From an uncultured Gammaproteobacteria bacterium (lineage in GTDB: Bacteria; Patescibacteriota; Microgenomatia; Levybacterales; UBA12049), in the NCBI GenBank assembly GCA_964521295.1, contig CAZFRF010000001.1, positions 140,675-204,674 of the forward strand: a DNA stretch of 64,000 bases. The letters are read 5' to 3'. A program made the translations under genes and the position numbers. Under the pieces are notes generated by a model that was not told the DNA's origin, ran no database searches, and worked only from the letters and a program-made list of their open reading frames with translations. Shown here piece by piece: positions 1-64,000 of this stretch (position 1 is its first letter; each line of letters starts with the position of its first letter).

Positions 1-1887
1 CGTTGCCACCTTTAAATTAGTTGCTCCGTGCTGCATTGTTCCATACATTTGACCTGCTCCCCTAAGTTGTAAATCTAGTTCTGCAAGTTTTGCCCCTGAG
101 AAAATTTCTTCCATTGATTTTAGTCGTTTTAGGGTTAAGGGATTTTTACTACTTGTAAAAAGAATGCAGAAACTTTCTTTGACTCCCCTGCCCACTCTAC
201 CTCTTAGCTGATGGAGTTGTGCAAGCCCGAATCTTTCCGCTTCTTCAATTACCATAATTGTTGCATTAGGAATATCAATTCCTACCTCAACCACTGGTGT
301 TGATACTAATATATCCAATTTATGATCTTTGAAATTTTTGAGTATTTCATCTTTTTCTTTGGCTTTTAGTTTTCCATGCAAAAGACCAAGTCGTAATTTT
401 GGAAATACTTCTTTTTTTAATCTTTCAAATTCTTTTGCTGCCGCCTTTACGGTTATCATACTTTCTGATTCTTCTATAAAAGGACAAACAATAAAAACTT
501 GATCTTTATTTTTGACAACTTTTTCCTCAATCCATTTATATGCACCGTTTCTTTTGCTTGGTGGAACAAGCCAGGTTTTAATTTGCTGTCTTCCCTTTGG
601 CATTTCATCTAAGATTGATAAGTCTAAATCTCCATAAAGGGTAAGGGCAACAGTTCTAGGAATTGGGGTAGCAGTCATGGTGAGTAAATGTGGGTTGTCG
701 CCTTTTTCTCTAAGTAGAGATCTTTGTTCAACTCCAAATCTTTGCTGTTCATCGATAACAATAAAGCCTAAATTATTAAATTTAACTTTGTTATAAACAA
801 GTTTATGAGTACCAACTAAAATATCAAAATCTGGATTAATTTTTTTAGTAGATCCAGTTGCTAGTTCTATTTTTATTTTTAAACTATCTAATATTTTTTG
901 TAATGTTTGATAATGTTGATTAGCCAAAATTTCTGTAGGTGCCATAAAAGCAACTTGATAGTCATTTAATACTGCTGCATATGCTGCTACTGCAGCGACA
1001 ATAGTTTTACCGCTTCCAACATCTCCTTCTAAAAGCCGGTTCATTGCTTTGTTGCTTTGTAAATCCATTAAGATTTCAGTTATAGCATTATTTTGTGCGC
1101 TGGTTAAATCAAAGGGTAAAGATTTAATTAATTTATCTATTTTTGATTTATACGTCTCTATTGCCCAAGGTTTTTTGATTAATTTTTTGCTCCAAGTATT
1201 TTTTCTAACGACTGAAGAAAGTTGCATTTCCAAGAGTTCATTAAAAGCAAGTCTTTCTTTTGCTTTTTGAGCATTTTCTAAAGAATTTGGAAAATGAATT
1301 TCAGAAATTGCTGATTTTAAATTTAATAAATTATTTTTACTCAATATGTTTTCTGGTAAATATTCTTCAATGTTTTCAAGTTCTGAAATTAATTTATAAA
1401 CTTGACGTCGTAGCCATTTTGAAGATACTCCCCGGGTTTCAGGATAGATAGGTACAAGCCTACCGGTATGAATAGTTTTATTGTTAAAAATTACTTCATA
1501 GTCAGGAGATTTAATAATTGTTTTGTAGCCATCGTTTTCAACCTTTCCTGATACTGAAAGAATGTCGCCTTTGTTTATTGCCTTAGGGATAAAAGGTTGA
1601 TTGAACCATAATAAATCTAAGATACCGGTGTCATCTTTAATTTTGGCTTTTTGCAGAGTTTTCCATTTTTTAATATATTTATTTTCAATTTCAGCTATTT
1701 CTCCTTGAACCGTAGCTATTTCTCCTGGTTTAAGATCAGCAATCTTATAAATATGGGAAAAATCTTCATATCTAAATGGAATGTGAAACAAAAGATCTTC
1801 AAGTTTAAATATACCAAGTTTCTCTAGTCTAGAAGCGTACATTTTGTACGATCGAGACACGTCTCTAATCGATGTGTTTAAATCCAT
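1..1887 (-). CDS. recG: ATP-dependent DNA helicase RecG, 3'-partial (the C-terminal part lies beyond window start)
   Basis: Reading the minus strand from ATG at 1887 gives MDLNTSIRDVSRSYKMYASRLEKLGIFKLEDL..., a wedge-domain-like N-terminus. The downstream Walker A GDVGSGKT is followed by IVAAVAAYAAV, and the frame stays open to position 1. Confidence 0.8.
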   Translation of the reverse strand, partial: MDLNTSIRDVSRSYKMYASRLEKLGIFKLEDLLFHIPFRYEDFSHIYKIADLKPGEIATVQGEIAEIENKYIKKWKTLQKAKIKDDTGILDLLWFNQPFIPKAINKGDILSVSGKVENDGYKTIIKSPDYEVIFNNKTIHTGRLVPIYPETRGVSSKWLRRQVYKLISELENIEEYLPENILSKNNLLNLKSAISEIHFPNSLENAQKAKERLAFNELLEMQLSSVVRKNTWSKKLIKKPWAIETYKSKIDKLIKSLPFDLTSAQNNAITEILMDLQSNKAMNRLLEGDVGSGKTIVAAVAAYAAVLNDYQVAFMAPTEILANQHYQTLQKILDSLKIKIELATGSTKKINPDFDILVGTHKLVYNKVKFNNLGFIVIDEQQRFGVEQRSLLREKGDNPHLLTMTATPIPRTVALTLYGDLDLSILDEMPKGRQQIKTWLVPPSKRNGAYKWIEEKVVKNKDQVFIVCPFIEESESMITVKAAAKEFERLKKEVFPKLRLGLLHGKLKAKEKDEILKNFKDHKLDILVSTPVVEVGIDIPNATIMVIEEAERFGLAQLHQLRGRVGRGVKESFCILFTSSKNPLTLKRLKSMEEIFSGAKLAELDLQLRGAGQMYGTMQHGATNLKVAT

Positions 1888-1891
1888 ATTG

Positions 1892-1999
1892 TTATTGTGG
1901 TGGCGGAATGAAGGCTAACACAGAACTAGCTATTAATGCAAGTGAAGCAATTATAACGATTATTTTCCAGATCCATTGATGTTTTCTAAACAAATCCAT
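1892..1999 (-). CDS. tiny hydrophobic ORF (35 aa, MDLFRKHQWIWKIIVIIASLALIASSVLAFIPPPQ) between tyrS and recG
   Basis: ATG/TAA ORF not in the supplied track; predicted single TM helix. It may be spurious. Confidence 0.15.
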   Translation of the reverse strand: MDLFRKHQWIWKIIVIIASLALIASSVLAFIPPPQ

Positions 2000-2002
2000 A
2001 AT

Positions 2003-3178
2003 TTATTCTAACACAATTTTTGCAAATTTCCTTTTACCAACTTTTAGAAGTCCTGGCTTTGCAATATCATTTGTATTGGTAATTTTTATATCATTAAGAC
2101 TTACTCCACCCTGTTCTACCAGTCTTTTGGCATCAGACCTGCTTTGCGCAAACTCACCAATTAAAAGAATATCTAAGATTGTATGATTAGCTTTTACTGA
2201 TAATTCCAGAAGCTCTTCTTCAACTGGTAATTCTTTATTTTGAATTGTTTTTTCAAAATCTTCTTTTGCTTTCAAAGCCTCTTTTTCGCCATTTAACTCT
2301 TTAACGATTTGAAACGCTAATTCTTTTTTTATATTAATTGGATTTTCTTTTTTTAAACGTTTTTTAATTTCTTCAATTTTATCTAACTCTAGATTTGTAG
2401 CTAGGGTAAAATATTGAATGATTAGATTATCTGTTATTGCCATAACTTTTCTATACATATCAATTGAGGTGTCATCAAGCCAAATCGCATTCCCCCAAGA
2501 TTTGCTCATTTTTCTTCCATCTGTTCCTTCTAGAATGGTTGTAGTTAATACGAATGAGTCTTTATTTTTTAAATCTTTAGTGAGCATTCTGCCGGCTTGC
2601 ATATTAAACGTTTGGTCTGTTCCACCAATTTGCAAATCAGTATCCAAAAAGAAGCTGTCATAGCCTTGCATAACAGGATAAAAGAATTCATGTAAACCTA
2701 CTCGTTTATTGTCTTTAAGTCTTTTTCGAATCAACTCTCTGCCAACAAAGTCGCCAACGTTAAAATGTTGCGCAAGTTTAATGATGTCTGCAAAAGTTAA
2801 TTTTTTAAGCCACTCACTGTTGTATCTTACTTTTACTTTTGAGAAATCAACAACTTTTTCTGCTTGTTTTTTGTAGGTTTTAAAATTTTCTTCAATTTCT
2901 TCAATTGACAAAGCTGGTCTTTCCGTATCTTTGTCTGATGTATCGCCAATTAGGGCCGTAAAGTCACCAATTAAAAAAGTAACGTTATGACCCAAAGTGG
3001 CAAATTCATTTAATTTTCTTAAAACTACGCTGTGACCCAAGTGAATCTTAGTTGAAGTTGGATCAATGCCTAAATATACATTAAGTTTTTTATTGTTTTG
3101 AAGTTTACCTAATAATATTTTTTGATTAGGAATTATATTAGCAACGCGTCTGGTCAATAACTCATCAAACTTGCTCAT
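2003..3178 (-). CDS. tyrS: tyrosyl-tRNA synthetase
   Basis: Class I HIGH motif (TKIHLGHSVV), KMSKS motif (RKMSKSWGN) and a C-terminal S4-like domain. Confidence 0.85.
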   Translation of the reverse strand: MSKFDELLTRRVANIIPNQKILLGKLQNNKKLNVYLGIDPTSTKIHLGHSVVLRKLNEFATLGHNVTFLIGDFTALIGDTSDKDTERPALSIEEIEENFKTYKKQAEKVVDFSKVKVRYNSEWLKKLTFADIIKLAQHFNVGDFVGRELIRKRLKDNKRVGLHEFFYPVMQGYDSFFLDTDLQIGGTDQTFNMQAGRMLTKDLKNKDSFVLTTTILEGTDGRKMSKSWGNAIWLDDTSIDMYRKVMAITDNLIIQYFTLATNLELDKIEEIKKRLKKENPINIKKELAFQIVKELNGEKEALKAKEDFEKTIQNKELPVEEELLELSVKANHTILDILLIGEFAQSRSDAKRLVEQGGVSLNDIKITNTNDIAKPGLLKVGKRKFAKIVLE

Positions 3179-3235
3179 AGCCTCAGTATAGCATATTTTT
3201 AACTTGAGCTTAAATTTGCTATACTAGATGATATT

Positions 3236-5668
3236 ATGCTTGATTACGCAAGAAGATCAAGAAGACGAAGTAGTTATTTTACCCTGTCACTTCCAAATAT
3301 TCCTGGATTAAATAAGGGATTTAAAAGTTTAAATAATACACCTAAAATTGAAATTTACAGTAGGCTTTTAAAGTTTGCATTTATCGGTTTAATTGGGTTA
3401 ATTGTTTTTATGGTCTTTCTCTTTATTTGGTATGGAAGAGATTTGCCTGCTCCTGGAAAATTAGTCGAAGCGCAAGCAAATGGATCAAGTGGTATTTATG
3501 ATCGAAATGGTGAGCTTCTCTACTCTGTTTACCAAGATCAGAATAGAATTTACGTAAAACTAGATAAAATTCCTAAATATCTCCAGCAAGGTACGATTGC
3601 CATTGAAGACAAGAATTTCTACGCCAACAAAGGCTTTTCTTTTACAGGTTATATTAGAGGACTTATTATTGATCCAATTTTGCGAAGAAGAGTAACAGGG
3701 GGCTCTACAATAACCCAGCAGTTAGTTAAAAATGTCTTACTTACCAGTGAAAGAACATTGCCTCGTAAGGTAAAAGAGCTTATGCTCTCTATTCAGGTTG
3801 ATAGAAAATATTCAAAAAATGAAATCTTAGAAATGTACTTAAATGATGTTCCTTATGGTGGGACAGCTATTGGTGTTCAAGCTGCAGCGCAAGTATACTT
3901 TAGTAAAGATGTTAAAGACTTAACTTTAGGTGAATCAGCTTTTCTAGCTGGTCTTCCTCAGGGGCCAAGTCTTTACTCGCCTTTTTCTGGGAATAAATAC
4001 TACTTAGCTAGAACTCAGGCTGTTTTAAATCAAATGGTAAATCAGGGTTACGTAAACAGAGCTCAAGCAGACAAAGCATATAAAGAGATTGAAGCTAAAA
4101 AATTTGCCCAAACCCCTGTAGGTATTAAGGCTCCTCATTTTGTTATGTACGTCAAGCAACTTTTAATTAATCAGTTTGGTGAATCGGCAGTTGAGAGTGG
4201 AGGCTTAAGAGTTAAGACTACTTTGGATTATAAGATAGAAAAAGAGGCCGAGAAAATTGTTAATGAAGAAATAGGCAAACTAAAAAATTATAAAGTTGGA
4301 AATGGTGCCGCCATGGTTACGAGTCCCAAGACGGGTGAAATATTAGCAATGGTTGGAAGTGAAGATTATTTTAATATTAAAAACGATGGTAATTTCAATG
4401 CAGCGACAGCATATAGACAACCTGGATCCTCCCTTAAGCCTTTAACTTATGCAGTTGCCTTCTCTAAGGGCTATACACCTTCGACTCTTTTATTAGATAC
4501 TGAAACAAATTTTAAAGCAACTGATACTGAGAAAGATTATATTCCTGGAAATTACGATGGAAAGTTTAGAGGACCAGTTCAGGTAAGATTTGCGCTTGCT
4601 AATTCTTTGAATATACCAGCAGTAAAAATGTTGGCAATGGTAGGTGTAAAAAATGTAATGCAAAAAGGCTATGAAATGGGAATTGAAAATTGGCAGCCAA
4701 CTGATGATAACTTAAGGAATGTTGGTTATTCTCTTGTTTTAGGGGGAAGAGACGTTCGCTTAGTTGATCAAATGGAGGCATATGGAGTTTTTGCCAATGG
4801 TGGAGAAAAGCAACCGTTAGTATCAATTCTTGAAGTTCGTGACGCCAAAGGTAATGTAATATACAAATATAATCCTCCCTCTTCTCAGAGAATTTTTTCT
4901 CAAGAAATTAGTTTTCTAATTTCTCACATTTTACTTGACAATACAGCCAGAAGCGCAACTTTCGGGCAATATTCATATTTAAATGTTCCCAATCATCCAA
5001 GTGTTTCAGTAAAAACAGGTACTACAGATCAAAAAAGAGATAATTGGACAGTTGGATATACAAAATCATTTGTTGTTGGAACATGGGTTGGAAATAACAA
5101 CAATACACCGATGGGAAACATCTCCTCAGGTGTAACTGGAGCTGCTCCGATTTGGAATAGGATTATGAGTTTTGTTTTAAAAGGAAAATCCGATGAGCCT
5201 CCACAAAAACCAGATAACGTAGTAGCTTTAACTATTGATGCGTACGGCGGTGGATTACCAGTAGACGGAAGGCCAACTAGGAGTGAGTATTTTATAAAAG
5301 GGACTGAGCCAACTACTCCAGCAGCGATTTATCAAAAAGTAAAATTATCTAAGCATCAAGGAGGAAAATTAGCAAATTCTGCAGAGATCTCGGCAGGTGA
5401 TTATGATACTAAAGATTTTATAGTGTTTGCTGAAAAAGACCCAATTTCAGTTGATGGAAAAAATAGATGGCAAGATGGAATCACTGCTTGGTTAAAGAAA
5501 ACATTTGCAGCAGATCATCCTGAGTATTATCCCCCAACAGAAACTTCTGATTATAAACCAGGAGAAAATAATTCAAATAATAACAACAATAATCCTACTT
5601 CGACCCCTTCACCTACTCCAACGGGGATTATTCCAACAGTTTCTTTAACCTTAACTCCTACTCCTTAA
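3236..5668 (+). CDS. class A penicillin-binding protein (bifunctional transglycosylase/transpeptidase, PBP1A-type)
   Basis: N-terminal TM helix; GT51 motifs EDKNFY, GGSTITQQL, RKVKEL; transpeptidase SxxK (GSSLKP) and KTGT motifs. The C-terminus is an Asn-run plus a Pro/Thr/Ser low-complexity tail. Confidence 0.85.
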   Translation: MLDYARRSRRRSSYFTLSLPNIPGLNKGFKSLNNTPKIEIYSRLLKFAFIGLIGLIVFMVFLFIWYGRDLPAPGKLVEAQANGSSGIYDRNGELLYSVYQDQNRIYVKLDKIPKYLQQGTIAIEDKNFYANKGFSFTGYIRGLIIDPILRRRVTGGSTITQQLVKNVLLTSERTLPRKVKELMLSIQVDRKYSKNEILEMYLNDVPYGGTAIGVQAAAQVYFSKDVKDLTLGESAFLAGLPQGPSLYSPFSGNKYYLARTQAVLNQMVNQGYVNRAQADKAYKEIEAKKFAQTPVGIKAPHFVMYVKQLLINQFGESAVESGGLRVKTTLDYKIEKEAEKIVNEEIGKLKNYKVGNGAAMVTSPKTGEILAMVGSEDYFNIKNDGNFNAATAYRQPGSSLKPLTYAVAFSKGYTPSTLLLDTETNFKATDTEKDYIPGNYDGKFRGPVQVRFALANSLNIPAVKMLAMVGVKNVMQKGYEMGIENWQPTDDNLRNVGYSLVLGGRDVRLVDQMEAYGVFANGGEKQPLVSILEVRDAKGNVIYKYNPPSSQRIFSQEISFLISHILLDNTARSATFGQYSYLNVPNHPSVSVKTGTTDQKRDNWTVGYTKSFVVGTWVGNNNNTPMGNISSGVTGAAPIWNRIMSFVLKGKSDEPPQKPDNVVALTIDAYGGGLPVDGRPTRSEYFIKGTEPTTPAAIYQKVKLSKHQGGKLANSAEISAGDYDTKDFIVFAEKDPISVDGKNRWQDGITAWLKKTFAADHPEYYPPTETSDYKPGENNSNNNNNNPTSTPSPTPTGIIPTVSLTLTPTP

Positions 5669-7598
5669 TTTGAGCTTCAAATTTCTCTTTAAGCATTTCT
5701 AGAATTTTAACTCTTATTGCTCCAACCTCTTCTTTGGTTAAGTTTTTTTCAAAATCTTGGAAAATAATATGGAAAGTCCTACTGTTTTCGAAAGAATCAA
5801 GAAGAGTTACATCAACTATCAATTTGTTAATATTTTTTATCTCATTAATTATCTCCTGAGTCTCACCAGAAGTTATAACAGAGATGTCTTGGGTCATTGG
5901 TGGAAACTTTGCAAAAGGAATAAAATTCTTTTTTAGATTTGCATGTTGTAAAATAATTTCTAAATTTAATTCAAAATCTACTAGATTTTCATCTAAGACT
6001 TCTATTTCTCCTAGATATTCTTTATCTAAATAAATAGATGCTCCCGTTCCTCCCTTTTGTGATTTTTTAAAGACTAAATTTTTAATTCCCAAATCTTCGC
6101 ATACGCTTTCAATAAGACCTTTAACACTAAAAAAATTTAAATTTCGTTCTTTAATTATTCCAGAAAGAGTTAAAATTTCCTTAGGTAAATCATTTTTTTG
6201 TTTAATATAAATATTCGCAACTTCAAAAATTTTAAGTTTTTCTTTAGAACTATTTTCCTTTTCAACCAAAAGTAAACTTGGGATTAAAGTATTGCGTAGA
6301 TATTCCATATCCGTAGTAAGAGGATTTTTTATTCTTACTGCATCCTCAATTGGGCCTTCGAATAAGTCTTCAGAAATAAAAGAATATGTATATACTTCTG
6401 TAAAGCCTAAATATTTAAAGGCTGTTTTTATTTTTTGTTCAAAGTAAAAATTATTTGCAAATAGTAATTTTTTCGAACTTAGAAATGTTGGAATAATGCT
6501 GTCAATTTTGTGATATCCATAAATTCTAGCAATTTCTTCAATAATATCTTCTTCAATTTTTACATCTGGTCTCTCTGTAGGCGTTTCTATTTCAAGAGAG
6601 TCTTTTAATTTTTTAACATTAAAACCTAAGTCAGTTAAAATGCTTGCGCATTTTTCTAATGAAAGTTCTGCGCCAATTAAAGAGTTAATTTTTTTAAGAG
6701 AAACTGTAATTTTATTTTTGATGGGTTTATTTGGGTAATAATCAAAAATTTCAGAAATAACTTTGCCTTTAGCAATTTGTTGGTATAAATCAATTCCTCT
6801 TTCTAACGCCTTAGTCATTAATTCTGGATCTAATCCCTTTTCATTAATAATCGCTGCTTCAGTTCTAATCCCTAAATTCATTGAGGTTTTTCGAATGTTT
6901 AATGGATTGTTGTTGTCCATAAAAAACAATATTCTTTTTGTATTATTATTTACAACACTATTTTGTGTTCCCATTATTCCCAGTAAATCTATTATTGTTC
7001 CATTGCCATCTTCTGCAACTATGTCTCCCCCATTTAAGGAGTATGTTTTTCCATCAAGAGTCGTTATTTTTTCTTCTTTTTTACTTTCTCTAATAATCAT
7101 TTCTTTTGGCAAGAGATCAAAATCGAATACATGAGTTGGATGACCTGTTTCTCGCATAACATAATTTGTAACATCGATTAAATTGTTTAAACTTCTTATG
7201 CCTGATAATTCTAATCGTTTACTAATTTCTGCAGGGCTATCTCCAGTTTCTACTTCCATAACCACTGCACAAATTCTATTAACAAGTTTTGGATCTGCTT
7301 TTATTTTTATTGGGAATTTTTCAGAGGATTTTGTAAAAGATGCATTTCTAGGGTTTTTAAAAATCGCTTTTTTACCATTTTCATTTAAAGAAAGGGCTGC
7401 TTCCTTAGCAATATTTTTAACTGACATTAAATCTGATCTATTGGTGGTTACTTCAATGTTGTAAACAATGTCATCATTTATTTTTTCAGTTCTTTCGACA
7501 GATACACTAACTAAAGAAAGATCTTTAGCAATTGTATTTGCATTTTCTTTTGTTTCTAAAAATTCTCTAAGCCACGAATCAACTATTTTTATATTCAT
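5658..7598 (-). CDS. pheT: phenylalanyl-tRNA synthetase beta subunit (short form, 646 aa)
   Basis: Lies immediately downstream of pheS on the same strand. It has B3/4 and B5-like regions and a C-terminal FDX-ACB-like end (LTKEEVGAIRVKILE). Confidence 0.75.
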   Translation of the reverse strand: MNIKIVDSWLREFLETKENANTIAKDLSLVSVSVERTEKINDDIVYNIEVTTNRSDLMSVKNIAKEAALSLNENGKKAIFKNPRNASFTKSSEKFPIKIKADPKLVNRICAVVMEVETGDSPAEISKRLELSGIRSLNNLIDVTNYVMRETGHPTHVFDFDLLPKEMIIRESKKEEKITTLDGKTYSLNGGDIVAEDGNGTIIDLLGIMGTQNSVVNNNTKRILFFMDNNNPLNIRKTSMNLGIRTEAAIINEKGLDPELMTKALERGIDLYQQIAKGKVISEIFDYYPNKPIKNKITVSLKKINSLIGAELSLEKCASILTDLGFNVKKLKDSLEIETPTERPDVKIEEDIIEEIARIYGYHKIDSIIPTFLSSKKLLFANNFYFEQKIKTAFKYLGFTEVYTYSFISEDLFEGPIEDAVRIKNPLTTDMEYLRNTLIPSLLLVEKENSSKEKLKIFEVANIYIKQKNDLPKEILTLSGIIKERNLNFFSVKGLIESVCEDLGIKNLVFKKSQKGGTGASIYLDKEYLGEIEVLDENLVDFELNLEIILQHANLKKNFIPFAKFPPMTQDISVITSGETQEIINEIKNINKLIVDVTLLDSFENSRTFHIIFQDFEKNLTKEEVGAIRVKILEMLKEKFEAQIKE

Positions 7599-7599
7599 A

Positions 7600-8646
7600 T
7601 TAAAATTGTTCTAAGAAATCCATTTTATTTGCATAGAGTGAGCGTAAGTCGTCGATTTCAATTCCTTCCTTCATCATTAATACCCTCTCTACTCCCCAAC
7701 CGAAAGCAAAGCCATTATACGTTTTTGGATCAACTCCGCAATTTTTTAATACATTAGGGTGAACCATTCCCGCTCCTCCCATTTCAAGCCAACCTTCTTT
7801 GCAAAGCTTGCAGCCTTTGCCTTTACAAACACCACAGCTAACATCAATTTCAAATGATGGTTCTGTAAATTCAAAATGATAAGGTCTAATTCTGGAAACA
7901 CGATCTTCTCCGAAGTAACTTTTAACAAAATAATCTAAAACACCTTTTAAGTTAGCAATGGACAAGTCTTTATCTATAGCCAGTCCTTCAAATTGATGAA
8001 ACATTGGGGTATGCGAAACATCAGATTGTCTTCTGTAGCATTTTGCTATGTTTAACATTTTTATGGGCGGCTTGGTTGTTGTCAGTTCTCTTATTTGACC
8101 GCTAGATGTATGGGGTGTTAAAAGCATAGGTCCGAATTTTGAGCTCTCTTTTTCATCAATAAAGAATGTTTCCCAATCGTCTCTAGCTGGATGATTTTTA
8201 GAAAAGTTTAATGCCTCAAAAGCATACCAATCATATTCTACTTCAGGATACCTAACTCTGATAAAACCAATTTTTTCAAAGATTGATTCTATCTCTGTAA
8301 TCGCTTGAGTAACTAAATGCAAGTGTCCAATATTTGGTTTAACTCCTGGATTTGTTACGTCAATTTTTTCAATTAAACTTGTCTTTCTTTGATGGTTTAA
8401 ACTTTGTTTCTTGTCTTCAATAGCGTCTTCAATAGTTTGTTTTACATCGTTTGCAAGCACACCAATAGCAGGTCTTTTTTCAACCGGTACGTTTTTAATT
8501 TCTTTTAAGGCAAGAGTTAGCTTGCCACTTTTACCTAAAAATTGAAGTTTTGTTTCTTCTAAATTATCTAAATCTTCAGCCTCTAAAATAAAAGCAAGAG
8601 CTGTATTTTTAATTCCAATAAGTTCTTCTTCCATATTTACAATCAT
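7600..8646 (-). CDS. pheS: phenylalanyl-tRNA synthetase alpha subunit
   Basis: Class II core motifs (FRxE-like FHQFEGL, GWLEMGGAGMVHPNVL, GFAFGWGVERV). Confidence 0.9.
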   Translation of the reverse strand: MIVNMEEELIGIKNTALAFILEAEDLDNLEETKLQFLGKSGKLTLALKEIKNVPVEKRPAIGVLANDVKQTIEDAIEDKKQSLNHQRKTSLIEKIDVTNPGVKPNIGHLHLVTQAITEIESIFEKIGFIRVRYPEVEYDWYAFEALNFSKNHPARDDWETFFIDEKESSKFGPMLLTPHTSSGQIRELTTTKPPIKMLNIAKCYRRQSDVSHTPMFHQFEGLAIDKDLSIANLKGVLDYFVKSYFGEDRVSRIRPYHFEFTEPSFEIDVSCGVCKGKGCKLCKEGWLEMGGAGMVHPNVLKNCGVDPKTYNGFAFGWGVERVLMMKEGIEIDDLRSLYANKMDFLEQF

Positions 8647-8676
8647 AGCAAAAACTAAAGCAAAATGCTGTTTAGT

Positions 8677-8895
8677 TTATCCTTTTGATTCTTGTCTTTG
8701 TTGTGCTTGGTGCATTACTTGTAGTGCATCAATTGCGCCTGGTGTGTTTGCTGCAAGATGAGCAAGTCTCATTACTGCTTGAGCTGCAGCTTCTGGATTA
8801 GCTCCAGCCTTAGCCATTGCTGCTTCATTATGCGCAACTCCAACAACGTGGGTTACATCAACTATTGGTTTTCTTTCAATTCCTTTTCTTGTCAT
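8677..8895 (-). CDS. small G+C-rich hypothetical protein (72 aa; MTRKGIERKPIVDVTHVVGVAHNEAAMAKAG...)
   Basis: The internal ATG at 8893-8895 is preceded by AAGGAGGTG with 7-nt spacing. The supplied ORF (to 8943) uses a TTG start and reads through the upstream terminator hairpin. G+C is higher than in its neighbours. Confidence 0.4.
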   Translation of the reverse strand: MTRKGIERKPIVDVTHVVGVAHNEAAMAKAGANPEAAAQAVMRLAHLAANTPGAIDALQVMHQAQQRQESKG

Positions 8896-8913
8896 ATTAA
8901 TCACCTCCTTTAC

Positions 8914-8985
8914 AATAAAAAAACCTCCCGGTTGGGAGGTCAAATGCTTTTTGGCACTTATTTACCTCCCGTTAGGGATAGTAAA
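8914..8985 (-). promoter_or_regulatory. leader/terminator element A: small hairpin (tccc-GTTA-ggga on +) followed by the greA terminator hairpin (acctccc-ggtt-gggaggt + U-tract on the minus strand) and then the SD of the downstream gene
   Basis: 7-bp perfect GC-rich stem at 8923-8940; A-run at 8914-8922 on + (U-tract on minus). The 3' arm of the small hairpin (GGGAGG) is complementary to the terminator 5' arm (CCTCCC). Confidence 0.6.
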
Positions 8986-9021
8986 GTAAAAACCAAAAAA
9001 GTTTCTTAAATTCATATAGAC

Positions 9022-9050
9022 AATATAACAGATAGCCTGTTCTTATTCAA
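9022..9050 (-). promoter_or_regulatory. candidate sigma70-type promoter (TTGAAT-17-TATATT on the minus strand) driving the leader of the 8677..8895 gene
   Basis: Hexamers read on the minus strand; the -35 box overlaps the greA stop. Confidence 0.35.
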
Positions 9051-9495
9051 TAGAAACTATTAAATATTCAACAATTCCTGTTGGTGTTTTAATTTGTGCT
9101 TTTTCTCCAATTTTTTTTCCAAGTAATGCATAGCCAAACGGAGATTTGTTAGAAATTTTCCCAAGTGACGGATTTGCTTCAAACTCGCCTACTATTAAAT
9201 ATTCTTTTTCAAGCTTTTCATTTTTAATTTTAACTTTATGTCCAATTTGAATAATTTCTTTTCCCTCAGGGGTAAAGACCTTAGCAGATTTTAATAAATA
9301 TTTTAGATTGCGCATTTCTCTATCGATATCAGAAAGCTCAAATTTAGCGGCTTTATACAAACCGTTTTCAGATAAATCTCCCATTTCTCTGGCTCTTTTT
9401 AATGTGGCGACAGCTTCAGGTCTTTTGACAACTAAAGCTTGAAGTTTATCTTCAATTTCTTTGATTCCTTGTTTTGTAAAGGGAATTATTCTCAT
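9043..9495 (-). CDS. greA: transcription elongation factor GreA
   Basis: 150 aa; N-terminal coiled coil and C-terminal FKBP-like domain (GKISNKSPFGYALLGKKIGE). Confidence 0.9.
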   Translation of the reverse strand: MRIIPFTKQGIKEIEDKLQALVVKRPEAVATLKRAREMGDLSENGLYKAAKFELSDIDREMRNLKYLLKSAKVFTPEGKEIIQIGHKVKIKNEKLEKEYLIVGEFEANPSLGKISNKSPFGYALLGKKIGEKAQIKTPTGIVEYLIVSIE

Positions 9496-9498
9496 TTA

Positions 9499-10266
9499 TT
9501 AAAAACCACTTGCGGCTGTTGCTCTTCCTTCAAGTTCTGCAATTCCAGTAAGTAAGGAAATTTGTTGAACAGAGTTAACAACATTATGTGAGACAGCGAA
9601 AAATTCTTGACCCGGTTTAATAAAGGGCGCATCAATACTTGGACTACCAAGTAAGCCAATATTTAGGTGTAAAGCTTCTTCAGTGTCAACCTGAATATCT
9701 CTTGGTTGCAGTCCGAACGGAGCCATAGTTGTATAGGCTCTTTGCATTCTAGATTGGATGCCTTCGTTAAGTTCTGCACCAGCGTTTTGAGCAATAAAAG
9801 TAGCAAATGCAGGAGTTCCATCCATTGAGATTGCCCAATTGTCGCCTGGTTTTTGACCAAGGTTTAAATGAAGACGTGTTAATTGAGGAATATCTGTTTG
9901 CGGATCTGCATCTAAGAACGTAGAAAAATCAGTTAGAAGTAATCTTAGAGTTGCAACTCCATTAGTAATATTATCCCAATCTACTCCAAGATGAGTTGGT
10001 TTGGGTAGATCAAATTTATATGTGATCCAATCAGGATGAGCTCCTTCATGAGTTTCTAAAACTCCGCCATAACCCCAGCCGTGTTCTGCGCTTGGTTGTA
10101 CAAATTGTCCAGGAACACTAGAGAATCCTCTTCTTATTTGGACAGTGTCTTTATCAAATGTATTTCTATCTGGAGCAATTGATTTGGGAATATGAATTTG
10201 CAGAGCTTCACCAGTTGTAGCTAATCTATAGACTGCCTTCGGGTTTTCTTGTAGATTTCTAGCCAT
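9499..10266 (-). CDS. hypothetical protein (255 aa), G+C-rich, inserted between rplT and greA
   Basis: Long ORF with clearly higher G+C than the flanking ribosomal genes. TATAAT lies 7 nt before the ATG (leaderless-type) and there is no recognisable SD. No motif recognised. Confidence 0.45.
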   Translation of the reverse strand: MARNLQENPKAVYRLATTGEALQIHIPKSIAPDRNTFDKDTVQIRRGFSSVPGQFVQPSAEHGWGYGGVLETHEGAHPDWITYKFDLPKPTHLGVDWDNITNGVATLRLLLTDFSTFLDADPQTDIPQLTRLHLNLGQKPGDNWAISMDGTPAFATFIAQNAGAELNEGIQSRMQRAYTTMAPFGLQPRDIQVDTEEALHLNIGLLGSPSIDAPFIKPGQEFFAVSHNVVNSVQQISLLTGIAELEGRATAASGF

Positions 10267-10287
10267 TCTGGAGATTATATCAAATTA

Positions 10288-10632
10288 TTATTTAACAGAG
10301 GCAACTAATTTGGTGAAAGTTGCTGGATCGTTAGTTACTAAATCTGCGAGAATTTTTCTATCTAATTCAATTTTTTCTTTTTTAAGTTTTCCAATAAGTA
10401 CGCTGTATGATGTACCTTCTTTTTTAGCAGCTTCACCGATTCTTATTTGCCATAAGGATCTAATATTTCTCTTTTTTAATTTTCTACCATGAAATGCATA
10501 GGCACCAGCATGAAGACTTGCTTCATGTTGCATTTTTGTAAGTTTTGATTTAGTACCTCTATAGCCTTTGGTTAAGACTTTTAATTTATTATGTTTTCTT
10601 TTGGAAACTAATCCTCTTTTAACTCTTGCCAT
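10288..10632 (-). CDS. rplT: 50S ribosomal protein L20
   Basis: MARVKRGLVSKRKHNKLKVLTKGYRG... is the typical L20 N-terminus. Confidence 0.9.
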   Translation of the reverse strand: MARVKRGLVSKRKHNKLKVLTKGYRGTKSKLTKMQHEASLHAGAYAFHGRKLKKRNIRSLWQIRIGEAAKKEGTSYSVLIGKLKKEKIELDRKILADLVTNDPATFTKLVASVK

Positions 10633-10633
10633 A

Positions 10634-10831
10634 TTATAATTCTCCTAATAATTTCTTGATATTTCTACCAAATCTACCACCTAGAACTGCTGGCTCTTTT
10701 TGTCTTCTGATTCTAGATTTACTTTTGTTTTTCTTTTTATGACTGCCATATTGATGTTCAAACATTACCTTACCTTTTTTGGTAACTTTAAACCTCTTGG
10801 CTACTGATTTCTTGATTTTCATCTTTTTCAT
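10634..10831 (-). CDS. rpmI: 50S ribosomal protein L35
   Basis: Small basic protein (MKIKKSVAKRFKVTKKGKV...) between infC and rplT. The true start is probably the internal Met, since the 5' end overlaps infC. Confidence 0.8.
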   Translation of the reverse strand: MKKMKIKKSVAKRFKVTKKGKVMFEHQYGSHKKKNKSKSRIRRQKEPAVLGGRFGRNIKKLLGEL

Positions 10832-11372
10832 TTTGTTTTTTCCTTTCTGGTGAGATTAAAACTATTAATTTTCTGCCCTCTAGTCTTCTCTCTCTGTCTA
10901 CCTTCGATATATCCGAAAGCAAATCTAAAGCTTTATCCAAAGTTCTGTGTCCAAACTCAGGATGAGTAATTTGCCTTCCGCTAAAAGAAACGACTAATCT
11001 GACTTTATCTCCGTTTTGCAAAAACTCTCTTGCTCTACCTACCATTACTTGAAGATCATTGTCTCCCATAAATGGTCCTAGGCGAACTTCTTTGGTTTCA
11101 GTAGTTTTTGCATTTCTTTTCTCTTCTCTTTTTTTCTTTTCCTCTTGATACAAAAACTTCTTGAAATCAATTAATTTTGCTACCGGTGGCTTAGCCATTG
11201 GAGCTATCTCTACTAGATCAAGCTCTTGTTCTCTTGCCAAATTTAAAGCTTCAAATTTGGAGAGTACTCCGATTTGCTTTCCTTCTGAGTCCAAAACCCG
11301 AAGTTCAGTTGCAAAAATTCGTTCGTTAGTGCGATAAAATTTTCTATCGTCTTTTTTAAACTTTTTTATCAA
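10788..11372 (-). CDS. infC: translation initiation factor IF-3
   Basis: N- and C-domains of IF3 (RVLDSEGKQIGVLSKFEALNLAREQELDLVEIAPMAKPPV...), in the conserved thrS-infC-rpmI-rplT order. Confidence 0.85.
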   Translation of the reverse strand: MIKKFKKDDRKFYRTNERIFATELRVLDSEGKQIGVLSKFEALNLAREQELDLVEIAPMAKPPVAKLIDFKKFLYQEEKKKREEKRNAKTTETKEVRLGPFMGDNDLQVMVGRAREFLQNGDKVRLVVSFSGRQITHPEFGHRTLDKALDLLSDISKVDRERRLEGRKLIVLISPERKKQNEKDENQEISSQEV

Positions 11373-12576
11373 TTTCGTCTTTTACCTTTGTTAAGAAATC
11401 TGAAATTTTCAGTACTCCTAAGTCTTTTCCATCTCTTAGCCTTAAAGAGACACTGTCATTTTCGACTTCCTTGCCTCCTATTATACCTAAAAATGGAATT
11501 TTTTGCAAAGTAGCGTTTTTAATCTTTTCTCTTAATGGGTCGCTAGAGCTATCTAAATATACTCTTACTCCCTGTTGGGTAAGATCTTGGCTAAGTTTTT
11601 TAGCAAATTCTAGTTGTGCGTCGGTAATTGGAAGTAAGGCTACTTGAGTTGGAGAGAGCCACAATGGGAAGTTTCCTTGATAGTGTTCAGTAAGAATTCC
11701 AATATATCTTTCAAAGCTACCTAGGATTGCTCTATGGATCATGACAGGCCTACCAAAGCTACCATCTTTTTGGACATATTTTAAGTCAAATGCTTCAGGC
11801 ATATGGAAATCTAGTTGAACTGTTGCAAGTTGCCATTCACGACCTAAGGAATCTTTAATATGAACATCAATTTTGGGTCCGTAAAATGCTCCATCTCCTT
11901 CTTTAAGGGAATATTTTAAGTTTTTCTTTTTTAAAGCTTCTTCTAAGTCTTTTTCAGCTTTTGTCCAGTTGTCCTCTGTGCCTGCGAAGAGCTCGGGTCT
12001 AGTGGCGAGTCTAAAATCAAATTCAAAACCGAATTTAGTATAGAATTCAATCATCATATCTAAAATATTGGAAACTTCTGAAAAAATATCATCTTCTGAA
12101 GCAAAGATATGGGCGTCATCCATGGTAATTTGTCTTACTCTTAAAAGTCCGTTTACTTCCCCACTCTTTTCTCTTCTGTGAAGCCTGCCGATTTCGGAAA
12201 GTCTTAAAGGAAGTTCTCTATATGATCTTGGTCTAAATCTATAGGCAATTGTTGCTTCAGGACAGTTCATTGGTTTTAGAGTATATAGCTCTCCTTTGGT
12301 ATCGTCTTCTGGATTATCCGATAGGTGCAGGTTGTACATGTTGTGTTCACCAAATTTAGTCCAGTGGCCTGATTCTTTAAACAGTTGGGATTTGATCATA
12401 ATAGGAGTTGAGATTTCTTGATAACCCGCTTTATCTAGTAAAAGTCTAATGTATTTTTCTAGCTCTTTAAAAATGATCATGCCTTTTGGAAGCCAGAAAG
12501 GAGCACCTGGTGCATATTCATGTGAGAAAAATAGTTCTAGTTCTTGGCCTAATTGTTTGTGATCTTTTAAATCCAT
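11356..12576 (-). CDS. thrS: threonyl-tRNA synthetase, short form (catalytic + anticodon-binding domains only)
   Basis: Class II motifs (FRxE: RLHRREKSGE; motif 3 region GSFERYIGIL). It has a C-terminal anticodon-binding domain but only 406 aa, so the TGS and editing N-terminal domains are absent. Confidence 0.8.
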   Translation of the reverse strand: MDLKDHKQLGQELELFFSHEYAPGAPFWLPKGMIIFKELEKYIRLLLDKAGYQEISTPIMIKSQLFKESGHWTKFGEHNMYNLHLSDNPEDDTKGELYTLKPMNCPEATIAYRFRPRSYRELPLRLSEIGRLHRREKSGEVNGLLRVRQITMDDAHIFASEDDIFSEVSNILDMMIEFYTKFGFEFDFRLATRPELFAGTEDNWTKAEKDLEEALKKKNLKYSLKEGDGAFYGPKIDVHIKDSLGREWQLATVQLDFHMPEAFDLKYVQKDGSFGRPVMIHRAILGSFERYIGILTEHYQGNFPLWLSPTQVALLPITDAQLEFAKKLSQDLTQQGVRVYLDSSSDPLREKIKNATLQKIPFLGIIGGKEVENDSVSLRLRDGKDLGVLKISDFLTKVKDEIDKKV

Positions 12577-12616
12577 GAGCGTATTTTATCAGCTTTTCTA
12601 AATTTTGTATACAAAG

Positions 12617-12844
12617 CTAGTGTTGAATAAGTTGTGGATTTTTAGCTATGACAAAATTTATTACATCAGCTATAAAATCACCTACGAAGGGTACTAAATT
12701 AATATTTCTTAAAATAAATCCTAAAAGCGTTACAATTACGGCAAGCCCAATGGTTGCACCTAGTGCCCAGGCAACTCCGCCAATGAAATTGTCAAGGAAA
12801 ATTTGCCCTCGTCTTTTTTTATGTACTGCTTCTTGTGGTTCCAT
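12617..12844 (-). CDS. small membrane protein (75 aa)
   Basis: Basic N-terminus followed by two predicted TM helices. Confidence 0.35.
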   Translation of the reverse strand: MEPQEAVHKKRRGQIFLDNFIGGVAWALGATIGLAVIVTLLGFILRNINLVPFVGDFIADVINFVIAKNPQLIQH

Positions 12845-12887
12845 AGTTAAAGCATGAAGTAAAATTTAAATCTTGTCAAGTTATGGA

Positions 12888-12916
12888 TTGACAGAAGCTT
12901 CTAGAATAAATATAAT
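12888..12916 (+). promoter_or_regulatory. near-consensus sigma70 promoter TTGACA-17-TATAAT
   Basis: TTGACA at 12888-12893 and TATAAT at 12911-12916. The ATG at 12927 lies about 10 nt downstream, giving a leaderless or very short-leader transcript. Confidence 0.5.
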
Positions 12917-12926
12917 TCCATCCAAT

Positions 12927-13280
12927 ATGAGAAGACTTGAATTAGGTGCGTTAATATTAGGCACGAGTATTGCATCTGTGGCTGTAGGTGGAGTTGTTGT
13001 GAGTTTAAATGAAAGAATTCAACCAGAAAAGCAGCAAGGTTTGAGCACAGATGCTTCAATTCGTCCATCATTTGGTAATGATGCTCAAGTCCAACAACCT
13101 CCTCAGGTTACTATTGAGTACTTAACACGTTTAGATGGTGATGCGGGTCTTTCAAGATTAACTGATAGAGATAAGGGAAACGTTTGCTATGCAGTAGTTC
13201 TTAATGATGGAGCTGGAAGAAGCGGTGTTGCTATAGATTGTGTGAATGATCAAGTAGCACCAGTAGCTACTCCACGCTAA
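12927..13280 (+). CDS. small G+C-rich secreted/membrane-anchored hypothetical protein (117 aa from the MRRLELGALILG start)
   Basis: N-terminal hydrophobic segment. The ORF-track start at 12873 lies upstream of the promoter. G+C is elevated. Confidence 0.35.
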   Translation: MRRLELGALILGTSIASVAVGGVVVSLNERIQPEKQQGLSTDASIRPSFGNDAQVQQPPQVTIEYLTRLDGDAGLSRLTDRDKGNVCYAVVLNDGAGRSGVAIDCVNDQVAPVATPR

Positions 13281-13284
13281 CTAA

Positions 13285-13854
13285 TTAAAGACCAAGATAA
13301 GGTGCAATTTGTTGCATTGAGGTTAAGGCAATTTGAATAAATTCATTTAAGGGGATATTTAACTTTTCTTCACACATTTTTATATTTTCTCTTTTTGCTC
13401 CTTTAGCAAAACTTTTTTCTTTAAACCTATTTAAAACAAAATTTAAATCAATGCTGGAGAGTTTTTTATCAGGACTTATTAATGCGCAAGCGACAATAAG
13501 GCCCGTTAGTTCATCAGAACAACAGATGCTCCAGTCAAGAAGTGATTGAGGTTCAACCTTGGTGTATTTATAATTGTGAGCCATGATTGCGTAAATGAGT
13601 GATTCATCAATTTTTCCACCTAATATGTCTTTGGCAAGAAGCCCATGTTTTTCTGGATGATCTTTGGATTTTTCATAGTCAATGTCGTGTAAAAGACCAA
13701 CAAGTCCCCATTCCTCTAATGCTTGGGCGTTGGGATTTTCATTTAAACGAAGATATAGCGCGCGCATTACTGCCTCAGCTGCGAACATATGTTTTATGAG
13801 ATTGGGGCTTTTAACATTATCTGTTAAAAGTTGATATGCTTCTTCCCTTGTCAT
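13285..13854 (-). CDS. HD-domain phosphohydrolase, YqeK-like (putative Ap4A/dinucleoside polyphosphate hydrolase)
   Basis: 189 aa. It has an H...HD metal-binding signature (LLHDIDYEK, IMAHNY) and size and architecture like Gram-positive YqeK. Confidence 0.55.
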   Translation of the reverse strand: MTREEAYQLLTDNVKSPNLIKHMFAAEAVMRALYLRLNENPNAQALEEWGLVGLLHDIDYEKSKDHPEKHGLLAKDILGGKIDESLIYAIMAHNYKYTKVEPQSLLDWSICCSDELTGLIVACALISPDKKLSSIDLNFVLNRFKEKSFAKGAKRENIKMCEEKLNIPLNEFIQIALTSMQQIAPYLGL

Positions 13855-13874
13855 TAATCTATTGTAGCAAATTG

Positions 13875-13949
13875 TGGGCCCTAGAAGAGTCGAACTTCTG
13901 ACCTTTACAATGTCAATGTAACGCTCTAACCAACTGAGCTAAGAGCCCG
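13875..13949 (-). tRNA. tRNA-Val (GAC)
   Basis: Cloverleaf on the minus strand: acceptor gggctct/agggccc, anticodon loop TTGACAT, T-loop TTCGACT. Confidence 0.8.
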
Positions 13950-14018
13950 TTTCTTTGCTAATTCTAACAAACTAAGTCTTTAAAGGCAATTTACGTTTTC
14001 TTACAAAATATTATAGGC

Positions 14019-14582
14019 TTGATATTAGCTTCAGTTTGTGCTAAAATGTTGCCAATGATTAGATCTCCCGAAGGTTCACGTTGGGGACTTGTTGCACCTG
14101 AGACTCATGTAGATGCAGGCTTATCTGGCGTGGAAAATCATGAAAATTGTGTATTCTGTCGTATGATTGCGGGAAAACAAAAATCTCATCTATTTTTAAA
14201 TGAAAATGATGTTACAGGTTTAATTTCCTTAGAAGGTCATCCTCTATTTGTTCCAAATTATCATATTGAAAAATCTGATCTAGAAAAGGGGTCAGGTATT
14301 GTTGAGGTTGGTAGAGCATTTGAAGCAGCAGTTAGATTCGTACCAATAATTTTAGAAGCATATCATGCATCCTCTATTAATATTGTCGCTAATTTAGGTC
14401 GTGATGCTGGACAAGAGATTCCACATGTTCATGTTCATGCTGTACCTAGGTTTCCAGGTGACAATGGAATGAAAGTGGTTATTAGAGGAACACCTCCAAA
14501 ATCTTTACACGGTGCGGTAGCGGGTGCGATGAGTAATATATATAACGAATCAAAGAAACCAGCAAATTTTGAAGCCCTATAA
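14019..14582 (+). CDS. HIT-family nucleotide hydrolase (histidine triad)
   Basis: CVFCRMIAG N-terminal motif and the histidine triad HVHVHAVPR. The exact start is uncertain (N-terminal extension before CxFC). Confidence 0.75.
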   Translation: MILASVCAKMLPMIRSPEGSRWGLVAPETHVDAGLSGVENHENCVFCRMIAGKQKSHLFLNENDVTGLISLEGHPLFVPNYHIEKSDLEKGSGIVEVGRAFEAAVRFVPIILEAYHASSINIVANLGRDAGQEIPHVHVHAVPRFPGDNGMKVVIRGTPPKSLHGAVAGAMSNIYNESKKPANFEAL

Positions 14583-15500
14583 TTATTGAGGCTTTATGGC
14601 TGCAACTGGTATTCCTAATCTTCTTTTTCTATGACCTTTTGCTTCTGAAACATGTTGAACGCTGTATGCTAAGGCTTCTCTTTCAATCTGCCTCCATGTA
14701 CCTTGCGGATCATATAAGGGTATTGCTCCAGATGCAATATAGTTTCTCGCGCCATAATATTGTCCATTAGTTAATTTAGATCTGTCTTGAACCATAACTC
14801 CTGCATTTCCTGGATTGTGTTCTTGAGAATCAAGCCTAGGAACACAGGCTAATATTTCATCTTTTAATCTTTCTCTTTCAGGTCTGATACGAGTTAGTAG
14901 TTCATCTCTTTGTTCGTCAGTAATTCTGCCAACAACAGCTAAATCAATATTGCTTGGATCTGGATGATCTGGTCTTTTAACTAATCCTTTAGCAACTGAG
15001 CCAAAAAGTAATACAGCAACGTCATGTTGTGGATCAATTTCTCTCCATTGTTCAACAATGTGTGCAGCCAAACTTCCAGCTTGTCTAAGTAGCACTTCTC
15101 TTCTTTGATAATCGACGTCTTCCATATATCTTCTACCTGCCTCTGGTTTTGGATATCTTTTAGCTAAAATCGCACAATTTTTCATTATTGCGAGTCTTGC
15201 CTTTTCTTCTACTGGCCACAGATTTGCTTTTTCCTCAGTAGTGAATCTTGTTCCTTCTTGTTTGTGTTGTCTTGCTAAAGCCATTACTCTTGCGGTATGT
15301 TCAGGGGCAACAACTTTTATGCCAAACCTAGGTAGAGTTATTAAGTAATCAGGTTTAGTTGGCGTTTGGGTAGCGATTTGTTCAGTTGGGATAACTGTCG
15401 GTAAGCTAGTTTTTTTAGCCACTGTTTGATTTCCCATGAATTGGGCAGCAATCATATCTGGTGTGAATCCTGGTCTTGGTTTTAATTCAGATGTAATCAT
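14583..15500 (-). CDS. nucleotidyltransferase-fold protein, paralog 1 (MNT/pol-beta-like GS...NIDL motif)
   Basis: LLFGSVAKGLVKRPDHPDPSNIDLAVVG fits hG[GS]x(9-13)[DE]h[DE]h, but with Asn in place of the first acidic residue. The likely ATG is at 15498-15500, since the ORF-track start is TTG. G+C-rich. Confidence 0.5.
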   Translation of the reverse strand: MITSELKPRPGFTPDMIAAQFMGNQTVAKKTSLPTVIPTEQIATQTPTKPDYLITLPRFGIKVVAPEHTARVMALARQHKQEGTRFTTEEKANLWPVEEKARLAIMKNCAILAKRYPKPEAGRRYMEDVDYQRREVLLRQAGSLAAHIVEQWREIDPQHDVAVLLFGSVAKGLVKRPDHPDPSNIDLAVVGRITDEQRDELLTRIRPERERLKDEILACVPRLDSQEHNPGNAGVMVQDRSKLTNGQYYGARNYIASGAIPLYDPQGTWRQIEREALAYSVQHVSEAKGHRKRRLGIPVAAIKPQ

Positions 15501-15510
15501 ATTTTTAAAC

Positions 15511-15575
15511 AAAAAAAACCGCCTAGTATATTAGGCGGGTAAATTTTTGCAACGAATCCCCGCCGTTAGGCGTTA
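15511..15575 (-). promoter_or_regulatory. leader/terminator element E: small hairpin cgcc-GTTA-ggcg plus terminator hairpin ccgccta-gtatat-taggcgg with an 8-nt U-tract (minus strand), 11 nt before the start codon
   Basis: Same three-part architecture as elements A-D but with a compensatory GC variant (GGCGGGG/CCCGCC). Confidence 0.55.
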
Positions 15576-15621
15576 ATAAGATCTGCAAAATTTCTACAAA
15601 CTAATTTCATGTTAAGAAAGT

Positions 15622-15650
15622 AATTGTAGTACTAATCTATTAATGTGTCA
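15622..15650 (-). promoter_or_regulatory. near-consensus promoter TTGACA-17-TACAAT (minus strand) upstream of element E
   Basis: RC of 15645-15650 is TTGACA and RC of 15622-15627 is TACAAT, with a 17-nt spacer. Confidence 0.45.
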
Positions 15651-15677
15651 AGTTTTGGGTTAATTTAGGAAGCTAAA

Positions 15678-16460
15678 TTAATTACGGCCTTTATGTGTGT
15701 GCGCTGCTCTTTTAGCCAGTAACCCTGCTTGATATTCAATGGCGCCTTTGTCTATTTCAGCCCAAATTCCCGCAGGATCATGTAGGGCATAAGCTCCTGA
15801 GGCAAGATAGACTCTAGCTTCGCCAAAATGATCTTTAGTTAAGACTTCAGGTTTTTGGACAAATACTCCTACATTTCCAGGTAGTGGATCTAATGTTTTG
15901 TCAACATTTGGACAAGTTGATCTGATTAATTCCCCCAAAGCTGTTCTTTCTTTGCGTATAGCATTTAAAAGTGCCGTGGTTGTTTCGGTTGTAAAGTTTC
16001 CAACAACAGCTAGATCAATGTTGCTTGGATCTGGGTGAAGTCTTGATTTAACAAGACCTGTTGCAACTGATCCAAACAATACAACCGCTATGTCTTTTTC
16101 AGGTTCAATATTCCTCCATTCTGAGGTGATATGATCAGACATTCTATCAGCCATATCTAAAAGTTCAATATGTCTTTCAGTGTCGATTTCATGCATAAAA
16201 CTTTCGCCGATTTGTCTTTCGGGATATCTACGGGCAGTGATTTTGCTACTTAACATTAATTGGATTCTTGCTTTTAATTCAGGCGTCCAAAGCAAAGGTC
16301 TTTGGCTTGGATCTAAAGGTGTATGAACTCTTTGTCCCTCAACAAGCGTAGTTCTTTGTCTAATTGACGATAAAACCTCACGTACAGGAGCAGGAGCAAC
16401 CACTCTTATTCCTGCATGTGGGTGCGTGATTCTTCTATCTAATTCAAATGTATTAATCAT
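15678..16460 (-). CDS. nucleotidyltransferase-fold protein, paralog 2
   Basis: VVLFGSVATGLVKSRLHPDPSNIDLAVVG is the same motif with the same Asn substitution. It is alignable with 14583..15500 over most of its length. G+C-rich. Confidence 0.5.
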   Translation of the reverse strand: MINTFELDRRITHPHAGIRVVAPAPVREVLSSIRQRTTLVEGQRVHTPLDPSQRPLLWTPELKARIQLMLSSKITARRYPERQIGESFMHEIDTERHIELLDMADRMSDHITSEWRNIEPEKDIAVVLFGSVATGLVKSRLHPDPSNIDLAVVGNFTTETTTALLNAIRKERTALGELIRSTCPNVDKTLDPLPGNVGVFVQKPEVLTKDHFGEARVYLASGAYALHDPAGIWAEIDKGAIEYQAGLLAKRAAHTHKGRN

Positions 16461-16545
16461 AAAATAAAAAAACCTCCCAATTTGGGAGGTCTATTTGTTA
16501 TTTGCTAATTTTTAGTTACGCAAATAAACCTCCTTTAAGGAAGTT
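16461..16545 (-). promoter_or_regulatory. leader/terminator element B (terminator hairpin cctccca-att-tgggagg + U-tract; upstream small element cctcctttaaggaag)
   Basis: 7-bp GC stem at 16473-16489; the A/T run at 16461-16472 abuts the start codon at 16460. Confidence 0.55.
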
Positions 16546-16594
16546 ATTCTTGCTCTTGAATTCAAATTTATAGTTCATAGTAGGTATTATAGTA

Positions 16595-17242
16595 TTATCC
16601 AACCTGTTGTGCAACTGCGCGCTCAGAAGACATGCTGTAGCTTGTTCCATGAGACTGGGCCAGGCTCCAAAAGTCTTTTTTGCCTTTTTTACCCGCTAAT
16701 GCTCCTAGCCAGCTTGCGCTAGATTCAATTCTAACTCTAGCGTTTTGAATAGTGGATAACATCCATTCAAAGAAGTTAAGGTGATATTTACCAGGTTTAA
16801 CTGCTTGAGTCATGGTTTCTCTAGTTACATCCTTAAAGGCTGATTCAAGTTCTTTGGAGGCTTGTCTCATTTTAACTAACTCTACTCTAATTTCTTCTAA
16901 TCTTTGGGATACTTCTCTGTTTTCCGCCTGAACTCTTCTAGCTTCTGCGTGGATAATTTCGCCAGCGTAATCTATTCCAGGCTCAACTTCAGCGCGTCTC
17001 TCTTTAGCTGCTTCTTTTCCAAAAGATACTTCTTGGCCTTCTTGAAGGTCTCCAGAGGCATGATGAGCAGCTTGTTGGGTCTCGGCTGCAAACTTATCCA
17101 AGCCTAAGATCTCACGCATAAGATCTTTTGAACCTTCTTTAATAAGGTCATTAGTAAAAGAGTGCGCAACATCACCAGCAAGTTCAAAACCTGCTTCAAG
17201 CTTATCTACTTCACGTAATATTTTAAATGGGTTTTTTGGCAT
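16595..17242 (-). CDS. coiled-coil hypothetical protein (215 aa), G+C-rich
   Basis: Charged, heptad-like sequence (ENREVSQRLEEIRVELVKMRQASKELESAFKD). No motif recognised. Confidence 0.4.
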   Translation of the reverse strand: MPKNPFKILREVDKLEAGFELAGDVAHSFTNDLIKEGSKDLMREILGLDKFAAETQQAAHHASGDLQEGQEVSFGKEAAKERRAEVEPGIDYAGEIIHAEARRVQAENREVSQRLEEIRVELVKMRQASKELESAFKDVTRETMTQAVKPGKYHLNFFEWMLSTIQNARVRIESSASWLGALAGKKGKKDFWSLAQSHGTSYSMSSERAVAQQVG

Positions 17243-17262
17243 ATTTAACTAGTTTGGGTATA

Positions 17263-18096
17263 TCACAGGGACCTTAAGAAATCAAGCGTTTTTTGCTGCC
17301 TGATTATAGAAGCAAGGAGATATTTATTGGCTTCCAAATTTTGTCTTTCTGCGTCAGATTTAGCTGTTGCAATAGCTTCATTTACTTCTTTTTCTTCGGC
17401 AATAATATTTTCTTCTTTAGCAATTTGTTGCAAGATGAATTCAAGTTTTACATCTGTTTCAGCTTTTTTTGCAAATTCTGCCTTAAGGTTGTCAACTGTT
17501 CTACCAGTTGATGACAAGTATTGTTCTAAAGTTAAACCTAATTTTCTAATTTCATCTAAAGTTTGAGATAACAGTTTTTCAACTTCGCTTTCAATAATGA
17601 CTGCTGGAATAACTACATTTCCTTTTGTCATTAAGATCTTAGCAATTTCATCAAAGCTAACTGGTTGTTGGGTTTGTCCAGGAACGACTACTTTAGCTTT
17701 AGCATTTACAGCTTTGACTTCTTCTTTATATCCAGTAATTGTAATAACTGGCATTTCGCAAGTTAAGGCATGAAATTCCCAATCTGCATTGTCATCAATC
17801 TTAGAAATATTAATTCTAGGAGATACAATTGGTGTAATTTTATTAGCAGCAATAGCTTGGCTATATGCCTGAGGCAAAAGTCTTCTTAAAACGTCTTCTT
17901 TAATGTGGTCCTTAGAAAGACTTTGCTCAACCATATTTTTAGGAGCCATGCCTTTTCTAAAACCAGGAATTTCCGCATCTTTGACATGTTCAGCAATAAC
18001 TTGATCTTTAGTTTGTAAAACTAAAGTCCAAGGAACTGAGATTGTGAAATCTATTGTTCCGTCTTCTAATTTTTTAAATGTTGATTTAATATCCAT
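17263..18096 (-). CDS. tig: trigger factor, short form lacking the PPIase domain
   Basis: Ribosome-binding signature IPGFRKGMAPKNMV. The start is taken at MDIKST (18094-18096) because the ORF-track N-terminal extension overlaps tRNA-Leu. Confidence 0.75.
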   Translation of the reverse strand: MDIKSTFKKLEDGTIDFTISVPWTLVLQTKDQVIAEHVKDAEIPGFRKGMAPKNMVEQSLSKDHIKEDVLRRLLPQAYSQAIAANKITPIVSPRINISKIDDNADWEFHALTCEMPVITITGYKEEVKAVNAKAKVVVPGQTQQPVSFDEIAKILMTKGNVVIPAVIIESEVEKLLSQTLDEIRKLGLTLEQYLSSTGRTVDNLKAEFAKKAETDVKLEFILQQIAKEENIIAEEKEVNEAIATAKSDAERQNLEANKYLLASIIRQQKTLDFLRSL

Positions 18097-18105
18097 ATTT
18101 ATTTG

Positions 18106-18189
18106 TGCGGACGAGAGGAGTTGAACCCCCACGCCTTTAAAGGGCACAAGGTCCTAAACCTTGCGTGTCTGCCATTTCACCACGTCCGC
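18106..18189 (-). tRNA. tRNA-Leu (UAG)
   Basis: Minus-strand cloverleaf with a long variable arm, anticodon loop TTTAGGA, acceptor gcggacg/cgtccgc. Confidence 0.8.
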
Positions 18190-18240
18190 TTGCAAATACA
18201 CGTGTCCTGCCCCCTAGTGACAGCGCTTATTATATCCTAT

Positions 18241-18798
18241 TTATAGGGAAAGCGAAAGTGTGTTTTTAGTATCGTTTAAAGCAAATTCGTTAATTCTATT
18301 CATATAGAAGGTAACGTGATCAGCCCAGACTGGAGATGAAGCATAAATACGGCCTATCTCATAGACATCTTTTGCTCCCCAAGTGTTCATGTACTTTGAT
18401 CTAATACCCTCAGATATAGTATGAATACCTTCACTCCATGAAGCAAAGTTAATAACATTGTCTCCATATACTCCCCAACCCCATCCATTATATGAATTAT
18501 AAGGAATAGCTTTACCAAAGGTAGATTCAGTACCTGCAATAGCTGCAACTAATTTCCAATCTAAGTTATATTTATCAGCTTCAGATACGAAATCCTGAGC
18601 AAATGGTGCTAAAGGAGAATCATACTTTTCTAAGAAAGCTTTAAGTGTTTTTACACGAAAGTCTCCTCCCGTATTGTAATCAACGGCAGTTGAGATAATT
18701 TTTGCAGAGGATGCTGAGGCTTTTTGCTGCGAATATGCTTTTTGAGGAATAATGATTATAATTGCAGCAATTAATACTGGCAATATCTTATTCTTCAT
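18241..18798 (-). CDS. secreted GH73-like peptidoglycan hydrolase (glucosaminidase domain)
   Basis: Signal peptide; AIAGTESTFGK is the GH73 catalytic-Glu region, then YNGWGWGVYGD. Confidence 0.5.
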   Translation of the reverse strand: MKNKILPVLIAAIIIIIPQKAYSQQKASASSAKIISTAVDYNTGGDFRVKTLKAFLEKYDSPLAPFAQDFVSEADKYNLDWKLVAAIAGTESTFGKAIPYNSYNGWGWGVYGDNVINFASWSEGIHTISEGIRSKYMNTWGAKDVYEIGRIYASSPVWADHVTFYMNRINEFALNDTKNTLSLSL

Positions 18799-18912
18799 AT
18801 GTATTTAGGGCAATTTGCCCATAAAAAAATCCTAACGTATGTATTTGGAAGGACATACCTTAGGATCTAGTACGAAGTATATCAGATAACTATAGGTTTG
18901 TCAAGAGGGTAA

Positions 18913-19554
18913 CTATAGGTCTGTGTCTTTATAATCGAGCCTATCCATATAGACTGCGATCCATTTTGCCCAGCTGCCATTAACACTTACTGGGTTATAT
19001 TTACTCATTAATTCTTCTGGGGTTTCTAGGCCTTTAGCTATATACTGAGTTGCCAATGTTTTGGTTACAACATCGATGGCTTGATTAAAGCTATCAAAGC
19101 TGGTAACTTTTTTCCCATAAATTCCAAATCCCCAACAATTATGAGTATCTTTATATTTTTTAGGGAGATTTTTACATAAAGTTGATTCTTGCATAGCTAT
19201 GGCAGGGATTAATCTGTAATCAATATCATATTTATCAGCAGCTTTAACAATTTCTCCGGCATATGGTAAAAGCGGTGATTTATGTAAAGAAAGAAAATCT
19301 TGTATTGAGCTTACTCTTGCATCTACTATTTCTGGCTTAAGAATAGTCTCTTGTCCTCCGCTAGGAAGTGCAGCGTAGGCAACTTTTGGTGTTTGATTAA
19401 GGGAAAATAGCACATCACTTCCCTGACGATAGATAAAAGAAAGAAAAAGAAGGCTAAGAATAAGGGTTGTGGGGGTTAAAAAGAAAAAGAGACTGAGCAG
19501 TAATATCTTTTTCATAATACCAGTTATATTTACAGATTTAGAGCTTAAAGTCAA
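18913..19554 (-). CDS. secreted GH73-like peptidoglycan hydrolase, paralog
   Basis: AIAMQESTLCK...NCWGFGIYGK is alignable with 18241..18798. It has an N-terminal TM/signal segment. Confidence 0.5.
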   Translation of the reverse strand: MTLSSKSVNITGIMKKILLLSLFFFLTPTTLILSLLFLSFIYRQGSDVLFSLNQTPKVAYAALPSGGQETILKPEIVDARVSSIQDFLSLHKSPLLPYAGEIVKAADKYDIDYRLIPAIAMQESTLCKNLPKKYKDTHNCWGFGIYGKKVTSFDSFNQAIDVVTKTLATQYIAKGLETPEELMSKYNPVSVNGSWAKWIAVYMDRLDYKDTDL

Positions 19555-19952
19555 GCTTTTGAGGCTGAAAAAGGCTCAGGTTTATATTCTAGTTCTAGTC
19601 TTCTTGCCTCACCAGTTTTAGGATCTTTTCCAATATCCGCTGCGCCATGTGCTTTTCTGCCTACGTTTATTCTGTGAGTGCCAGTTGTAGCGGCAAAATG
19701 ATGATTTAAGTCTCTTAATGATCTGTGTGGTCTTTTTAAAATTTTACCAGCAACTAATACTTCATAGGGATTCTCTCTGGTTTGGACAGAAAAATCTACT
19801 AAAATCACTCCAGCATGCTCGGTTTTAAATACTCCAGCTTGATTTGGGCCAATAAATCTTCCATCCATAGTTGGCATGTTTTTACCGATAAGTGTCTGCC
19901 CATTTAGTGTGAGGCTAAAATGATTTCTATCTCTCTCAGGTCCTTTAATCAT
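19551..19952 (-). CDS. hypothetical protein (133 aa), G+C-rich, translationally coupled to the downstream GH73 gene
   Basis: 4-nt overlap with the 18913..19554 start. No confident family assignment. Confidence 0.35.
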   Translation of the reverse strand: MIKGPERDRNHFSLTLNGQTLIGKNMPTMDGRFIGPNQAGVFKTEHAGVILVDFSVQTRENPYEVLVAGKILKRPHRSLRDLNHHFAATTGTHRINVGRKAHGAADIGKDPKTGEARRLELEYKPEPFSASKA

Positions 19953-20010
19953 GTCGAAATTTTAGCATATAAATTTTAAAAAGGAAATATTGATATAATA
20001 GGGCTAACTA

Positions 20011-20094
20011 GCCCGGGTGGCGAAACTGGCAGACGCGCAGTGTTCAGAACGCTGTATCCGCAAGGGTTTGGGAGTTCAAATCTCCCCCCGGGCA
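20011..20094 (+). tRNA. tRNA-Leu (CAG)
   Basis: Acceptor gcccggg/cccgggc, anticodon loop TTCAGAA, long variable arm. A TATAAT lies at 19993-19998 upstream. Confidence 0.8.
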
Positions 20095-20140
20095 CAATAA
20101 TATAGTAAAACGAAGCTAAATTTTGTATAATCAATTTTAC

Positions 20141-20223
20141 GCGGATGTGGTGAAATGGCATACACGCTACCTTGAGGTGGTAGTGCCCTTAAAAGCGTGG
20201 AGGTTCGACTCCTCTCATCCGCA
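20141..20223 (+). tRNA. tRNA-Leu (GAG) (long-variable-arm type; Ser not fully excluded)
   Basis: Acceptor gcggatg/catccgc, anticodon stem ctacc/ggtag with loop TTGAGGT. A TATAAT lies at 20126-20131 upstream. Confidence 0.65.
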
Positions 20224-20279
20224 CATTTATCTCTTGTTAGTTTCAAATTAATTACATATACTCTGTATTAATCTTTTCG

Positions 20280-20379
20280 GGGATTTGCGAAAGTCAAAAT
20301 CGGTAGTAAACTCTACGAGCGAAAGCACGAGTCTGTGAAACTCAGACAGCGACCGTAAAGTCGGGATGAAAGAAAGATT
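20280..20379 (+). promoter_or_regulatory. candidate structured 5' leader (possible riboswitch-like element) upstream of the EamA transporter
   Basis: About 100 nt, G+C-richer, with two GNRA-loop hairpins (gcGAAAgc twice), hairpin gtctg-tgaaact-cagac and hairpin cgac-cgtaaa-gtcg immediately before the SD/ATG. Class unidentified. Confidence 0.2.
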
Positions 20380-21288
20380 ATGAAAAAAATACTTGGTCTT
20401 GGACCATTATTTATTGTTATTGCTGCGAGTCTTTGGGCTTTAGATGGCGTATTAAGAATTTCTCTCTATTCTCTTCCCCCAGCTACTATTGTATTTTATG
20501 AACATCTTTTTGGTTTTGTAATTTTGAGTTTTATTTTCTTTAAATGGATTAAGGATTTAAGAAAAATGACTCGAAAAGAATGGATTGGTATAGTAATAGT
20601 CTCACTTTTCTCTGGAGCTTTAGGTACAATTTTTTATACTCTAGCTTTGCAAAAAGTTAATTTCATTTCTTATAGCGTAGTAGTTCTGTTGCAACAGCAA
20701 CTACAACCTATTTGGGCAATACTTGCAGCGTCACTTCTATTAAAAGAAAAAATATCTAAAAAGTTTCTTTTTTGGACTGTAATAGCTTTAATTTCTGTCT
20801 ATTTTGTTACTTTTAAAGATTTAACTTTTAATTTGCAAACTGGGCAGGGTGTCGCTATTGCCGCTTTGCTTGCTTTAGGTGCTGGATTCATGTGGGGTAG
20901 CTCAACAGCTGTTAGTAAGTTAGTTTTAAAAAAAGTTAGTTTTTTAACTGCAACAGCAGAGAGATTCTTCTTAGCGCCTATTTTTGCTTTGGGATTTGTT
21001 ATTTTGCAAAACCAAACAGCCTCTCTTTTTGCTTTGAATGCAAATCAGATAAATACTCTAGTAATTATAGCTTTGTCTACAGGAATGGTTTCTTTAGTTA
21101 TCTATTATTATGGTTTGAAAAAAACCAGCGCAAGGGTTAGTGCGATCTGCGAAATGGCTTTTCCAGTTACAGCAGTTTTAATAGATTACTTTTATTTTCA
21201 TAAAACGCTCTCCCCTACCCAGATTATAGGAATAATCTTTTTAATCTTTGCTGTCTTTAAGGTTTCGCAGCAAAATAAGAAAGCATAG
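20380..21288 (+). CDS. EamA/DMT-family (drug/metabolite transporter) permease
   Basis: 302 aa with about 10 predicted TM helices in two EamA-like repeats. Confidence 0.7.
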   Translation: MKKILGLGPLFIVIAASLWALDGVLRISLYSLPPATIVFYEHLFGFVILSFIFFKWIKDLRKMTRKEWIGIVIVSLFSGALGTIFYTLALQKVNFISYSVVVLLQQQLQPIWAILAASLLLKEKISKKFLFWTVIALISVYFVTFKDLTFNLQTGQGVAIAALLALGAGFMWGSSTAVSKLVLKKVSFLTATAERFFLAPIFALGFVILQNQTASLFALNANQINTLVIIALSTGMVSLVIYYYGLKKTSARVSAICEMAFPVTAVLIDYFYFHKTLSPTQIIGIIFLIFAVFKVSQQNKKA

Positions 21289-21339
21289 TTTGTACAAATT
21301 TAGTTAATTTGATAAAATTAGATCCTAATGGACGATTAG

Positions 21340-21405
21340 CTCAGCTGGTAGAGCGCTTCATTTACACTGAAGATGTCGCGAGTTCGAATCTTGCATCGTC
21401 CACCA
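21340..21405 (+). tRNA. tRNA-Val (UAC), CCA encoded
   Basis: ggacgattagctcagctggtagagc..., anticodon loop TTTACAC, 3' atcgtcc-a-cca. Confidence 0.8.
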
Positions 21406-21479
21406 GGCTGAGATAGCCAAGGTGGTCAAGGCACCTGTCTGAAGAACAGGCTATATGTGTTCGACTCACATTCTCAGCA
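21406..21479 (+). tRNA. tRNA-Phe (GAA)
   Basis: Acceptor ggctgag/tctcagc, anticodon loop CTGAAGA, T-loop TTCGACT. It directly abuts tRNA-Val. Confidence 0.8.
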
Positions 21480-21518
21480 CATTGACTTTTTTGGTGTTGT
21501 GTGTAAAAATCCCCTATT

Positions 21519-21887
21519 ATGACAAGTCCAACCGAAAGATTAAGAAGGCAAGTTATTGAAAGATACCATTTAGTTGTGGGAGAGGTTGAGGTTGTGGTTC
21601 CCGTTGAAGATGTGGAAGTAAGGCAAGCAGTTGGTCATGGAGATAGCTTTGTCGTCGAAAGCACTGTCGGAAATTCAACCTGGGAAGTTACTGGTTTTGA
21701 ATCTAGAGAAAAAGATAGACCTCATACCCGAAGACAAAATCCTGTAGGTTTAGATGTAATAGCACTAGGTATTAGTGGGGTTAGAGGCGAAATCATAGGT
21801 GAAGGGCAAGAAGTAAGAGGAAGAGTTGATAGATTTCCAGTAGCAAGCGTTGCAACTGCAATCCATAAGTTTAATAAGCCTCGTTAA
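21519..21887 (+). CDS. hypothetical protein (122 aa), G+C-rich, embedded in the tRNA cluster
   Basis: ORF with markedly higher G+C; no motif recognised. Confidence 0.3.
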   Translation: MTSPTERLRRQVIERYHLVVGEVEVVVPVEDVEVRQAVGHGDSFVVESTVGNSTWEVTGFESREKDRPHTRRQNPVGLDVIALGISGVRGEIIGEGQEVRGRVDRFPVASVATAIHKFNKPR

Positions 21888-21925
21888 TTGAGCTTAACTT
21901 CAGATTTTGATATAATCATTTTCAC

Positions 21926-21997
21926 GCGGGCGTAGTTCATCGGTAGAATGTCTCCTTGCCAAGGAGAAGGCAGTGGGTTCGATTCCCATCGCCCGCT
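21926..21997 (+). tRNA. tRNA-Gly (GCC)
   Basis: gcgggcgtagttcatcggtagaa..., anticodon loop TTGCCAA. A TATAAT lies at 21911-21916. Confidence 0.8.
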
Positions 21998-22039
21998 CAC
22001 TTTCTTGACTAAATTTTTCCGATAGGCTATATTATTTTT

Positions 22040-22459
22040 ATGGACAATAATTTAGGACAAGTACAAACTCCAATTCCTTCTCCAACTCCAATTCCTGTTC
22101 AACCAAGTGTTAATCCGCAAATGCCGATCAAGTCAAATAGCGGATCAGGGTTTAAGATGTTTATTCTCCTCTTACTAGCTTTATTAGTCGTAGTTATTGT
22201 TGGTTCGGTTGCTTATTTTTTCCTAATGAGCTCTAAGCCTCAAACAACTTATACACCTTCAGAAAATTCTATGGCAAATGTAAAAACAGCCCCAACCGCG
22301 GTTCCAACTCAGCCTCAGGCTGATATCCAAAGTAAAATTGCAACCGATACACAGTTAGATAGTGATATGAAAACGCTTGAAGCCTCTCTTAATAATTTAG
22401 ATTCAGATTCAAAAGAAATTGATACAAGTCTTTTAGATAAGGAGACAAATTTACAATGA
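22040..22459 (+). CDS. membrane-anchored hypothetical protein (139 aa)
   Basis: Pro-rich N-terminus and a single TM helix (MFILLLLALLVVVIVGSVAYFFL). Confidence 0.4.
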   Translation: MDNNLGQVQTPIPSPTPIPVQPSVNPQMPIKSNSGSGFKMFILLLLALLVVVIVGSVAYFFLMSSKPQTTYTPSENSMANVKTAPTAVPTQPQADIQSKIATDTQLDSDMKTLEASLNNLDSDSKEIDTSLLDKETNLQ

Positions 22460-23304
22460 AAAAAATATTATTAACTTTAGCCTTATTGACTTTCGTTTTT
22501 CCAAGTTTTGTTAGTGCTCAAGAGGAAACGACAACGACAACGGCAACAACTACCCCTGTTCAAGAAGTTTCTCCTACAAAATCTCTTAAGAATAAAGTTC
22601 CAGTTCTTAAACCTACTAAAGCTTTAGAGATGAAGAGAGCAACTTCTCCAAAACCAACCGTAAATGTTGATCAAAAAGTTGCAGACTTGCAAAAGCGTGG
22701 AGATATGGAAATTGAAAGAAGAATTGTTGCCTTAAACAAGTTAATCGAAAGAATTGATAAAATTCGCAAGCTGTCTGCTACTCAAAAAACAGAACTTAAA
22801 GCAAGGGTCCAGACTGAAATTGATACGTTAAATGCGTTAAAGGCTAAAATCGACGCAGATACAGATATTACAACACTCAAAGCTGATGTTAAATCAATAG
22901 TTGATTCGTATAGAGTATTTGTTGTATTCATGCCTCAGATTCGGTTAATAGCAGCAGGAGATAGGCTTTTAACTGTTGCAGCTAATTTATCTGCAATTAG
23001 TACAAAATTACAAACTAGGATTACGGAGGCACAAGCCGCAGGTAAAGATGTTACCCAATTAAATACTTACCTAACTGATTTAAACGCAAAAGTAGCTAAC
23101 GCTAATACTCAAGCAAATGCGGTTATAACTGAGGCTCTGACTTTAACTCCAGAAGGTTATCCTGGAAATAAGACAACTATTCAAGCATTAAGAGCAAAAA
23201 TAAAAACAGGAACAGCAGATGCTCAGACTGCAAGAAAAGATGCACAAAGCATCTTGAAGCAATTAAAAACTTGGGTAAAAGTGAGTCCAACCTCAGCTAT
23301 TTAA
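22456..23304 (+). CDS. secreted coiled-coil hypothetical protein (282 aa)
   Basis: Signal peptide, Thr-rich linker and a long predicted coiled coil. It overlaps the upstream gene by 4 nt. Confidence 0.45.
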   Translation: MKKILLTLALLTFVFPSFVSAQEETTTTTATTTPVQEVSPTKSLKNKVPVLKPTKALEMKRATSPKPTVNVDQKVADLQKRGDMEIERRIVALNKLIERIDKIRKLSATQKTELKARVQTEIDTLNALKAKIDADTDITTLKADVKSIVDSYRVFVVFMPQIRLIAAGDRLLTVAANLSAISTKLQTRITEAQAAGKDVTQLNTYLTDLNAKVANANTQANAVITEALTLTPEGYPGNKTTIQALRAKIKTGTADAQTARKDAQSILKQLKTWVKVSPTSAI

Positions 23305-23803
23305 GATAATCTTCTAAGCCTTTTCTTAATGAATCAAAAGCAAGTTCTTGCTGTAGGACTTCTGCTTTATTAAAGAATTGATAATCTGTAATATCATCAT
23401 TGATCGATAATTCTCCTGATTTTATTTTAGCTTCGACTACTACTCCGAATGTTGGAATATTTACTCCTTCATATAAATAATAGTCATTATAAATACCAAC
23501 TAGCTTTGTCATTTCAATTTCTATTCCCAATTCTTCTTTTATTTCTCTTTTAACTGATTCTTCAAAAGACTCGCCTGGTTCAATAAATCCTCCAGGTAAA
23601 TCCCAATATCCTTTTTTAGGTTCTGATTTTCTTTTAACTAACATAATTTGATTTTTCTCATTAACAATAATTACCCCATTACAAGGAACAGGATTTAGAT
23701 ATTGTTTAAATTTGCAGTTTGGGCAAATAAGTAAGCGGTTGGAGTTTTTAGAAAATTCAGTTTGGCACCGAGGACAATATTTATAAACGTCGACAAGTTC
23801 CAT
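23297..23803 (-). CDS. NUDIX hydrolase with N-terminal zinc ribbon
   Basis: CxxC...CxxC N-terminus, then Nudix box GGFIEPGESFEESVKREIKEELGIE. Confidence 0.75.
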   Translation of the reverse strand: MELVDVYKYCPRCQTEFSKNSNRLLICPNCKFKQYLNPVPCNGVIIVNEKNQIMLVKRKSEPKKGYWDLPGGFIEPGESFEESVKREIKEELGIEIEMTKLVGIYNDYYLYEGVNIPTFGVVVEAKIKSGELSINDDITDYQFFNKAEVLQQELAFDSLRKGLEDYLK

Positions 23804-23804
23804 G

Positions 23805-24395
23805 TTAGTTGGTTTTTCTAAGTTTTAATTTGTTGTTGATAGCAAATACTATAATAAATGAGAAGACAGTTGTTAGTAGCCAAGCGATGATAGTTTGTTG
23901 GAGCAGTAAGGTTTCACGGATTTCAACTTCCCTTAAGGACTTACCAACTACTGCATAGCCTTCCTTTATGCCTTTATAGTAAACAGCAACTATAGCACTT
24001 CTGACTCCATCTTCAGGTTGCCATGTTAATTTAGAGTAATCTTTACCTTTTGCGTTATCCAGAACTCCTGTTGGGAAAACTGGTGCTTTGCCATGTAAAA
24101 CAGCAGAGTATGAAACTAGCTTTTTATTTTTATCAAAGAGCATTAAATATGGAGCAAGGCTTTTTGAAATTTCTGTTTTACCATTATCGTTAAAGGTGTA
24201 GTTTCCTCCTCCGCTTAAGTATATTCCTGCGTCAGTTGCCATTTGAATTTGAGGATCATTGGCATTTAGTCTATAGTTTTGTTGAATCGCCCAATAGATA
24301 AAACCATAAATTATTGTGAAGGTGATAAAAAGGGGAAGCCAAAGTTTTAATACCTGTTTCATGCTATTTAAGTATAGCATACTACTCATTTGCAA
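23805..24395 (-). CDS. membrane protein (196 aa), two TM helices flanking a periplasmic domain
   Basis: It starts 14 nt inside the stop of the upstream ParB-like gene and ends 2 nt before the NUDIX start, which is an operon-like arrangement. Confidence 0.4.
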   Translation of the reverse strand: MQMSSMLYLNSMKQVLKLWLPLFITFTIIYGFIYWAIQQNYRLNANDPQIQMATDAGIYLSGGGNYTFNDNGKTEISKSLAPYLMLFDKNKKLVSYSAVLHGKAPVFPTGVLDNAKGKDYSKLTWQPEDGVRSAIVAVYYKGIKEGYAVVGKSLREVEIRETLLLQQTIIAWLLTTVFSFIIVFAINNKLKLRKTN

Positions 24396-25683
24396 AAGCT
24401 TGTTTTAAAGCCTTAACCGTTATTTTTTGCGCATCTAATTCCTGAGCCAATCTTTCTCTTTCTTCCTCGGGAAGAGTCCCTGCGATAAAAGGTAGCATTC
24501 GAGTAGCTACTGCAATGTAGTGCTCTAGAGAATAAACTACACTCCTGTCTTTAAATGGGTAGTCCTCAGGTCTTAATACTCCGTCTTCAAAAAGACGATT
24601 TAATAGGCTTAAGTAGGAAGCACTTCCTCTAAATGCTTGGTCTGCTTCTCTGGTAACAACATGGCGAATGCTAGGTGGCTTGGGTTTTTCTCCATTTGGT
24701 TGATCAACTAAGTCGCTAAATAATCCATCTCCAAACATTTCTAAATTTCCATCTCGAGTGTTTCTAATAAACGCGCCAATAATTTTTTCAAATTCTTTGG
24801 CTGGCATGTTTGAGGCAAGTGCAAGTCTTTCATAATGCTCTACCCAATTCCTTTCAATACCTGCATCGATTAATCTTCCTATTTGTACTGCGATTCCATA
24901 AGACATAATTCCATCTTTTACTCTTTGTTGCGTTTCGGAAGATAACATACTAAACCTTAATGCATCTCTAACGACTTCTGGAGATCTTCTAACTTTTTTA
25001 GAAAAATCTGTTAATGTTAAACCAGGAATCAATTGCCTTTCAACTGCATAAAACCTACTAATCCAATCAGCCTCCTCTTCTTGCGGAGGTCTTTCATGCG
25101 TATTTTCTGCAAGTTGTATAGTTAATGCTTCTTGAGCTGTAATACTATCTCCAATTCTTACTTCTAATCCTTTGGGGAAATGAGCATCAAAACAAGTAGG
25201 TGCTCTTTCTTGACTTTGTTGTTGCTTGGTAATTCTCTGACTACAGTCTTCACAAGGATGATCTACTAAATGTTTAGCGGCTCTAAACCGACGTTCTCCT
25301 GCAATTAAAACATAATAATGTGGTTGTCCGTCTTCTTCAATTGTGGGAGAAAGTTGATCAGTTGATATTTGTGTTTTCCAAGCAAGATTTATTACTGCTA
25401 AATAATTGTCCAGCATGCCCTCTGTCCAGCGAGCAACCATTGGCGGATTTATTTGTCCCTCTCCAGCAAGACTTTCTGCTAGATCAGCTATATGTTCAAA
25501 AGTTCTTCTAACTTGAGGAAGTGTATTAACTACTCCAATGGGTAAAAAATCCGATCTATATTTTTGTCTTTCAGCATCTGATAAGCCAAGTAGACGTGGG
25601 TCAAATAGTTCTGCAGTAGCACCGGAAGGAGTAGCTCCATTGCCTTTTCTATCTTTTTCAATTCTTACTCCTGCCATATGCAA
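24382..25683 (-). CDS. ParB/Srx-domain protein with a long C-terminal extension (433 aa); no adjacent parA
   Basis: ParB N-terminal domain motifs HIADLAESLAGEGQINPPMVAR, YYVLIAGERRFRAAK (GERRxRA) and LAENTHE (ENLQRE-like). G+C-rich. Confidence 0.6.
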   Translation of the reverse strand: MHMAGVRIEKDRKGNGATPSGATAELFDPRLLGLSDAERQKYRSDFLPIGVVNTLPQVRRTFEHIADLAESLAGEGQINPPMVARWTEGMLDNYLAVINLAWKTQISTDQLSPTIEEDGQPHYYVLIAGERRFRAAKHLVDHPCEDCSQRITKQQQSQERAPTCFDAHFPKGLEVRIGDSITAQEALTIQLAENTHERPPQEEEADWISRFYAVERQLIPGLTLTDFSKKVRRSPEVVRDALRFSMLSSETQQRVKDGIMSYGIAVQIGRLIDAGIERNWVEHYERLALASNMPAKEFEKIIGAFIRNTRDGNLEMFGDGLFSDLVDQPNGEKPKPPSIRHVVTREADQAFRGSASYLSLLNRLFEDGVLRPEDYPFKDRSVVYSLEHYIAVATRMLPFIAGTLPEEERERLAQELDAQKITVKALKQAFANE

Positions 25684-25708
25684 AATATACAGATGAGCTA
25701 AATTAATT

Positions 25709-26290
25709 TCAAGGAGTAATTTGCAGTTTAGGCCATTTCTTTAACCATTCTTTATTTTTAATTCTATTTATAAAAAGATCTGGATTGTGCTTGTAGGTTT
25801 TTTCATAATTTGGTATTTTTGTTAGTTTTAAATTTACTAAATCATCAATTCCCCATGGAGCTCCGACTTTTATTTTTCCTTTTTCTAACTTAACGCCAAC
25901 ACACGTTGCTGTCTCTGACCATTCCGCTAATGCCTCAAGGGAATTCTTATATGGTCTTCTTTTGTGATAGATATGCATTCTAGCTTGGTTAGTTACTGAC
26001 CATTTAATCTTGGGGAAAAGTTTAGTTAAATATTTTTGATATTCCTCTTCCTTTTTACTAGTAAAAGTATCTAGTTCATTTTTGGAAAAATCATTTTTAT
26101 CAAAATATATAACATCAATATCTGGTATTGGAGTTCTTGTTTTAAAATTATGTAGATAGTCCCAGATTTTACTTCTTACAAATCCGGCCCCAATCCACCA
26201 ATCAGGAAGATTAAGTTTCTCTACAGTATTTAAAACATTTATCATCCAATCATCTTGAGCAATTACTTTTGCGATGTCTTTAGTGGTCAT
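25709..26290 (-). CDS. nucleotidyltransferase-family protein (GAG...DIDV motif)
   Basis: IGAGFVRSKIWDY...PIPDIDVIYFD resembles an NTase-fold core. Confidence 0.4.
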   Translation of the reverse strand: MTTKDIAKVIAQDDWMINVLNTVEKLNLPDWWIGAGFVRSKIWDYLHNFKTRTPIPDIDVIYFDKNDFSKNELDTFTSKKEEEYQKYLTKLFPKIKWSVTNQARMHIYHKRRPYKNSLEALAEWSETATCVGVKLEKGKIKVGAPWGIDDLVNLKLTKIPNYEKTYKHNPDLFINRIKNKEWLKKWPKLQITP

Positions 26291-26700
26291 TTATTTTTTG
26301 AGGAAAAATATTCTTGCATTGGTTTCCAATAGAAATCTTTCCAACCTGTTTCTAAATCCTCTAAATATATTTCTGGTATGCCTGTTTGTTCAAATTCAAG
26401 TTTAGTTTGATTTTTTCCATGTTCTAAGAACTTAATTGTTATTTTACTAAAATGGTCTTCTGGCCACTGGTCTTCCTTTTCCCTCCAATTTTGTACAATC
26501 GTAAGTGTTTTTGGATCAATCTCTAAATTTTCTCCTTCAATATATTTATCCCAAGCGGTGAATTTTCCACCAACTACTGGATCAATTTTTGCCCCCCCGC
26601 CTGTCATCTCAGAGTGTGATTTACTATCTAGCCAAGCAGCAAAGGCAACATCGGGAGAACAATCTAAAACAACTGATTGCTTAATGGTTTTATCGTTCAT
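26287..26700 (-). CDS. SRPBCC/AHSA1-like small protein
   Basis: 137 aa with Trp-rich AHSA1-like sequence; overlaps the downstream gene by 4 nt. Confidence 0.4.
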   Translation of the reverse strand: MNDKTIKQSVVLDCSPDVAFAAWLDSKSHSEMTGGGAKIDPVVGGKFTAWDKYIEGENLEIDPKTLTIVQNWREKEDQWPEDHFSKITIKFLEHGKNQTKLEFEQTGIPEIYLEDLETGWKDFYWKPMQEYFSSKNK

Positions 26701-26747
26701 TGTTAGATTATAGCAAATACATTTTAGACGTGTTAGAATTTTAAATT

Positions 26748-27632
26748 ATGAAAAAGCCGCATTTTTTTAAAGCCAAGTCTAGACTTGGGCTTGTTAATAA
26801 ACCAAATAGAATGCCTGAATTAAATCTAGGAGTAGAACAGGGTCCTGATGTTATTTTAGAAAGTAATTTTTTAAATGAAATAGAAAATGCAACTGTTTCG
26901 AATTTTCATTTCCCTACTCCAGAAACAATTTCTAAAAATGAATTTTTTAATACTCTTTCCCAAAGCATGGTTAATTTTAAAAATTTAATAAATGCTAATA
27001 TAAAAAAATCTCAAATGCAGGTTGTTATTGGTGGAGATCATAGCGTTTCTCTTCCATCCTTCTTAGCGCTTTTAGAAAGAGTTGAGGATATTTCTAAAGT
27101 TGGCTATATTCATTTTGATTCTCATGGAGATATTAATCTTTTTAAAGATAGTCCTTCACAAAATTTTCATGGAATGTATCTAAGGCCACTTTTTTCAAAA
27201 TTTGATATTGAGCAGATTGATAAATTAATACCAAATAAATTGTCGCCTAAAAATTTATTAATAGTTGGTAATCTAGATTTAGATCAGGGAGAAAAAAACT
27301 TTATAGAAAGTTGTGGTATTCAAACTATTTCACAAGACAATTTTGAATTAGAAAATGAAAAATATTTAAAAATCTTTACAGATTTTGTTAAAAACTTTGA
27401 ATATTTACATGTAAGTTTTGATGGAGATGTGTTAGATAAAAGCATTTTTAAAGCAACTGGTATCCCAGCTGAAAGAGGTTTTTTGCTTTCTGAAGTATTA
27501 ACGTTATTTAATATTTTAAAAACTCATAAAAAATTAAGTTTTGACGTTTGTGAATTTAATCCTAAAAAAGAAGGAGCAATTGAATCAAAAATTATTGTTC
27601 AAAAATTACTTAAAGAAATTATTATGCAGTAA
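26748..27632 (+). CDS. arginase/agmatinase/formiminoglutamase-family metallohydrolase
   Basis: GGDHSVS and HFDSHGDIN manganese-binding motifs typical of the ureohydrolase family. Confidence 0.6.
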   Translation: MKKPHFFKAKSRLGLVNKPNRMPELNLGVEQGPDVILESNFLNEIENATVSNFHFPTPETISKNEFFNTLSQSMVNFKNLINANIKKSQMQVVIGGDHSVSLPSFLALLERVEDISKVGYIHFDSHGDINLFKDSPSQNFHGMYLRPLFSKFDIEQIDKLIPNKLSPKNLLIVGNLDLDQGEKNFIESCGIQTISQDNFELENEKYLKIFTDFVKNFEYLHVSFDGDVLDKSIFKATGIPAERGFLLSEVLTLFNILKTHKKLSFDVCEFNPKKEGAIESKIIVQKLLKEIIMQ

Positions 27633-28269
27633 TTGGAAATGTTTCTATGTAGGCAATAACTTGATCTATAGATGCGACGGTTTTTGCAGTAAATTCATCG
27701 TTTACTTGGGGATGAAATCCTAGGACTCCAAGTTTTGTTTGATCGGCTCCTGCCTGCCCAACTCTATCCAGATACGGCTTAATTGGCATTAAGCAAATTC
27801 CAAATCTTTCTTGAATTTCTTCGTCAGCATAAAGATCAATATAATCCAAGCACTTAGGACCTTTGAGATTAATTAAATCGCAACCTATTCCAGGTCTATG
27901 ATGTGGACAGCCAACCATTTTTCCGCTTACTGGTGTTTCATTAGACCTTCTGTTTCTAAGTTCAATTAATTCGTAGTTAAAAACTGTATCTAATCCGTCA
28001 ACAGCATATTCATCTGGTATTTCGCAGCTTCCAACTCCTATTCCGTCCATTTCCCAGGCTCTTTTAGCTATGCGCTTATATATTTCAAGCCAAAGGGTAT
28101 TGTGCGCTCCAGCAATAGCTTGATATTGAGAGATAGCATGAGCAATTGGACTTTCTATTTCTGCTTTAAAATCTGCATAGGTAGAAAGATTTGGATTGTG
28201 TTGAAATCCAGGAGTCATGTAGGGACTAATGTCTGGTCGGGGTATAAATTTTGGATTTTCCATGGGCAA
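27622..28269 (-). CDS. hypothetical protein (215 aa), G+C-rich
   Basis: Long ORF with several Cys/His (GCPHHRPGIGCD). No family recognised. Confidence 0.4.
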   Translation of the reverse strand: MPMENPKFIPRPDISPYMTPGFQHNPNLSTYADFKAEIESPIAHAISQYQAIAGAHNTLWLEIYKRIAKRAWEMDGIGVGSCEIPDEYAVDGLDTVFNYELIELRNRRSNETPVSGKMVGCPHHRPGIGCDLINLKGPKCLDYIDLYADEEIQERFGICLMPIKPYLDRVGQAGADQTKLGVLGFHPQVNDEFTAKTVASIDQVIAYIETFPITA

Positions 28270-28306
28270 AGTATAACATTATGAGGATAAATATACAAAC
28301 TATAGG

Positions 28307-29050
28307 TTAAGGTTGTTTAACATGAATACTACTGCTTCCCTTTACATCTTTTACTATTGCTTTTACCCCATGAAACAAGGACCTGGCAAGTAAGGGTGGA
28401 GTGTGGGAAACAACGTACAGAGTACTAGGTACTGAGGTTAATGTAAACCTGCCAATATTTCCAACTGTAGGTTTAATTTGAATTGCTCCTTGAGAATAAT
28501 CTCTATGAAAATCAACGAGTGTATCAAACGCATTAATACTACCTGTTAAGCGCATAAAGTAGCGAGAATATTCAGGATAGGTTGGAAGTTGTTTAGTTTC
28601 TTCGGGCAAGAAGTAACTAAACAATCTTGCAGTAACCATGCCCTCCGCTTGAGTTAATCTTCCTAAGCTTATCGGATCTTGCTCTGATTTTATTTTTTCA
28701 GTTAGACGTAGTAATCTTTCTAGATTTCTTAAAAATCCATTTTTTTGATCAGGTGAAATTTCACCAAGATTTACTTTTAATTTTTCCATTTCCGTTGCTA
28801 AAGCCTGATTCCCTCCCCAATCAAATTCTGTATTTCCTGATAGATATTCAACTGCAGTTTGATAAGTTGCTTTTCTTTTTACTGGATCTACTTCCGCATC
28901 GACATGATCATCTGCAATACGAATTGCACGAGTTAGATTTAGCCACACAGGTACTATCCCCTCTGGTAAGGGAGCTTTTAATTTTTGTTCAGCAACATTT
29001 TTTAATAGTCTGACTGTTCCTTGTCCAACTAGTTTTTCAGAGTTTGACAT
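28307..29050 (-). CDS. hypothetical protein (247 aa) with a DDxxD motif (possible terpenoid synthase-like fold)
   Basis: IADDHVDAEVD (DDxxD) near the N-terminus and a later acidic DTLVDFHRD segment. G+C-rich. Very tentative. Confidence 0.35.
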   Translation of the reverse strand: MSNSEKLVGQGTVRLLKNVAEQKLKAPLPEGIVPVWLNLTRAIRIADDHVDAEVDPVKRKATYQTAVEYLSGNTEFDWGGNQALATEMEKLKVNLGEISPDQKNGFLRNLERLLRLTEKIKSEQDPISLGRLTQAEGMVTARLFSYFLPEETKQLPTYPEYSRYFMRLTGSINAFDTLVDFHRDYSQGAIQIKPTVGNIGRFTLTSVPSTLYVVSHTPPLLARSLFHGVKAIVKDVKGSSSIHVKQP

Positions 29051-29107
29051 AAGCAGTGATTATAGCACTTAACGGAAGTTTTTGAGTATTTCTGAATATT
29101 TGTAGGA

Positions 29108-30046
29108 TTATTTTGTTATTTCTAGAATTACAAAAAGTAGATAAACACCAAGCATTATTAATCCGTTTTTACGAGACACGAAGTTTCGTGTTCTAAAGAA
29201 AAAATAAAACAAAGAAAGGGCAATCAAAATGAACATAAATGTAACGAAGAAATTGCTAACTGTTAATACTTCTCCGTTGTGAAGAATAGTAAAAAAACCA
29301 AACATAAAGCTAGTAACTGCTGCTCCTCCAATGTAGTCTCCCATTGCCAATTCTTTTTTGCCTGAAATAACTGATCTGATAGCAAGTGTAAGTTCAGGTA
29401 AATCTGTTCCTAGAGCAATAACAATAAGACTAATATAAAATGCGGGAATCTTAATTATGTCTGCAAAGTAAATTGTTTTATCAACAATTAATTGACTAGA
29501 AATGAAAATAATAATTAAACCAGCAATTATTTTAAGGATGTCTTTATAGGAATATACTTTTAAATTTAATAATTGTTGGTTATTGCGATTAAATATTCCC
29601 TTTTTTCGTTCTATTAAAAAAAGTAGAATTACATAAATAATCATTAAAATCGCTCCTTCTAGATTAGTGACTTTTTTATCTAAAATAAAAAGAGAAGGTG
29701 CAATAATTACACCCATTGTTGCTAGGAGTAAATTATTATCTAATTCATGTTTTAAACTTATGCCATTTCCAAAAACTGCTAGGGCTGGAATTACAACCAA
29801 AAATAAAACAACTATACCTCCTAAAAGATTTCCTACAAATATCTCTGCGTCATGATGAGCGACTGCCTGCATGCCAACTGAAAATTCAGGGGCTTGGGTA
29901 AGTATTCCTAGGAATACAAAAGAAAAAGCAAAGGTAGAAAGTCTTAATTTACCTGAAAATTTTGTCGTAGCTGAAACAATTAATCCCGCAGCAAACCAAG
30001 TAAGAATAAAGGAGACAATGTAAATCAGTACATTAGCTAAAAACAC
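29108..30046 (-). CDS. Na+/Ca2+ exchanger (CaCA) family membrane protein
   Basis: Two alpha-repeat-like segments (GNLLGG...; GTDLPELTLAIRSVISGKKELAMGDYIGGA) and about 10 TM helices. Confidence 0.55.
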   Translation of the reverse strand: MFLANVLIYIVSFILTWFAAGLIVSATTKFSGKLRLSTFAFSFVFLGILTQAPEFSVGMQAVAHHDAEIFVGNLLGGIVVLFLVVIPALAVFGNGISLKHELDNNLLLATMGVIIAPSLFILDKKVTNLEGAILMIIYVILLFLIERKKGIFNRNNQQLLNLKVYSYKDILKIIAGLIIIFISSQLIVDKTIYFADIIKIPAFYISLIVIALGTDLPELTLAIRSVISGKKELAMGDYIGGAAVTSFMFGFFTILHNGEVLTVSNFFVTFMFILIALSLFYFFFRTRNFVSRKNGLIMLGVYLLFVILEITK

Positions 30047-30129
30047 TGTAACAATTAGTATATAAAACTAAAAATAAATGCACAAGATGCGTATATTCAA
30101 TTAATTCATTTTACTGTATAATATATTGA

Positions 30130-30582
30130 ATGCATAAAACTTTTTATGCGAGTGGATTTATATATCACCTACCTACCCAACAAATTCTCTTGCAACAAAA
30201 ACAGTCTACTATATTACCTGCATCTCCTTGGGTTTTGTTTGAGAAAGAGCATGCAGAGAGTAAAAATCCCGAAGAAGTATTTAAGGCAATGTTATCAAAG
30301 TTACTAAATTGCAATTTAAATAATTTAAATAAAATCTACTCCTATACCAAGGATCATTCTAAAACTTATTCCTTGTTTTATGCTAGCGTTGATCAATTAA
30401 AAGAATTTTCTCCTAAAAATGGATATGTTTTTAAATGGTTTTCATTTAAAGAAATTGTAAGACTAAAAACTAATGAACAAACAAAACACGATATTATGAT
30501 TGGTCAAAGAGTGATTACTGCATTAAGCAGGGATAATTCTGTGAATTTACAAAAAATGATTGTAGATGCAGTAAGCGAATAA
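30130..30582 (+). CDS. hypothetical protein (150 aa)
   Basis: AT-rich ORF; no motif recognised. Confidence 0.3.
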   Translation: MHKTFYASGFIYHLPTQQILLQQKQSTILPASPWVLFEKEHAESKNPEEVFKAMLSKLLNCNLNNLNKIYSYTKDHSKTYSLFYASVDQLKEFSPKNGYVFKWFSFKEIVRLKTNEQTKHDIMIGQRVITALSRDNSVNLQKMIVDAVSE

Positions 30583-31797
30583 TTATTCAACAAAGGTAAG
30601 AGCAATTCCTTTTTTCCCCGCTCTTCCCGTTCTTCCAATTCGATGAATATAATCGTCATAGGATTCCGGTGCATCGTAATTGATGACATGTGAGACATTA
30701 TCAATGTCTAGACCTCTTGAGACAATGTCGGTTGCAGTTAATATTTGAATTTCGTGATTTTTAAATTGTTGAATTGCTCTTTGTCTTTGACCTTGCGTTT
30801 TGTTACCGTGAATTGCTGCAACTTTAAATCCCCTATTTAGTAAATCATTGGTAAGTTTTTGAACTCTCCATTTGGTTCTACCAAAAATAATTACTTTATC
30901 AAATTCAGGTTGAGTTAGTAAATTATGTAAGGCATCAATTTTTGTTTCTCCATTGGCTAATTTAATAATGTCTTGATCAATATTATTTACTGTTTCCTGT
31001 GTTTTAGCAGAAATTGTAACGGGGTTAGTTACAAAACTATTTAGAATTTCTTCAGTTTTTTTATTTATTGTTGCTGAGAAAAATAATGACTGTCTTTTTT
31101 TGGGAAGAAAAGAAATAATAAATTTAATATCATGAATAAAGCCAATGTCGACCATTTTGTCTACTTCATCCAAAACAACATTTTGAAATAAAGACAAGTC
31201 AATTCCTTTTCTAACTATTAAATCCTTAAGTCTTCCTGGAGTAGCTATAACAAAATGAGGATTGTGGTTAAGTCCATGTTTTTGCTTTTTAATATCAACC
31301 CCACCAATAAGTGCTACTACTTCAAGTTCAGTTCCTTTTGCAAAAATGCGATATTCATCTCTTATCTGAACAGCGAGCTCTCGAGTTGGAACTACAATTA
31401 AAGTGCGTTGGCTTCGGTCGAGAAAAGATTTATTAATAAGTGAAATTAAGAAAGCTGCCGTTTTACCAGTTCCAGTGTTGGCCATCGCAATAATATCTTT
31501 TCCATTAACAATTTCTGGGATAGTTTTTTCTTGAATTTCTGTTGGAATTTCATAACCATGATCTTTGATATTGCGTTTTAATTTATCAGTTATATTAAAT
31601 TCTGAGAAGTCTTTCGTTACAATGCTCTCTCTAACTACCTGAGTATTTATTTGAGTATCTTGATTTACTTTTTGAATAAATAAATTATGATCTAATTTTT
31701 TAATTTGTTTTTTATAATTATTTCTAAATCTTGGTTTAGAAAATTTAAAGGAATTAGTACTTCTTTTCATTTTTCTAAAATTATTATCGTTATACAT
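30583..31797 (-). CDS. DEAD-box ATP-dependent RNA helicase
   Basis: Motifs AMANTGTGKT (I), DEVD (II), SAT (III) and HRIGRTGRAG (VI). Confidence 0.85.
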   Translation of the reverse strand: MYNDNNFRKMKRSTNSFKFSKPRFRNNYKKQIKKLDHNLFIQKVNQDTQINTQVVRESIVTKDFSEFNITDKLKRNIKDHGYEIPTEIQEKTIPEIVNGKDIIAMANTGTGKTAAFLISLINKSFLDRSQRTLIVVPTRELAVQIRDEYRIFAKGTELEVVALIGGVDIKKQKHGLNHNPHFVIATPGRLKDLIVRKGIDLSLFQNVVLDEVDKMVDIGFIHDIKFIISFLPKKRQSLFFSATINKKTEEILNSFVTNPVTISAKTQETVNNIDQDIIKLANGETKIDALHNLLTQPEFDKVIIFGRTKWRVQKLTNDLLNRGFKVAAIHGNKTQGQRQRAIQQFKNHEIQILTATDIVSRGLDIDNVSHVINYDAPESYDDYIHRIGRTGRAGKKGIALTFVE

Positions 31798-31802
31798 ATA
31801 TT

Positions 31803-33044
31803 TTAATTAATATCATTTGAAATTTTGTTATTTACTAACTTATCTAACATTTGATGAAAATTATAAAACTGTTTTGTGGCTGTAAAGTTTAACTCAACAT
31901 TTTTTATTCCCGCGTTTATAAATTTTGTTCTTAATGAAGCATCATTTAGTAGAGTTTCAATTCTTTGAGCAATAATACTTGGGTCATTTGGTAAAACCAG
32001 GAATCCATTATACGAATCACTAATAATCTCAGGTATTCCTCCAACTTTTGTGCCAATAACAGGTAAGCCAGAGGCCATTGCCTCGATAAATACTTGTCCA
32101 AACGTTTCATTTTCTGAGGGAAGGATAAATATATTAGAACCCTTATATACACTAGGCATTTCTTTTAATTTAAATGTTTTTAAAATTGTTTGCTCCTCAA
32201 TATTATGCAATTTAATATATCCCTGTAGCATTTCATAGGCGATGTTAAATTCATTTTTTAAATTTTCAGGTGGTTTACCAATAGCGATTAGTAATCTTAA
32301 ATTTTTATATCTTGGTGCAATTTTAGAAAATGCTTGAATTAAATCAATTACTCCTTTTTGTTGCAATATATCCTTTTTGCCCCTAATAATTCTAGTAGCT
32401 GTTAGGATAATTTTATTTTCTTCATTTAATCCAAGGTCTGATTTTAAATCAAATTCAGGTTTAACGTTTTTATTGAATAATTTGGTATCAACTCCAAGAT
32501 AGTGAGTAGATATGTAATTAATATCTGTTCCTTTTTGGAAGCAATCGCCTGCAACGCTTTTACTAACGCATGTAATTGCATCCCATTTCAATTGATTAAT
32601 TAACTCAGTTTGTAATTCTGTCATTGCAAATGAATGTAATTGCAAAACCAATGGTATTTTGTATGTCATAGTTACCATCGTAAGTAGCAAGCTATATGCT
32701 GCAGGTAAATCAGTATGAAAATTTTCAGCGCAGATTATATCAATCTTTTCTGATTTAATTACGTCTTGTAAATTTTGAGCAAAAGTTTGTGCTTTTAAAG
32801 AAATGTCTTTCTTGCTTGGAATATTACTTCTTGATAAAAACAGGCTATTTAGATAATGGATGGTTACATCCCCTTCCTTAGTGGTGTAATCTTCTTTGTC
32901 TGTAGGCAGCATTAAATAAAGATGAGATTTATCTCCATCTTTGTAGTAATTAACTAGATTAGAGATATAACGCTCAATTCCCCCTATACTTTCAAATGGT
33001 GAATTTCGGCTAATAAATAAAATATTCATATAATTTATCCACAA
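31803..33044 (-). CDS. glycosyltransferase family 1 (GT4-type)
   Basis: C-terminal GT1 signature region (FILPSENETFGQVFIEAMASGLPVIGTKVGGIPEII). Confidence 0.7.
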   Translation of the reverse strand: MWINYMNILFISRNSPFESIGGIERYISNLVNYYKDGDKSHLYLMLPTDKEDYTTKEGDVTIHYLNSLFLSRSNIPSKKDISLKAQTFAQNLQDVIKSEKIDIICAENFHTDLPAAYSLLLTMVTMTYKIPLVLQLHSFAMTELQTELINQLKWDAITCVSKSVAGDCFQKGTDINYISTHYLGVDTKLFNKNVKPEFDLKSDLGLNEENKIILTATRIIRGKKDILQQKGVIDLIQAFSKIAPRYKNLRLLIAIGKPPENLKNEFNIAYEMLQGYIKLHNIEEQTILKTFKLKEMPSVYKGSNIFILPSENETFGQVFIEAMASGLPVIGTKVGGIPEIISDSYNGFLVLPNDPSIIAQRIETLLNDASLRTKFINAGIKNVELNFTATKQFYNFHQMLDKLVNNKISNDIN

Positions 33045-33245
33045 ACTTTCATGTTTTGCAAAAATGAAATGGATTTAATTATTGAGTAGATAAATTCGAA
33101 GTAATCAAATATCCTATCTATTAAAACAAAATCAAATATGAGCTTTTATTACAATTTGTAGTTAATTCATTGTACCCTAGTTGCAAGTTAAAGTCAATCA
33201 GACTATAGGTTTAAACAATTTGTAGAGATATCGATATTATTAAAA

Positions 33246-33280
33246 AAACTCCGCCATTAAGACGGAGTTTTGTTTTTTAA
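33246..33280. terminator. bidirectional intrinsic terminator (aaactccgtc-ttaa-gacggagttt flanked by A- and T-runs)
   Basis: 10-bp stem with T-run on + and A-run upstream. It lies downstream of the Hsp20 gene stop. Confidence 0.6.
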
Positions 33281-33292
33281 GACACGGTTTAT

Positions 33293-33739
33293 TTATTCTT
33301 CAAGATTTACTTGAATTTTTTTAGGTTGTGATTTAGGAGATTTCATAAAAGCTACAGTCATTATACCGTGCTTATATGTAGCTTTAGGATCTGAGTTTGT
33401 GTCTATATCACCTGGCACTGCAACTCTATAAGAGAATACTTTTGAAGCGTGTCGGTAATATTTTCTATTCTTGTCTTTTTCTTCCTCTTTTTCCTCTCCC
33501 CTTATCCAAAGATATCCATCTTGAAATGTTATCTCAACATTTTTAGGATCTATTCCTGGTAAAGATGCATCAATATAAACTTGATTTTCATCTTCAGAAA
33601 TAGATAAACCACTTGAACTGCTTGAAGTAGTTAGTAAGTCATCATCCTCCCAGATAGATGGAATCTTTATTGATGGAAAAGAAAACCAATTGTTTGGAAC
33701 AAGGTCGTATGCCATATTTCTCACCTCCTTCTTTAACAA
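33293..33739 (-). CDS. small heat-shock protein (Hsp20/alpha-crystallin)
   Basis: Alpha-crystallin domain (DENQVYIDASLPGIDPKNVEITFQDGYLWIRGE). The true start may be the internal MAYDLV. Confidence 0.7.
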   Translation of the reverse strand: MLKKEVRNMAYDLVPNNWFSFPSIKIPSIWEDDDLLTTSSSSSGLSISEDENQVYIDASLPGIDPKNVEITFQDGYLWIRGEEKEEEKDKNRKYYRHASKVFSYRVAVPGDIDTNSDPKATYKHGIMTVAFMKSPKSQPKKIQVNLEE

Positions 33740-33833
33740 TCTGTAATGTTAGCAATAATATACAACGAGTGCTAATTGTTGTCAAGACCCTTTTTTTAAT
33801 TAAATGCTTTCTTAAAATAGGAGATAGAAATAT

Positions 33834-34754
33834 TTAATTGTTATTGAAGAAATTCCAAATCAGAGCTGTAGCAGGAACGCTTTTTCCCAGTAGGATATTT
33901 TTATATTCCATAATGCTACCAAACCAAGCGTGTCCGCTGTTTTTAATTGTATAGGCTTCAATGTTTTTTAATTTATTTACCCCCTCATATTTATCAAGAA
34001 TTAAGTTCTCGTTTTCAGTGCTATCTTTTTTTATTGCTTGATTATTATTTACCCAAAAATCTACGGATTCCTTAAAAGACGTAAAAGTTGCACTTTTGTC
34101 TTTATTTAATCCTCCATGATATGGTATTAAGTTATCATTTTTACCATGCATAATTAAGATTGATACTGAGGCCTTAGGTTTCGGCAGGTTAAAATATGGA
34201 TCATTTGTTTTTACCTTTCCACCGATTGACCCAGATACAATTGCAAAAGCAGCAAATTTTTCAGGAGTATCAGCAGCAATTCTATATGTTAAAAGTCCCC
34301 CATTTGAAAAACCAGTTAAATATATTTTTTTAGGATTTACTTTATATTTTTTGGTTAAATCATCAACTAAGTTATTGATGAATGAAACATCATCTGCTTT
34401 ATTATTGAATGCTTCTCCGCAACACGATCCACCATTCCAGGAAAACTTCTTAGTTTTAATATTCTGTAAGCCATAAGGATAAACAACAATAAATTTTTGT
34501 TTATCTGAGAGTCTGCTCAGTCCTGAATATTGTTCAATAAATCTTGGATGATCTCCAAATCCATGTAGAGCAACCACTAATGGATATGAATTAGTTGGTT
34601 TATACCCAGAAGGCAGATGTAAAAGATACTCCCTATTAGTGTTTTGAAACTTAAAAGAATATTTTTTTGTTGATAAGAGTGAGAAATAATTTAGTACAAT
34701 GATAATTGAAAAAGAAAACAAAAGTACAATTAAGATTATTTTTATTTGCTGCAT
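33834..34754 (-). CDS. secreted alpha/beta-hydrolase esterase (PHB-depolymerase/LpqC-like)
   Basis: Signal/TM N-terminus, HGxGD-type oxyanion region (VALHGFGDHP) and GxSxG nucleophile (GFSNGG). Confidence 0.55.
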   Translation of the reverse strand: MQQIKIILIVLLFSFSIIIVLNYFSLLSTKKYSFKFQNTNREYLLHLPSGYKPTNSYPLVVALHGFGDHPRFIEQYSGLSRLSDKQKFIVVYPYGLQNIKTKKFSWNGGSCCGEAFNNKADDVSFINNLVDDLTKKYKVNPKKIYLTGFSNGGLLTYRIAADTPEKFAAFAIVSGSIGGKVKTNDPYFNLPKPKASVSILIMHGKNDNLIPYHGGLNKDKSATFTSFKESVDFWVNNNQAIKKDSTENENLILDKYEGVNKLKNIEAYTIKNSGHAWFGSIMEYKNILLGKSVPATALIWNFFNNN

Positions 34755-34793
34755 TATAAAAGTATAGCATTTTAGAAAGTGTAGTTATGACTT

Positions 34794-35747
34794 TTAGCTC
34801 AGTAATGTTTGAAGTCTAGGCTTATTAAGTTCTGTATAAAATACTTGTCTATCAATCCAACTACCTACACGTGATCTTTTTCGGTGACCTACATAATATG
34901 TTTTATCGCTATCCTCAACGATCATTCCATGTCCTATTCCCTTTTGAGGAGGAAATAATGCTTCAGTTGCCATTTCCCAGGATGCTGTCTCTAAAGGGTC
35001 TCCACCTTTATATTTAATTACTCCTGTTGAATATTCATCTGTCCAACTAGCATTTCCGGCTACAGTTAATCCTCTAAATTCCCCATCAAGTTCTATAGCT
35101 TGTGGCCCTTCGAGTATGGGTTGTACAGAGCAGCACCAAGGAATTGTTGGTCTTGCGACTAATCTTCTTGGACCAAGCTTGGTTGGACTTTCTCTTTTGG
35201 CAATATATATGTTTTGAGGAAATTGATCCGTAGGCTTTTCCCATCCCGACCAAACCGCATACGACTCGGGTCCTTGAGATCCAGGAATATTAATAAATGT
35301 CATATCAATTGCCCATGAGTCATCATCTTGGGGTGCTTCGATTTGTCCTAGGTCGGTCCATGGCCCAAGAGGACCATCATTTGTTCCATATACCCTTATT
35401 CTATGAGTATCATTATTTCCATTAACAGATTGAGCAACATATAAATAGTCTCCATCGATTTCACCAGCCCAGGATTGCGTCAAGATATTATCTAGAGATG
35501 TTCCAAGTGCAACTGGTTGTGCAGATGGAAGTTGCTCTATGGCTGGAGACGTGCGAAGAGTATATCCTTGTATTCCTTTATGTGCCAAGGGAGATGGGTC
35601 CAAATTTCCCTGGAGAAGAAGGTGCCAATTCCTACCTCTTTTAAAAAGAAAAGGATCAGCTCCAGCACATATATCCACTCCTAGAATTTCAGGAGCCAGA
35701 GATATCTCAGGCATTTGGCCTGCTCTCGTTTCAGATAAAGCCGTCAC
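34794..35747 (-). CDS. hypothetical protein, possibly a beta-propeller glycoside-hydrolase-like protein (317 aa), G+C-rich
   Basis: Repeated W/D-containing segments. Only weak resemblance to GH43/GH130-type folds. Confidence 0.3.
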   Translation of the reverse strand: MTALSETRAGQMPEISLAPEILGVDICAGADPFLFKRGRNWHLLLQGNLDPSPLAHKGIQGYTLRTSPAIEQLPSAQPVALGTSLDNILTQSWAGEIDGDYLYVAQSVNGNNDTHRIRVYGTNDGPLGPWTDLGQIEAPQDDDSWAIDMTFINIPGSQGPESYAVWSGWEKPTDQFPQNIYIAKRESPTKLGPRRLVARPTIPWCCSVQPILEGPQAIELDGEFRGLTVAGNASWTDEYSTGVIKYKGGDPLETASWEMATEALFPPQKGIGHGMIVEDSDKTYYVGHRKRSRVGSWIDRQVFYTELNKPRLQTLLS

Positions 35748-36072
35748 ATGATGAATATATCAAATTAGGTCAATATTTCAAGGTTTTAAGGATGAGATTT
35801 TCGTGGCTAAAGTGTAAGAAAATGGAAAGAAAACTATTTTCGCTTTGTTTTTTGGATAAAATACAGTCCTCCTAAAAGTATTCCATAAATTACTAAAGCA
35901 AGTAGAGTAACAATTAAAAGATTTGGTCCTTCTGGGTCATTTATAAAAAAAAGAATCCTCTTGAAAGTAAAAGAGAGATAAGTCCGAGAATTATTAATTG
36001 ATATTTGCTTGCTTTAATATTCATTTGAATAATTCTTCGTATGCTATCTTTGCCGAACGAAGTTATAACTTA

Positions 36073-36807
36073 TTATGGATTTAAATATTCGTTTAATTTG
36101 GATAATTCTTCTGAATAAACATTTTGAACTATATCGTGTTCCCAAGGACTATGATCCTGGCCTTTTAGAATCATGTAGGGTTGATTTTTGGCTTTTACTA
36201 ATTTGATCACTTTTTCTCTTAAGTTCTCGTTTATGTATTTATCTTTTTCGCCATAAACTAGATGAATTCCACCGTTATATTCTTCCAAGCATTTAAAAAA
36301 TTTTGCGTTTCTTGCTTCTTGCCAAAATTTTCCTTTATATTGTTGACCAGCTTCTTCAAAAATTTCCTCACTGTTTCCTGAAAAATCTCCATCATTTACG
36401 CCCGGAACCCAAAGTAAGACACAAGGAATTTTATTTTTCAATTCTGGCTTCGCAGTTGCAATAATTACTGCTGCTGCTCCCATGCTTTGCCCAAGTAGTG
36501 CAACTTTATAATTTAGATTTAGATATTTTTTCGCGAAATAAACTATCGTACTAACCCATTCATCATATGAAACATCAATATAATCGCCATCAGAATTTCC
36601 ACTGTTTGGCAAATCAATTCTTAGAACTGAATAATTTTCATTATTTAAAATTCGTTGAAAATCTACAAATTGCCTTGCGGGACCAGTGCTATTGCCTCTA
36701 AAACCATGAATCATGATAATTATATTTTTTTGTTTTGTAGATATCGGCTCAGATAAATAACAGAAGATTTTTTTATTATTTATTAATTCAAAAAAAACTT
36801 TATCCAT
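36073..36807 (-). CDS. alpha/beta hydrolase
   Basis: HGFRGN and GQSMGAAAV (GxSxG) motifs. Confidence 0.55.
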   Translation of the reverse strand: MDKVFFELINNKKIFCYLSEPISTKQKNIIIMIHGFRGNSTGPARQFVDFQRILNNENYSVLRIDLPNSGNSDGDYIDVSYDEWVSTIVYFAKKYLNLNYKVALLGQSMGAAAVIIATAKPELKNKIPCVLLWVPGVNDGDFSGNSEEIFEEAGQQYKGKFWQEARNAKFFKCLEEYNGGIHLVYGEKDKYINENLREKVIKLVKAKNQPYMILKGQDHSPWEHDIVQNVYSEELSKLNEYLNP

Positions 36808-36855
36808 TAGTTAATTATATCAGAAGAAGTTGGGGCATCTGCAGAAGATCATAGG

Positions 36856-37329
36856 CTATTTTATCAATTCTAATATCTGATTTACTGTTTGCTCTGGGGA
36901 TTGATTAGAATTGTCTATTATTGTTCCAAAAGATGGATTATTAATGCCAATATTATAATGATATTTAATTCTTTCTCTCTCCCAGTTGTCTAGTTCTCTT
37001 GTTCCCCTATTTGTAATAGTTTTTTCAAGATTTGGATTAAAAGTAAATACAAACACTTTTATTCCCTCAAGATGTTTCATTAAGTATTTATAATTCTTTT
37101 CTGATAAAGGATATGTAACTATTACATTTAAATTTCTTTTAACGAAGTTTTTTATTAATGACGCTGTATTCTCAAGATTTATAGGAATTGCATCTTCCAA
37201 GGGCATCCAATCAATAAACTCTCTTAATCTATCAACTTCAATATGAGCTGTATTATTAATTTTCTTTAATAATATTTTTGCAACTGTAGATTTCCCAGAA
37301 TTTATAGAGCCGTTAAGAAATATAACCAT
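36856..37329 (-). CDS. P-loop NTPase/kinase-like small protein
   Basis: Walker A GSINSGKSTVAK at the N-terminus; 157 aa. Confidence 0.45.
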   Translation of the reverse strand: MVIFLNGSINSGKSTVAKILLKKINNTAHIEVDRLREFIDWMPLEDAIPINLENTASLIKNFVKRNLNVIVTYPLSEKNYKYLMKHLEGIKVFVFTFNPNLEKTITNRGTRELDNWERERIKYHYNIGINNPSFGTIIDNSNQSPEQTVNQILELIK

Positions 37330-37529
37330 ATATTTATTATAACAAATATATGACTTTGAGGCTAAGTTGCTGAGCGTTCTGGTTAAGCTCCTTTCAATCG
37401 TTATAATGAATCGGCTGCCTACGGTACTAGACTAGGTAGTAATGAGTAATGCCTAACCGAACCCATTTCATAGCTGAATAATTCCTGTGCCTTGCAGGAT
37501 TATTAAAAATTGACTATTCTATAATAGTA

Positions 37530-38981
37530 GTGAAGAAAATTCTCACATTTACTTTTGGATTTTTTCTCTTTGTTATATCAGCGAATTCCGCGCATGCCTT
37601 TTCTGGTTCAGGGGGAGGAACAAGTGATAGTCCCTATCTTATTACACGGTGTTCTCAATTTCTAGAAATAGCTAGTAACCTCTCCTCCTATTACAAACAA
37701 GCAAATGACATAGATTGTACAGGAACCAGCTTTTCGTCTATTTCGGGTAGTTTTGGGGGTACACTTGATGGGAATAACTATGCTATCAGCAATATCACCA
37801 TAACAGGAAAAGGCTTTTTCGAGAGTACCAACGATGCCGTTATTAAAAATGTTCGTCTTATAAGTGGATCAGTCACAAATGCAGGCTCACAAGTGGGGAG
37901 TTTGATTGGTGCCTCATCAGGCAATTTGACAGTTTCACACGTATCGTCTGCTTTAAATTTAAGCTCTACGGGCGATTCTGGCGGATTTATAGGAAGAGTT
38001 TTTGAAGCAACAGGAGATACCGTTCTCATTGAGAAATGTTCGTTCACAGGGAATATTACTACTTCTGACCTTGGTACTGCGGGAGGGATTATCGGATATG
38101 CTGCGGTAGGTAGTTCAAGTACTATTCCTAATGTGACAATTAGAGATTGTTATACATCTGGGACATATACGTCAGACTATATAATCGGCGGAATTATTGG
38201 TTATAGCGGTAGTAATCCAGAAAATACAGAAATTGTAAGTATTATTAACTCTTATAGTACGATGACAGCTGTAGGAAATAGTGCAGATTATGCAGGAGGG
38301 CTTGTCGGGTATCTTCCATGGGGACAAATAACTGATTCATTTGCAGCACCCACCTTTAGCGGAACGATTACATATAAAGGAGGAATAGCAGGATACTCTT
38401 CTCCAAGTGATGTTGATATATCTGGAGTATATTTTGATAGATATATTGCCGGAACAAGCAGTTGCGGAGGTACAGGGGGGACTCTCAGCTGTACTGCGGT
38501 AAATTCGGGAAATAGCAACCCGAATTATTTCAAAGGGGATAACACGAATGCACCCTTGAATTCATGGAATTTTACGGACATATGGCAGACAAGCATAGGG
38601 GGATATCCTACTCTTCGTGGATTTATTTCTCCCTCGTCGTCCGGGTTTTCATCTAGCTCTTCAAGTTCATCAACCTCATCGTCCTGCACCACACAAGCAC
38701 CTCTTTCTGCGCCAAACTTATTTCAGATGGCTGTTTCGAGAACTTCTGTGAATTTGTTTTTTGCACCGGTATCGGGCGCAAACTCATCCTATGTCATAAG
38801 TTATGGTTTTGATGAAAATGCTAATAACTTTGCTACTTCTTTTAATTACGGCTATTCAAGCGGGGTAATCTCTTACCAGATAAACTCTCTTTTTCCGGGA
38901 AAGTGGTATTTTAAAGTAAGAGGACAAAATGGCTGTATGCCAGGCGAGTGGTCTTTCGTTAAATCTATAAAAGTAATCTAA
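37530..38981 (+). CDS. secreted surface protein with GLUG-type Gly-rich repeats and a C-terminal fibronectin-III-like domain
   Basis: Signal peptide, repeated GGIIGY / GGLVGY / GGIAGY motifs, a Ser-run linker (SSSSSSSSTSSS), and a C-terminal beta-rich domain with W/Y pattern. Confidence 0.45.
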   Translation: MKKILTFTFGFFLFVISANSAHAFSGSGGGTSDSPYLITRCSQFLEIASNLSSYYKQANDIDCTGTSFSSISGSFGGTLDGNNYAISNITITGKGFFESTNDAVIKNVRLISGSVTNAGSQVGSLIGASSGNLTVSHVSSALNLSSTGDSGGFIGRVFEATGDTVLIEKCSFTGNITTSDLGTAGGIIGYAAVGSSSTIPNVTIRDCYTSGTYTSDYIIGGIIGYSGSNPENTEIVSIINSYSTMTAVGNSADYAGGLVGYLPWGQITDSFAAPTFSGTITYKGGIAGYSSPSDVDISGVYFDRYIAGTSSCGGTGGTLSCTAVNSGNSNPNYFKGDNTNAPLNSWNFTDIWQTSIGGYPTLRGFISPSSSGFSSSSSSSSTSSSCTTQAPLSAPNLFQMAVSRTSVNLFFAPVSGANSSYVISYGFDENANNFATSFNYGYSSGVISYQINSLFPGKWYFKVRGQNGCMPGEWSFVKSIKVI

Positions 38982-39168
38982 CTGCCTTCACTTCGATTTC
39001 TATAAAAGTGTCTTAGAAATAAATAACATTTATGCATTTTTTTCCTCTAATAAATTGGGTTCTAACCCGTAAATAATTAGGGTGAAATATAAGAAAAGAT
39101 ACCGTACCCATATTATTCAGGATTTGAGGATGTGAATCATAAGGGCCGCGTTGTGATGCTGCCCGTCT

Positions 39169-39242
39169 TGGCTGCCGAGCCTGGATTCGAACCAGAATAA
39201 ACGGATCCAAAGTCCGTTGTCCTACCATTAGACGACTCGGCA
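39169..39242 (-). tRNA. tRNA-Gln (UUG), CCA encoded
   Basis: Minus-strand tgccgagtcgtctaatggtaggac...ctttgga...ttcgaatccaggctcggcagcca has U1-A72 and G73, typical of bacterial tRNA-Gln. Confidence 0.85.
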
Positions 39243-39256
39243 ATGTAATGTATATT

Positions 39257-40783
39257 TTACCAAATCTTGAAGCTCTTTAATAGTTTCTTGAGTTGTTCAT
39301 TGTTATCCTCGCTTTTTTGAATAACAAAAGTTTGATTTGTTAATCTTCTATTTTTATTTAAAGCAAATAAATATATCTCACTATTTGGCCCTAGAACTCT
39401 TATGTAACTAAAGTTATTTCTGTACTTCCCTATCTCTTTCTCATATCCTTTGCAGTCTGTTACGCAGGTATAAATATAGAAATTATATTTATCTTTATAT
39501 AACTCTAAATTTGTTGTTTTAGTTACTTCCCAGTTAATTAAAAATGGATACCACAATAAATCAGTATCAATAACATCTCCGCTATTGATTCCAATCTTTT
39601 CATATCTTGGAATAAAACTTGCAACCTTTTGCGCTAGATTATATCTATATACATTTGCTCTATTTTGATTGTTTTTAATAATTGAAATTCCAATTAGATA
39701 AATAACTGAAAACAGAAAAATAAGTAAGATGAATAAATATTTTTTGTCTTCTATTAATTTAAAGATAAATAAGGAGAAGTTAAACGTTATAAAAGGAATA
39801 AAATAATAGATTAAATAGTAATGCGTATATGACGCCTGCATATATAAAAAGACGTGAATGATTGGAAAGATAAGTAAAGCAAGGAGTATGGAATTTTGTT
39901 TAGATAATTTTTTAAACCTTGTTTTAAATATCTGAAAAAGTGAAATTAAAATTATTAAAGGATTAAAATAAATAAGTATTCTGGTAAAAAGAGTTGTAAT
40001 CCAAACAACAGGCCAAAGTTTTAAATCTAAAAGCCCCGTAAATCCTCTATGAAGTAGAGCAAATCTTAAATCACTAAAGCCATTATTGAATACATAAATA
40101 TAAATTAAAGAAAATATTAAAACAACTAAAGTTGTAAACACTAAATACAACCAAGGTTTAATATTTTTATATGTTTTAAATATAGGAAAAAGTGCAAAGA
40201 CAAAAATAATAGTTGGCCAGTCGCTCAAGAGTCCCAGGATAAGTGAAACGATACTTAATATTAAATATATTTTTCTTTTAGTAGTTAAAAAATCTAAACT
40301 AAAATTTAATGTTAATAGGCAAAAGAAAAGAACTAATGCTTCTTGACCAATCATTTTGCCAAAAAGACTACTTGCTGGGATAAGTGAATAGATAAATACA
40401 GAAATAATTGCTAATTTTTGTTTATTAAATATTTTTAATGCCAGTTTGTATATTAAAAATAAAGAACCCAAAGAATATAAAATGACAGTCAGTCTTCCTA
40501 CCCAAAATTGTTCTCCGAATATTTTAAAAAGCAATGATTCAGAAAATGACAAAAATGTCGGATGGTGAAAAAAGTAGCTTGGATTTTGAGGGAAAGTACT
40601 ACTTACTGATATTAGCGGAGTTAGTTTTGTTTCTAAGTACCCAAATTGATTAAAATTATGAGCAATTAAGGAATAGACAGTAAAATTAGTAGCGTTTGGC
40701 CCAACAAAAGGAAGATTAATGTCTTTAAAAATAAATAGCGAGAAAAAAAGAAATGCAATAATAATTAATAACTTCTGCTTCAT
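39257..40783 (-). CDS. polytopic membrane glycosyltransferase, ArnT/PMT (GT39/GT83)-like
   Basis: 508 aa with more than 10 TM helices; its N-terminal region is typical of dolichyl/undecaprenyl-phosphate-sugar-dependent transferases. Confidence 0.45.
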   Translation of the reverse strand: MKQKLLIIIAFLFFSLFIFKDINLPFVGPNATNFTVYSLIAHNFNQFGYLETKLTPLISVSSTFPQNPSYFFHHPTFLSFSESLLFKIFGEQFWVGRLTVILYSLGSLFLIYKLALKIFNKQKLAIISVFIYSLIPASSLFGKMIGQEALVLFFCLLTLNFSLDFLTTKRKIYLILSIVSLILGLLSDWPTIIFVFALFPIFKTYKNIKPWLYLVFTTLVVLIFSLIYIYVFNNGFSDLRFALLHRGFTGLLDLKLWPVVWITTLFTRILIYFNPLIILISLFQIFKTRFKKLSKQNSILLALLIFPIIHVFLYMQASYTHYYLIYYFIPFITFNFSLFIFKLIEDKKYLFILLIFLFSVIYLIGISIIKNNQNRANVYRYNLAQKVASFIPRYEKIGINSGDVIDTDLLWYPFLINWEVTKTTNLELYKDKYNFYIYTCVTDCKGYEKEIGKYRNNFSYIRVLGPNSEIYLFALNKNRRLTNQTFVIQKSEDNNEQLKKLLKSFKIW

Positions 40784-40853
40784 AAATTTAAAACATCATA
40801 GCAAAACAATATTCTTGCTTCAAGGAATTTAAAAATTTAGTAAAATATTTCTT

Positions 40854-41813
40854 GTGAAGAAAATTATCTTTTCCATCTTTGTAATAGTAACTCTTCTTTT
40901 TTCCTTTTTATATTTTGTATTTTTTACAGATTCAAAAAACGAATCTACAGTTGTTTCTCCTGTTCCTGATTTTTTAAGCATTCTAAATAATAAACAAGTT
41001 TCCACCTTGTCTTTATGGCTGCCTGCTCTAGAGACAATATTTTTTTCAAGCTCTAAGGTTCCAGAAGTTAGTGCTAAAGCTGCCTTAATTTATGACATAA
41101 CCAACAAAAAAGTAATTTATGAGAAAAACCCCAAAGAAAAATTACCCATGGCCTCGCTTACAAAAATAATGACAGCAATCGTTGCTTTGGAAAATCCCAG
41201 AAAGGATGATAGGTATTTAGTAAAATCTGAAGATTTGGTTGGTGAAGATTCGATGGGACTTACTGTAAATGAAGAATTAAATCTTGAAGAGCTATTGTAC
41301 GGAATGATTTTGCATAGTGGAAACGATGCCGCTGAAGTACTTGCCTCTAATTATAATAATGGACGCATAGCTTTTATTAAGGCTATGAATGATAAGGCAA
41401 AATCTTTAGGGCTTAAAGATACTAATTTTACAAATCCATCCGGACTTGAAGGAGATGGAGATCAATATACTACTACTTATGATTTAATGGTCATTACTAG
41501 ATATGCTTTGGTTAATTTTCCTCTTTTTGCAAAAGTATCGGCAACTTTTGAACAAACTATTCCCCAAACAGAAACCCATAAAGCTTTTTTTCTTGAAAAT
41601 GAAACAAATTTAATTTCTAGCTATCCAGGCGTTAAAGGTGTTAAAACCGGATTTACTCCTGAAGCTGGATATTGCTTAGTTACCTACCTAGATTATAAAG
41701 GCAATAAGTTGATTGGGGTTTTGCTTGGTAGTGAAAATAGAAGACAAGAAATGAAAGATTTATTGGATTATTCCTTAAAATCCTTAGGCATTACTCCCCC
41801 AGCTCACTTGTAG
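40854..41813 (+). CDS. D-alanyl-D-alanine carboxypeptidase (S11 peptidase, PBP5/6-like)
   Basis: SxxK (ASLTKIMT), SGN (HSGND) and KTG (VKTGFT) motifs; N-terminal TM/signal segment. Confidence 0.8.
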   Translation: MKKIIFSIFVIVTLLFSFLYFVFFTDSKNESTVVSPVPDFLSILNNKQVSTLSLWLPALETIFFSSSKVPEVSAKAALIYDITNKKVIYEKNPKEKLPMASLTKIMTAIVALENPRKDDRYLVKSEDLVGEDSMGLTVNEELNLEELLYGMILHSGNDAAEVLASNYNNGRIAFIKAMNDKAKSLGLKDTNFTNPSGLEGDGDQYTTTYDLMVITRYALVNFPLFAKVSATFEQTIPQTETHKAFFLENETNLISSYPGVKGVKTGFTPEAGYCLVTYLDYKGNKLIGVLLGSENRRQEMKDLLDYSLKSLGITPPAHL

Positions 41814-41907
41814 CTAGTTATTGAATATATTAGCTTTGTAGAGTAAAATTAGAGTACGTCAGTCTCGACCAACTTGTCCCACGTTTACGTGGGTCGAGTC
41901 TAGACGA

Positions 41908-41995
41908 GCCGTGGTGGTGGAATGGCAGACACGAGGGCCTTAAGAGCCTTTGTCTTTAATAGGACGTGAGAGTTCGACTCTCTCCCGCGGCACCA
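41908..41995 (+). tRNA. tRNA-Leu (UAA), CCA encoded
   Basis: Acceptor gccgtgg/ccgcggc, anticodon loop CTTAAGA, long variable arm. Confidence 0.8.
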
Positions 41996-42009
41996 CATCT
42001 TTTATTTTT

Positions 42010-42082
42010 CGGGGAGTGGCTCAGTTGGTAGAGCGCGCGGTTTGGGACCGTGAGGTCGGAGGTTCGAGTCCTCTTTCCCCGA
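42010..42082 (+). tRNA. tRNA-Pro (UGG)
   Basis: cggggagtggctcagttggtagagc..., anticodon loop TTTGGGA, T-loop TTCGAGT. Confidence 0.8.
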
Positions 42083-42084
42083 CA

Positions 42085-42444
42085 TTATTTCTTGAAATAC
42101 TTTTTGGCTTCATTTAAATCTTGATTCATTTGTTCGATTAATTCTTTTTCAGATTTAAACTTTATATTAACTCGTATTTTTTTAATCAGTAAAAGTGAAA
42201 TATACTTTCCATAAACTGATTTATTAAAATCCAATATATATGTTTCAGCTTTTACTTTTGTTTCATTAAAGGTTGTGGCATTGCCAATAAAAGTTAAAGA
42301 ATTATATTTTTTACCATTGATCTTAGTTTGCGAAATATATATTCCTTGCTCTATATTTTTATTTAGCTTAGTGTTTGCAGTTGGGTATCCAAATGCTCTT
42401 CCCCTACTATTTCCTTTCCTTACTTTTCCTCTTAATTTAATCAT
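42085..42444 (-). CDS. monofunctional riboflavin kinase (RibF C-terminal-domain type)
   Basis: 119 aa; GRAFGYPTAN motif and the flavokinase beta-barrel pattern. Confidence 0.65.
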   Translation of the reverse strand: MIKLRGKVRKGNSRGRAFGYPTANTKLNKNIEQGIYISQTKINGKKYNSLTFIGNATTFNETKVKAETYILDFNKSVYGKYISLLLIKKIRVNIKFKSEKELIEQMNQDLNEAKKYFKK

Positions 42445-42944
42445 CTTAAAAATCTAGCGACACTTCTTTTGGCATCAGCAATGTCGTAATAGGCACAAAG
42501 CTTAAATTGAGGGTCTATCACTCCTTTGACCATTGCCGATAAGGTTTGTAAGTTGTCATGATGGACTAAAGTTAGAATTGGAGTAAGATTAAGACCTCTT
42601 TCGGGTTTTGACAACGCTCTTTCAAGTTCCATTCCTACCCCTATACTTGGTCCATCAACAACTGCAACAAGATGAGTTGCTTCATCAACCCATTGTAAAT
42701 CCATTTTTCGATACGCTTGGTCTCTTTCAAGTTCGGTTGTTGGAAAAAGTCCTGAGTTTTCTAGAAACTTATTTAATCTTTCCGTAGGATCTTTAATGAC
42801 TACATGTTCATCGAGTACAGTTGCTCCGCCTACTTGCATTGCCTTAACTAGTTGTGGTCCTAAATCAGGATTTGTAACTTGACCCCTTACTCCAACTGAA
42901 AAATATACTTTTTTCCCCTCAAATGGTAATTCTGGGTTTGCCAT
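42441..42944 (-). CDS. DNPH1/Rcl-like 2'-deoxynucleoside 5'-phosphate N-hydrolase / nucleoside 2-deoxyribosyltransferase-fold protein
   Basis: YFSVGVRGQ, LDEHV and DLQWVDEATHLVAVVDGPSIGVGMELERA align with the DNPH1 signature (YFCGSIRGG...DLEWLQQADVVVAEVTQPSLGVGYELGRA). G+C-rich. Confidence 0.55.
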   Translation of the reverse strand: MANPELPFEGKKVYFSVGVRGQVTNPDLGPQLVKAMQVGGATVLDEHVVIKDPTERLNKFLENSGLFPTTELERDQAYRKMDLQWVDEATHLVAVVDGPSIGVGMELERALSKPERGLNLTPILTLVHHDNLQTLSAMVKGVIDPQFKLCAYYDIADAKRSVARFLR

Positions 42945-43023
42945 GTTTTGAATAATAATGTTTTTAAGCTATTTTTGCAATAAAGTTGAGCAATCTAAAA
43001 AGTTTTAGTATAATTAACTAGTT

Positions 43024-43094
43024 GCGGGTGTAGTTCAATGGTAGAACACAACTTTTCCAAAGTTGATACGAGAGTTCGATTCTCTTCACCCGCT
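43024..43094 (+). tRNA. tRNA-Gly (UCC)
   Basis: gcgggtgtagttcaatggtagaac..., anticodon loop TTTCCAA. Confidence 0.8.
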
Positions 43095-43927
43095 CATATT
43101 ATTGATAAGGTAATTCTAATCGCCTCGTAGAATCCAAATATTCCAATACCTAGAAAAGCTAATCCTCCACCAATTAAAACTATTGGATGTTTAACAATTT
43201 TTAATGTAATTTTAGGAATTAAAAATAAGCCTATTGTCAAAAGCATATGGCCAAACATTACTCCAAGTGTAAAACCAAAAACATTAACATGTCCAAATAC
43301 TGGAATATATCCAGCAAAATCATTAATTCCCAAGACAAACGGAATAGTGAAAGAAAAAATAATAAGATTTATAAAAGATAGCTTTTTAGTTCTCGTTAAA
43401 TTTAAATCAGGAACAAAAAATTTAAGTAATGGTCTAAATAAATTATTTACCAAATCTAATTGGTTTTGCAAAAGGTTAACAGGCATTCTAATTTTAATAA
43501 AACTCTTTTTTTGTTTTAAGAATAATTCAAAACTTTCTTCAGATAGTTTAAGAAGAATTATGCTTGATAGAAGGATTGAAAGAATCATTAAGATATGGAT
43601 TTCTTTAAATAGTGTCCAAGCTATTAGTACGAGAAATGTTCCAAAGGCATTACCTATCGAGGTGCCAATTGCGATTGCAATTTTTTTCTTCCAGCCAGGA
43701 TTAGTATGCATCAGATTGCCCATAAAAATTGCAAAATCTATAGCAGTTTTTAAAAAGATTAAAATTCCGAATAGAAGTTCTCTTTTACGAAAATCTAAAA
43801 TTATTGGGAATTGAAGATTTAATGAGTCTAGGATAAGTAGTACTCCGTATAAACATGTCGAGAGAATAAAAAAAGTAAAAAAACTTAAAAGTACAGGAAT
43901 AAACTTTTCAATAATATGTTTATGCAT
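43094..43927 (-). CDS. polytopic membrane protein (277 aa)
   Basis: Very hydrophobic, about 8 TM helices; no family recognised. Confidence 0.3.
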   Translation of the reverse strand: MHKHIIEKFIPVLLSFFTFFILSTCLYGVLLILDSLNLQFPIILDFRKRELLFGILIFLKTAIDFAIFMGNLMHTNPGWKKKIAIAIGTSIGNAFGTFLVLIAWTLFKEIHILMILSILLSSIILLKLSEESFELFLKQKKSFIKIRMPVNLLQNQLDLVNNLFRPLLKFFVPDLNLTRTKKLSFINLIIFSFTIPFVLGINDFAGYIPVFGHVNVFGFTLGVMFGHMLLTIGLFLIPKITLKIVKHPIVLIGGGLAFLGIGIFGFYEAIRITLSII

Positions 43928-43990
43928 TTATATTTGGATAAATTCAACTTGATTATACAACAAAAGGCAAAAAAGTAGTAAAATATTTGG

Positions 43991-44920
43991 GTGGAAATAT
44001 TATCTATAGTTTTAATTATTGCAGGGCTGGTTTTATTCGAAGTAATTTCGAGTATCGACAACGCCATTATTAACGCTGAAGTCCTTTCTACGATGAAGGC
44101 AAAGGCAAGGCGTTGGTTTCTTTTTTGGGGAATACTGTCTTCAGTTTTTCTAGTTAGAGGCTTACTTCCTTGGCTTATTGTTTGGGTAGTTAATCCAGGT
44201 CTTGGACCAATTGGTGCTTTAATGGCTTCGTTTAGTAGTGATCCTGCTGTCGTTGAATCAATTGAAAGATCTGCTCCAATTCTTTTAATAGGAGGAGGGG
44301 TATTTTTACTTTTCCTCTTTTTACATTGGTTTTTCGTTGAGCCAAAACATTATGGACTTAGAGGTGAGGCATTTGTTCATAGGCATGGTGTTTGGTTTTA
44401 TGCGGTAGTTTCTGTACTTCTTACTGTAATTGTTTGGGCAGCTTTGCAAAAAGATCCCAATCTGGCTTTAGGTGCAGTTGTTGGTTCAACTGTCTTTTTT
44501 ATTACAAATGGATTTAAGCAAAACGCTGAAGAGCAAGAGAAAAAACTAATGGGATCAGGTAAATCTGATATTGCTAAAATATTCTATCTTGAAGCAATTG
44601 ATGCAACTTTTTCCATAGATGGAGTTTTAGGTGCATTTGCCTTTACCTTAATAGTTCCGTTAATTTTTCTTGGAAATGGAATCGGAGCAATAGTTGTAAG
44701 ACAAATTACAATTTCAAATATAGATAGGATTAAAAAGTATATTTATCTCAAAAACGGAGCTATGTATTCTATACTTTTCTTAGGAGCAATAATGCTTGTA
44801 GATAGCTTTGGATATCATATTCCAAGTTGGTTCTCCCCTGTTACTACTTTCGCAATTGTCGGCTATTTCTTCTTTAAATCTAAAAGATTTGCCAACATGG
44901 CAGGCTTAGACTCGAAATAA
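43991..44920 (+). CDS. TerC/DUF475-family integral membrane protein
   Basis: N-terminal SIDNAI motif and several TM helices. Confidence 0.45.
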   Translation: MEILSIVLIIAGLVLFEVISSIDNAIINAEVLSTMKAKARRWFLFWGILSSVFLVRGLLPWLIVWVVNPGLGPIGALMASFSSDPAVVESIERSAPILLIGGGVFLLFLFLHWFFVEPKHYGLRGEAFVHRHGVWFYAVVSVLLTVIVWAALQKDPNLALGAVVGSTVFFITNGFKQNAEEQEKKLMGSGKSDIAKIFYLEAIDATFSIDGVLGAFAFTLIVPLIFLGNGIGAIVVRQITISNIDRIKKYIYLKNGAMYSILFLGAIMLVDSFGYHIPSWFSPVTTFAIVGYFFFKSKRFANMAGLDSK

Positions 44921-44949
44921 TTTAGGTTTTTTGGTAAAATACACGTATT

Positions 44950-45022
44950 GGCCCGGTAGCTCAACGGATAGAGCGAGTGCGTTCTAAGCACCAGGTTGGG
45001 GGTTCGATTCCCTCCCGGGTCA
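44950..45022 (+). tRNA. tRNA-Arg (UCU)
   Basis: Acceptor ggcccgg/ccgggtc, anticodon loop GTTCTAA, T-loop TTCGATT. Confidence 0.7.
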
Positions 45023-45027
45023 CATTT

Positions 45028-46116
45028 TTATCTTTTCCCCTCTTTTTCAATAAATTCTTTTAGTACTTTATAAAAGAGATTTAAACTTTTTATATCAATC
45101 CACTCTTTTTCACTATGTAAATTACCTCCCTTTGGTCTAGTTAAAATTACAGGAATATTTTTTTCTACGAAAAATCTAGCGTCTGATGAGCCATGCGAAT
45201 TGATAAATCCAGTTTTTATTTTATTTTTAGATAAAATTTCTAAAAAAGATTTTAAAAATTTATCACTTTTATCGATTTTATAACTTACACCTTTAGTTTT
45301 AATTTCAATATCAATATTTTTAAATTTTCTCTTAATATTCTTAATCCTTTTAAAAACTTCTTTAAAATTAGTATCAGGTGTAAATCTAATGTCTATCCCC
45401 GCTTCAGCATAATTAGGAACTTGATTGGTAGCATTGCCACCAGAAATCTTACCAATATTTAAGGTTGTGTGATAATGTTTCGGATCATTGCATGGTTCAT
45501 TATTGAATTCATTTCTTAGGTCTAAAAGAAAGTCTGTCAAATTATTGATAGCATTCTTGCCAAGCCATACTCTTGCTCCATGAGCTGAAATTCCTTTACT
45601 TTTAACAACAATTGAGATTGCGCCTTTAGCACTTTCTTCAATTGTCCAATTTTCTCCCCCATCAGGAATAATTGCTAATTTAGACGAGTAACCACTTTCA
45701 AGTATTTTACTTGTACCATTGAATCCTCCAATTTCTTCATCGCTAACAAGCATAATTCCGAAGTCATATTGTTTTAAATTTTTATTTATATCTTTTAATA
45801 GAAAAATATAGCTAGCTACTGCAAATTTCATATCAAATACTCCTCTACCAATTAATTTATTACCTATAATTTTTGGAGCAAACATTTTATCTGATCCAGC
45901 AACTACATCGACGTGACCATTCAGCCAGATTTTCGGAGTTTTGGTTTTACGAGTTGTTATTAAAAGAGCTGAGTGATTATTTGATTTAAATAAAGTTGTA
46001 AATACTGGTAAATTGCTAATTTCATTTTTTATCCATAACAAAGCTTTCTCATTTTCATGAGTATCATTAGTTATAGTTTTAAATTCAACTAGTGTTTTTA
46101 ATAAATCATCTAACAT
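45028..46116 (-). CDS. M20-family metallopeptidase (ArgE/DapE/carboxypeptidase-like)
   Basis: HVDVV metal-binding region, GVFDMK, the catalytic-Glu region DEEIGG, and a C-terminal His (NSHGSSD). Confidence 0.65.
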   Translation of the reverse strand: MLDDLLKTLVEFKTITNDTHENEKALLWIKNEISNLPVFTTLFKSNNHSALLITTRKTKTPKIWLNGHVDVVAGSDKMFAPKIIGNKLIGRGVFDMKFAVASYIFLLKDINKNLKQYDFGIMLVSDEEIGGFNGTSKILESGYSSKLAIIPDGGENWTIEESAKGAISIVVKSKGISAHGARVWLGKNAINNLTDFLLDLRNEFNNEPCNDPKHYHTTLNIGKISGGNATNQVPNYAEAGIDIRFTPDTNFKEVFKRIKNIKRKFKNIDIEIKTKGVSYKIDKSDKFLKSFLEILSKNKIKTGFINSHGSSDARFFVEKNIPVILTRPKGGNLHSEKEWIDIKSLNLFYKVLKEFIEKEGKR

Positions 46117-46117
46117 A

Positions 46118-47080
46118 TTAAGTTTTCACCACAACTGGACCAGAGAGTGAATCTCCTGCACCGTGAATCTTTAAATTATATCTCGCATTCCATGATCCAC
46201 CTAAACACTCCCACTCAGTTGTGTTTGTATTATATCCAAAGAAAACTCTATATATCATCCACTTAAATTCATCTGATATCCCACTTTCCATAGGTGGGAA
46301 AAAACTCTGGCAATATACTCCACCTGATTCTAAACCGTCTTTTACTGCTTGCTCAATTCTTCCTCTTGAGGATGCGCCCGGTGGCCTTTTACTACCTGGT
46401 CCAGGAACATAGATAAACACATCTCTGGTTTTACTGCCTTGCAACGGTTTAATTACACATGCAGAATCAAAATCTATTTCTTCTGGTGTTGTAACTTTTT
46501 TCCATAATCCTAAGCCTTCTCCATAGCTCTTGTCCCCTTTTTTCTTTAAAGAACTAACGCTACGAGGTTCTAGGAAATGGTAGCCTGTCTCATCTGGTTC
46601 CGCGCGAACAAGGACAAGGTCTTCGGTATTTCCTTCTTCTAACCTATCAATCCATAAATGATCATCTGTTGCTTTTCTTCTGGGATCATCTGAGACAACA
46701 GATTTAAATACGGGCCAGGTAGTTCGGATTAAATCTAGTCTTTTTTGAAAATCTGGATTAAGAGCCCCAGTTAAACCAATACCAGATGGTCTTTCTTCGA
46801 CTTCATATATTCCCAAGGTATCATCTTGAACAGCACAATCTAGTCTGATGATTAAAGATGGAATGTTAAACTCTCTTTGTACAAATGTTTCTTCTTTAGG
46901 AAATATTTGTGTCCATCTATTTATTGCAGCTAAACTATCAGTAATATTTCTATCCGTAAATGGTCTTTCTTGGGGTAATACTTTAATATTCCATCCTCCA
47001 ATCACCATATCCTGAAATCCTAAGTTACTAGGAGCATTAGGCGTAGTTAGTAATGGTGGTTCAAGTTCTTTCATAAACAT
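46118..47080 (-). CDS. ATP-grasp-like protein (320 aa), G+C-rich, translationally coupled to the downstream M20 peptidase
   Basis: ACVIKPLQGSKTRDVFIY resembles the ATP-grasp K-loop (vvKP..GS.G.gV). Its stop lies 1 nt before the M20 start. Assignment is tentative. Confidence 0.35.
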   Translation of the reverse strand: MFMKELEPPLLTTPNAPSNLGFQDMVIGGWNIKVLPQERPFTDRNITDSLAAINRWTQIFPKEETFVQREFNIPSLIIRLDCAVQDDTLGIYEVEERPSGIGLTGALNPDFQKRLDLIRTTWPVFKSVVSDDPRRKATDDHLWIDRLEEGNTEDLVLVRAEPDETGYHFLEPRSVSSLKKKGDKSYGEGLGLWKKVTTPEEIDFDSACVIKPLQGSKTRDVFIYVPGPGSKRPPGASSRGRIEQAVKDGLESGGVYCQSFFPPMESGISDEFKWMIYRVFFGYNTNTTEWECLGGSWNARYNLKIHGAGDSLSGPVVVKT

Positions 47081-47168
47081 AAAAAAACCTCCCCTTTAGG
47101 GAGGTTTATCTCTTTTTAGCTTAAAATATATTAAGCCACAGAAATACCTCCCTTCTTAAGGAAGTGGT
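47081..47168 (-). promoter_or_regulatory. leader/terminator element C, ending 7 nt before the ATP-grasp-like gene start
   Basis: Terminator hairpin cctccc-cttta-gggagg with U-tract, AT palindrome gcttaatatattttaagc, and small hairpin cttc-ttaag-gaag/GGGAGG. The SD equals the 3' arm of the terminator. Confidence 0.55.
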
Positions 47169-47217
47169 ATGTAAACCAATATTGACAATTTGTTAAAATC
47201 ATTTGTTTCATAAACAT
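47131..47217 (-). CDS. candidate leader peptide ORF (28 aa, MFMKQMILTNCQYWFTYHFLKKGGISVA)
   Basis: It starts with the same ATGTTTATGAAA as the ATP-grasp-like gene (a duplicated 5' segment) and is preceded by element D. Its C-terminal codons overlap the small hairpin of element C, and its stop is the first codon of the AT palindrome. Confidence 0.3.
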   Translation of the reverse strand: MFMKQMILTNCQYWFTYHFLKKGGISVA

Positions 47218-47285
47218 AAAAAAACCTCCCATTTGGGAGGTATCAATTTGCCATTTGGCAACACAATTACCTCCCGTTAAGGAAA
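47218..47285 (-). promoter_or_regulatory. leader/terminator element D, upstream of the 28-aa ORF
   Basis: Terminator cctccc-attt-gggagg with U-tract, palindrome ttgccaaatggcaa, and small element cctcccgttaaggaaag. Its spacer is similar to element A. Confidence 0.5.
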
Positions 47286-47330
47286 GTATAGTGCCAAAAT
47301 TTGCATAAATTTATTTTCATCTTAAAGTCC

Positions 47331-47359
47331 ATTCTAGCTATTTTTTATAGGATTGTCAA
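47331..47359 (-). promoter_or_regulatory. near-consensus promoter TTGACA-17-TAGAAT (minus strand) driving element D and the leader ORF
   Basis: RC of 47354-47359 is TTGACA and RC of 47331-47336 is TAGAAT. Confidence 0.4.
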
Positions 47360-47373
47360 ATATTCACAGAATA

Positions 47374-47402
47374 TTCAGATTTTAGCTAAAATATAGTATA
47401 AT
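47374..47402 (+). promoter_or_regulatory. candidate promoter (TTCAGA-17-TATAAT) for the tRNA-His-like gene
   Basis: TATAAT at 47397-47402, 8 nt before the tRNA-like 5' end; the -35 is weak. Confidence 0.3.
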
Positions 47403-47410
47403 TAACGCAC

Positions 47411-47485
47411 GGTGGATGTAGCTCAGCAGCAGAGCGTCTGGTTGTGGTCCAGAAGGTGGCGGGGGCGGCACCCGTCTTCCACCCA
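47411..47485 (+). tRNA. tRNA-His (GUG)-like gene with non-canonical D- and T-loops (possibly divergent tRNA or pseudogene)
   Basis: G-1 paired to C73, acceptor gtggatg/cttccac (one U-U mismatch), anticodon stem tctgg/ccaga with loop TTGTGGT. The D-loop AGCAGCA lacks G18G19, and the T-loop GGCGGCA replaces TTCRANT. Overall it is similar to bacterial tRNA-His. Confidence 0.4.
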
Positions 47486-47525
47486 TAGGTGTGTAATTAA
47501 TTACACATATTGTTATAATCCACTT

Positions 47526-47990
47526 ATGCCACATATTCACGAGAAGATTGATTTTACTGTTGAAGTATTCGTTGTATATAGAAATACAGTACTTTTAAGA
47601 AAACATGACAAATATAAAGTTTGGCTGAGTGTTGGAGGTCATATAGAGCTTGACGAAGACCCAAATCAAGCAGCTATCAGGGAAGTAAAAGAAGAAGTCG
47701 GTTTGGACGCCGTTCTAGATGATTCCTTGCAGACATTTAAGAAAAATGATGCGGATTATCAAGAGTTAATTCCACCTTATTTTGTTAATAGTCATAGAAT
47801 AAATGATACTCACGAGCATGTAACTTTTACCTATTTTGCGACAGCACAATCAAATAAAATTGAGCAATTAACAGAAGATGAACAAAGCACTGATTGCAAA
47901 TGGTTTACAAAAGAAGAGATAGAACATTTAGATGATATTCGAGAAAGTGTCAAGCATTATGCCCTTAAAGCATTAAGTGTGTTAGCTTAA
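47526..47990 (+). CDS. NUDIX hydrolase
   Basis: Nudix box GGHIELDEDPNQAAIREVKEEVGLD. The start is taken at MPHIHEK because the ORF-track extension covers the tRNA-like gene. TATAAT lies 7 nt upstream of the ATG. Confidence 0.65.
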   Translation: MPHIHEKIDFTVEVFVVYRNTVLLRKHDKYKVWLSVGGHIELDEDPNQAAIREVKEEVGLDAVLDDSLQTFKKNDADYQELIPPYFVNSHRINDTHEHVTFTYFATAQSNKIEQLTEDEQSTDCKWFTKEEIEHLDDIRESVKHYALKALSVLA

Positions 47991-48152
47991 TACTTGAAAA
48001 GAATATTTATAAAAATCTATTTCCTTCTGAGAAATTGTACTATAATAGGTTCGGATAAGATGCGGTAGGCCACCCATTAGAAATTCGCTTCGTTAAATAT
48101 ACCAAGCTATAATTAATCATTACTGCCTTCGAACCTTTGATATAATCTTGCT

Positions 48153-48683
48153 ATGACTGACGAACCAATCCATTTAGTTCCATATGATTTAAATTGGGCT
48201 GTAAAGTTTGAGAAAGAAAAGAAATTTCTTAAGCAAATAATTGGTGATTACATAGTGGGAGAAATAAATCATATCGGAAGCACTTCAGTTCCCGGATTAT
48301 TAGCAAAACCAATAATTGATATTATGGTTGGCGTCGAAAGTTTAGAAGCATCACGCCCCGCAATTGAAATATTAGAAAAAAACGGATATTGTTACTATCC
48401 TTATAAAAGAAAATACATGCATTGGTTTTGCAAGCCATCACCGGAACATCGAACTCATCATCTCCATTTGGTACCTATTAATCATCCTGAATATAAAGCT
48501 AAAATTGCATTTCGTGATTTTCTAAGAGAAAATCCAAAAGCAAGGCAAGAATATGTAGCTTTGAAAATTAAAAATGCTAAAGAGTTTAGAAATGACAGAG
48601 AAGCTTATACTGAATCAAAAACTGAATTTGTAAAATCATCTGTTAAGAAAAGATTAGGCAAAGGTTTTAAATTTGAAGAATAG
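48153..48683 (+). CDS. GrpB/UPF0157-family (nucleotidyltransferase-fold) protein
   Basis: HIGSTSVPGLLAKPIIDIMVGV is the conserved GrpB core. Confidence 0.55.
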   Translation: MTDEPIHLVPYDLNWAVKFEKEKKFLKQIIGDYIVGEINHIGSTSVPGLLAKPIIDIMVGVESLEASRPAIEILEKNGYCYYPYKRKYMHWFCKPSPEHRTHHLHLVPINHPEYKAKIAFRDFLRENPKARQEYVALKIKNAKEFRNDREAYTESKTEFVKSSVKKRLGKGFKFEE

Positions 48684-48728
48684 ACAATAATTCCTAAATT
48701 GTTCTAAATTTTTTCGGATTAGAGCTTT

Positions 48729-49529
48729 TTATGAGTTTTTTCTGAGAATAAGCGTAAATACAAAAATAGCAATAGCTATAAGTACTATCGTTCCCCCGGT
48801 TGAAAGATTCATGTAAAAAGAAAGAATTATACCTGATATAACTGAGGATAAAGAGATTACTTCAGCAAGTAAAATTGTCTTTTTGAAGCTCTTCCCAAAC
48901 TGCAAGGCTGTTACTACTGGGATAACTATGAGAGCTGCTATGAGCAAGACCCCCACTATTGGAATAGAAAGTGCAACTGTAAAAGCAGCTAGAATAATTA
49001 ATAAGATATTTATTGTTTTTGTTGGAATTCCACTGACTTGAGCAGATTCTTCATCCACAGTTACATATACAAGCTCCTTGTAAAGCGCTACAACGGCTGC
49101 TATAACAATCAATCCAAGAATTCCGATTATATATACATCGAGTTGCTTGACAGTAGTAATACTCCCAAAAAGATAGCTGAAAAGATCAGTTCCGAAACCA
49201 TGAGCAAGGCTGATTAGAACTATAGCAACTGCAAGGCTTCCTGATAAGAAGATTGATAAGGCGGATTCACCATAAATTCGTTTGCTTATCCTGAGCTTTT
49301 CTATTGCAATAGAAGATAAAACAGAAGCTATTATGGCTGTTATTAAAGGATTAACCTTGAAAAGCAATCCGATAGCAACACCTGCAAGAGAGACGTGAGA
49401 CAGGGTATCAGCGATTAGGGAATATCTGCGCAAAACGAGAAATATACCAATTAGTGGAGCAATAATAGCAATAATTATTCCAGCTTCAAAAGCGCGGATC
49501 ATAAAGCTATATTGGAGAATAGAAAGCAT
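48729..49529 (-). CDS. metal (Zn/Mn) ABC transporter permease
   Basis: ZnuB/MntB/TroC-like, about 8 TM helices, last gene of an SBP-ATPase-permease operon. Confidence 0.7.
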   Translation of the reverse strand: MLSILQYSFMIRAFEAGIIIAIIAPLIGIFLVLRRYSLIADTLSHVSLAGVAIGLLFKVNPLITAIIASVLSSIAIEKLRISKRIYGESALSIFLSGSLAVAIVLISLAHGFGTDLFSYLFGSITTVKQLDVYIIGILGLIVIAAVVALYKELVYVTVDEESAQVSGIPTKTINILLIILAAFTVALSIPIVGVLLIAALIVIPVVTALQFGKSFKKTILLAEVISLSSVISGIILSFYMNLSTGGTIVLIAIAIFVFTLILRKNS

Positions 49530-50278
49530 TAGTGATGCATCTCTCCTTTCCCTATAAGTTCATGAAAGTATTCCCCTTTTAAGAATTCCTCTGGTTCCCC
49601 ATAATATTCCAGTGTTCTATTGATATATCCAAGCTCAGTTGCTTCATGCGCAACAACATCAAGCTCGTGAGTTACGAGAACTAGGGTAAGATCTAGCTCT
49701 TTATTTAGTTTTCTCAGAAGTGCATAGAACTGTTTTTGCGTTTTTACATCAACGCCTACAGTTGGTTCATCCAGAAAAATAATTTCGGGTTCACAAGCAA
49801 GAGCTCTGGCAATAAAAACTCGTTGCTGTTGTCCTCCAGATAAATCCTTTATTTGTCTGTTTTTATATTCAGTCATATCAACCTGTTTTAAAGCCTGAAG
49901 AGTTTTTTCCCTATCTTCTTTATTTGGAAAACGAAACAGTCCCCGCTTACCATATCTTCCCATAGCAACCGTTTCTTCGACGGTTATTGGATAATTAACG
50001 TCAATATAGGTTCTCTGAGGAACATAGCCAATTTTTGACCAGTCTTTGAAGCTTTTAATATTAGTTCCAAATAATTTTATTTCCCCGTCTTTTGGCTGAA
50101 GTAGCCCGAGCATTAACTTAAGAAGCGTTGTCTTTCCTCCTCCATTTGGTCCGACAAATCCGACATAGTCACCTTTATGAATTTCTAAAGATACATCTTT
50201 TATAACCTCTTCTGATGTATAGGAGAAACAAACTCTATCGAGTTCGATTATTGGCGTAGAATGAGTTACTGGCTGCAT
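49529..50278 (-). CDS. metal ABC transporter ATP-binding protein
   Basis: Walker A GPNGGGKTT, signature LSGGQQQR, Walker B IFLDEP. Confidence 0.8.
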   Translation of the reverse strand: MQPVTHSTPIIELDRVCFSYTSEEVIKDVSLEIHKGDYVGFVGPNGGGKTTLLKLMLGLLQPKDGEIKLFGTNIKSFKDWSKIGYVPQRTYIDVNYPITVEETVAMGRYGKRGLFRFPNKEDREKTLQALKQVDMTEYKNRQIKDLSGGQQQRVFIARALACEPEIIFLDEPTVGVDVKTQKQFYALLRKLNKELDLTLVLVTHELDVVAHEATELGYINRTLEYYGEPEEFLKGEYFHELIGKGEMHH

Positions 50279-51201
50279 TGTAAAGCTATTTGCAAGTTTT
50301 TTAAATTATCTTCCATTACAGTGAAATAATTTTTTCCTTGCTTTAATTCATCATCTGATATTCCTTCGATTGGATCAAGTACCATTGTTTTGGCACCAAC
50401 CTCATATGCTATTGTTTCAGATAATTTTGGGCTCACAAGACTTTCAAAGAATATATATTTAACATTATTTTGTTTTGCAAATTTTGCTACTTCTGCTAGT
50501 TGTTGCGCTGATGGTTCTTCATCTGGAGAAATTCCAGAAATTGGAACTTGCCTTAATCCGTATTGTTCTGCAAGATATGCAAATGCAGCGTGAGAGGTAA
50601 TAATATCTTTAGTGAGACAGCTAGAAAGACCTTGTCTATATTTGCTATCTAGCTCATCAAGCTTTGCAAATAGCTTACTTTCATTAGCTTTGTAATATGT
50701 TGTATTAGCAGGATCAAGAGCGATATATCCTTGGGTTATTTTTTCAGCCTCTTTTTTAGCAAGTTGTGGGTTAAGCCAAATATGAGGGTCTTGCATTTTT
50801 TCCCCTTCCTCTTCTAGCTCTTTATTTAAAAGTCCTTCTCCTGCTATAACAATTTTGACTTTTGTTCCTTTGAGATTATCTTTTATTTTGTCACCCCAAG
50901 CTTCAACTCCTCCATTAAGAACAAGCATATTTCCATCTTCTATCTGAGCGATATCTTGAGTAGAAGGATCATAATCATGAGGTTCAGCGCCAGCTGGGGT
51001 AATATTTCTAGTCTGAGCTTTTTCCCCACCTATTTCAGACGAAAAAAAGTAAAGTGGATAGAATGAAGCACTTACTTTGATGCGGTTATTTTGCATATTA
51101 CTAATTGAGTTCTTAAATATGCCTGTATTCAATAAATAGCCAAGAATTGCTATAAGCAATATTCCGGCGATGAAATAAATCCATTTATTTTTCATATTCA
51201 T
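50266..51201 (-). CDS. metal-binding periplasmic substrate-binding protein (ZnuA/TroA cluster A-I)
   Basis: Lipoprotein/TM N-terminus, conserved His residues (EPHDYDP, DPHIWL), and an acidic loop (LEEEGEKMQ). Confidence 0.7.
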   Translation of the reverse strand: MNMKNKWIYFIAGILLIAILGYLLNTGIFKNSISNMQNNRIKVSASFYPLYFFSSEIGGEKAQTRNITPAGAEPHDYDPSTQDIAQIEDGNMLVLNGGVEAWGDKIKDNLKGTKVKIVIAGEGLLNKELEEEGEKMQDPHIWLNPQLAKKEAEKITQGYIALDPANTTYYKANESKLFAKLDELDSKYRQGLSSCLTKDIITSHAAFAYLAEQYGLRQVPISGISPDEEPSAQQLAEVAKFAKQNNVKYIFFESLVSPKLSETIAYEVGAKTMVLDPIEGISDDELKQGKNYFTVMEDNLKNLQIALQCSQ

Positions 51202-51292
51202 ATGAATTATATATCCTAAATAATCCCAGACATATATTTGTAATTGTCATTACACTAATTAGTCTTGATGCAAATTTTTAGGTGAGCTTAGT

Positions 51293-51313
51293 ATATGCAA
51301 ATTAGTTGCATAT
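51293..51313. promoter_or_regulatory. perfect 8-5-8 palindrome ATATGCAA-ATTAG-TTGCATAT (candidate metalloregulator operator) between the metal ABC operon and the divergent gene
   Basis: Inverted repeat seen directly. An extra half-site-like copy GATGCAAATT lies at 51268-51277. Confidence 0.4.
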
Positions 51314-51378
51314 GTCAATCAGTGTCTAGATAGAATTAAGACCGCATAATCTTATTTTTTTCTTGATATAATTACTAT

Positions 51379-51921
51379 GTGATTAAATTTCAATCAAAGC
51401 TTTATAAAATAAAAGATTGGACAATCTTAAGACTCCCCGAAGATGCATCCAGTAAGCTCCCTACTCGAGGTATGATTATGGTTACAGGAAGTTTAAATAA
51501 TATCCCATTTAAAACTTTACTTGAACCAGATGGAAAATATGGAAATGACTTAAGGCCTAGTCATTGGTTTAAGCCTGATGAAAAGTTACTTAGCGAGGCC
51601 AAAGTTGCCGCAGGAGACATAGTAGAAGTTTTACTAGAACCAACTAAAGATTGGATAGAGCCGGAAGTACCAAAGGATGTCCAAGCAGCGCTTTCTTCTT
51701 CTGCAAAAGCTCAAGATCTTTGGAATGATATTACTCCCCTTGCAAGATGGGATTGGATTCGTTGGATTAGAGCTGTCAAAACTCCTGAAACGCGTCAGAA
51801 GCACTTAATAGTTATGCTTGATAAACTAAATAAAGGAATGAGAAGACCTTGTTGTTTTAATCGCAATCTGTGTAGTGAGCCATATGTTTCCCATAATTGG
51901 GCATTGATTTCAACGAGTTAA
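51379..51921 (+). CDS. DUF1905/YdeI-OmpD-associated family protein
   Basis: N-terminal DUF1905-like beta domain and C-terminal W-rich YdeI-like region (WDWIRWIRAVKTPETRQKHL). Confidence 0.4.
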   Translation: MIKFQSKLYKIKDWTILRLPEDASSKLPTRGMIMVTGSLNNIPFKTLLEPDGKYGNDLRPSHWFKPDEKLLSEAKVAAGDIVEVLLEPTKDWIEPEVPKDVQAALSSSAKAQDLWNDITPLARWDWIRWIRAVKTPETRQKHLIVMLDKLNKGMRRPCCFNRNLCSEPYVSHNWALISTS

Positions 51922-51925
51922 TTAT

Positions 51926-53161
51926 ATGAATAATTTATTATCAATTAAGAGAATTTATTTATTGCTAATTTTAGGGAACACTCTAGCCGCTTCTTTTATT
52001 TGGGGAATTAATACCATTTTTTTATTAAATGCAGGGCTTAGTAATTTTCAAGCGTTTTTAGCAAATGCATTTTTTTCATTAGGACAAGTTTTATTTGAAA
52101 TTCCTACAGGTGTTGTTGCGGATATGTTTGGTAGAAGAATTTCCTATATGTTAGGTAGTGTTACTTTGGCAGTGTCAACGCTTTTGTATTTATGGATGTG
52201 GCAGATTCATGGTCCTTTTTGGGCTTGGGCTCTTTCCTCTATGTTGCTTGGTTTGGGATTTACGTTTTTCTCGGGAGCACTAGAAGCGTGGTTAGTAGAT
52301 GCCTTAAAAGCTACGAAGTATAAAGGCAGCTTAGAGGATGTATTTGCTGATGGTCAAGTTGTCGGAGGAGCAGCGATGTTAGTTGGATCTTTTGCAGGAG
52401 GTATTATTGCTCAATTTACAAATCTTGGAGTTCCTTATATTTTAAGAGCAGCAGTTTTAATTCTTAACTTTTTGACTGCATTTTGGTTAATGAAAGATTT
52501 AGGGTTTAAGGAGAAAAAAACTAGTCAATTGTCATATGAGATTAAGGGAATTTTTCTTAACTCAATAGAAAATGGATTTAAAAATCCACCTGTGCGTTGG
52601 ATGATGATCACTTCCCCATTAATTAGTGGAGTTAGTTTTTATGTATTCTATGCACTCCAACCTTTTTTACTAAAACTGTATGGAGATGAAAAAGCTTATG
52701 CAATTGCAGGTTTAGTTGCGATGCTTGCTGCTTTAGCACAAATTTGTGGTGGTATCTTTGCTCTAAAAATTAGAAGCTTTTTTGCAAAAAGAACAACCGC
52801 TATGTTTACTGGTATTTTAATTGCTTCAGTCTTGCTTATCCTGGTCTCTATCTCTGCTAATTTCTGGGTAGCTCTTATCTTAATTTTTCTTTGGGGTCTT
52901 ATTTTTGCAGCCATTTCACCAATTAGACAGGCATATATTAATGCAATAATTCCTTCTGAGCAAAGAGCAACAATTTTGTCATTTGATTCTTTAATGGGTT
53001 CTTTGGGTGGAGTTGTAATTCAACCAACTCTTGGAAAAGTTGCAGATATTTCAGGATATGCTGGCTCATATTTTGTTTCTGCTATTTTCCAAGCCTTGGC
53101 ACTTCCTTTTATCTTTTTATCAAAAAGGACAAATGCTAAAGCCGATAAGATAGAAAAATAG
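51926..53161 (+). CDS. MFS transporter
   Basis: 12 TM helices with MFS-type loop motifs (GVVADMFGRR). Confidence 0.7.
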   Translation: MNNLLSIKRIYLLLILGNTLAASFIWGINTIFLLNAGLSNFQAFLANAFFSLGQVLFEIPTGVVADMFGRRISYMLGSVTLAVSTLLYLWMWQIHGPFWAWALSSMLLGLGFTFFSGALEAWLVDALKATKYKGSLEDVFADGQVVGGAAMLVGSFAGGIIAQFTNLGVPYILRAAVLILNFLTAFWLMKDLGFKEKKTSQLSYEIKGIFLNSIENGFKNPPVRWMMITSPLISGVSFYVFYALQPFLLKLYGDEKAYAIAGLVAMLAALAQICGGIFALKIRSFFAKRTTAMFTGILIASVLLILVSISANFWVALILIFLWGLIFAAISPIRQAYINAIIPSEQRATILSFDSLMGSLGGVVIQPTLGKVADISGYAGSYFVSAIFQALALPFIFLSKRTNAKADKIEK

Positions 53162-53217
53162 TCTTGACAATTTAAGTAATAAATTGGAAAATACGACGAT
53201 AACTGCCTCTTGAATTT

Positions 53218-54078
53218 ATGGCTCGTACAGAAGTTAAATATTTATTCCCTTTAAAATTTTGGCAACAAACTCCAGATTATGATGTGCAATATAATGCCGC
53301 TCAACAACGCTTTATGGATTTAAACGAGCAATTAGATCAAAAAGACATGATGGGAGTTGACGTTGATTTACTTGGTTTTACTGTAAACGGAGTTCCTGAA
53401 GCTTTTAAAGGTAGTGATTCCCCATGGGATGAAGTTGGAAGTTATGGAAATCCAAAGGCTGCATTAGAAACAGCACAATTTTATGGAGCAAGAGGAAGCT
53501 ACTCAGCTGAAGATCTAGAAGACTTTATAAATGGAAAAGGTGTTGTTGTAGTAGAGGAAATGCAACGCTTAGGTTTTAAGAGACCATCTCCGGAATCTGG
53601 ACGTTGGGTTAAATTGAAAAAAGGAGAGAGATATGTTGATCCTGAAGTTGCTGCTCAAAGAGATAGATTATATGGTACAGATGTCCATGAAGTTACCGGA
53701 AAAGAAGCAGATAGATTAAGAGGACTTATAGCGGTTGACAATACGGCAACTAAGCCTGGTGATACCTATTCTGTTGAGGTTGGTAGGCAAGGTTTAATTT
53801 ATGTTTCCAAAGATTGGGAAATGTTTCCGCGTCAACCTGGTGTTTGGATTTCCCAATTTTACATGCATGGTCATATAAATAGAGAGCAAGATGGTTTTAA
53901 TTTAGCAGCTAGAAACATAGTTATTCCGGGCAGTCAATCTAAAGATTTAAGTTTCGTTCATGTAACAGCCCAAACACCTGATCAAAGACAACAAGATTTC
54001 GTATGGCCTGTGAGTACATATGGATCGGTTTTATCAGATTTAGCTGTTAATTTAAGAAGAAAAGTTACGGGTAGATAA
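53218..54078 (+). CDS. hypothetical protein (286 aa), G+C-rich
   Basis: No motif recognised. Confidence 0.35.
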   Translation: MARTEVKYLFPLKFWQQTPDYDVQYNAAQQRFMDLNEQLDQKDMMGVDVDLLGFTVNGVPEAFKGSDSPWDEVGSYGNPKAALETAQFYGARGSYSAEDLEDFINGKGVVVVEEMQRLGFKRPSPESGRWVKLKKGERYVDPEVAAQRDRLYGTDVHEVTGKEADRLRGLIAVDNTATKPGDTYSVEVGRQGLIYVSKDWEMFPRQPGVWISQFYMHGHINREQDGFNLAARNIVIPGSQSKDLSFVHVTAQTPDQRQQDFVWPVSTYGSVLSDLAVNLRRKVTGR

Positions 54079-54084
54079 ATTGCT

Positions 54085-55293
54085 TTATTTTTCAAAAAAC
54101 TTTCTGCCTGCTAATTTTTTGGGTAAAAAAGGTAACTTTTCTTTTGGACCAACATATTTCTCTCCCCAGGTATAATTTTTAGCATAGCCAATTGATTTCA
54201 TAAACTTAGTTGGAGCATTTCTTAAATGAAGAGGAACTGGTTCATTGGGAAATTCATAAACTGCTTCTTTAGCCTTACCTAGAGCATTAGTTGTTGCTCT
54301 CGATTTAGGAGCAAGTGCAAGATAGGTTGCAACATAAGCTAAGATTAGCTGAGCTTCTGGCATACCTACTTTATTTACAGCTTCAAAGGCTTCATCGGCT
54401 TGGATTAGTGCGCCTCTATCTGCAAGGCCAATATCTTCAACAGCAAAAATAATCATACGTCTGGCAATAAATTTAGGATCTTCTCCATTTTCAAGCATTC
54501 GAGCTAGGTAATATAAGGAAGCATCGGGATCACTTCCCCGCATCGATTTAATAAATGCAGAAATTATATTGTAGTGTTCTTCTGCCTTCTTATCATAAAG
54601 TCCCGCTGATTTTGTTTGAAATATATCTTGGATAATCTTAGAAGTTATTTTTTTATCTTTATATGAACTAGCTGCGATTTCTAAGGCATTTAACATAATT
54701 CTCGCATCTCCACCTGAGAGTCTAATTAAAAGTTCCTTAGCATTTTTATCAATAGTTTTCTTTAGACTTCCTAAGCCTTTGCTTTTATCTTTAAGCGCTC
54801 GGGTAATAATTAATTCAAGTTCTTCGGGTTCTAGTGCTTTTAATACCAATATTCTACTTCTGGATAAAAGTGCTGAAATAACTTCAAAAGATGGGTTTTC
54901 AGTTGTTGCCCCAATCAAATTAATAGTTCCATTCTCTACGTACGGAAGAAGTGAGTCTTGTTGTGATTTATTCCAGCGGTGTATCTCATCGATAAATAGA
55001 ATTGTCTTAATATTTCGTTTAAGATTTTCTTTGGCAATATCAATTATTTTATGAAGATCTGCTTTACCTGATTCAACAGCAGATAAATGATGAAAATCTG
55101 CATTAATTTCCGATGCAATTATATTTGCCAAAGTTGTTTTTCCACTTCCAGGAGGACCCCAAAAAATTAAAGAAAAAGAAAGATTAGATTTAATTATTTT
55201 TTTAACTAAAGCAGTGTCAGAAGTTAAATGTTTTTGTCCAATAAATTCAGAAAAATTAATTGGTCTTAGGGTAAAGGCTAAATTCACAAACAC
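54085..55293 (-). CDS. rarA: replication-associated recombination protein A (AAA+ ATPase RarA/MgsA)
   Basis: Walker A GPPGSGKTT, Walker B IDEIHR, and the MgsA C-terminal helical domains. Confidence 0.85.
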   Translation of the reverse strand: MFVNLAFTLRPINFSEFIGQKHLTSDTALVKKIIKSNLSFSLIFWGPPGSGKTTLANIIASEINADFHHLSAVESGKADLHKIIDIAKENLKRNIKTILFIDEIHRWNKSQQDSLLPYVENGTINLIGATTENPSFEVISALLSRSRILVLKALEPEELELIITRALKDKSKGLGSLKKTIDKNAKELLIRLSGGDARIMLNALEIAASSYKDKKITSKIIQDIFQTKSAGLYDKKAEEHYNIISAFIKSMRGSDPDASLYYLARMLENGEDPKFIARRMIIFAVEDIGLADRGALIQADEAFEAVNKVGMPEAQLILAYVATYLALAPKSRATTNALGKAKEAVYEFPNEPVPLHLRNAPTKFMKSIGYAKNYTWGEKYVGPKEKLPFLPKKLAGRKFFEK

Positions 55294-55315
55294 ATTTTAA
55301 CACTTTAGATTATTA

Positions 55316-56251
55316 TTGTATAATTCTAGCATGCCAGAAGCAATTGGTGCGCCAAAAAGTTTAGATATAGAACATAAAGGTCCAGATTTAGTCGTTACTT
55401 CTTCAACTTTTTACAGAGATTGGTATCCTGGAGATTTACTTTCTTCAAAGGATGCCGATAAGGTTAGGGGTGATTTAACTTTGAGCACATTGGATCGAGT
55501 AATTCAGCGTGGATTTAAAGTAATAGATATTGATGGAGGTAGTACTCAGGATTTTTTAACTGCATTACAAACTATTGGAGCAACGGTTGTTCCTCAAAAA
55601 GAGTCTGGTATTTCTGCGGGGAAAAGAGAGGCAATTATAGAAGCGATGCGATTTGATCCTAAAGCAATATTTTTAAGTGAACCAGAAAAACCAAGCATTA
55701 TGGCGGCAACAGAAAGTTTACTTAGGCCAATAGCAGAAGAAGGTGCTGATATTGTTTTTGCTAAAAGAGACAAAAGTTCTTTTGATTCTTATCCACCTGT
55801 ACAAGCACATTTTGAGCAAAGATCAAATGATGTTGCAAATGCATTACTAAAGTCTCGCGGTCTATTGCCGAATACTCCAGATGCTGATTTGGATTGGTGG
55901 ATGGGAATGAGAATGATTAAAAATTCACCTGAAGTTACAGAATTATTTCTAACTAAATATGATATTAATCCTTTTGGCACAGGTCTAGATAATGTAATAA
56001 ACTTAGAGGCATGGTCAAATGCTTTGTATTTGCCTGTCGTTAGAGCTCTTTCGCAGGGGTTGCAAGTTGTGAGTGTTCCAGTCCATTATGAACATCCAGA
56101 AGTTATGACTCAGAGTGAAGTTGGAAGTACGCAATTTGATAGAAAAAGAGAACTACAATTTAGAGGAATAATTACCGCAATGATTGAAATGGTAAGAAAA
56201 ATTGAAGAAGAAAAGGGATCATCTAAGGCTTCACGTTTAAGAAAAATCTAA
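55316..56251 (+). CDS. hypothetical protein (311 aa), G+C-rich; possible GT-A-like fold
   Basis: VIDIDGGSTQDF is weakly reminiscent of the GT2 DDGS motif. Very tentative. Confidence 0.3.
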   Translation: MYNSSMPEAIGAPKSLDIEHKGPDLVVTSSTFYRDWYPGDLLSSKDADKVRGDLTLSTLDRVIQRGFKVIDIDGGSTQDFLTALQTIGATVVPQKESGISAGKREAIIEAMRFDPKAIFLSEPEKPSIMAATESLLRPIAEEGADIVFAKRDKSSFDSYPPVQAHFEQRSNDVANALLKSRGLLPNTPDADLDWWMGMRMIKNSPEVTELFLTKYDINPFGTGLDNVINLEAWSNALYLPVVRALSQGLQVVSVPVHYEHPEVMTQSEVGSTQFDRKRELQFRGIITAMIEMVRKIEEEKGSSKASRLRKI

Positions 56252-57066
56252 TTTATCTTACTAAGGTATTCCAATGTTCCTTTGTCATATTTTTGATCAG
56301 TAATGATAATTTCGAATTGGTAGTTATTTATGTCTATTTCCTTTTCTCCTGTAAAAACAAATTTAACTAAATACCCTTCTTTGCTTAAATGTTCTGCCAT
56401 AGCAAGATCTGAAAGACTATCTCCAAATGTAATAAATTTATCTTTGCTATGTCCCTTTGATTTTAGCCAAGCAAGTATTTTAGAGACACCAAAATCTTTG
56501 CCTACAAAATTATTTTCAATGTCAGTATCAATTGTTGTAGGTATGAAATTTATTTTACTTTCTTTATCTAGTTTTTCTAATATTTTTTTAATTTCAATAT
56601 CTAATAATGGATGAATTTCATTAAAATGTTTTAAAGTAATTTCTTCTTTCTTTTCTACGGTGACCATGGTTTGTTTTTCCTCGTCATAAAAAACATCGTT
56701 AGGAAACTTAGTAGCAATCATTTGCCTGACTGCATTTTTAATGTCATCGTTAATATTAATAGACTTGTCGATAAATATTTTTTCTACTCCATTAGTATCA
56801 AAAGTTAATACTACCCCACCTTTTTCGCAGACTGCAATTAAATTCTTTAAAAGACTTTTATCTTTTATTTCTTTTTCAATATTGTTAATAATTGCGTTTT
56901 TTACCCAAGATAATGGACGACCTGTGTTAAGTGCAACGGGTTCATTTTTCAAAAGTAATTGAATCAAAAACTGAAGTATTTGAGGATTTTCAATCCTATG
57001 AGTATCGATTGAAACCAGCACTCCATCTATGTCGAAAATAAAAGCTTCGTTTCCAGAAATATTCAT
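56248..57066 (-). CDS. HAD-superfamily hydrolase
   Basis: Motif I FIFDIDGVLV at the N-terminus and a C-terminal GDSLSD. Confidence 0.5.
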   Translation of the reverse strand: MNISGNEAFIFDIDGVLVSIDTHRIENPQILQFLIQLLLKNEPVALNTGRPLSWVKNAIINNIEKEIKDKSLLKNLIAVCEKGGVVLTFDTNGVEKIFIDKSININDDIKNAVRQMIATKFPNDVFYDEEKQTMVTVEKKEEITLKHFNEIHPLLDIEIKKILEKLDKESKINFIPTTIDTDIENNFVGKDFGVSKILAWLKSKGHSKDKFITFGDSLSDLAMAEHLSKEGYLVKFVFTGEKEIDINNYQFEIIITDQKYDKGTLEYLSKIN

Positions 57067-57074
57067 AGGATACG

Positions 57075-58898
57075 TTATCTTGAATTTCTTACTCTTTCAA
57101 GTTTTGTAAGATATTTTTTTCTAAGTCTTAAATTTTGGGGAGTTACTTCCAAAAGTTCATCATCTTCCAAAAAGTCTAAACATTGCTCAAGACTCATGAT
57201 AGTTGCTGGAGTTAAAGCGCCTAAGTTAACATCAGAGGTTGAGGCTCTCATATTAGTTTGTTTTTTCTCTTTGGTAACATTTATTTCAATATCGTCAAAT
57301 CTCGTATTTTCCCCTACAATCATTCCCTCATAAACCTTAGTTCCTGGTTCAATAAAAGTAATACCTCTTTCTTGAGCGTTGTTTAATCCGTAGTGAAGTG
57401 CATTTCCTGCCTCTGAAGCAATTAATACTCCATTTCTAAGTTTAGCAATAGGTGGAGTTAATGGTTCAAAATCTGCAAATTGAGAATTAATAACAGCAGT
57501 GCCTTTGGTTGAAGTAAGTAAAGTGCTTCTAATACCGAGTAAGTTTTTAGATGGTATTTTATACTCAAGTCTTGTATTGCCCTTACCGTCTGCCTGTAAG
57601 TTAGTCATTTGACCTTTTCTTGCTCCCATTTCGGAAGTAATTGCACCAACAAATTCATCAGTTACATCAATCGTTACATCTTCAAATGGTTCATAAACTT
57701 GTCCATCTACATTTTTAGTGATAACTTCGGGCTTACCAACTTGGAATTCGTAGCCCTCTCGTCTTAAGGTTTCAATTAAGATGGATAAATGTAGTTCTCC
57801 TCTACCTGAAAGAATGAATTTTTCACCAACTTGTTCCATTCTCAAGCTAATATTGGTTTCTAATTCTTTAACTAGTCTTTCATGAAGTTGTCTTGAGTTG
57901 GTAAATTTACCTTCTTTACCTGCAAACGGTGAGGTATTAGCAGAAAGCGTTATTTTAATAGTTGGCTCTTCAACTGTAATTCTTGGTAATGCTTCAGGGT
58001 TTTTGGCATCGCAAACTGTATCACCAATGTTGGCATTAGCAATTCCGGTTATGTCTACAACGTCTCCAGCAACTGCCTTTTCAACTTCAATCTTTTTTAG
58101 TCCATGAGAAACTCTAATGCTGTCTGCCTTACCAGTAGTTTTTGTATCATTTTCACCAAGTAGGATTAAAGGTTGGTTTTTAATTAAAGATCCTCTTCTA
58201 ATTCTGCCAATAATATGTTTGCCTTTGTGGGTATCAAAATCTAGGCTAGTTACAACCATTTGGAAATCTCCTTCTTCAACTTTTGGAGCTGGGACGAAGC
58301 TAATAATTTCATCTAAGATTGGTTCTAGAGTTTGAGCACTTATTACTTCATCAAGAATTTTAGATGCTTTTCCTTCTCTACCAATTGCATAAATAGTTGG
58401 AAAATCTAATTGATCAGTATGAGTTGCAAGCTCTAAGAAGAGATCATGAGTTTTATCAATTGTTTTACTTATGTCAGCAAGTGGTTTATCAATTTTATTA
58501 ATAACGACAATAATTTTAAGTCCAAGCTCTAAAGCTTTTTTAAGTACGAATTTAGTTTGTGGCATAGGGCCTTCTTGGGCATCAATAATCAGGAGAGCTC
58601 CATCTGCCATGTTAAGAGTTCTTTCGACTTCTCCAGAGAAATCAGCATGTCCTGGAGTATCGATAATATTGATCTTGTAAGATTTGTAATAAATAGCGGT
58701 ATTTTTGGCTAAAATAGTAATTCCTCTTTCTCTTTCTAAAGGATTACTATCTAATATAGTAGTTTGATTCATTTCAGCTTCGTTATCTCTAAAGGTATGA
58801 GATTGTTTAAGCATGAAATCAACTAGTGTAGTTTTGCCATGATCAACGTGAGCAATGACTGCAACATTTCTTATATTTTCTGATGTAAAGTTATCCAT
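57075..58898 (-). CDS. typA: translational GTPase TypA/BipA
   Basis: G1 AHVDHGKTT, DTPGHADF, NKIDK; EF-G-like domain organisation. The start is taken at MDNFTSE. Confidence 0.85.
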   Translation of the reverse strand: MDNFTSENIRNVAVIAHVDHGKTTLVDFMLKQSHTFRDNEAEMNQTTILDSNPLERERGITILAKNTAIYYKSYKINIIDTPGHADFSGEVERTLNMADGALLIIDAQEGPMPQTKFVLKKALELGLKIIVVINKIDKPLADISKTIDKTHDLFLELATHTDQLDFPTIYAIGREGKASKILDEVISAQTLEPILDEIISFVPAPKVEEGDFQMVVTSLDFDTHKGKHIIGRIRRGSLIKNQPLILLGENDTKTTGKADSIRVSHGLKKIEVEKAVAGDVVDITGIANANIGDTVCDAKNPEALPRITVEEPTIKITLSANTSPFAGKEGKFTNSRQLHERLVKELETNISLRMEQVGEKFILSGRGELHLSILIETLRREGYEFQVGKPEVITKNVDGQVYEPFEDVTIDVTDEFVGAITSEMGARKGQMTNLQADGKGNTRLEYKIPSKNLLGIRSTLLTSTKGTAVINSQFADFEPLTPPIAKLRNGVLIASEAGNALHYGLNNAQERGITFIEPGTKVYEGMIVGENTRFDDIEINVTKEKKQTNMRASTSDVNLGALTPATIMSLEQCLDFLEDDELLEVTPQNLRLRKKYLTKLERVRNSR

Positions 58899-58989
58899 AA
58901 TAAAAGCAGCTTTCGCTGCCCACTCATTATACCACACTTTAGGCCTGTATATAGAAAATGAAAGGTTGAGGTGATATACTTACAAACTG

Positions 58990-59916
58990 ATGGCACGCAA
59001 AAAACAAACTAAGAAAAAATCAAAAGTATTTATTTCAACTAAAACAACGTTGTTTATACTCATTGCTGTAGCGTTTGGTATTTACTATTTTTATTCTGCA
59101 CTTAATCTAAATTCAATTAATCATTTTAAACCAGCTAAATATTCCCCTGAATTTATTGCTAAAAAAGATGTTAAAGCTGCTGATAAAATCTATAATGTGT
59201 CTCCTACACCAACACCAAAAGAAACACCTACAAGTGTTCCCTTGGCTGGATTTTGTTTGCACGTTCCGGTTTTAATGTATCATCATATTCAGCCTTATGA
59301 AGTAGCCAAAACCTTAGGTCAAACTGCTTTAACAGTTGATAGTGCAATTTTTGATACTCAAATGCAGTATTTAGCGCAAAATGGCTACACCACTCTTTTT
59401 GCTAATGAATTTGCCAATGCATTAATAAATAAACAACAATTACCTGCAAAATCAGTAGTCATTACTATTGACGATGGCTATGAAGATAATTTTATTTATG
59501 CCTTACCTGTATTAAGAAAATATGGAATTAAAGCAAATATAATGCTTGCAAGTGGACTGATGGGAAATTCAAATATGCTTTCCTGGAATCAGGTTAGAGA
59601 CTTAAGAGCTAGTGGTTTAATACATTTCTCAAATCATACCTGGTCGCATCATCCCATGAACCAAGGAAGCAATGAGAAGTTGGAGTATGAAATAGTTACA
59701 GCTCAAAAAGAAATCGAAGAAAATACGGGTCAAAAAGTAGATACTTTTACTTATCCTTATGGAGCCTTAAGCGATAGGGCTTCAGCAATTTTGCAAAAAT
59801 TAGGTTATACAGTTGGTTTTTCAGAAATTCCTGGACAAGATCAGTGTGATAGTTTTATGATGACTATTCACAGAACTAGGGTTGGGAATTCCACCTTGGC
59901 AGCCTACGGCCTGTAG
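58990..59916 (+). CDS. polysaccharide deacetylase (NodB-homology/CE4) with N-terminal TM anchor
   Basis: TIDDGYEDN (motif 1) and HTWSHH (His motif). Confidence 0.65.
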   Translation: MARKKQTKKKSKVFISTKTTLFILIAVAFGIYYFYSALNLNSINHFKPAKYSPEFIAKKDVKAADKIYNVSPTPTPKETPTSVPLAGFCLHVPVLMYHHIQPYEVAKTLGQTALTVDSAIFDTQMQYLAQNGYTTLFANEFANALINKQQLPAKSVVITIDDGYEDNFIYALPVLRKYGIKANIMLASGLMGNSNMLSWNQVRDLRASGLIHFSNHTWSHHPMNQGSNEKLEYEIVTAQKEIEENTGQKVDTFTYPYGALSDRASAILQKLGYTVGFSEIPGQDQCDSFMMTIHRTRVGNSTLAAYGL

Positions 59917-60718
59917 CTGATTTTTTACCTAAGTGTTTTATCTCTCTATTTGCTAGATCTAAATATCTAGGAAAAGATTTTGCAATTTTTGCTTCTAAGT
60001 TAAAGCATGCTCCATTTTCTTCTGGGTGAACTGAATATTGAATTGTTGTATCTGGGCCAATCTCTGGCGCCAATCCTAATAATGATTTGGTTGATGCTAG
60101 CCAATGATGTACGTTTGAAAAGTTAACATAAGTTAGGCCTTGTTCTGTTTGTCTTAATACTCTTGCTAGCTCAAGATGAAAAGAACCAGATGTAATACTC
60201 CGGTTAGCATAAGCAATTGTTGTATCAGTTAGGGCGTCTTGAACTCTAGGAAAAACTTCTGAATTTGACCAGTGAGTATCTCCAAAATAACGTTTTTCTG
60301 CATCTAACTTATTTGCAACAACGGTATGTAGTGTCGGGACCTTTTCTTTATCGCTATCTTCTTCAACTTCATGTAGGCCTTGAGGTAAGTCATGAATTAT
60401 CATTTCTCTGGCGTGCTCAGGAGTTTGGGCTGTTGCAATACAATCAATAACAAATTGACTAAATCCTAGTACTGCCGGATTTATATCGACAAAAATAAGA
60501 CCATCTAAATTTAATTTAGGCAGTAAAGAGATAGCTCCTCCTGAACCGACTGTTAGACCGACTCCACCTAGTCTTTTTTCTCTTCGTTTTTCTAGTTTAC
60601 TTAGAAACTTAGGCGTAATTACATCGTTACAGGTTATGTGTCTTAATAAATCGCCTTTTGCAGTTGGGACATCGTTGTCAAATTTAAAATATGGTCGTAA
60701 TTCTGATTTTATTGGCAT
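59876..60718 (-). CDS. hypothetical protein, possibly Rossmann-fold SAM-methyltransferase-like (280 aa), G+C-rich
   Basis: GLTVGSGGA (GxGxG-like) followed by LIFVDINP (acidic beta2 end). It overlaps the deacetylase 3' end convergently by 41 nt. Confidence 0.3.
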   Translation of the reverse strand: MPIKSELRPYFKFDNDVPTAKGDLLRHITCNDVITPKFLSKLEKRREKRLGGVGLTVGSGGAISLLPKLNLDGLIFVDINPAVLGFSQFVIDCIATAQTPEHAREMIIHDLPQGLHEVEEDSDKEKVPTLHTVVANKLDAEKRYFGDTHWSNSEVFPRVQDALTDTTIAYANRSITSGSFHLELARVLRQTEQGLTYVNFSNVHHWLASTKSLLGLAPEIGPDTTIQYSVHPEENGACFNLEAKIAKSFPRYLDLANREIKHLGKKSATGRRLPRWNSQP

Positions 60719-60763
60719 AATCGTCCATTCTACTACAGCTACAAATATAAAGCAACTATAGGG

Positions 60764-61366
60764 TTACTCTATGGTTCTAGTAAATGTTGCATCTATAAAA
60801 GGTTCGGTAGTAGGATCCATGTCAATTCTTACATCGTTTACATTACTAAACCCATGTCGTGAGAAGGTACGCCAAGACCAAGTTGCTTGAGCTGCTTGTA
60901 TCTTATCTCCAGTTTCTTCAAAAGAGCTCATAAAAGCTTGATATCCAATACTTCTTTTTCCCCATTCGCTAACAATAGCATCAATATCTCTAAATCTAGT
61001 TAAATGAGCTAACGCTACTCCAACAAATTTTCCTGCAAAAAAATCAGGATGAACTGGGGCTTGAATACCACAAGGTTTAGGTTTTATGCGAGTAAATAAG
61101 GAAAATCGTAGTTTACCATGTCTATCAACAAACGCTTCTAAAGCGTATCTATCATTAGCCTTATCTGCATCTCTTACGTTTAAGTAATTTTGACCAATTC
61201 TTATATCTAGTGGTCTTCCAGACGCACTGAGTATTCGTCTGGTATCTATAAGTGGACTATTGGGAACACTGGTTAAGATTGGAGCAAAATCAATTCCTGC
61301 TCCAACTTTAGGATAGTCTATTTCTAAGGTTTTCATTAGTAAAACATTATAGCTAAGTAGCCTCAA
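60764..61366 (-). CDS. hypothetical protein (200 aa), G+C-rich
   Basis: No motif recognised. Confidence 0.3.
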   Translation of the reverse strand: MRLLSYNVLLMKTLEIDYPKVGAGIDFAPILTSVPNSPLIDTRRILSASGRPLDIRIGQNYLNVRDADKANDRYALEAFVDRHGKLRFSLFTRIKPKPCGIQAPVHPDFFAGKFVGVALAHLTRFRDIDAIVSEWGKRSIGYQAFMSSFEETGDKIQAAQATWSWRTFSRHGFSNVNDVRIDMDPTTEPFIDATFTRTIE

Positions 61367-61517
61367 TTTGTCAACTATAGGATATAAATATTGACCTAGT
61401 CTGTTGTATTTTGTTCTATTGATTTTCGTATAAAATTCGATTAAATTAATATCATATGCTGCCCTTTCGATTAATTATTAAAATCTTTAAAATGTATGCT
61501 TTCTGGTTTTTACTCTA

Positions 61518-62768
61518 ATGCCTAAAACCATCCTACATATTGATTTCGATTCATATTTCGCCTCTTGCGAGCAACAATTTAATCCTAGCCTACGCGGTAA
61601 GCCAATTGGAGTTACTGCAACTAATGGTAGACATTGTATTATTGCAGCTAGCCGTGAGGCTAAAAAACTAGGTATTAAATCCCCTTCTGCTACTTGGGAA
61701 GCTACAAATATTGTTCCTAGTATAATTTTTGTTCCGGGTCAATTCAAAAAGTATTGGGAGATAACTCAGAAATTTATTAATATTTGTAAGGATTATTCTC
61801 CATATGTAGAAATATTTTCACTCGATGAAGTATTTATGGATATTAGCAGTACGCAGTATTTATATAAAGATAAATATGAAATTATAAAAATCATTAAAGA
61901 GAGAATTAAAAATGAAATCGGAGAATACATAACTGTATCAGTTGGTATGTCATCGAATAAGCTACTCGCCAAACTTGGCTCAGGTTTGAATAAGCCTAAC
62001 GGATTTTGCGAGATAACGAAAGAAAACCTAGATGAAATATATAAAAAATGTAAATTAACTGATATTTGTGGAATTGGTGAACGAATTGCCCTAAGACTTA
62101 ACAAGTTGGGAGTTTATAGTCTTTTAGACTTGAGGCAAATTCCTTTTTATAGATTAAAATTAGAATTTGGGAGCGTGGAAGCAAGATTTTTGCAAAATGT
62201 TGGTTTTGGAGTCGATGATTCTTTGGTCATCCCCTACTATCTTGCACCAGAAACAAAATCTGTTGGGCGTAATTATTGCCTTCCTCATAATGAATATGAT
62301 TTTAGGATAGTTTTGCAAAATGTGTATGAATTATCAGAAGAAATAGCTTTAAAACTAAGGCGATTGAGAAAATTAGGTAAAACTGTTTTTTTCTATTTAG
62401 GTGGTAGTAAGTCTGTTCATGGCAGTAAAACCGTAAATGAATTTGAAAGCGGAAAAGATATTTTTACAGCCTGTTTAGCAATATTAGAAGATAATGGATT
62501 TGAATTTATGCAAAACGATTACATTAGAAGAATTAGTATTGGAGCATCTAATTTATCTGATGGACATTTTTTAAATCTAAATTTATTTGAAAATTTGGAC
62601 AAGAAGCATCAGGTATTACAAATAGTTGATAAAATAAATGCTAAATTTGGAGACTATACAATTAGAAATGGTTTCTTGTTGTATGCTGATAAATTAAAAA
62701 CTGTTCCGAATGGGTTTATGGCAGATAGATTTGAAAGAGTTAAGTTAGCTCAAGATACTACATTTTAA
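61518..62768 (+). CDS. dinB: DNA polymerase IV (Y-family, DinB)
   Basis: LHIDFDSYFASCE N-terminus (catalytic DxD...), SLDEVFMD, and little-finger region. Confidence 0.8.
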   Translation: MPKTILHIDFDSYFASCEQQFNPSLRGKPIGVTATNGRHCIIAASREAKKLGIKSPSATWEATNIVPSIIFVPGQFKKYWEITQKFINICKDYSPYVEIFSLDEVFMDISSTQYLYKDKYEIIKIIKERIKNEIGEYITVSVGMSSNKLLAKLGSGLNKPNGFCEITKENLDEIYKKCKLTDICGIGERIALRLNKLGVYSLLDLRQIPFYRLKLEFGSVEARFLQNVGFGVDDSLVIPYYLAPETKSVGRNYCLPHNEYDFRIVLQNVYELSEEIALKLRRLRKLGKTVFFYLGGSKSVHGSKTVNEFESGKDIFTACLAILEDNGFEFMQNDYIRRISIGASNLSDGHFLNLNLFENLDKKHQVLQIVDKINAKFGDYTIRNGFLLYADKLKTVPNGFMADRFERVKLAQDTTF

Positions 62769-63948
62769 TGTTTAATACCACGTGGGGTTTTTTAAAGGCT
62801 GCAAAGTCTTTAGTTTCATAAATTAACTCATAATTTTTATCTAATTTATATTTCTCAACCATATCTTTTTGCTCTTGAATACTTTGTTGTGAGAATCCAT
62901 GATCTATTAAGAAAACAACAACATCCGCACGGTCTAGGCCTAAAGGAATGTTATAAATATTTTGTCTTCTGGATAAGTGTGAGCCTAAATTGTTCGTTGC
63001 AGCGATGCTGTATTTTTTAGGAATACTCGTTAAGAATCTAGATATTTCTGAAGCATTGCTCATTTGCTTGGCGAACATATCAGTATTAGGTTTTTTTGAT
63101 CCTGGTAAAGGTCCAGTGATATATGCTGACCAAAGTGTAGTTATTAATAAATAGAGCATGATATGTTCTAACTTAATAAACTTAAATTTTTGCAAGATCA
63201 GTTTGGCTCCGAAGATAGCAGATACAAAGATAAAAGGAGTAATCGCTGCTGTATATTGATAATAGATTTGATGTAGTTGTGCATTGTTACTAAGTAGGTC
63301 GATCAATAGATCAGGCATAGCAAAAAGTAAAAATACAGGAGCAACAAAACTTAAGTATCCCACTGGCAAGAATATTTGATTTAGAAATATAAGGCGTGAT
63401 TTTTCAAAAATTGTTGAAAAAAGTTTGACTGGATTAAGGAGAATATTTTTTACAATTTCTCCAGTTGAGTTTCCAAAATCTGCATAATAATTAAGAGCAA
63501 AGTGGTCAGACCCTTTAACTGTTGGTATGATTTTAGAGATTAAAAGATAAGTCGTAATTCCACCAATATAAAAAATTATTAAACCTAATGAAAAATCTTT
63601 CCAGATAATTTTACGTTTATTTTCAAAATATGATCTAACAGCGATAAATAGACCAAAAACTCCAATTACTGCCCATAATTCTTCCTTACAAAGTCCAGCT
63701 AGTATTCCGAAGATAATAAATAAATAATATTTCTTTTTTAAGTAATAATAAAAAGTTCCTAATAAAAAAGTTGTTGCTAAAGTTACAGCATGAAAATCAT
63801 ACAGATTAGTGTACTGTATAGCAGGTGTAAGTAAGAAAGAAGATGCGAAAATAAGAGATATATTTTTATGTTTTAATACTTCTTTTGAAATTAAATATAC
63901 AAAAAAAGCACCAAATCCTAAAACAATCGTTTGTAGTAAAAGAAGCAT
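62758..63948 (-). CDS. polytopic membrane protein (396 aa)
   Basis: More than 10 TM helices; overlaps the dinB stop by 11 nt. Family not recognised. Confidence 0.35.
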   Translation of the reverse strand: MLLLLQTIVLGFGAFFVYLISKEVLKHKNISLIFASSFLLTPAIQYTNLYDFHAVTLATTFLLGTFYYYLKKKYYLFIIFGILAGLCKEELWAVIGVFGLFIAVRSYFENKRKIIWKDFSLGLIIFYIGGITTYLLISKIIPTVKGSDHFALNYYADFGNSTGEIVKNILLNPVKLFSTIFEKSRLIFLNQIFLPVGYLSFVAPVFLLFAMPDLLIDLLSNNAQLHQIYYQYTAAITPFIFVSAIFGAKLILQKFKFIKLEHIMLYLLITTLWSAYITGPLPGSKKPNTDMFAKQMSNASEISRFLTSIPKKYSIAATNNLGSHLSRRQNIYNIPLGLDRADVVVFLIDHGFSQQSIQEQKDMVEKYKLDKNYELIYETKDFAAFKKPHVVLNIKM

Positions 63949-64000
63949 TTTAGGAGTTGACCAGATTAAGTAAAGAGGAGAAATTAAAATTAAAATAAAA

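Follow-up and report, generated by a model that had tools for sequence, protein, structure and literature searches.

Tandem leader-peptide units predicted to act as tryptophan-responsive attenuators of a ligase/M20 hydrolase operon in Patescibacteria

What signal might govern a two-gene operon that is preceded by two successive terminator-containing units, and what might its products do? The question is raised by a locus on the minus strand of the 64-kb window (the whole stretch of DNA that was analysed), where a putative promoter is followed by two such units in tandem, here called D and C, by a gene for a 320-aa protein and, 1 nt downstream, by an M20 gene. The coordinates that a first-pass annotation had assigned to a 28-aa ORF, to the two genes and to the 1-nt gap between them were all reproduced. 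The features are as follows.

47331 to 47359, minus strand: putative sigma-70-type promoter (TTGACA at 47359-47354, 17-nt spacer, TAGAAT at 47336-47331; 11 of 12 consensus matches)
47267 to 47320, minus strand: leader ORF 1 of unit D, 17 aa, MKINLCKFWHYTFLNGR and stop; Trp codon at 47296-47294
47268 to 47288, minus strand: switch hairpin of unit D, with region 1 UACUUUCC at 47288-47281 and region 2 GGGAGGUA at 47275-47268
47218 to 47242, minus strand: region 3 of unit D, UACCUCCC (47242-47235), and terminator 1
47131 to 47217, minus strand: leader ORF 2 of unit C, 28 aa, MFMKQMILTNCQYWFTYHFLKKGGISVA and stop; Trp codon at 47178-47176
47146 to 47165, minus strand: switch hairpin of unit C, with region 1 ACUUCCUU at 47165-47158 and region 2 AGGGAGGU at 47153-47146
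47081 to 47107, minus strand: region 3 of unit C, ACCUCCCU (47105-47098), and terminator 2 (47107-47085, U7 to 47081)
46118 to 47080, minus strand: 320-aa protein with a predicted ATP-grasp fold of the GspS/YgiC acid-amine ligase type
45028 to 46116, minus strand: 362-aa M20 metallohydrolase of the ArgE/DapE deacylase family, starting 1 nt 3' of the ligase stop codon

Comparison of the two units revealed that two complete leader-peptide units in tandem precede the ligase/M20 operon. Aligned with each other, units D and C show 77% column identity, and GGGAGGTTTTTTTATGTTTATGAAA is found in identical form 3' of both terminators, bearing out the earlier proposal that the start of the 28-aa ORF and that of the 320-aa gene are duplicates of one another. 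The pattern CCTCCC-N3-6-GGGAGGTTTT occurs four times in the window, compared to zero expected occurrences. Element D had previously been taken for an RNA element; it does carry a terminator, but it is not a bare RNA element, as it contains its own 17-aa ORF (47320-47267). The AUG of this ORF sits 10 nt 3' of the −10 box, and leader ORF 1 is thus probably leaderless or nearly so, judging from the promoter position. A comparable −35/−10 pair is present in most related loci, with the AUG of the first unit 6-10 nt 3' of the −10 box.

Region 2 of unit D has two complementary partners, region 1 and region 3, the latter of which contributes in turn to an intrinsic terminator-like hairpin (ACCUCCC AAAU GGGAGGU with a U7 tail, 47241-47218). 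The 3' arm of this terminator, GGGAGG, lies 7 nt before the next AUG, for which it could serve as the Shine-Dalgarno sequence. We modeled the effect of a ribosome by footprint-masked folding, in which only the RNA downstream of the ribosome is folded, at equilibrium. Under this model unit D adopted the terminator fold as free RNA and with a ribosome parked at the stop codon, and the region 2:3 antiterminator with a ribosome on the UGG codon. Leader ORF 1 has identical or near-identical in-frame counterparts in the relatives L075 and L076, including a synonymous AAA to AAG change, and it is paralogous to a Phe-codon leader at 9015-8962 in the same window.

Unit C repeats this arrangement, giving the terminator fold with a ribosome at the stop codon and the antiterminator with a ribosome on UGG, and the 3' arm of terminator 2, GGGGAGG, is also the Shine-Dalgarno sequence of the 320-aa gene. 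Several details that the first-pass annotation had read from the 28-aa ORF were confirmed: the HFLKKGG codons encode a small hairpin (CUUCCUU/AGGGAGG), the 3' half of this hairpin base-pairs with the terminator's 5' arm, as expected of an antiterminator partner, and the stop codon belongs to an AT palindrome, lying in the 5' arm of a GCUUAA...UUAAGC hairpin. The general aromatic richness that had been singled out in the peptide proved not to be its key feature; what matters instead is the single in-frame UGG in each peptide. As to whether the frame is conserved in relatives, it is kept, together with the core CQYWFxYHFL, in L075, L076 and L079, which differ by synonymous changes and by N-terminal indels of lengths divisible by three.

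These properties extend to a comparative set of approximately 72 related loci from genomes and metagenomes, in which all genome records whose organism name is informative belong to the Patescibacteria. About three quarters of the 72 loci have a short ORF and a terminator upstream, and in most loci the leader ORF is separated from the structural gene by an intrinsic terminator like those of units D and C, which are GC-rich hairpins with U7 tails. Trp is present, usually once, in 43 of the 47 leader ORFs that we compiled, compared to a Trp content of 1.6% in neighbouring proteins, and TGG counts are 47 in the leader reading frame versus 20 and 13 in the remaining two. Beyond Trp, the peptides vary freely and have no other common motif, with lengths ranging from 15 to 42 aa. 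Close relatives (85% protein identity) have kept the two units along with their reading frames, in which synonymous changes are seen, and the leader frame likewise survives synonymous changes and indels of 3n nucleotides in L075, L076, L078 and L079. The four compiled leader ORFs lacking Trp are those of L008, L019, L030 and L032, and two leaders read outside the set of 47, those of L043 and L058, also lack it; of these Trp-less leaders, L019, L032 and L043 are rich in Phe and Tyr. Inspection of the upstream regions of L006, L011, L013, L014, L017 and L059 revealed the gene pair without any leader.

The RNA pairing shows a lineage-specific pattern of its own. The antiterminator strand within each ORF is complementary to the 5' arm of the terminator of its own unit, and both change together between lineages, as in the pairs GGGAGGTA/TACCTCCC, AGAGATCGGTTTGT/ACAAACCGATCTCT and ATCCCGGCTTGGTGATTT/AAGTCACCAAGCCGGGAT. 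In a cross-lineage duplex test, cognate strands had a mean duplex energy of −21.5 kcal/mol versus −11.9 kcal/mol for non-cognate strands, and for 31 of 39 units the cognate partner was among the three best of 38. Within 11 aligned Saccharimonadales-type units the pairing segments are almost invariant, making that alignment uninformative for covariation. In one unit, L048b, an indel shifts the frame past the Trp region, so that the C-terminal peptide is altered and the RNA pairing segments are unchanged. The distance from UGG to the antiterminator strand was at least 10 nt in all units examined. With the simple equilibrium footprint model, a ribosome at the stop codon led to the terminator in 40 of 43 units, and 24 of 43 switched; 16 of 43 still showed the terminator with a ribosome on UGG in this equilibrium fold.

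Sister units that the first-pass annotation had not picked up occur elsewhere in the same window. A unit of the same architecture, with the leader MNLRNFFGFYFTIPNGR followed by a stop codon (FFGFYF; 9015-8962), lies upstream of pheS and pheT, and its Phe codons align with the Trp position of unit D. At least five such units are present in the 64-kb window: one before pheST, others before two nucleotidyltransferase-like genes, and the tandem pair before the ligase operon.

Taken together, the leader ORFs, the footprint folding and the pheST paralogue make it very likely that tandem ribosome-mediated attenuators sensing Trp-tRNA(Trp) control the operon of the GspS/YgiC-like ligase and the ArgE/DapE-type M20 protein. 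The ribosome-mediated attenuation put forward by the first-pass annotation is thereby supported by conservation of the frames, by Trp as the sensed codon and by antiterminator-terminator pairing. Built on the computed ORFs, conserved Trp codon, alternative pairings and their co-variation, gene pair and folds, the proposed mechanism would run as follows. Transcription would begin a few nucleotides before the AUG of the 17-aa leader ORF. When charged tRNA-Trp is plentiful, a ribosome translating the leader would reach the stop codon just past region 2 (GGGAGG); with region 2 covered, pairing of region 3 (CCUCCC) to region 4 (GGGAGG) would complete the U-tailed terminator, which would halt RNA polymerase. 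When Trp is short, a ribosome stalled as its A site reaches the single UGG would disrupt the region 1:2 hairpin and leave region 2 exposed to pair with region 3, forming the antiterminator and allowing polymerase to read on. The region 4 thus freed, 7 nt before the AUG, would then act as the ribosome-binding site of the 28-aa leader, where the decision would be repeated, and the ligase gene would in turn draw its ribosome-binding site from the 3' arm of the second terminator. Placing two switches one after the other should reduce basal expression and give a sharper response. There is one sensor codon per leader here; classical trp leaders hold two or more Trp codons, and a single codon gives a weak response, for which the tandem arrangement may compensate. 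In many leaders the Trp codon is flanked by Phe and Tyr codons, and for this reason the signal may be aromatic amino acids generally.

Three other readings of the small ORFs were weighed against Trp-tRNA sensing. A lone conserved Trp with a short stretch of hydrophobic or aromatic residues around it recalls W12 of TnaC, raising the possibility of a sensor of free tryptophan in which arrest by the nascent peptide induces the operon under Trp excess rather than shortage, a role that enzymes conjugating and deconjugating amino acids could suit. TnaC, however, depends on Trp standing at a set distance from the arrest site, whereas in the leaders compared here anything from 1 to 19 codons separates Trp from the stop codon, and the position of Trp varies independently of ORF length. 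Arrest at the stop codon would also place the ribosome over region 2, which would favour the default outcome, termination, and the units combine intrinsic terminators with the classic 1:2, 2:3 and 3:4 alternatives rather than using a Rho site. The runs of Phe codons in the paralogous pheST leader are a signature of codon sensing, and altogether we consider a TnaC-like mechanism highly improbable. Slightly more improbable still is a reading in which the ORFs are there by chance and attenuation depends on binding of a ligand or protein, as in a riboswitch or a TRAP- or PyrR-like system. Riboswitches and T-boxes, too, typically show a tandem layout and alternative terminator and antiterminator folds, and PyrR is among the weak sub-threshold Rfam matches. 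A scan of the region at permissive thresholds nevertheless revealed no riboswitch or T-box and no family at its threshold; the other sub-threshold matches were Trp_leader (RF00513; 32.3 bits versus a gathering threshold of 41) and Phe_leader (RF01859; 34.3 and 33.0 bits versus 55), both driven mainly by the terminator. Moreover, an aptamer-like conserved sequence is absent, as only the mutually complementary segments are kept and these differ wholly between lineages, and the in-frame enrichment of TGG, the constant position of the AUG beside the promoter and the survival of reading frames through indels all argue against incidental ORFs.

The first-pass annotation had itself offered an RiPP-like alternative, in which the small ORFs would encode precursors modified by the ATP-grasp enzyme and trimmed by the M20 enzyme, with the hairpins setting the precursor-to-enzyme ratio. 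RiPP clusters are known in which a small ORF precedes ATP-grasp and peptidase genes, such clusters often have a partial terminator behind the precursor gene, and each of the peptides here has its conserved Trp. Against this, one Trp is all that the peptides have in common over their 15 to 42 aa, and they lack the cores of Thr/Ser/Lys and Asp/Glu typical of ATP-grasp RiPPs. The 3' half of the peptide coincides exactly with the antiterminator strand and co-varies with the terminator; it is not conserved as peptide, as the L048b frameshift illustrates, in which the pairing segments are nonetheless invariant. The enzyme pair is found without a small ORF in several lineages, and the Phe-codon sister unit precedes pheST. 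We therefore regard RiPP precursors as the least probable of the three.

Under the preferred reading, attenuation in response to charged tRNA-Trp, the function of the regulated enzymes becomes the question. The 320-aa protein belongs to an uncharacterised family found in this comparison only in Patescibacteria, and its start may be the second ATG (47074), because homologues begin MKE.. and M3 is nearly invariant. Its predicted fold is an ATP-grasp fold with the topology of GspS and eukaryotic glutathione synthetase, although no Pfam or NCBIfam model matched it and a PDB sequence-profile search was empty; among 55 homologues the only match was a weak one to ATPgrasp_YheCD (E 0.067). Invariant columns of the family are K184, K211, D81, E93, D139, R278 and H306. 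The second protein matched Peptidase_M20 (PF01546, E 3e-22) and M20_dimer (PF07687, E 6e-19), and its best match, TIGR01910, reached 171.5 bits, below the cut-off of 217.6. None of the DapE, ArgE and LysK equivalogs scored above its cut-off, with DapE models at 108-153 bits against 284-381 and TIGR01902 at 77 bits against 163. The ATP-grasp-like/M20 pair described by the first-pass annotation thus stands as a GspS/YgiC-type fold beside M20 domains, and the RimK/LysX and LysK identities for which it had proposed profile searches are not supported. We also rejected an amino-group carrier pathway of the LysX/LysK type, whose combination of a RimK/LysX-type ATP-grasp enzyme, a LysW-like carrier protein gene and a LysK deacylase this locus does not show.

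The M20 gene lies directly downstream of the ligase homologue in 53 of the approximately 72 loci. In some Saccharibacteria, at loci L025-L028 and L031, it is substituted by a GATase_4 Ntn amidohydrolase (class-II amidotransferase-like), a replacement that would fit an amide hydrolase role for the second enzyme. Besides the two genes no conserved neighbours recur in the related loci; upstream genes such as those for MetRS and a response-regulator-like protein are lineage-specific. The ligase/hydrolase module spans Microgenomates, Parcubacteria and Saccharibacteria. Induction of a ligase under starvation is odd, and the regulated enzymes have no known tie to tryptophan. As a working guess, the pair would make and then cleave an amide conjugate, possibly gamma-glutamyl or N-acyl, for tryptophan acquisition in these auxotrophs.

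Patescibacteria (CPR) are a very large and mostly uncultured group with tiny genomes, few recognisable regulators and many annotations without function. We found no description of leader-peptide attenuation in this group in the searchable literature, and our results suggest that Patescibacteria use classical leader-peptide attenuation. The mechanism itself is textbook, and the advance lies in scope and target rather than in principle: the conserved Trp codon would be the first testable physiological clue to a CPR-restricted two-gene module, switched on when Trp-tRNA is scarce, and sensor codons in leaders could be mined to link other CPR genes to amino acids. More tentatively, and with considerable doubt, the module might be a Patescibacteria-specific route of Trp or aromatic acquisition or salvage, and attenuation a major regulatory strategy in reduced genomes. 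One possible form of such a route is a ligate-then-cleave cycle, through a gamma-glutamyl or N-acyl conjugate, that frees Trp from a host-derived compound.

Comparison with known systems places the enzymes and the switch in different company. The arrangement of an ATP-grasp ligase gene beside an M20 ArgE/DapE-family deacylase gene resembles LysX/LysK (ArgX/ArgE). Relative to GspS, YgiC/YjfC, trypanothione synthetase and Cp1B (E-64 pathway), the 320-aa protein has 9-12% identity and no profile match, is much smaller, and has a separate hydrolase (M20 or class-II GATase-like) in place of a fused CHAP amidase. Among short-ORF attenuators, the leaderless polycysteine ORFs of mycobacteria, which are Cys-responsive (bioRxiv 10.1101/834739), likewise place a leaderless short ORF as first cistron and let sensor codons control the downstream operon; the units described here differ in amino acid and phylum, have a clear intrinsic terminator/antiterminator read-out and are often tandem-duplicated. 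The closest tandem systems include tandem T-boxes, tandem riboswitches and the Salmonella mgtCBR leader, in which ORFs sensing ATP and proline-tRNA form tandem attenuators (PMC3641672). As in mgtCBR, two short-ORF-dependent attenuators lie in series in one leader, but both units here are paralogues that would sense the same codon rather than different signals. In architecture the units resemble the enterobacterial trpL and pheM leaders (RF00513, RF01859), in which, likewise, a short ORF contains codons of the amino acid being sensed, regions 1-4 can pair alternatively as a 2:3 antiterminator or a 3:4 intrinsic terminator, and a ribosome at the stop codon masks region 2; the Phe-codon unit in the window even has the same target as Escherichia coli pheM, namely pheS and pheT. 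In contrast to trpL, with its two or more Trp codons, each leader has a single one, the target is neither a trp biosynthetic gene nor trpS, and the host phylum is Patescibacteria. In contrast to both trpL and pheM, the leader AUG lies almost at the predicted transcription start and has no Shine-Dalgarno sequence, and two full units stand in series, with the 3' arm of each terminator doubling as the predicted ribosome-binding site of the next ORF.

Analysis of the region upstream of the 320-aa ligase-like gene and its M20 partner revealed a leader that, judged from its sequence, is probably a conserved Trp-codon attenuator. On the minus strand, a promoter is followed by two similar units and then by two closely packed genes:

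47359-47331, minus: near-consensus promoter (TTGACA, 17-nt spacer, TAGAAT), a sequence motif
47320-47267, minus: leader ORF of the first unit (unit D), MKINLCKFWHYTFLNGR and stop codon, read from sequence
47217-47131, minus: 28-aa leader ORF of the second unit (unit C), MFMKQMILTNCQYWFTYHFLKKGGISVA and stop codon, read from sequence
47080-46118, minus: 320-aa ORF
46116-45028, minus: 362-aa ORF, beginning 1 nt past the 320-aa ORF

At the end of both units stands a GC-rich hairpin (CCUCCC-loop-GGGAGG), after which come U7 and AUGUUUAUGAAA; a 25-nt segment, GGGAGGTTTTTTTATGTTTATGAAA, is identical downstream of the two hairpins. Four copies of the pattern CCTCCC-N3-6-GGGAGGTTTT are present in the window, compared to zero expected. 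Re-reading the minus strand bore out the coordinates and description of the first-pass annotation, but that annotation had overlooked the ORF at 47320-47267 inside what it called element D. Because element D holds its own ORF, the leader consists of two complete ORF-plus-hairpin units in tandem. Directly upstream of the operon promoter and divergent from it lies a tRNA-His(GTG) gene (47412-47484, plus strand) that scores low with the tRNA model (41 bits) and has an atypical, GC-rich T-arm; this tRNA gene is syntenic in the related loci L075 and L076.

Scans of genome and metagenome collections yielded 72 related loci. All genome records with meaningful names were from Patescibacteria (CPR), namely Levybacteria, Doudnabacteria, Moranbacteria, Paceibacterota, Wildermuthbacteria, Spechtbacterales and Saccharibacteria, and a few automated "Gammaproteobacteria" MAG labels among the relatives look wrong. 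About three quarters of the loci, among them those encoding N-terminally extended forms of ~450 aa, have a short ORF and an intrinsic terminator upstream of the ligase gene, and some lineages carrying the ligase gene have no leader at all. At least three further lineages have tandem units as well (L009, L029 and a Saccharimonadales group comprising L020, L022, L048, L057 and L062). In most loci the AUG of the first unit lies 6-10 nt past the −10 box (only 10 nt in unit D), which implies that the leader ORF would be leaderless or nearly so.

Trp is present in 43 of the 47 compiled leader ORFs, usually exactly once, compared to 1.6% Trp in neighbouring proteins, and there are 47 TGG triplets in frame versus 20 and 13 in the two alternative frames. 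This Trp is flanked mostly by Phe, Tyr or Leu; the peptides otherwise diverge in sequence and length (15-42 aa). The relatives L075 and L076, at 85% protein identity, keep both tandem units and both frames, their leaders differing at synonymous sites and by whole-codon indels near the N-terminus, and in the unit L048b an indel past the Trp region alters the C-terminal peptide completely and leaves the RNA pairing segments unchanged. These patterns indicate that selection acts on the RNA, the start codon and the reading frame as far as Trp, and not on the peptide C-terminus. Since three of six leaders lacking Trp (the remaining four of the 47 plus two outside that set) are rich in Phe/Tyr, in some lineages the signal may extend beyond Trp.

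Each lineage has, inside the ORF or immediately after it, a segment (region 2) with complementarity to the 5′ arm of the same unit's terminator (region 3). The paired segments are GGGAGGTA/TACCTCCC in the window operon, AGAGATCGGTTTGT/ACAAACCGATCTCT in Saccharimonadales, and ATCCCGGCTTGGTGATTT/AAGTCACCAAGCCGGGAT, AGGCCGGTTTTGGTTTG/CAAACCAGAATCGGCTT and others elsewhere, the two regions changing in concert between lineages. Mean duplex energy was −21.5 kcal/mol for cognate versus −11.9 for non-cognate partners, and for 31 of 39 units the cognate partner ranked within the top three of 38, near-ties being close relatives. UGG is never less than 10 nt from region 2, which would thus stay free when a ribosome pauses on that codon. 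The stop codon is found inside, just past or at most ~10 nt ahead of region 2, which would put this region under the footprint of a terminating ribosome. When unit D was folded with the ribosome footprint masked, free RNA gave the region 1:2 switch hairpin and the terminator (3:4), a ribosome on UGG gave the 2:3 antiterminator without the terminator, and a ribosome at the stop codon gave the terminator. In this crude equilibrium model, 24 of 43 units switch and the terminator formed in 40 of 43 with the ribosome at the stop codon.

We propose that, when Trp-tRNA is plentiful, the ribosome would reach the stop codon and mask region 2, allowing the terminator to form, and that, when Trp-tRNA is scarce, it would pause on the single UGG, permitting 2:3 pairing and readthrough by polymerase. 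In the window lineage, the freed terminator 3′ arm (GGGAGG, 7 nt ahead of an AUG) could serve as the ribosome-binding site of the ORF that follows, which is the second leader for the first unit and the ligase gene for the second; this double role of the arm would couple control of translation to that of transcription. Two serial units would multiply discrimination, and the tandem arrangement may compensate for the single sensor codon per unit.

The window contains further units of the same build:

9015-8914, minus: Phe-codon leader unit, MNLRNFFGFYFTIPNGR and stop codon, then AACGGGAGGUAA and a CCUCCC-GGGAGG-U7 terminator, read from sequence
8895-8677, minus: 72-aa ORF between the Phe leader and pheS, no family match
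8646-7600, minus: pheS, TIGR00468 above cut-off
7598-5658, minus: pheT, TIGR00472 above cut-off
16578-16465, minus: leader-ORF/terminator unit, MNYKFEFKSKNNFLKGGLFA and stop codon, read from sequence
15610-15518, minus: leader-ORF/terminator unit, MKLVCRNFADLINA and stop codon, read from sequence

The Phe leader unit is paralogous to unit D, the C-termini aligning residue for residue (T-x-x-NGR-stop), and Phe codons take the place of the unit D Trp; pheS and pheT are what a Phe leader classically controls. The other two units, whose peptides share Asn-Phe, precede paralogous proteins of 260 aa, with a weak nucleotidyltransferase-domain match (PF01909, E 3e-4), and 309 aa, with no match in NCBIfam. 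Because of these additional units, leader-peptide attenuation appears to be in general use in this organism.

The 320-aa protein had no Pfam or NCBIfam match, and a 55-sequence family profile found none in Pfam or among PDB sequences. A word-index search returned only 56 relatives, and an exhaustive profile search of 1.84 billion representatives returned 438 clusters (50% identity). An AlphaFold2 model from the family alignment was confident (pLDDT 93.7, pTM 0.90), and its close structural neighbours are all small-molecule acid-amine ligases, so the earlier label "ATP-grasp-like" is correct by fold only. Cp1B joins a dicarboxylic acid to an amino acid (PMC12568646). One subfamily (440-460-aa homologues) carries a ~150-aa N-terminal extension without a Pfam match and a second conserved GC-rich structured segment between leader terminator and gene start (e.g. 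GGTAGGCCTCCCTGACTAGTACGGGGGGCCTACCAGGCC, GGCTTGGAGCGCCGGGGAGACTAGTACCCCCGGCACTCCAGGCC; L015 ~3440-3560, L018 ~3480-3600, and upstream of the homologues in L005 and L007). Three loci (L009, L032, L073) have two paralogous ligase copies each, ordered ligase-M20-ligase or ligase-ligase-M20.

The 362-aa protein contains Peptidase_M20 and M20_dimer domains and best matches the ArgE/DapE deacylase family, reaching no curated cut-off (TIGR01910, 171.5 bits versus 217.6; DapE, ArgE and LysK-type equivalogs far lower). M20 lies directly downstream of the ligase gene in 53 of the 72 loci, and no other gene family recurred in their neighbourhoods. In five Saccharibacteria loci (L025-L028, L031) M20 gives way to a protein of ~260 aa that has an N-terminal Cys and a match to GATase_4, a class-II amidotransferase-type Ntn hydrolase. 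This exchange of one amidohydrolase for an unrelated one suggests that the second enzyme cleaves an amide bond related to the ligase chemistry. In four of these five loci (L026, L027, L028, L031) a DUF5671 membrane protein is encoded ~1 kb further downstream, in three of them beyond an opposite-strand gene. The fold neighbours of the ligase (GspS, glutathione synthetases) and both hydrolase types have relatives active on γ-glutamyl or N-acyl amides (ArgE/DapE-type M20 enzymes; class-II GATase-like EgtC and yeast Dug3). Because of these affinities, we speculate that the pair metabolises an amide conjugate, perhaps releasing an amino acid as the last step.

Full-text literature searches found no paper connecting leader peptides or attenuation with Patescibacteria, CPR or Saccharibacteria. 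With these results, a classical mechanism would reach into a phylum that is poorly understood, and a CPR-specific gene pair of unknown function would gain a physiological link that can be tested. The proposed mechanism is that of trpL and pheM, although the window units fall below the Rfam thresholds for those families and differ in codon number, leaderless start, tandem duplication, the terminator arm doubling as ribosome-binding site, target genes and host phylum. The Salmonella mgtCBR leader is a known case of ORF-dependent attenuators in tandem (PMC3641672), and the mycobacterial Cys attenuators likewise have a leaderless leader ORF (10.1101/834739).

Follow-up and report, generated by a model that had tools for sequence, protein, structure and literature searches.

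The gene at positions 47411-47483 on the forward strand of the window (the whole stretch of DNA that was analysed, 64 kb in length) is best explained, with a probability that we put at about 0.8 from comparison of sequences, as the housekeeping tRNA-His(GUG) of a Levybacteria-type CPR bacterium, in which the usual elbow contacts have been exchanged for a compensated alternative set that became fixed in the ancestor of Levybacteria. Cytoplasmic elongator tRNAs are regarded as having G18, U54, U55 and A58 almost without exception, and these nucleotides are the substrates of TrmH, TrmA/TrmFO, TruB and TrmI. Only G19 and C56 remain of the conserved elbow set (G18, G19, U54, U55, C56 and A58) in the gene described here, the other positions being occupied by A18, G54, G55 and G58. 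A phylum-wide housekeeping tRNA that replaces all four nucleotides would, if this reading is true, constitute a natural and testable case of tertiary covariation at the pairs 18:55 and 54:58.

A preliminary description of the DNA had read the locus as a tRNA-His fold with G-1 opposite C73, a GUG anticodon in a 7-nt loop, 5-bp anticodon and T stems, the D-loop AGCAGCA, the T-loop GGCGGCA and a single U-U mismatch in the acceptor stem (U6-U67), and re-reading of the sequence bears out each of these points (Table 1). The features that define membership of the bacterial proteinogenic tRNA-His class are present, namely the cloverleaf, the 7-nt anticodon loop, U33, GUG, a purine at position 37 and an encoded G-1:C73. 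ARAGORN, which had been proposed as a check, does not miss the gene and calls it as tRNA-His(gtg) at 47412-47484, while the Rfam model RF00005 scores it at 41.3 bits against a gathering score of 29 (E=2.4e-5 over the whole window). Folding by minimum free energy gives the cloverleaf, at -30 kcal/mol, with a z-score of only -1.0 that is by itself unremarkable. CCA is not encoded, C73 being followed by C-A-T. The gene is, as had been remarked, rich in G+C (66%, against about 34% for the window). The good -10 box that had been reported upstream is present as a TATAAT hexamer, but its significance is reduced by the finding that such promoter-like sites, which are consensus matches only, are not enriched in this AT-rich stretch (4 in the region against 2.8 expected by chance). 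A 192-aa open reading frame at 47412-47990, whose GUG start lies inside the tRNA-His, is an artefactual extension of a NUDIX gene, the domain of which begins after the AUG at 47526.

ARAGORN and Rfam agree that this gene is the sole His tRNA of the window, as had been claimed, among 13 tRNAs that are scattered across the 64 kb and do not form a dense array. It has the lowest Rfam score of the 13, the remaining tRNAs lying between 49 and 72 bits. The oddity is confined to the tRNA-His, since the 12 remaining tRNAs all have GG D-loops and GTTCRA T-loops. An FMN riboswitch (20269-20381, 76.5 bits) is found directly after tRNA-Leu(gag).

Table 1. Features of the variant tRNA-His gene and its upstream region in the window, and coordinates of GUCAGCA-type tRNA-His genes on other contigs
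Feature	Position	Strand	Basis or remark
Promoter-like site TTCAGA-17 nt-TATAAT	47374..47402	+	10/12 consensus matches
-10 hexamer TATAAT	47397-47402	+	Ends 9 nt upstream of G-1
G-1, genome-encoded, bacterial tRNA-His identity nucleotide, opposite C73 (47483)	47411	+	G-1:C73 in 32/32 distinct Levybacteria-type sequences
tRNA-His(GUG) body, positions 1-73	47412..47483	+	ARAGORN, Rfam, minimum-free-energy fold
Acceptor stem GUGGAUG/CUUCCAC	47412-47418 with 47476-47482	+	One U6-U67 mismatch
U6 of acceptor mismatch	47417	+	U-U at 6:67 in 30/32 distinct relatives
U67, partner of U6	47477	+	Mismatch kept in relatives
U8 A9, then D-stem GCUC/GAGC, G26	After acceptor 5' strand	+	Sequence
D-loop A14 G15 C16 A18 G19 C20 A21	47425..47431	+	Alignment; G18 replaced by A, G19 kept
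Anticodon GUG in 7-nt loop U32 U33 G34 U35 G36 G37 U38	47444..47446	+	Sequence, ARAGORN
Anticodon stem UCUGG/CCAGA, 5 bp	Flanks UUGUGGU loop	+	100% paired in relatives
Variable loop AGGUG, with G48	G48 = 47458	+	G15 (47426)/G48 purine-purine at Levitt position 15/48
T-arm, 5-bp stem GCGGG/CCCGU (G49-U65, C50-G64, G51-C63)	47459..47475	+	T-stem 100% paired in relatives
T-loop G54 G55 C56 G57 G58 C59 A60	47464..47470	+	U54, U55, A58 all replaced by G; C56 kept
GUCAGCA tRNA-His in tRNA clusters	L074 5267-5341, L092 2641-2715, L063 6226-6300		

The nature of the elbow becomes clear when the variant family is aligned with its canonical relatives, which have the D-loop AACGGYA and the T-loop UUCRANN. 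The differences are G18A, U54G, U55G, A58G and the nucleotides C59 A60, with G19, C56 and R57 unchanged. The earlier statement that the D-loop lacks G18-G19 is thus right in so far as there is no GG dinucleotide, but the alignment of AACGGYA with AACAGYA shows that G19 is kept. The further statement that both partners of the D/T-loop interaction had been lost at once does not hold, because the pair G19:C56 is retained and the pair 18:55 is altered on both of its sides, from G:U to A:G. Since G19 and C56 are kept while 18:55 and 54:58 are substituted, the outer pair of the elbow survives and two tertiary pairs have changed on both sides. The combination at positions 15/48 is A/C in 24 relatives, A/A in 4, G/G (the state of the window gene) in 3 and G/C in 1. 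A Watson-Crick kissing interaction between D-loop GCAGC and T-loop GCGGC was also considered, and was rejected since the complementarity disappears with AACAGUA, the D-loop of most relatives.

The distribution of the variant was determined with two scans that leave the D-loop position in question unconstrained. The genome scan, which took one genome per species and left position 18 free, yielded at least 120 tRNA-His loci; its pattern also matched the canonical D-loops AACGGYA and AGCGGTA, so that roughly 100 canonical tRNA-His genes among its matches could be used as an internal control. Among the matches listed, 16 have the D-loop A(A/G)CAG(C/U)A, and all 16 combine it with the T-loop GGC(A/G)GCA; the roughly 100 GG D-loops among the matches listed are in no case combined with GGCRGCA, and have UUC-type T-loops save for three GUCAGCA and one AUCAUCA. 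The metagenome scan, in which the T-loop GGCRGCA was fixed and the D-loop left free, yielded 61 loci, every one of which, although picked by the T-loop alone, has A at position 18. The two scans and the window together give at least 78 loci of the variant type, comprising 37 distinct sequences of which 32 are Levybacteria-type, and A18 is present in all 78 collected loci that carry this type of T-loop.

The 16 A18 loci of the genome scan are labelled as Levybacteria or Levyibacteriota (6), Patescibacteria (2), "bacterium" (1) and "uncultured Gammaproteobacteria" (7 third-party metagenome-assembled genomes, or MAGs). All 6 Levybacteria-labelled matches among those listed carry the A18/GGCRGCA elbow, while Daviesbacteria, Gottesmanbacteria, Adlerbacteria, Kaiserbacteria, Parcubacteria, Moranbacteria and Spechtbacterales are canonical among the matches listed. 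Levyibacteriota belong to the Microgenomates group of Patescibacteria according to NCBI. The 7 "Gammaproteobacteria" MAGs (L006, L044, L051, L058, L075, L114 and L118) have 37-43% G+C and a Levybacteria-type tRNA-His, and since flanking proteins of 3 of them (L044, L058 and L075) also occur in the window, with amino-acid identities of up to 72%, and all 7 fall in this G+C range, we take them to be of the same lineage as the Levybacteria-labelled MAGs, whose flanking proteins reach 84% identity to those of the window. Two assemblies labelled "uncultured Klebsiella" (L026 and L061) and a Chloroflexota MAG (L035) have one and the same tRNA-His sequence. The taxonomic labels of the two Klebsiella assemblies and of the 7 MAGs look unreliable on such comparisons. 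Judged by the loci collected, the variant tRNA-His is lineage-wide in Levybacteria. The comparison with homologous loci that had been proposed therefore points to a functional lineage variant, the tRNA-His of the relatives carrying the same loops.

The same loci expose a blind spot in annotation. ARAGORN with default settings calls only 4 of the 78 collected variant genes (those of the window, L050, L086 and L148) and misses 74, and relaxed thresholds (-ps80) recover at most 20 of 74 loci with an output that is mostly junk, while the Rfam tRNA model finds every Levybacteria-type locus tested, at 43-51 bits. Levybacteria genomes annotated by ARAGORN will therefore appear to be without a tRNA-His.

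The action of selection on the gene can be assessed from the alignment of the 32 distinct Levybacteria-type sequences (alignment A1). Standard pairs make up 88% of the pair cells in this alignment, compared with 38-58% when the partners are slid, and none of 500 shuffles reached the observed pairing. Double-sided changes occur at 8 pairs, including all 5 pairs of the anticodon stem, which have undergone double compensatory changes and are still 100% paired. The T-stem is fully paired and G19:C56 is present in 32/32 sequences, the T-loop GGCRGCA varies within the family at R57 only, and the exceptions to the mismatch at 6:67 are U-A or A-U, in L140 and L132. The T-stem contains the pairs that contact EF-Tu (49-65, 50-64 and 51-63), and its sequence, GCGGG/CCCGU, recurs unchanged in canonical tRNA-His of Daviesbacteria, Gottesmanbacteria and Verrucomicrobia (L021, L065, L003, L009 and others). 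By these comparative measures the Levybacteria-type tRNA-His is under structural (purifying) selection. The first of the three interpretations that had been offered, a divergent functional tRNA-His, is the one that fits, since the same loops are found at every Levybacteria-type locus collected, the stem changes are compensatory and the identity elements are conserved.

The genomic context of the gene combines a conserved tRNA neighbourhood with variable flanks. The tRNAs are arranged as Leu(UAA)-Pro(UGG)-Gly(UCC)-Arg(UCU)-His, and tRNA-Arg(tct) is present at the same locus in 46 of the 78 collected loci, the tRNA-His often following it immediately. In 22 of 74 loci the variant gene lies on the same strand as a canonical tRNA and at most 150 nt downstream of it (at most 20 nt in 12), which suggests co-transcription with the upstream tRNAs. 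There is synteny with Levybacteria MAGs over the housekeeping genes that flank the locus, and the flanking proteins have 57-84% amino-acid identity between the MAGs and the window. In two relatives (L050 and L086) the tRNA-His stands directly between homologues of the window genes at 43.1-43.9 kb and those at 51.4-51.9 or 54.1-55.0 kb. Compared with these two, the window carries between 45028 and 51201 about 2.4 kb of extra sequence upstream of the tRNA-His (an M20 peptidase and a 320-aa protein without a Pfam match) and extra genes over about 3.9 kb downstream of it (NUDIX, GrpB and a three-gene ABC-transporter-like block), and its flanks are therefore variable. A tandem duplication of about 130 bp is located at 47066-47290, with 35-nt copies at 47066-47100/47203-47237 and 23-nt copies at 47130-47152/47253-47275. 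The duplicated segment is the 5' end and leader of a minus-strand open reading frame (46118-47080), the second copy heading a short reading frame only, and each copy has hairpins ACCUCCC...GGGAGGU that are predicted to mask the Shine-Dalgarno sequence GGAGG just before AUGUUUAUGAA. A LOOT RNA (L155 1540-1662, 95.9 bits) and a Levybacteria-type tRNA-His are about 600 nt apart.

The proposed path from gene to function would be that of an ordinary tRNA-His. Transcription would start at a promoter belonging to the gene itself in this genome, and in many relatives the gene would close a tRNA operon of the type Gly-Arg-His or Arg-His. RNase P would cut so as to retain the encoded G-1, and 3' trimming would be followed by addition of CCA, a step that is proposed because CCA is not encoded. 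HisRS would charge the tRNA through G-1:C73 and the GUG anticodon, EF-Tu would bind it through the standard T-stem, and the product would decode CAU and CAC, the L-shape having been rebuilt by putative A18-G55 and G54-G58 contacts. From the conservation of the variant elbow we infer that it would be acceptable to RNase P, the CCA-adding enzyme and the ribosome, all of which make contact with this part of a tRNA. The modifications Gm18, m5U54, Psi55 and m1A58 are impossible on this tRNA, because the positions concerned are A18, G54, G55 and G58.

The determination of whether the substitutions in the two loops are coupled cannot rely on Levybacteria, in which A18, G54, G55 and G58 occur together as the outcome of one evolutionary event, and independent cases were for this reason sought in viral contigs. 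A search that prescribed both loops matched 45 IMG/VR contigs, in which many anticodons are represented. When the T-loop is fixed and the D-loop left free, 60 distinct well-folded IMG/VR tRNAs with 16 anticodon types are obtained, and 59 of the 60 have A18-G19. The reverse search, which kept the A18 D-arm constant and allowed any T-loop, gave 46 distinct IMG/VR tRNAs with 22 anticodon types, of which 40 have G at position 55, 5 have U and 1 has C. These 40 G55 tRNAs divide into 26 with U54/A58, 13 with G54/G58 and one with C54/A58, so that viruses also have a milder form in which A18 is accompanied by U54 G55 C56 R57 A58. Finally, 188 neighbouring viral tRNAs, which were chosen by neither loop pattern, include 42 with A18/G55, one with A18/U55, 2 with G18/G55 and 115 with G18/U55 (Fisher p=6e-35, uncorrected for phylogeny). 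These viral counts, none of them corrected for phylogeny, couple the two positions, and 18:55 therefore behaves as a covarying pair that is either G:U or A:G. In the Levybacteria gene, 18:55 may be regarded as a compensated tertiary pair, because both of its sides are altered and numerous viral tRNAs exhibit this coupling too. It is from IMG/VR that the label "viral" is taken; when two of the loci were compared with PHROG, the viral signals were weak (an RF-1 domain protein and a thymidylate synthase).

The change at 54:58 is, to judge from its distribution, a second and separable module. The T-loop GUCAGCA, which has G54/G58 and C59 A60, is combined with a normal GG D-loop and an encoded CCA in the tRNA-His of Mycolicibacterium, Micromonospora and Panacagrimonas (Table 1), and the two actinobacterial genes among these have U at -1, so that G-1 is not encoded. 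A tRNA-His of a low-GC MAG (L037 97-171) has the T-loop AUCAUCA with a canonical D-loop, and resembles a swapped A54/U58 with C59 A60. The G54/G58 class in viral tRNAs and Levybacteria is accompanied by unusual 15/48 combinations (A/C, A/A, U/A and G/G). An extra pair Y20:G55 beside G19:C56 was tried as a further element and rejected, position 20 being A or G in 13 of 120 viral A18/G55 tRNAs and mostly Y in canonical tRNAs too; throughout Levybacteria 20:55 is pairable (U-G in 24, C-G in 8). Taken across bacterial and viral tRNAs, the comparisons show that the two loops did not decay independently, and that their substitutions are coupled and conserved.

A phylum-wide tRNA of this kind, built on a substitution rule that recurs in many viral tRNAs, would invite the question of how the elbow is read by RNase P, the CCA-adding enzyme and the ribosome, and it points to a possible route by which tRNAs might escape T-loop-dependent recognition. 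A tentative and rather speculative extension is that A18-G55, with or without G54-G58-C59-A60, may constitute an undescribed elbow design that is widespread in virus- and array-encoded tRNAs, has reached fixation in the sole tRNA-His of an entire CPR phylum, and is perhaps hidden from readers of the elbow or T-loop. Full-text literature searches found no published A18/G55 or G54/G58 elbow in bacterial or phage tRNAs. Since Gm18, m5U54, Psi55 and m1A58 cannot be made, such tRNAs might be invisible to nucleases, toxins or quality control. If this were true, the Levybacteria gene would reflect either the same evasion pressure or capture from a phage.

Capture of this kind, in which a functional tRNA-His from a phage or mobile tRNA array replaced the native gene in the Levybacteria ancestor, is an unlikely origin. 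The elbow would then be a viral design, serving for example to escape nucleases or enzymes that act on the elbow or T-loop, and this is compatible with a housekeeping role. What lends the idea substance is that the A18/GGCRGCA elbow stands in the 60 distinct IMG/VR tRNAs with their 16 anticodons, that a viral tRNA-His (L269, IMG/VR) has the same T-arm, GCGGG-GGCAGCA-CCCGU, and that the elbow is also found in four high-GC (54-70%) metagenome contigs with dense tRNA arrays (L124, L165, L138 and L174). However, no Levybacteria-type tRNA-His was found among the matching IMG/VR viral contigs, and the locus is syntenic and not array-like. The gene body is, moreover, ordinary, its 5' acceptor strand GGUGGAUG being common to Chloroflexota and its T-stem to Daviesbacteria and Gottesmanbacteria. 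The difference from such genes amounts to about six loop substitutions and A67U, for which vertical descent suffices, and a phage origin is thus conceivable but not needed, given that the gene body resembles an ordinary bacterial tRNA-His. A BLAST search of the window tRNA and one viral variant against 50,697 deposited phage genomes returned canonical phage tRNAs only and no cultured example. The four array contigs each have a GUG tRNA-like gene with the A18/GGCRGCA elbow and a 4-nt variable loop, some without G-1:C73, and ARAGORN calls none of these genes. Two of the contigs (L124 and L165) consist almost wholly of tRNAs with non-canonical T-loops, such as GGUUGAAGU and GGUGCGACU, and in a third a HEARO RNA (L138 204-416, 119.8 bits) adjoins the tRNA array.

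It is also improbable that the gene is a specialised non-proteogenic or regulatory tRNA-His which stands beside an unseen canonical copy. CPR genomes are small and usually have one gene per anticodon, and no second tRNA-His turned up in the 64 kb of the window, where ARAGORN and Rfam were applied, nor in related loci amounting to about 0.5 Mb (in pieces of 1-15 kb). The T-stem is identical to the one in canonical tRNA-His from other phyla, U33 and G37 are in place within an anticodon loop of the usual 7 nt, and the retention of G19:C56 likewise argues against specialisation. The idea draws on a bacterial precedent with the same kind of loop losses, the tRNA-Gly(UCC) NP1-3 of S. aureus (PMC13443448).

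A decaying pseudogene or the remnant of an old integration site, which the preliminary description had also suggested, is very improbable indeed, for although the gene has the lowest Rfam score of the window tRNAs (41 against 49-72 bits), most of its relatives are missed by ARAGORN, and the window has variable genes and a duplicated 130-bp segment next to it, such a reading is made untenable by the compensatory changes that keep each of the stems paired across 32 distinct sequences, by invariant identity elements and loops that are conserved and not drifting, by a conserved place beside tRNA-Arg(UCU), and by the finding of no second copy of the tRNA 3' half in the window with up to 3 mismatches allowed. 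The last of the earlier suggestions, a tRNA-like regulatory RNA, received no specific support.

The comparison with known systems places the housekeeping tRNA-His proposed here close to the canonical bacterial form (RF00005) in most respects. It shares with that form the cloverleaf, GUG, G-1:C73 with its 8-bp acceptor helix, G19 and C56, the T-stem GCGGG/CCCGU that is found in many phyla and the D-stem GCUC/GAGC, and it differs in having A18, G54, G55, G58 and a fixed C59 A60, a non-canonical 15/48 combination (G/G here) and a conserved U6-U67 mismatch.

Among bacterial chromosomal tRNAs, the S. aureus tRNA-Gly(UCC) NP1-NP3 come nearest to the variant in having lost a D-loop G and U55 together (PMC13443448). 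In these tRNAs G18 and G19 are both absent, the determinants for EF-Tu are weak and the anticodon loop is shortened; they coexist with proteogenic isoacceptors, and they serve peptidoglycan and cell-wall synthesis, their weak EF-Tu determinants keeping them off the ribosome (PMC13443448). The variant tRNA-His, by contrast, has lost G18 and U55 with G19 still present, and it keeps G19:C56, a standard tRNA-His T-stem and a 7-nt anticodon loop. The eukaryotic initiator tRNA-Met and tRNA-Ala(AGC) offer a parallel for the second module, because they have a purine-purine combination at 54/58 in place of U54:A58 together with an unusual 15/48, but the combination is A54-A58 and not G-G, 15/48 is R15/A48, and G18 and Psi55 are kept (PMC7566577). 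Westhof et al. (2020) report that such 54/58 pairs are unobserved in bacterial or archaeal tRNAs (PMC7566577).

The non-canonical cases treated in reviews are tRNA-Pyl, tRNA-Sec and mitochondrial tRNAs (PMC7609411). tRNA-Pyl and the mammalian mitochondrial type II tRNAs are like the variant in lacking the canonical G18 G19/T-Psi-C and in using alternative D/T contacts, but they do so with shortened D-loops, altered stems or connectors and loss of G19:C56 (PMC7609411), whereas in the variant tRNA-His the loop sizes, the stems and G19:C56 are all standard. Further counterparts are the A18/G55 tRNAs of viruses and arrays, which arrive at the same loop solutions, AACAGYA or AGCAGYA with GGCRGCA. 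These, however, have many anticodons, are located on IMG/VR contigs or in dense arrays and often encode CCA, whereas the gene of the window is a single chromosomal tRNA of a CPR bacterium, in which the other tRNAs of the window are canonical.
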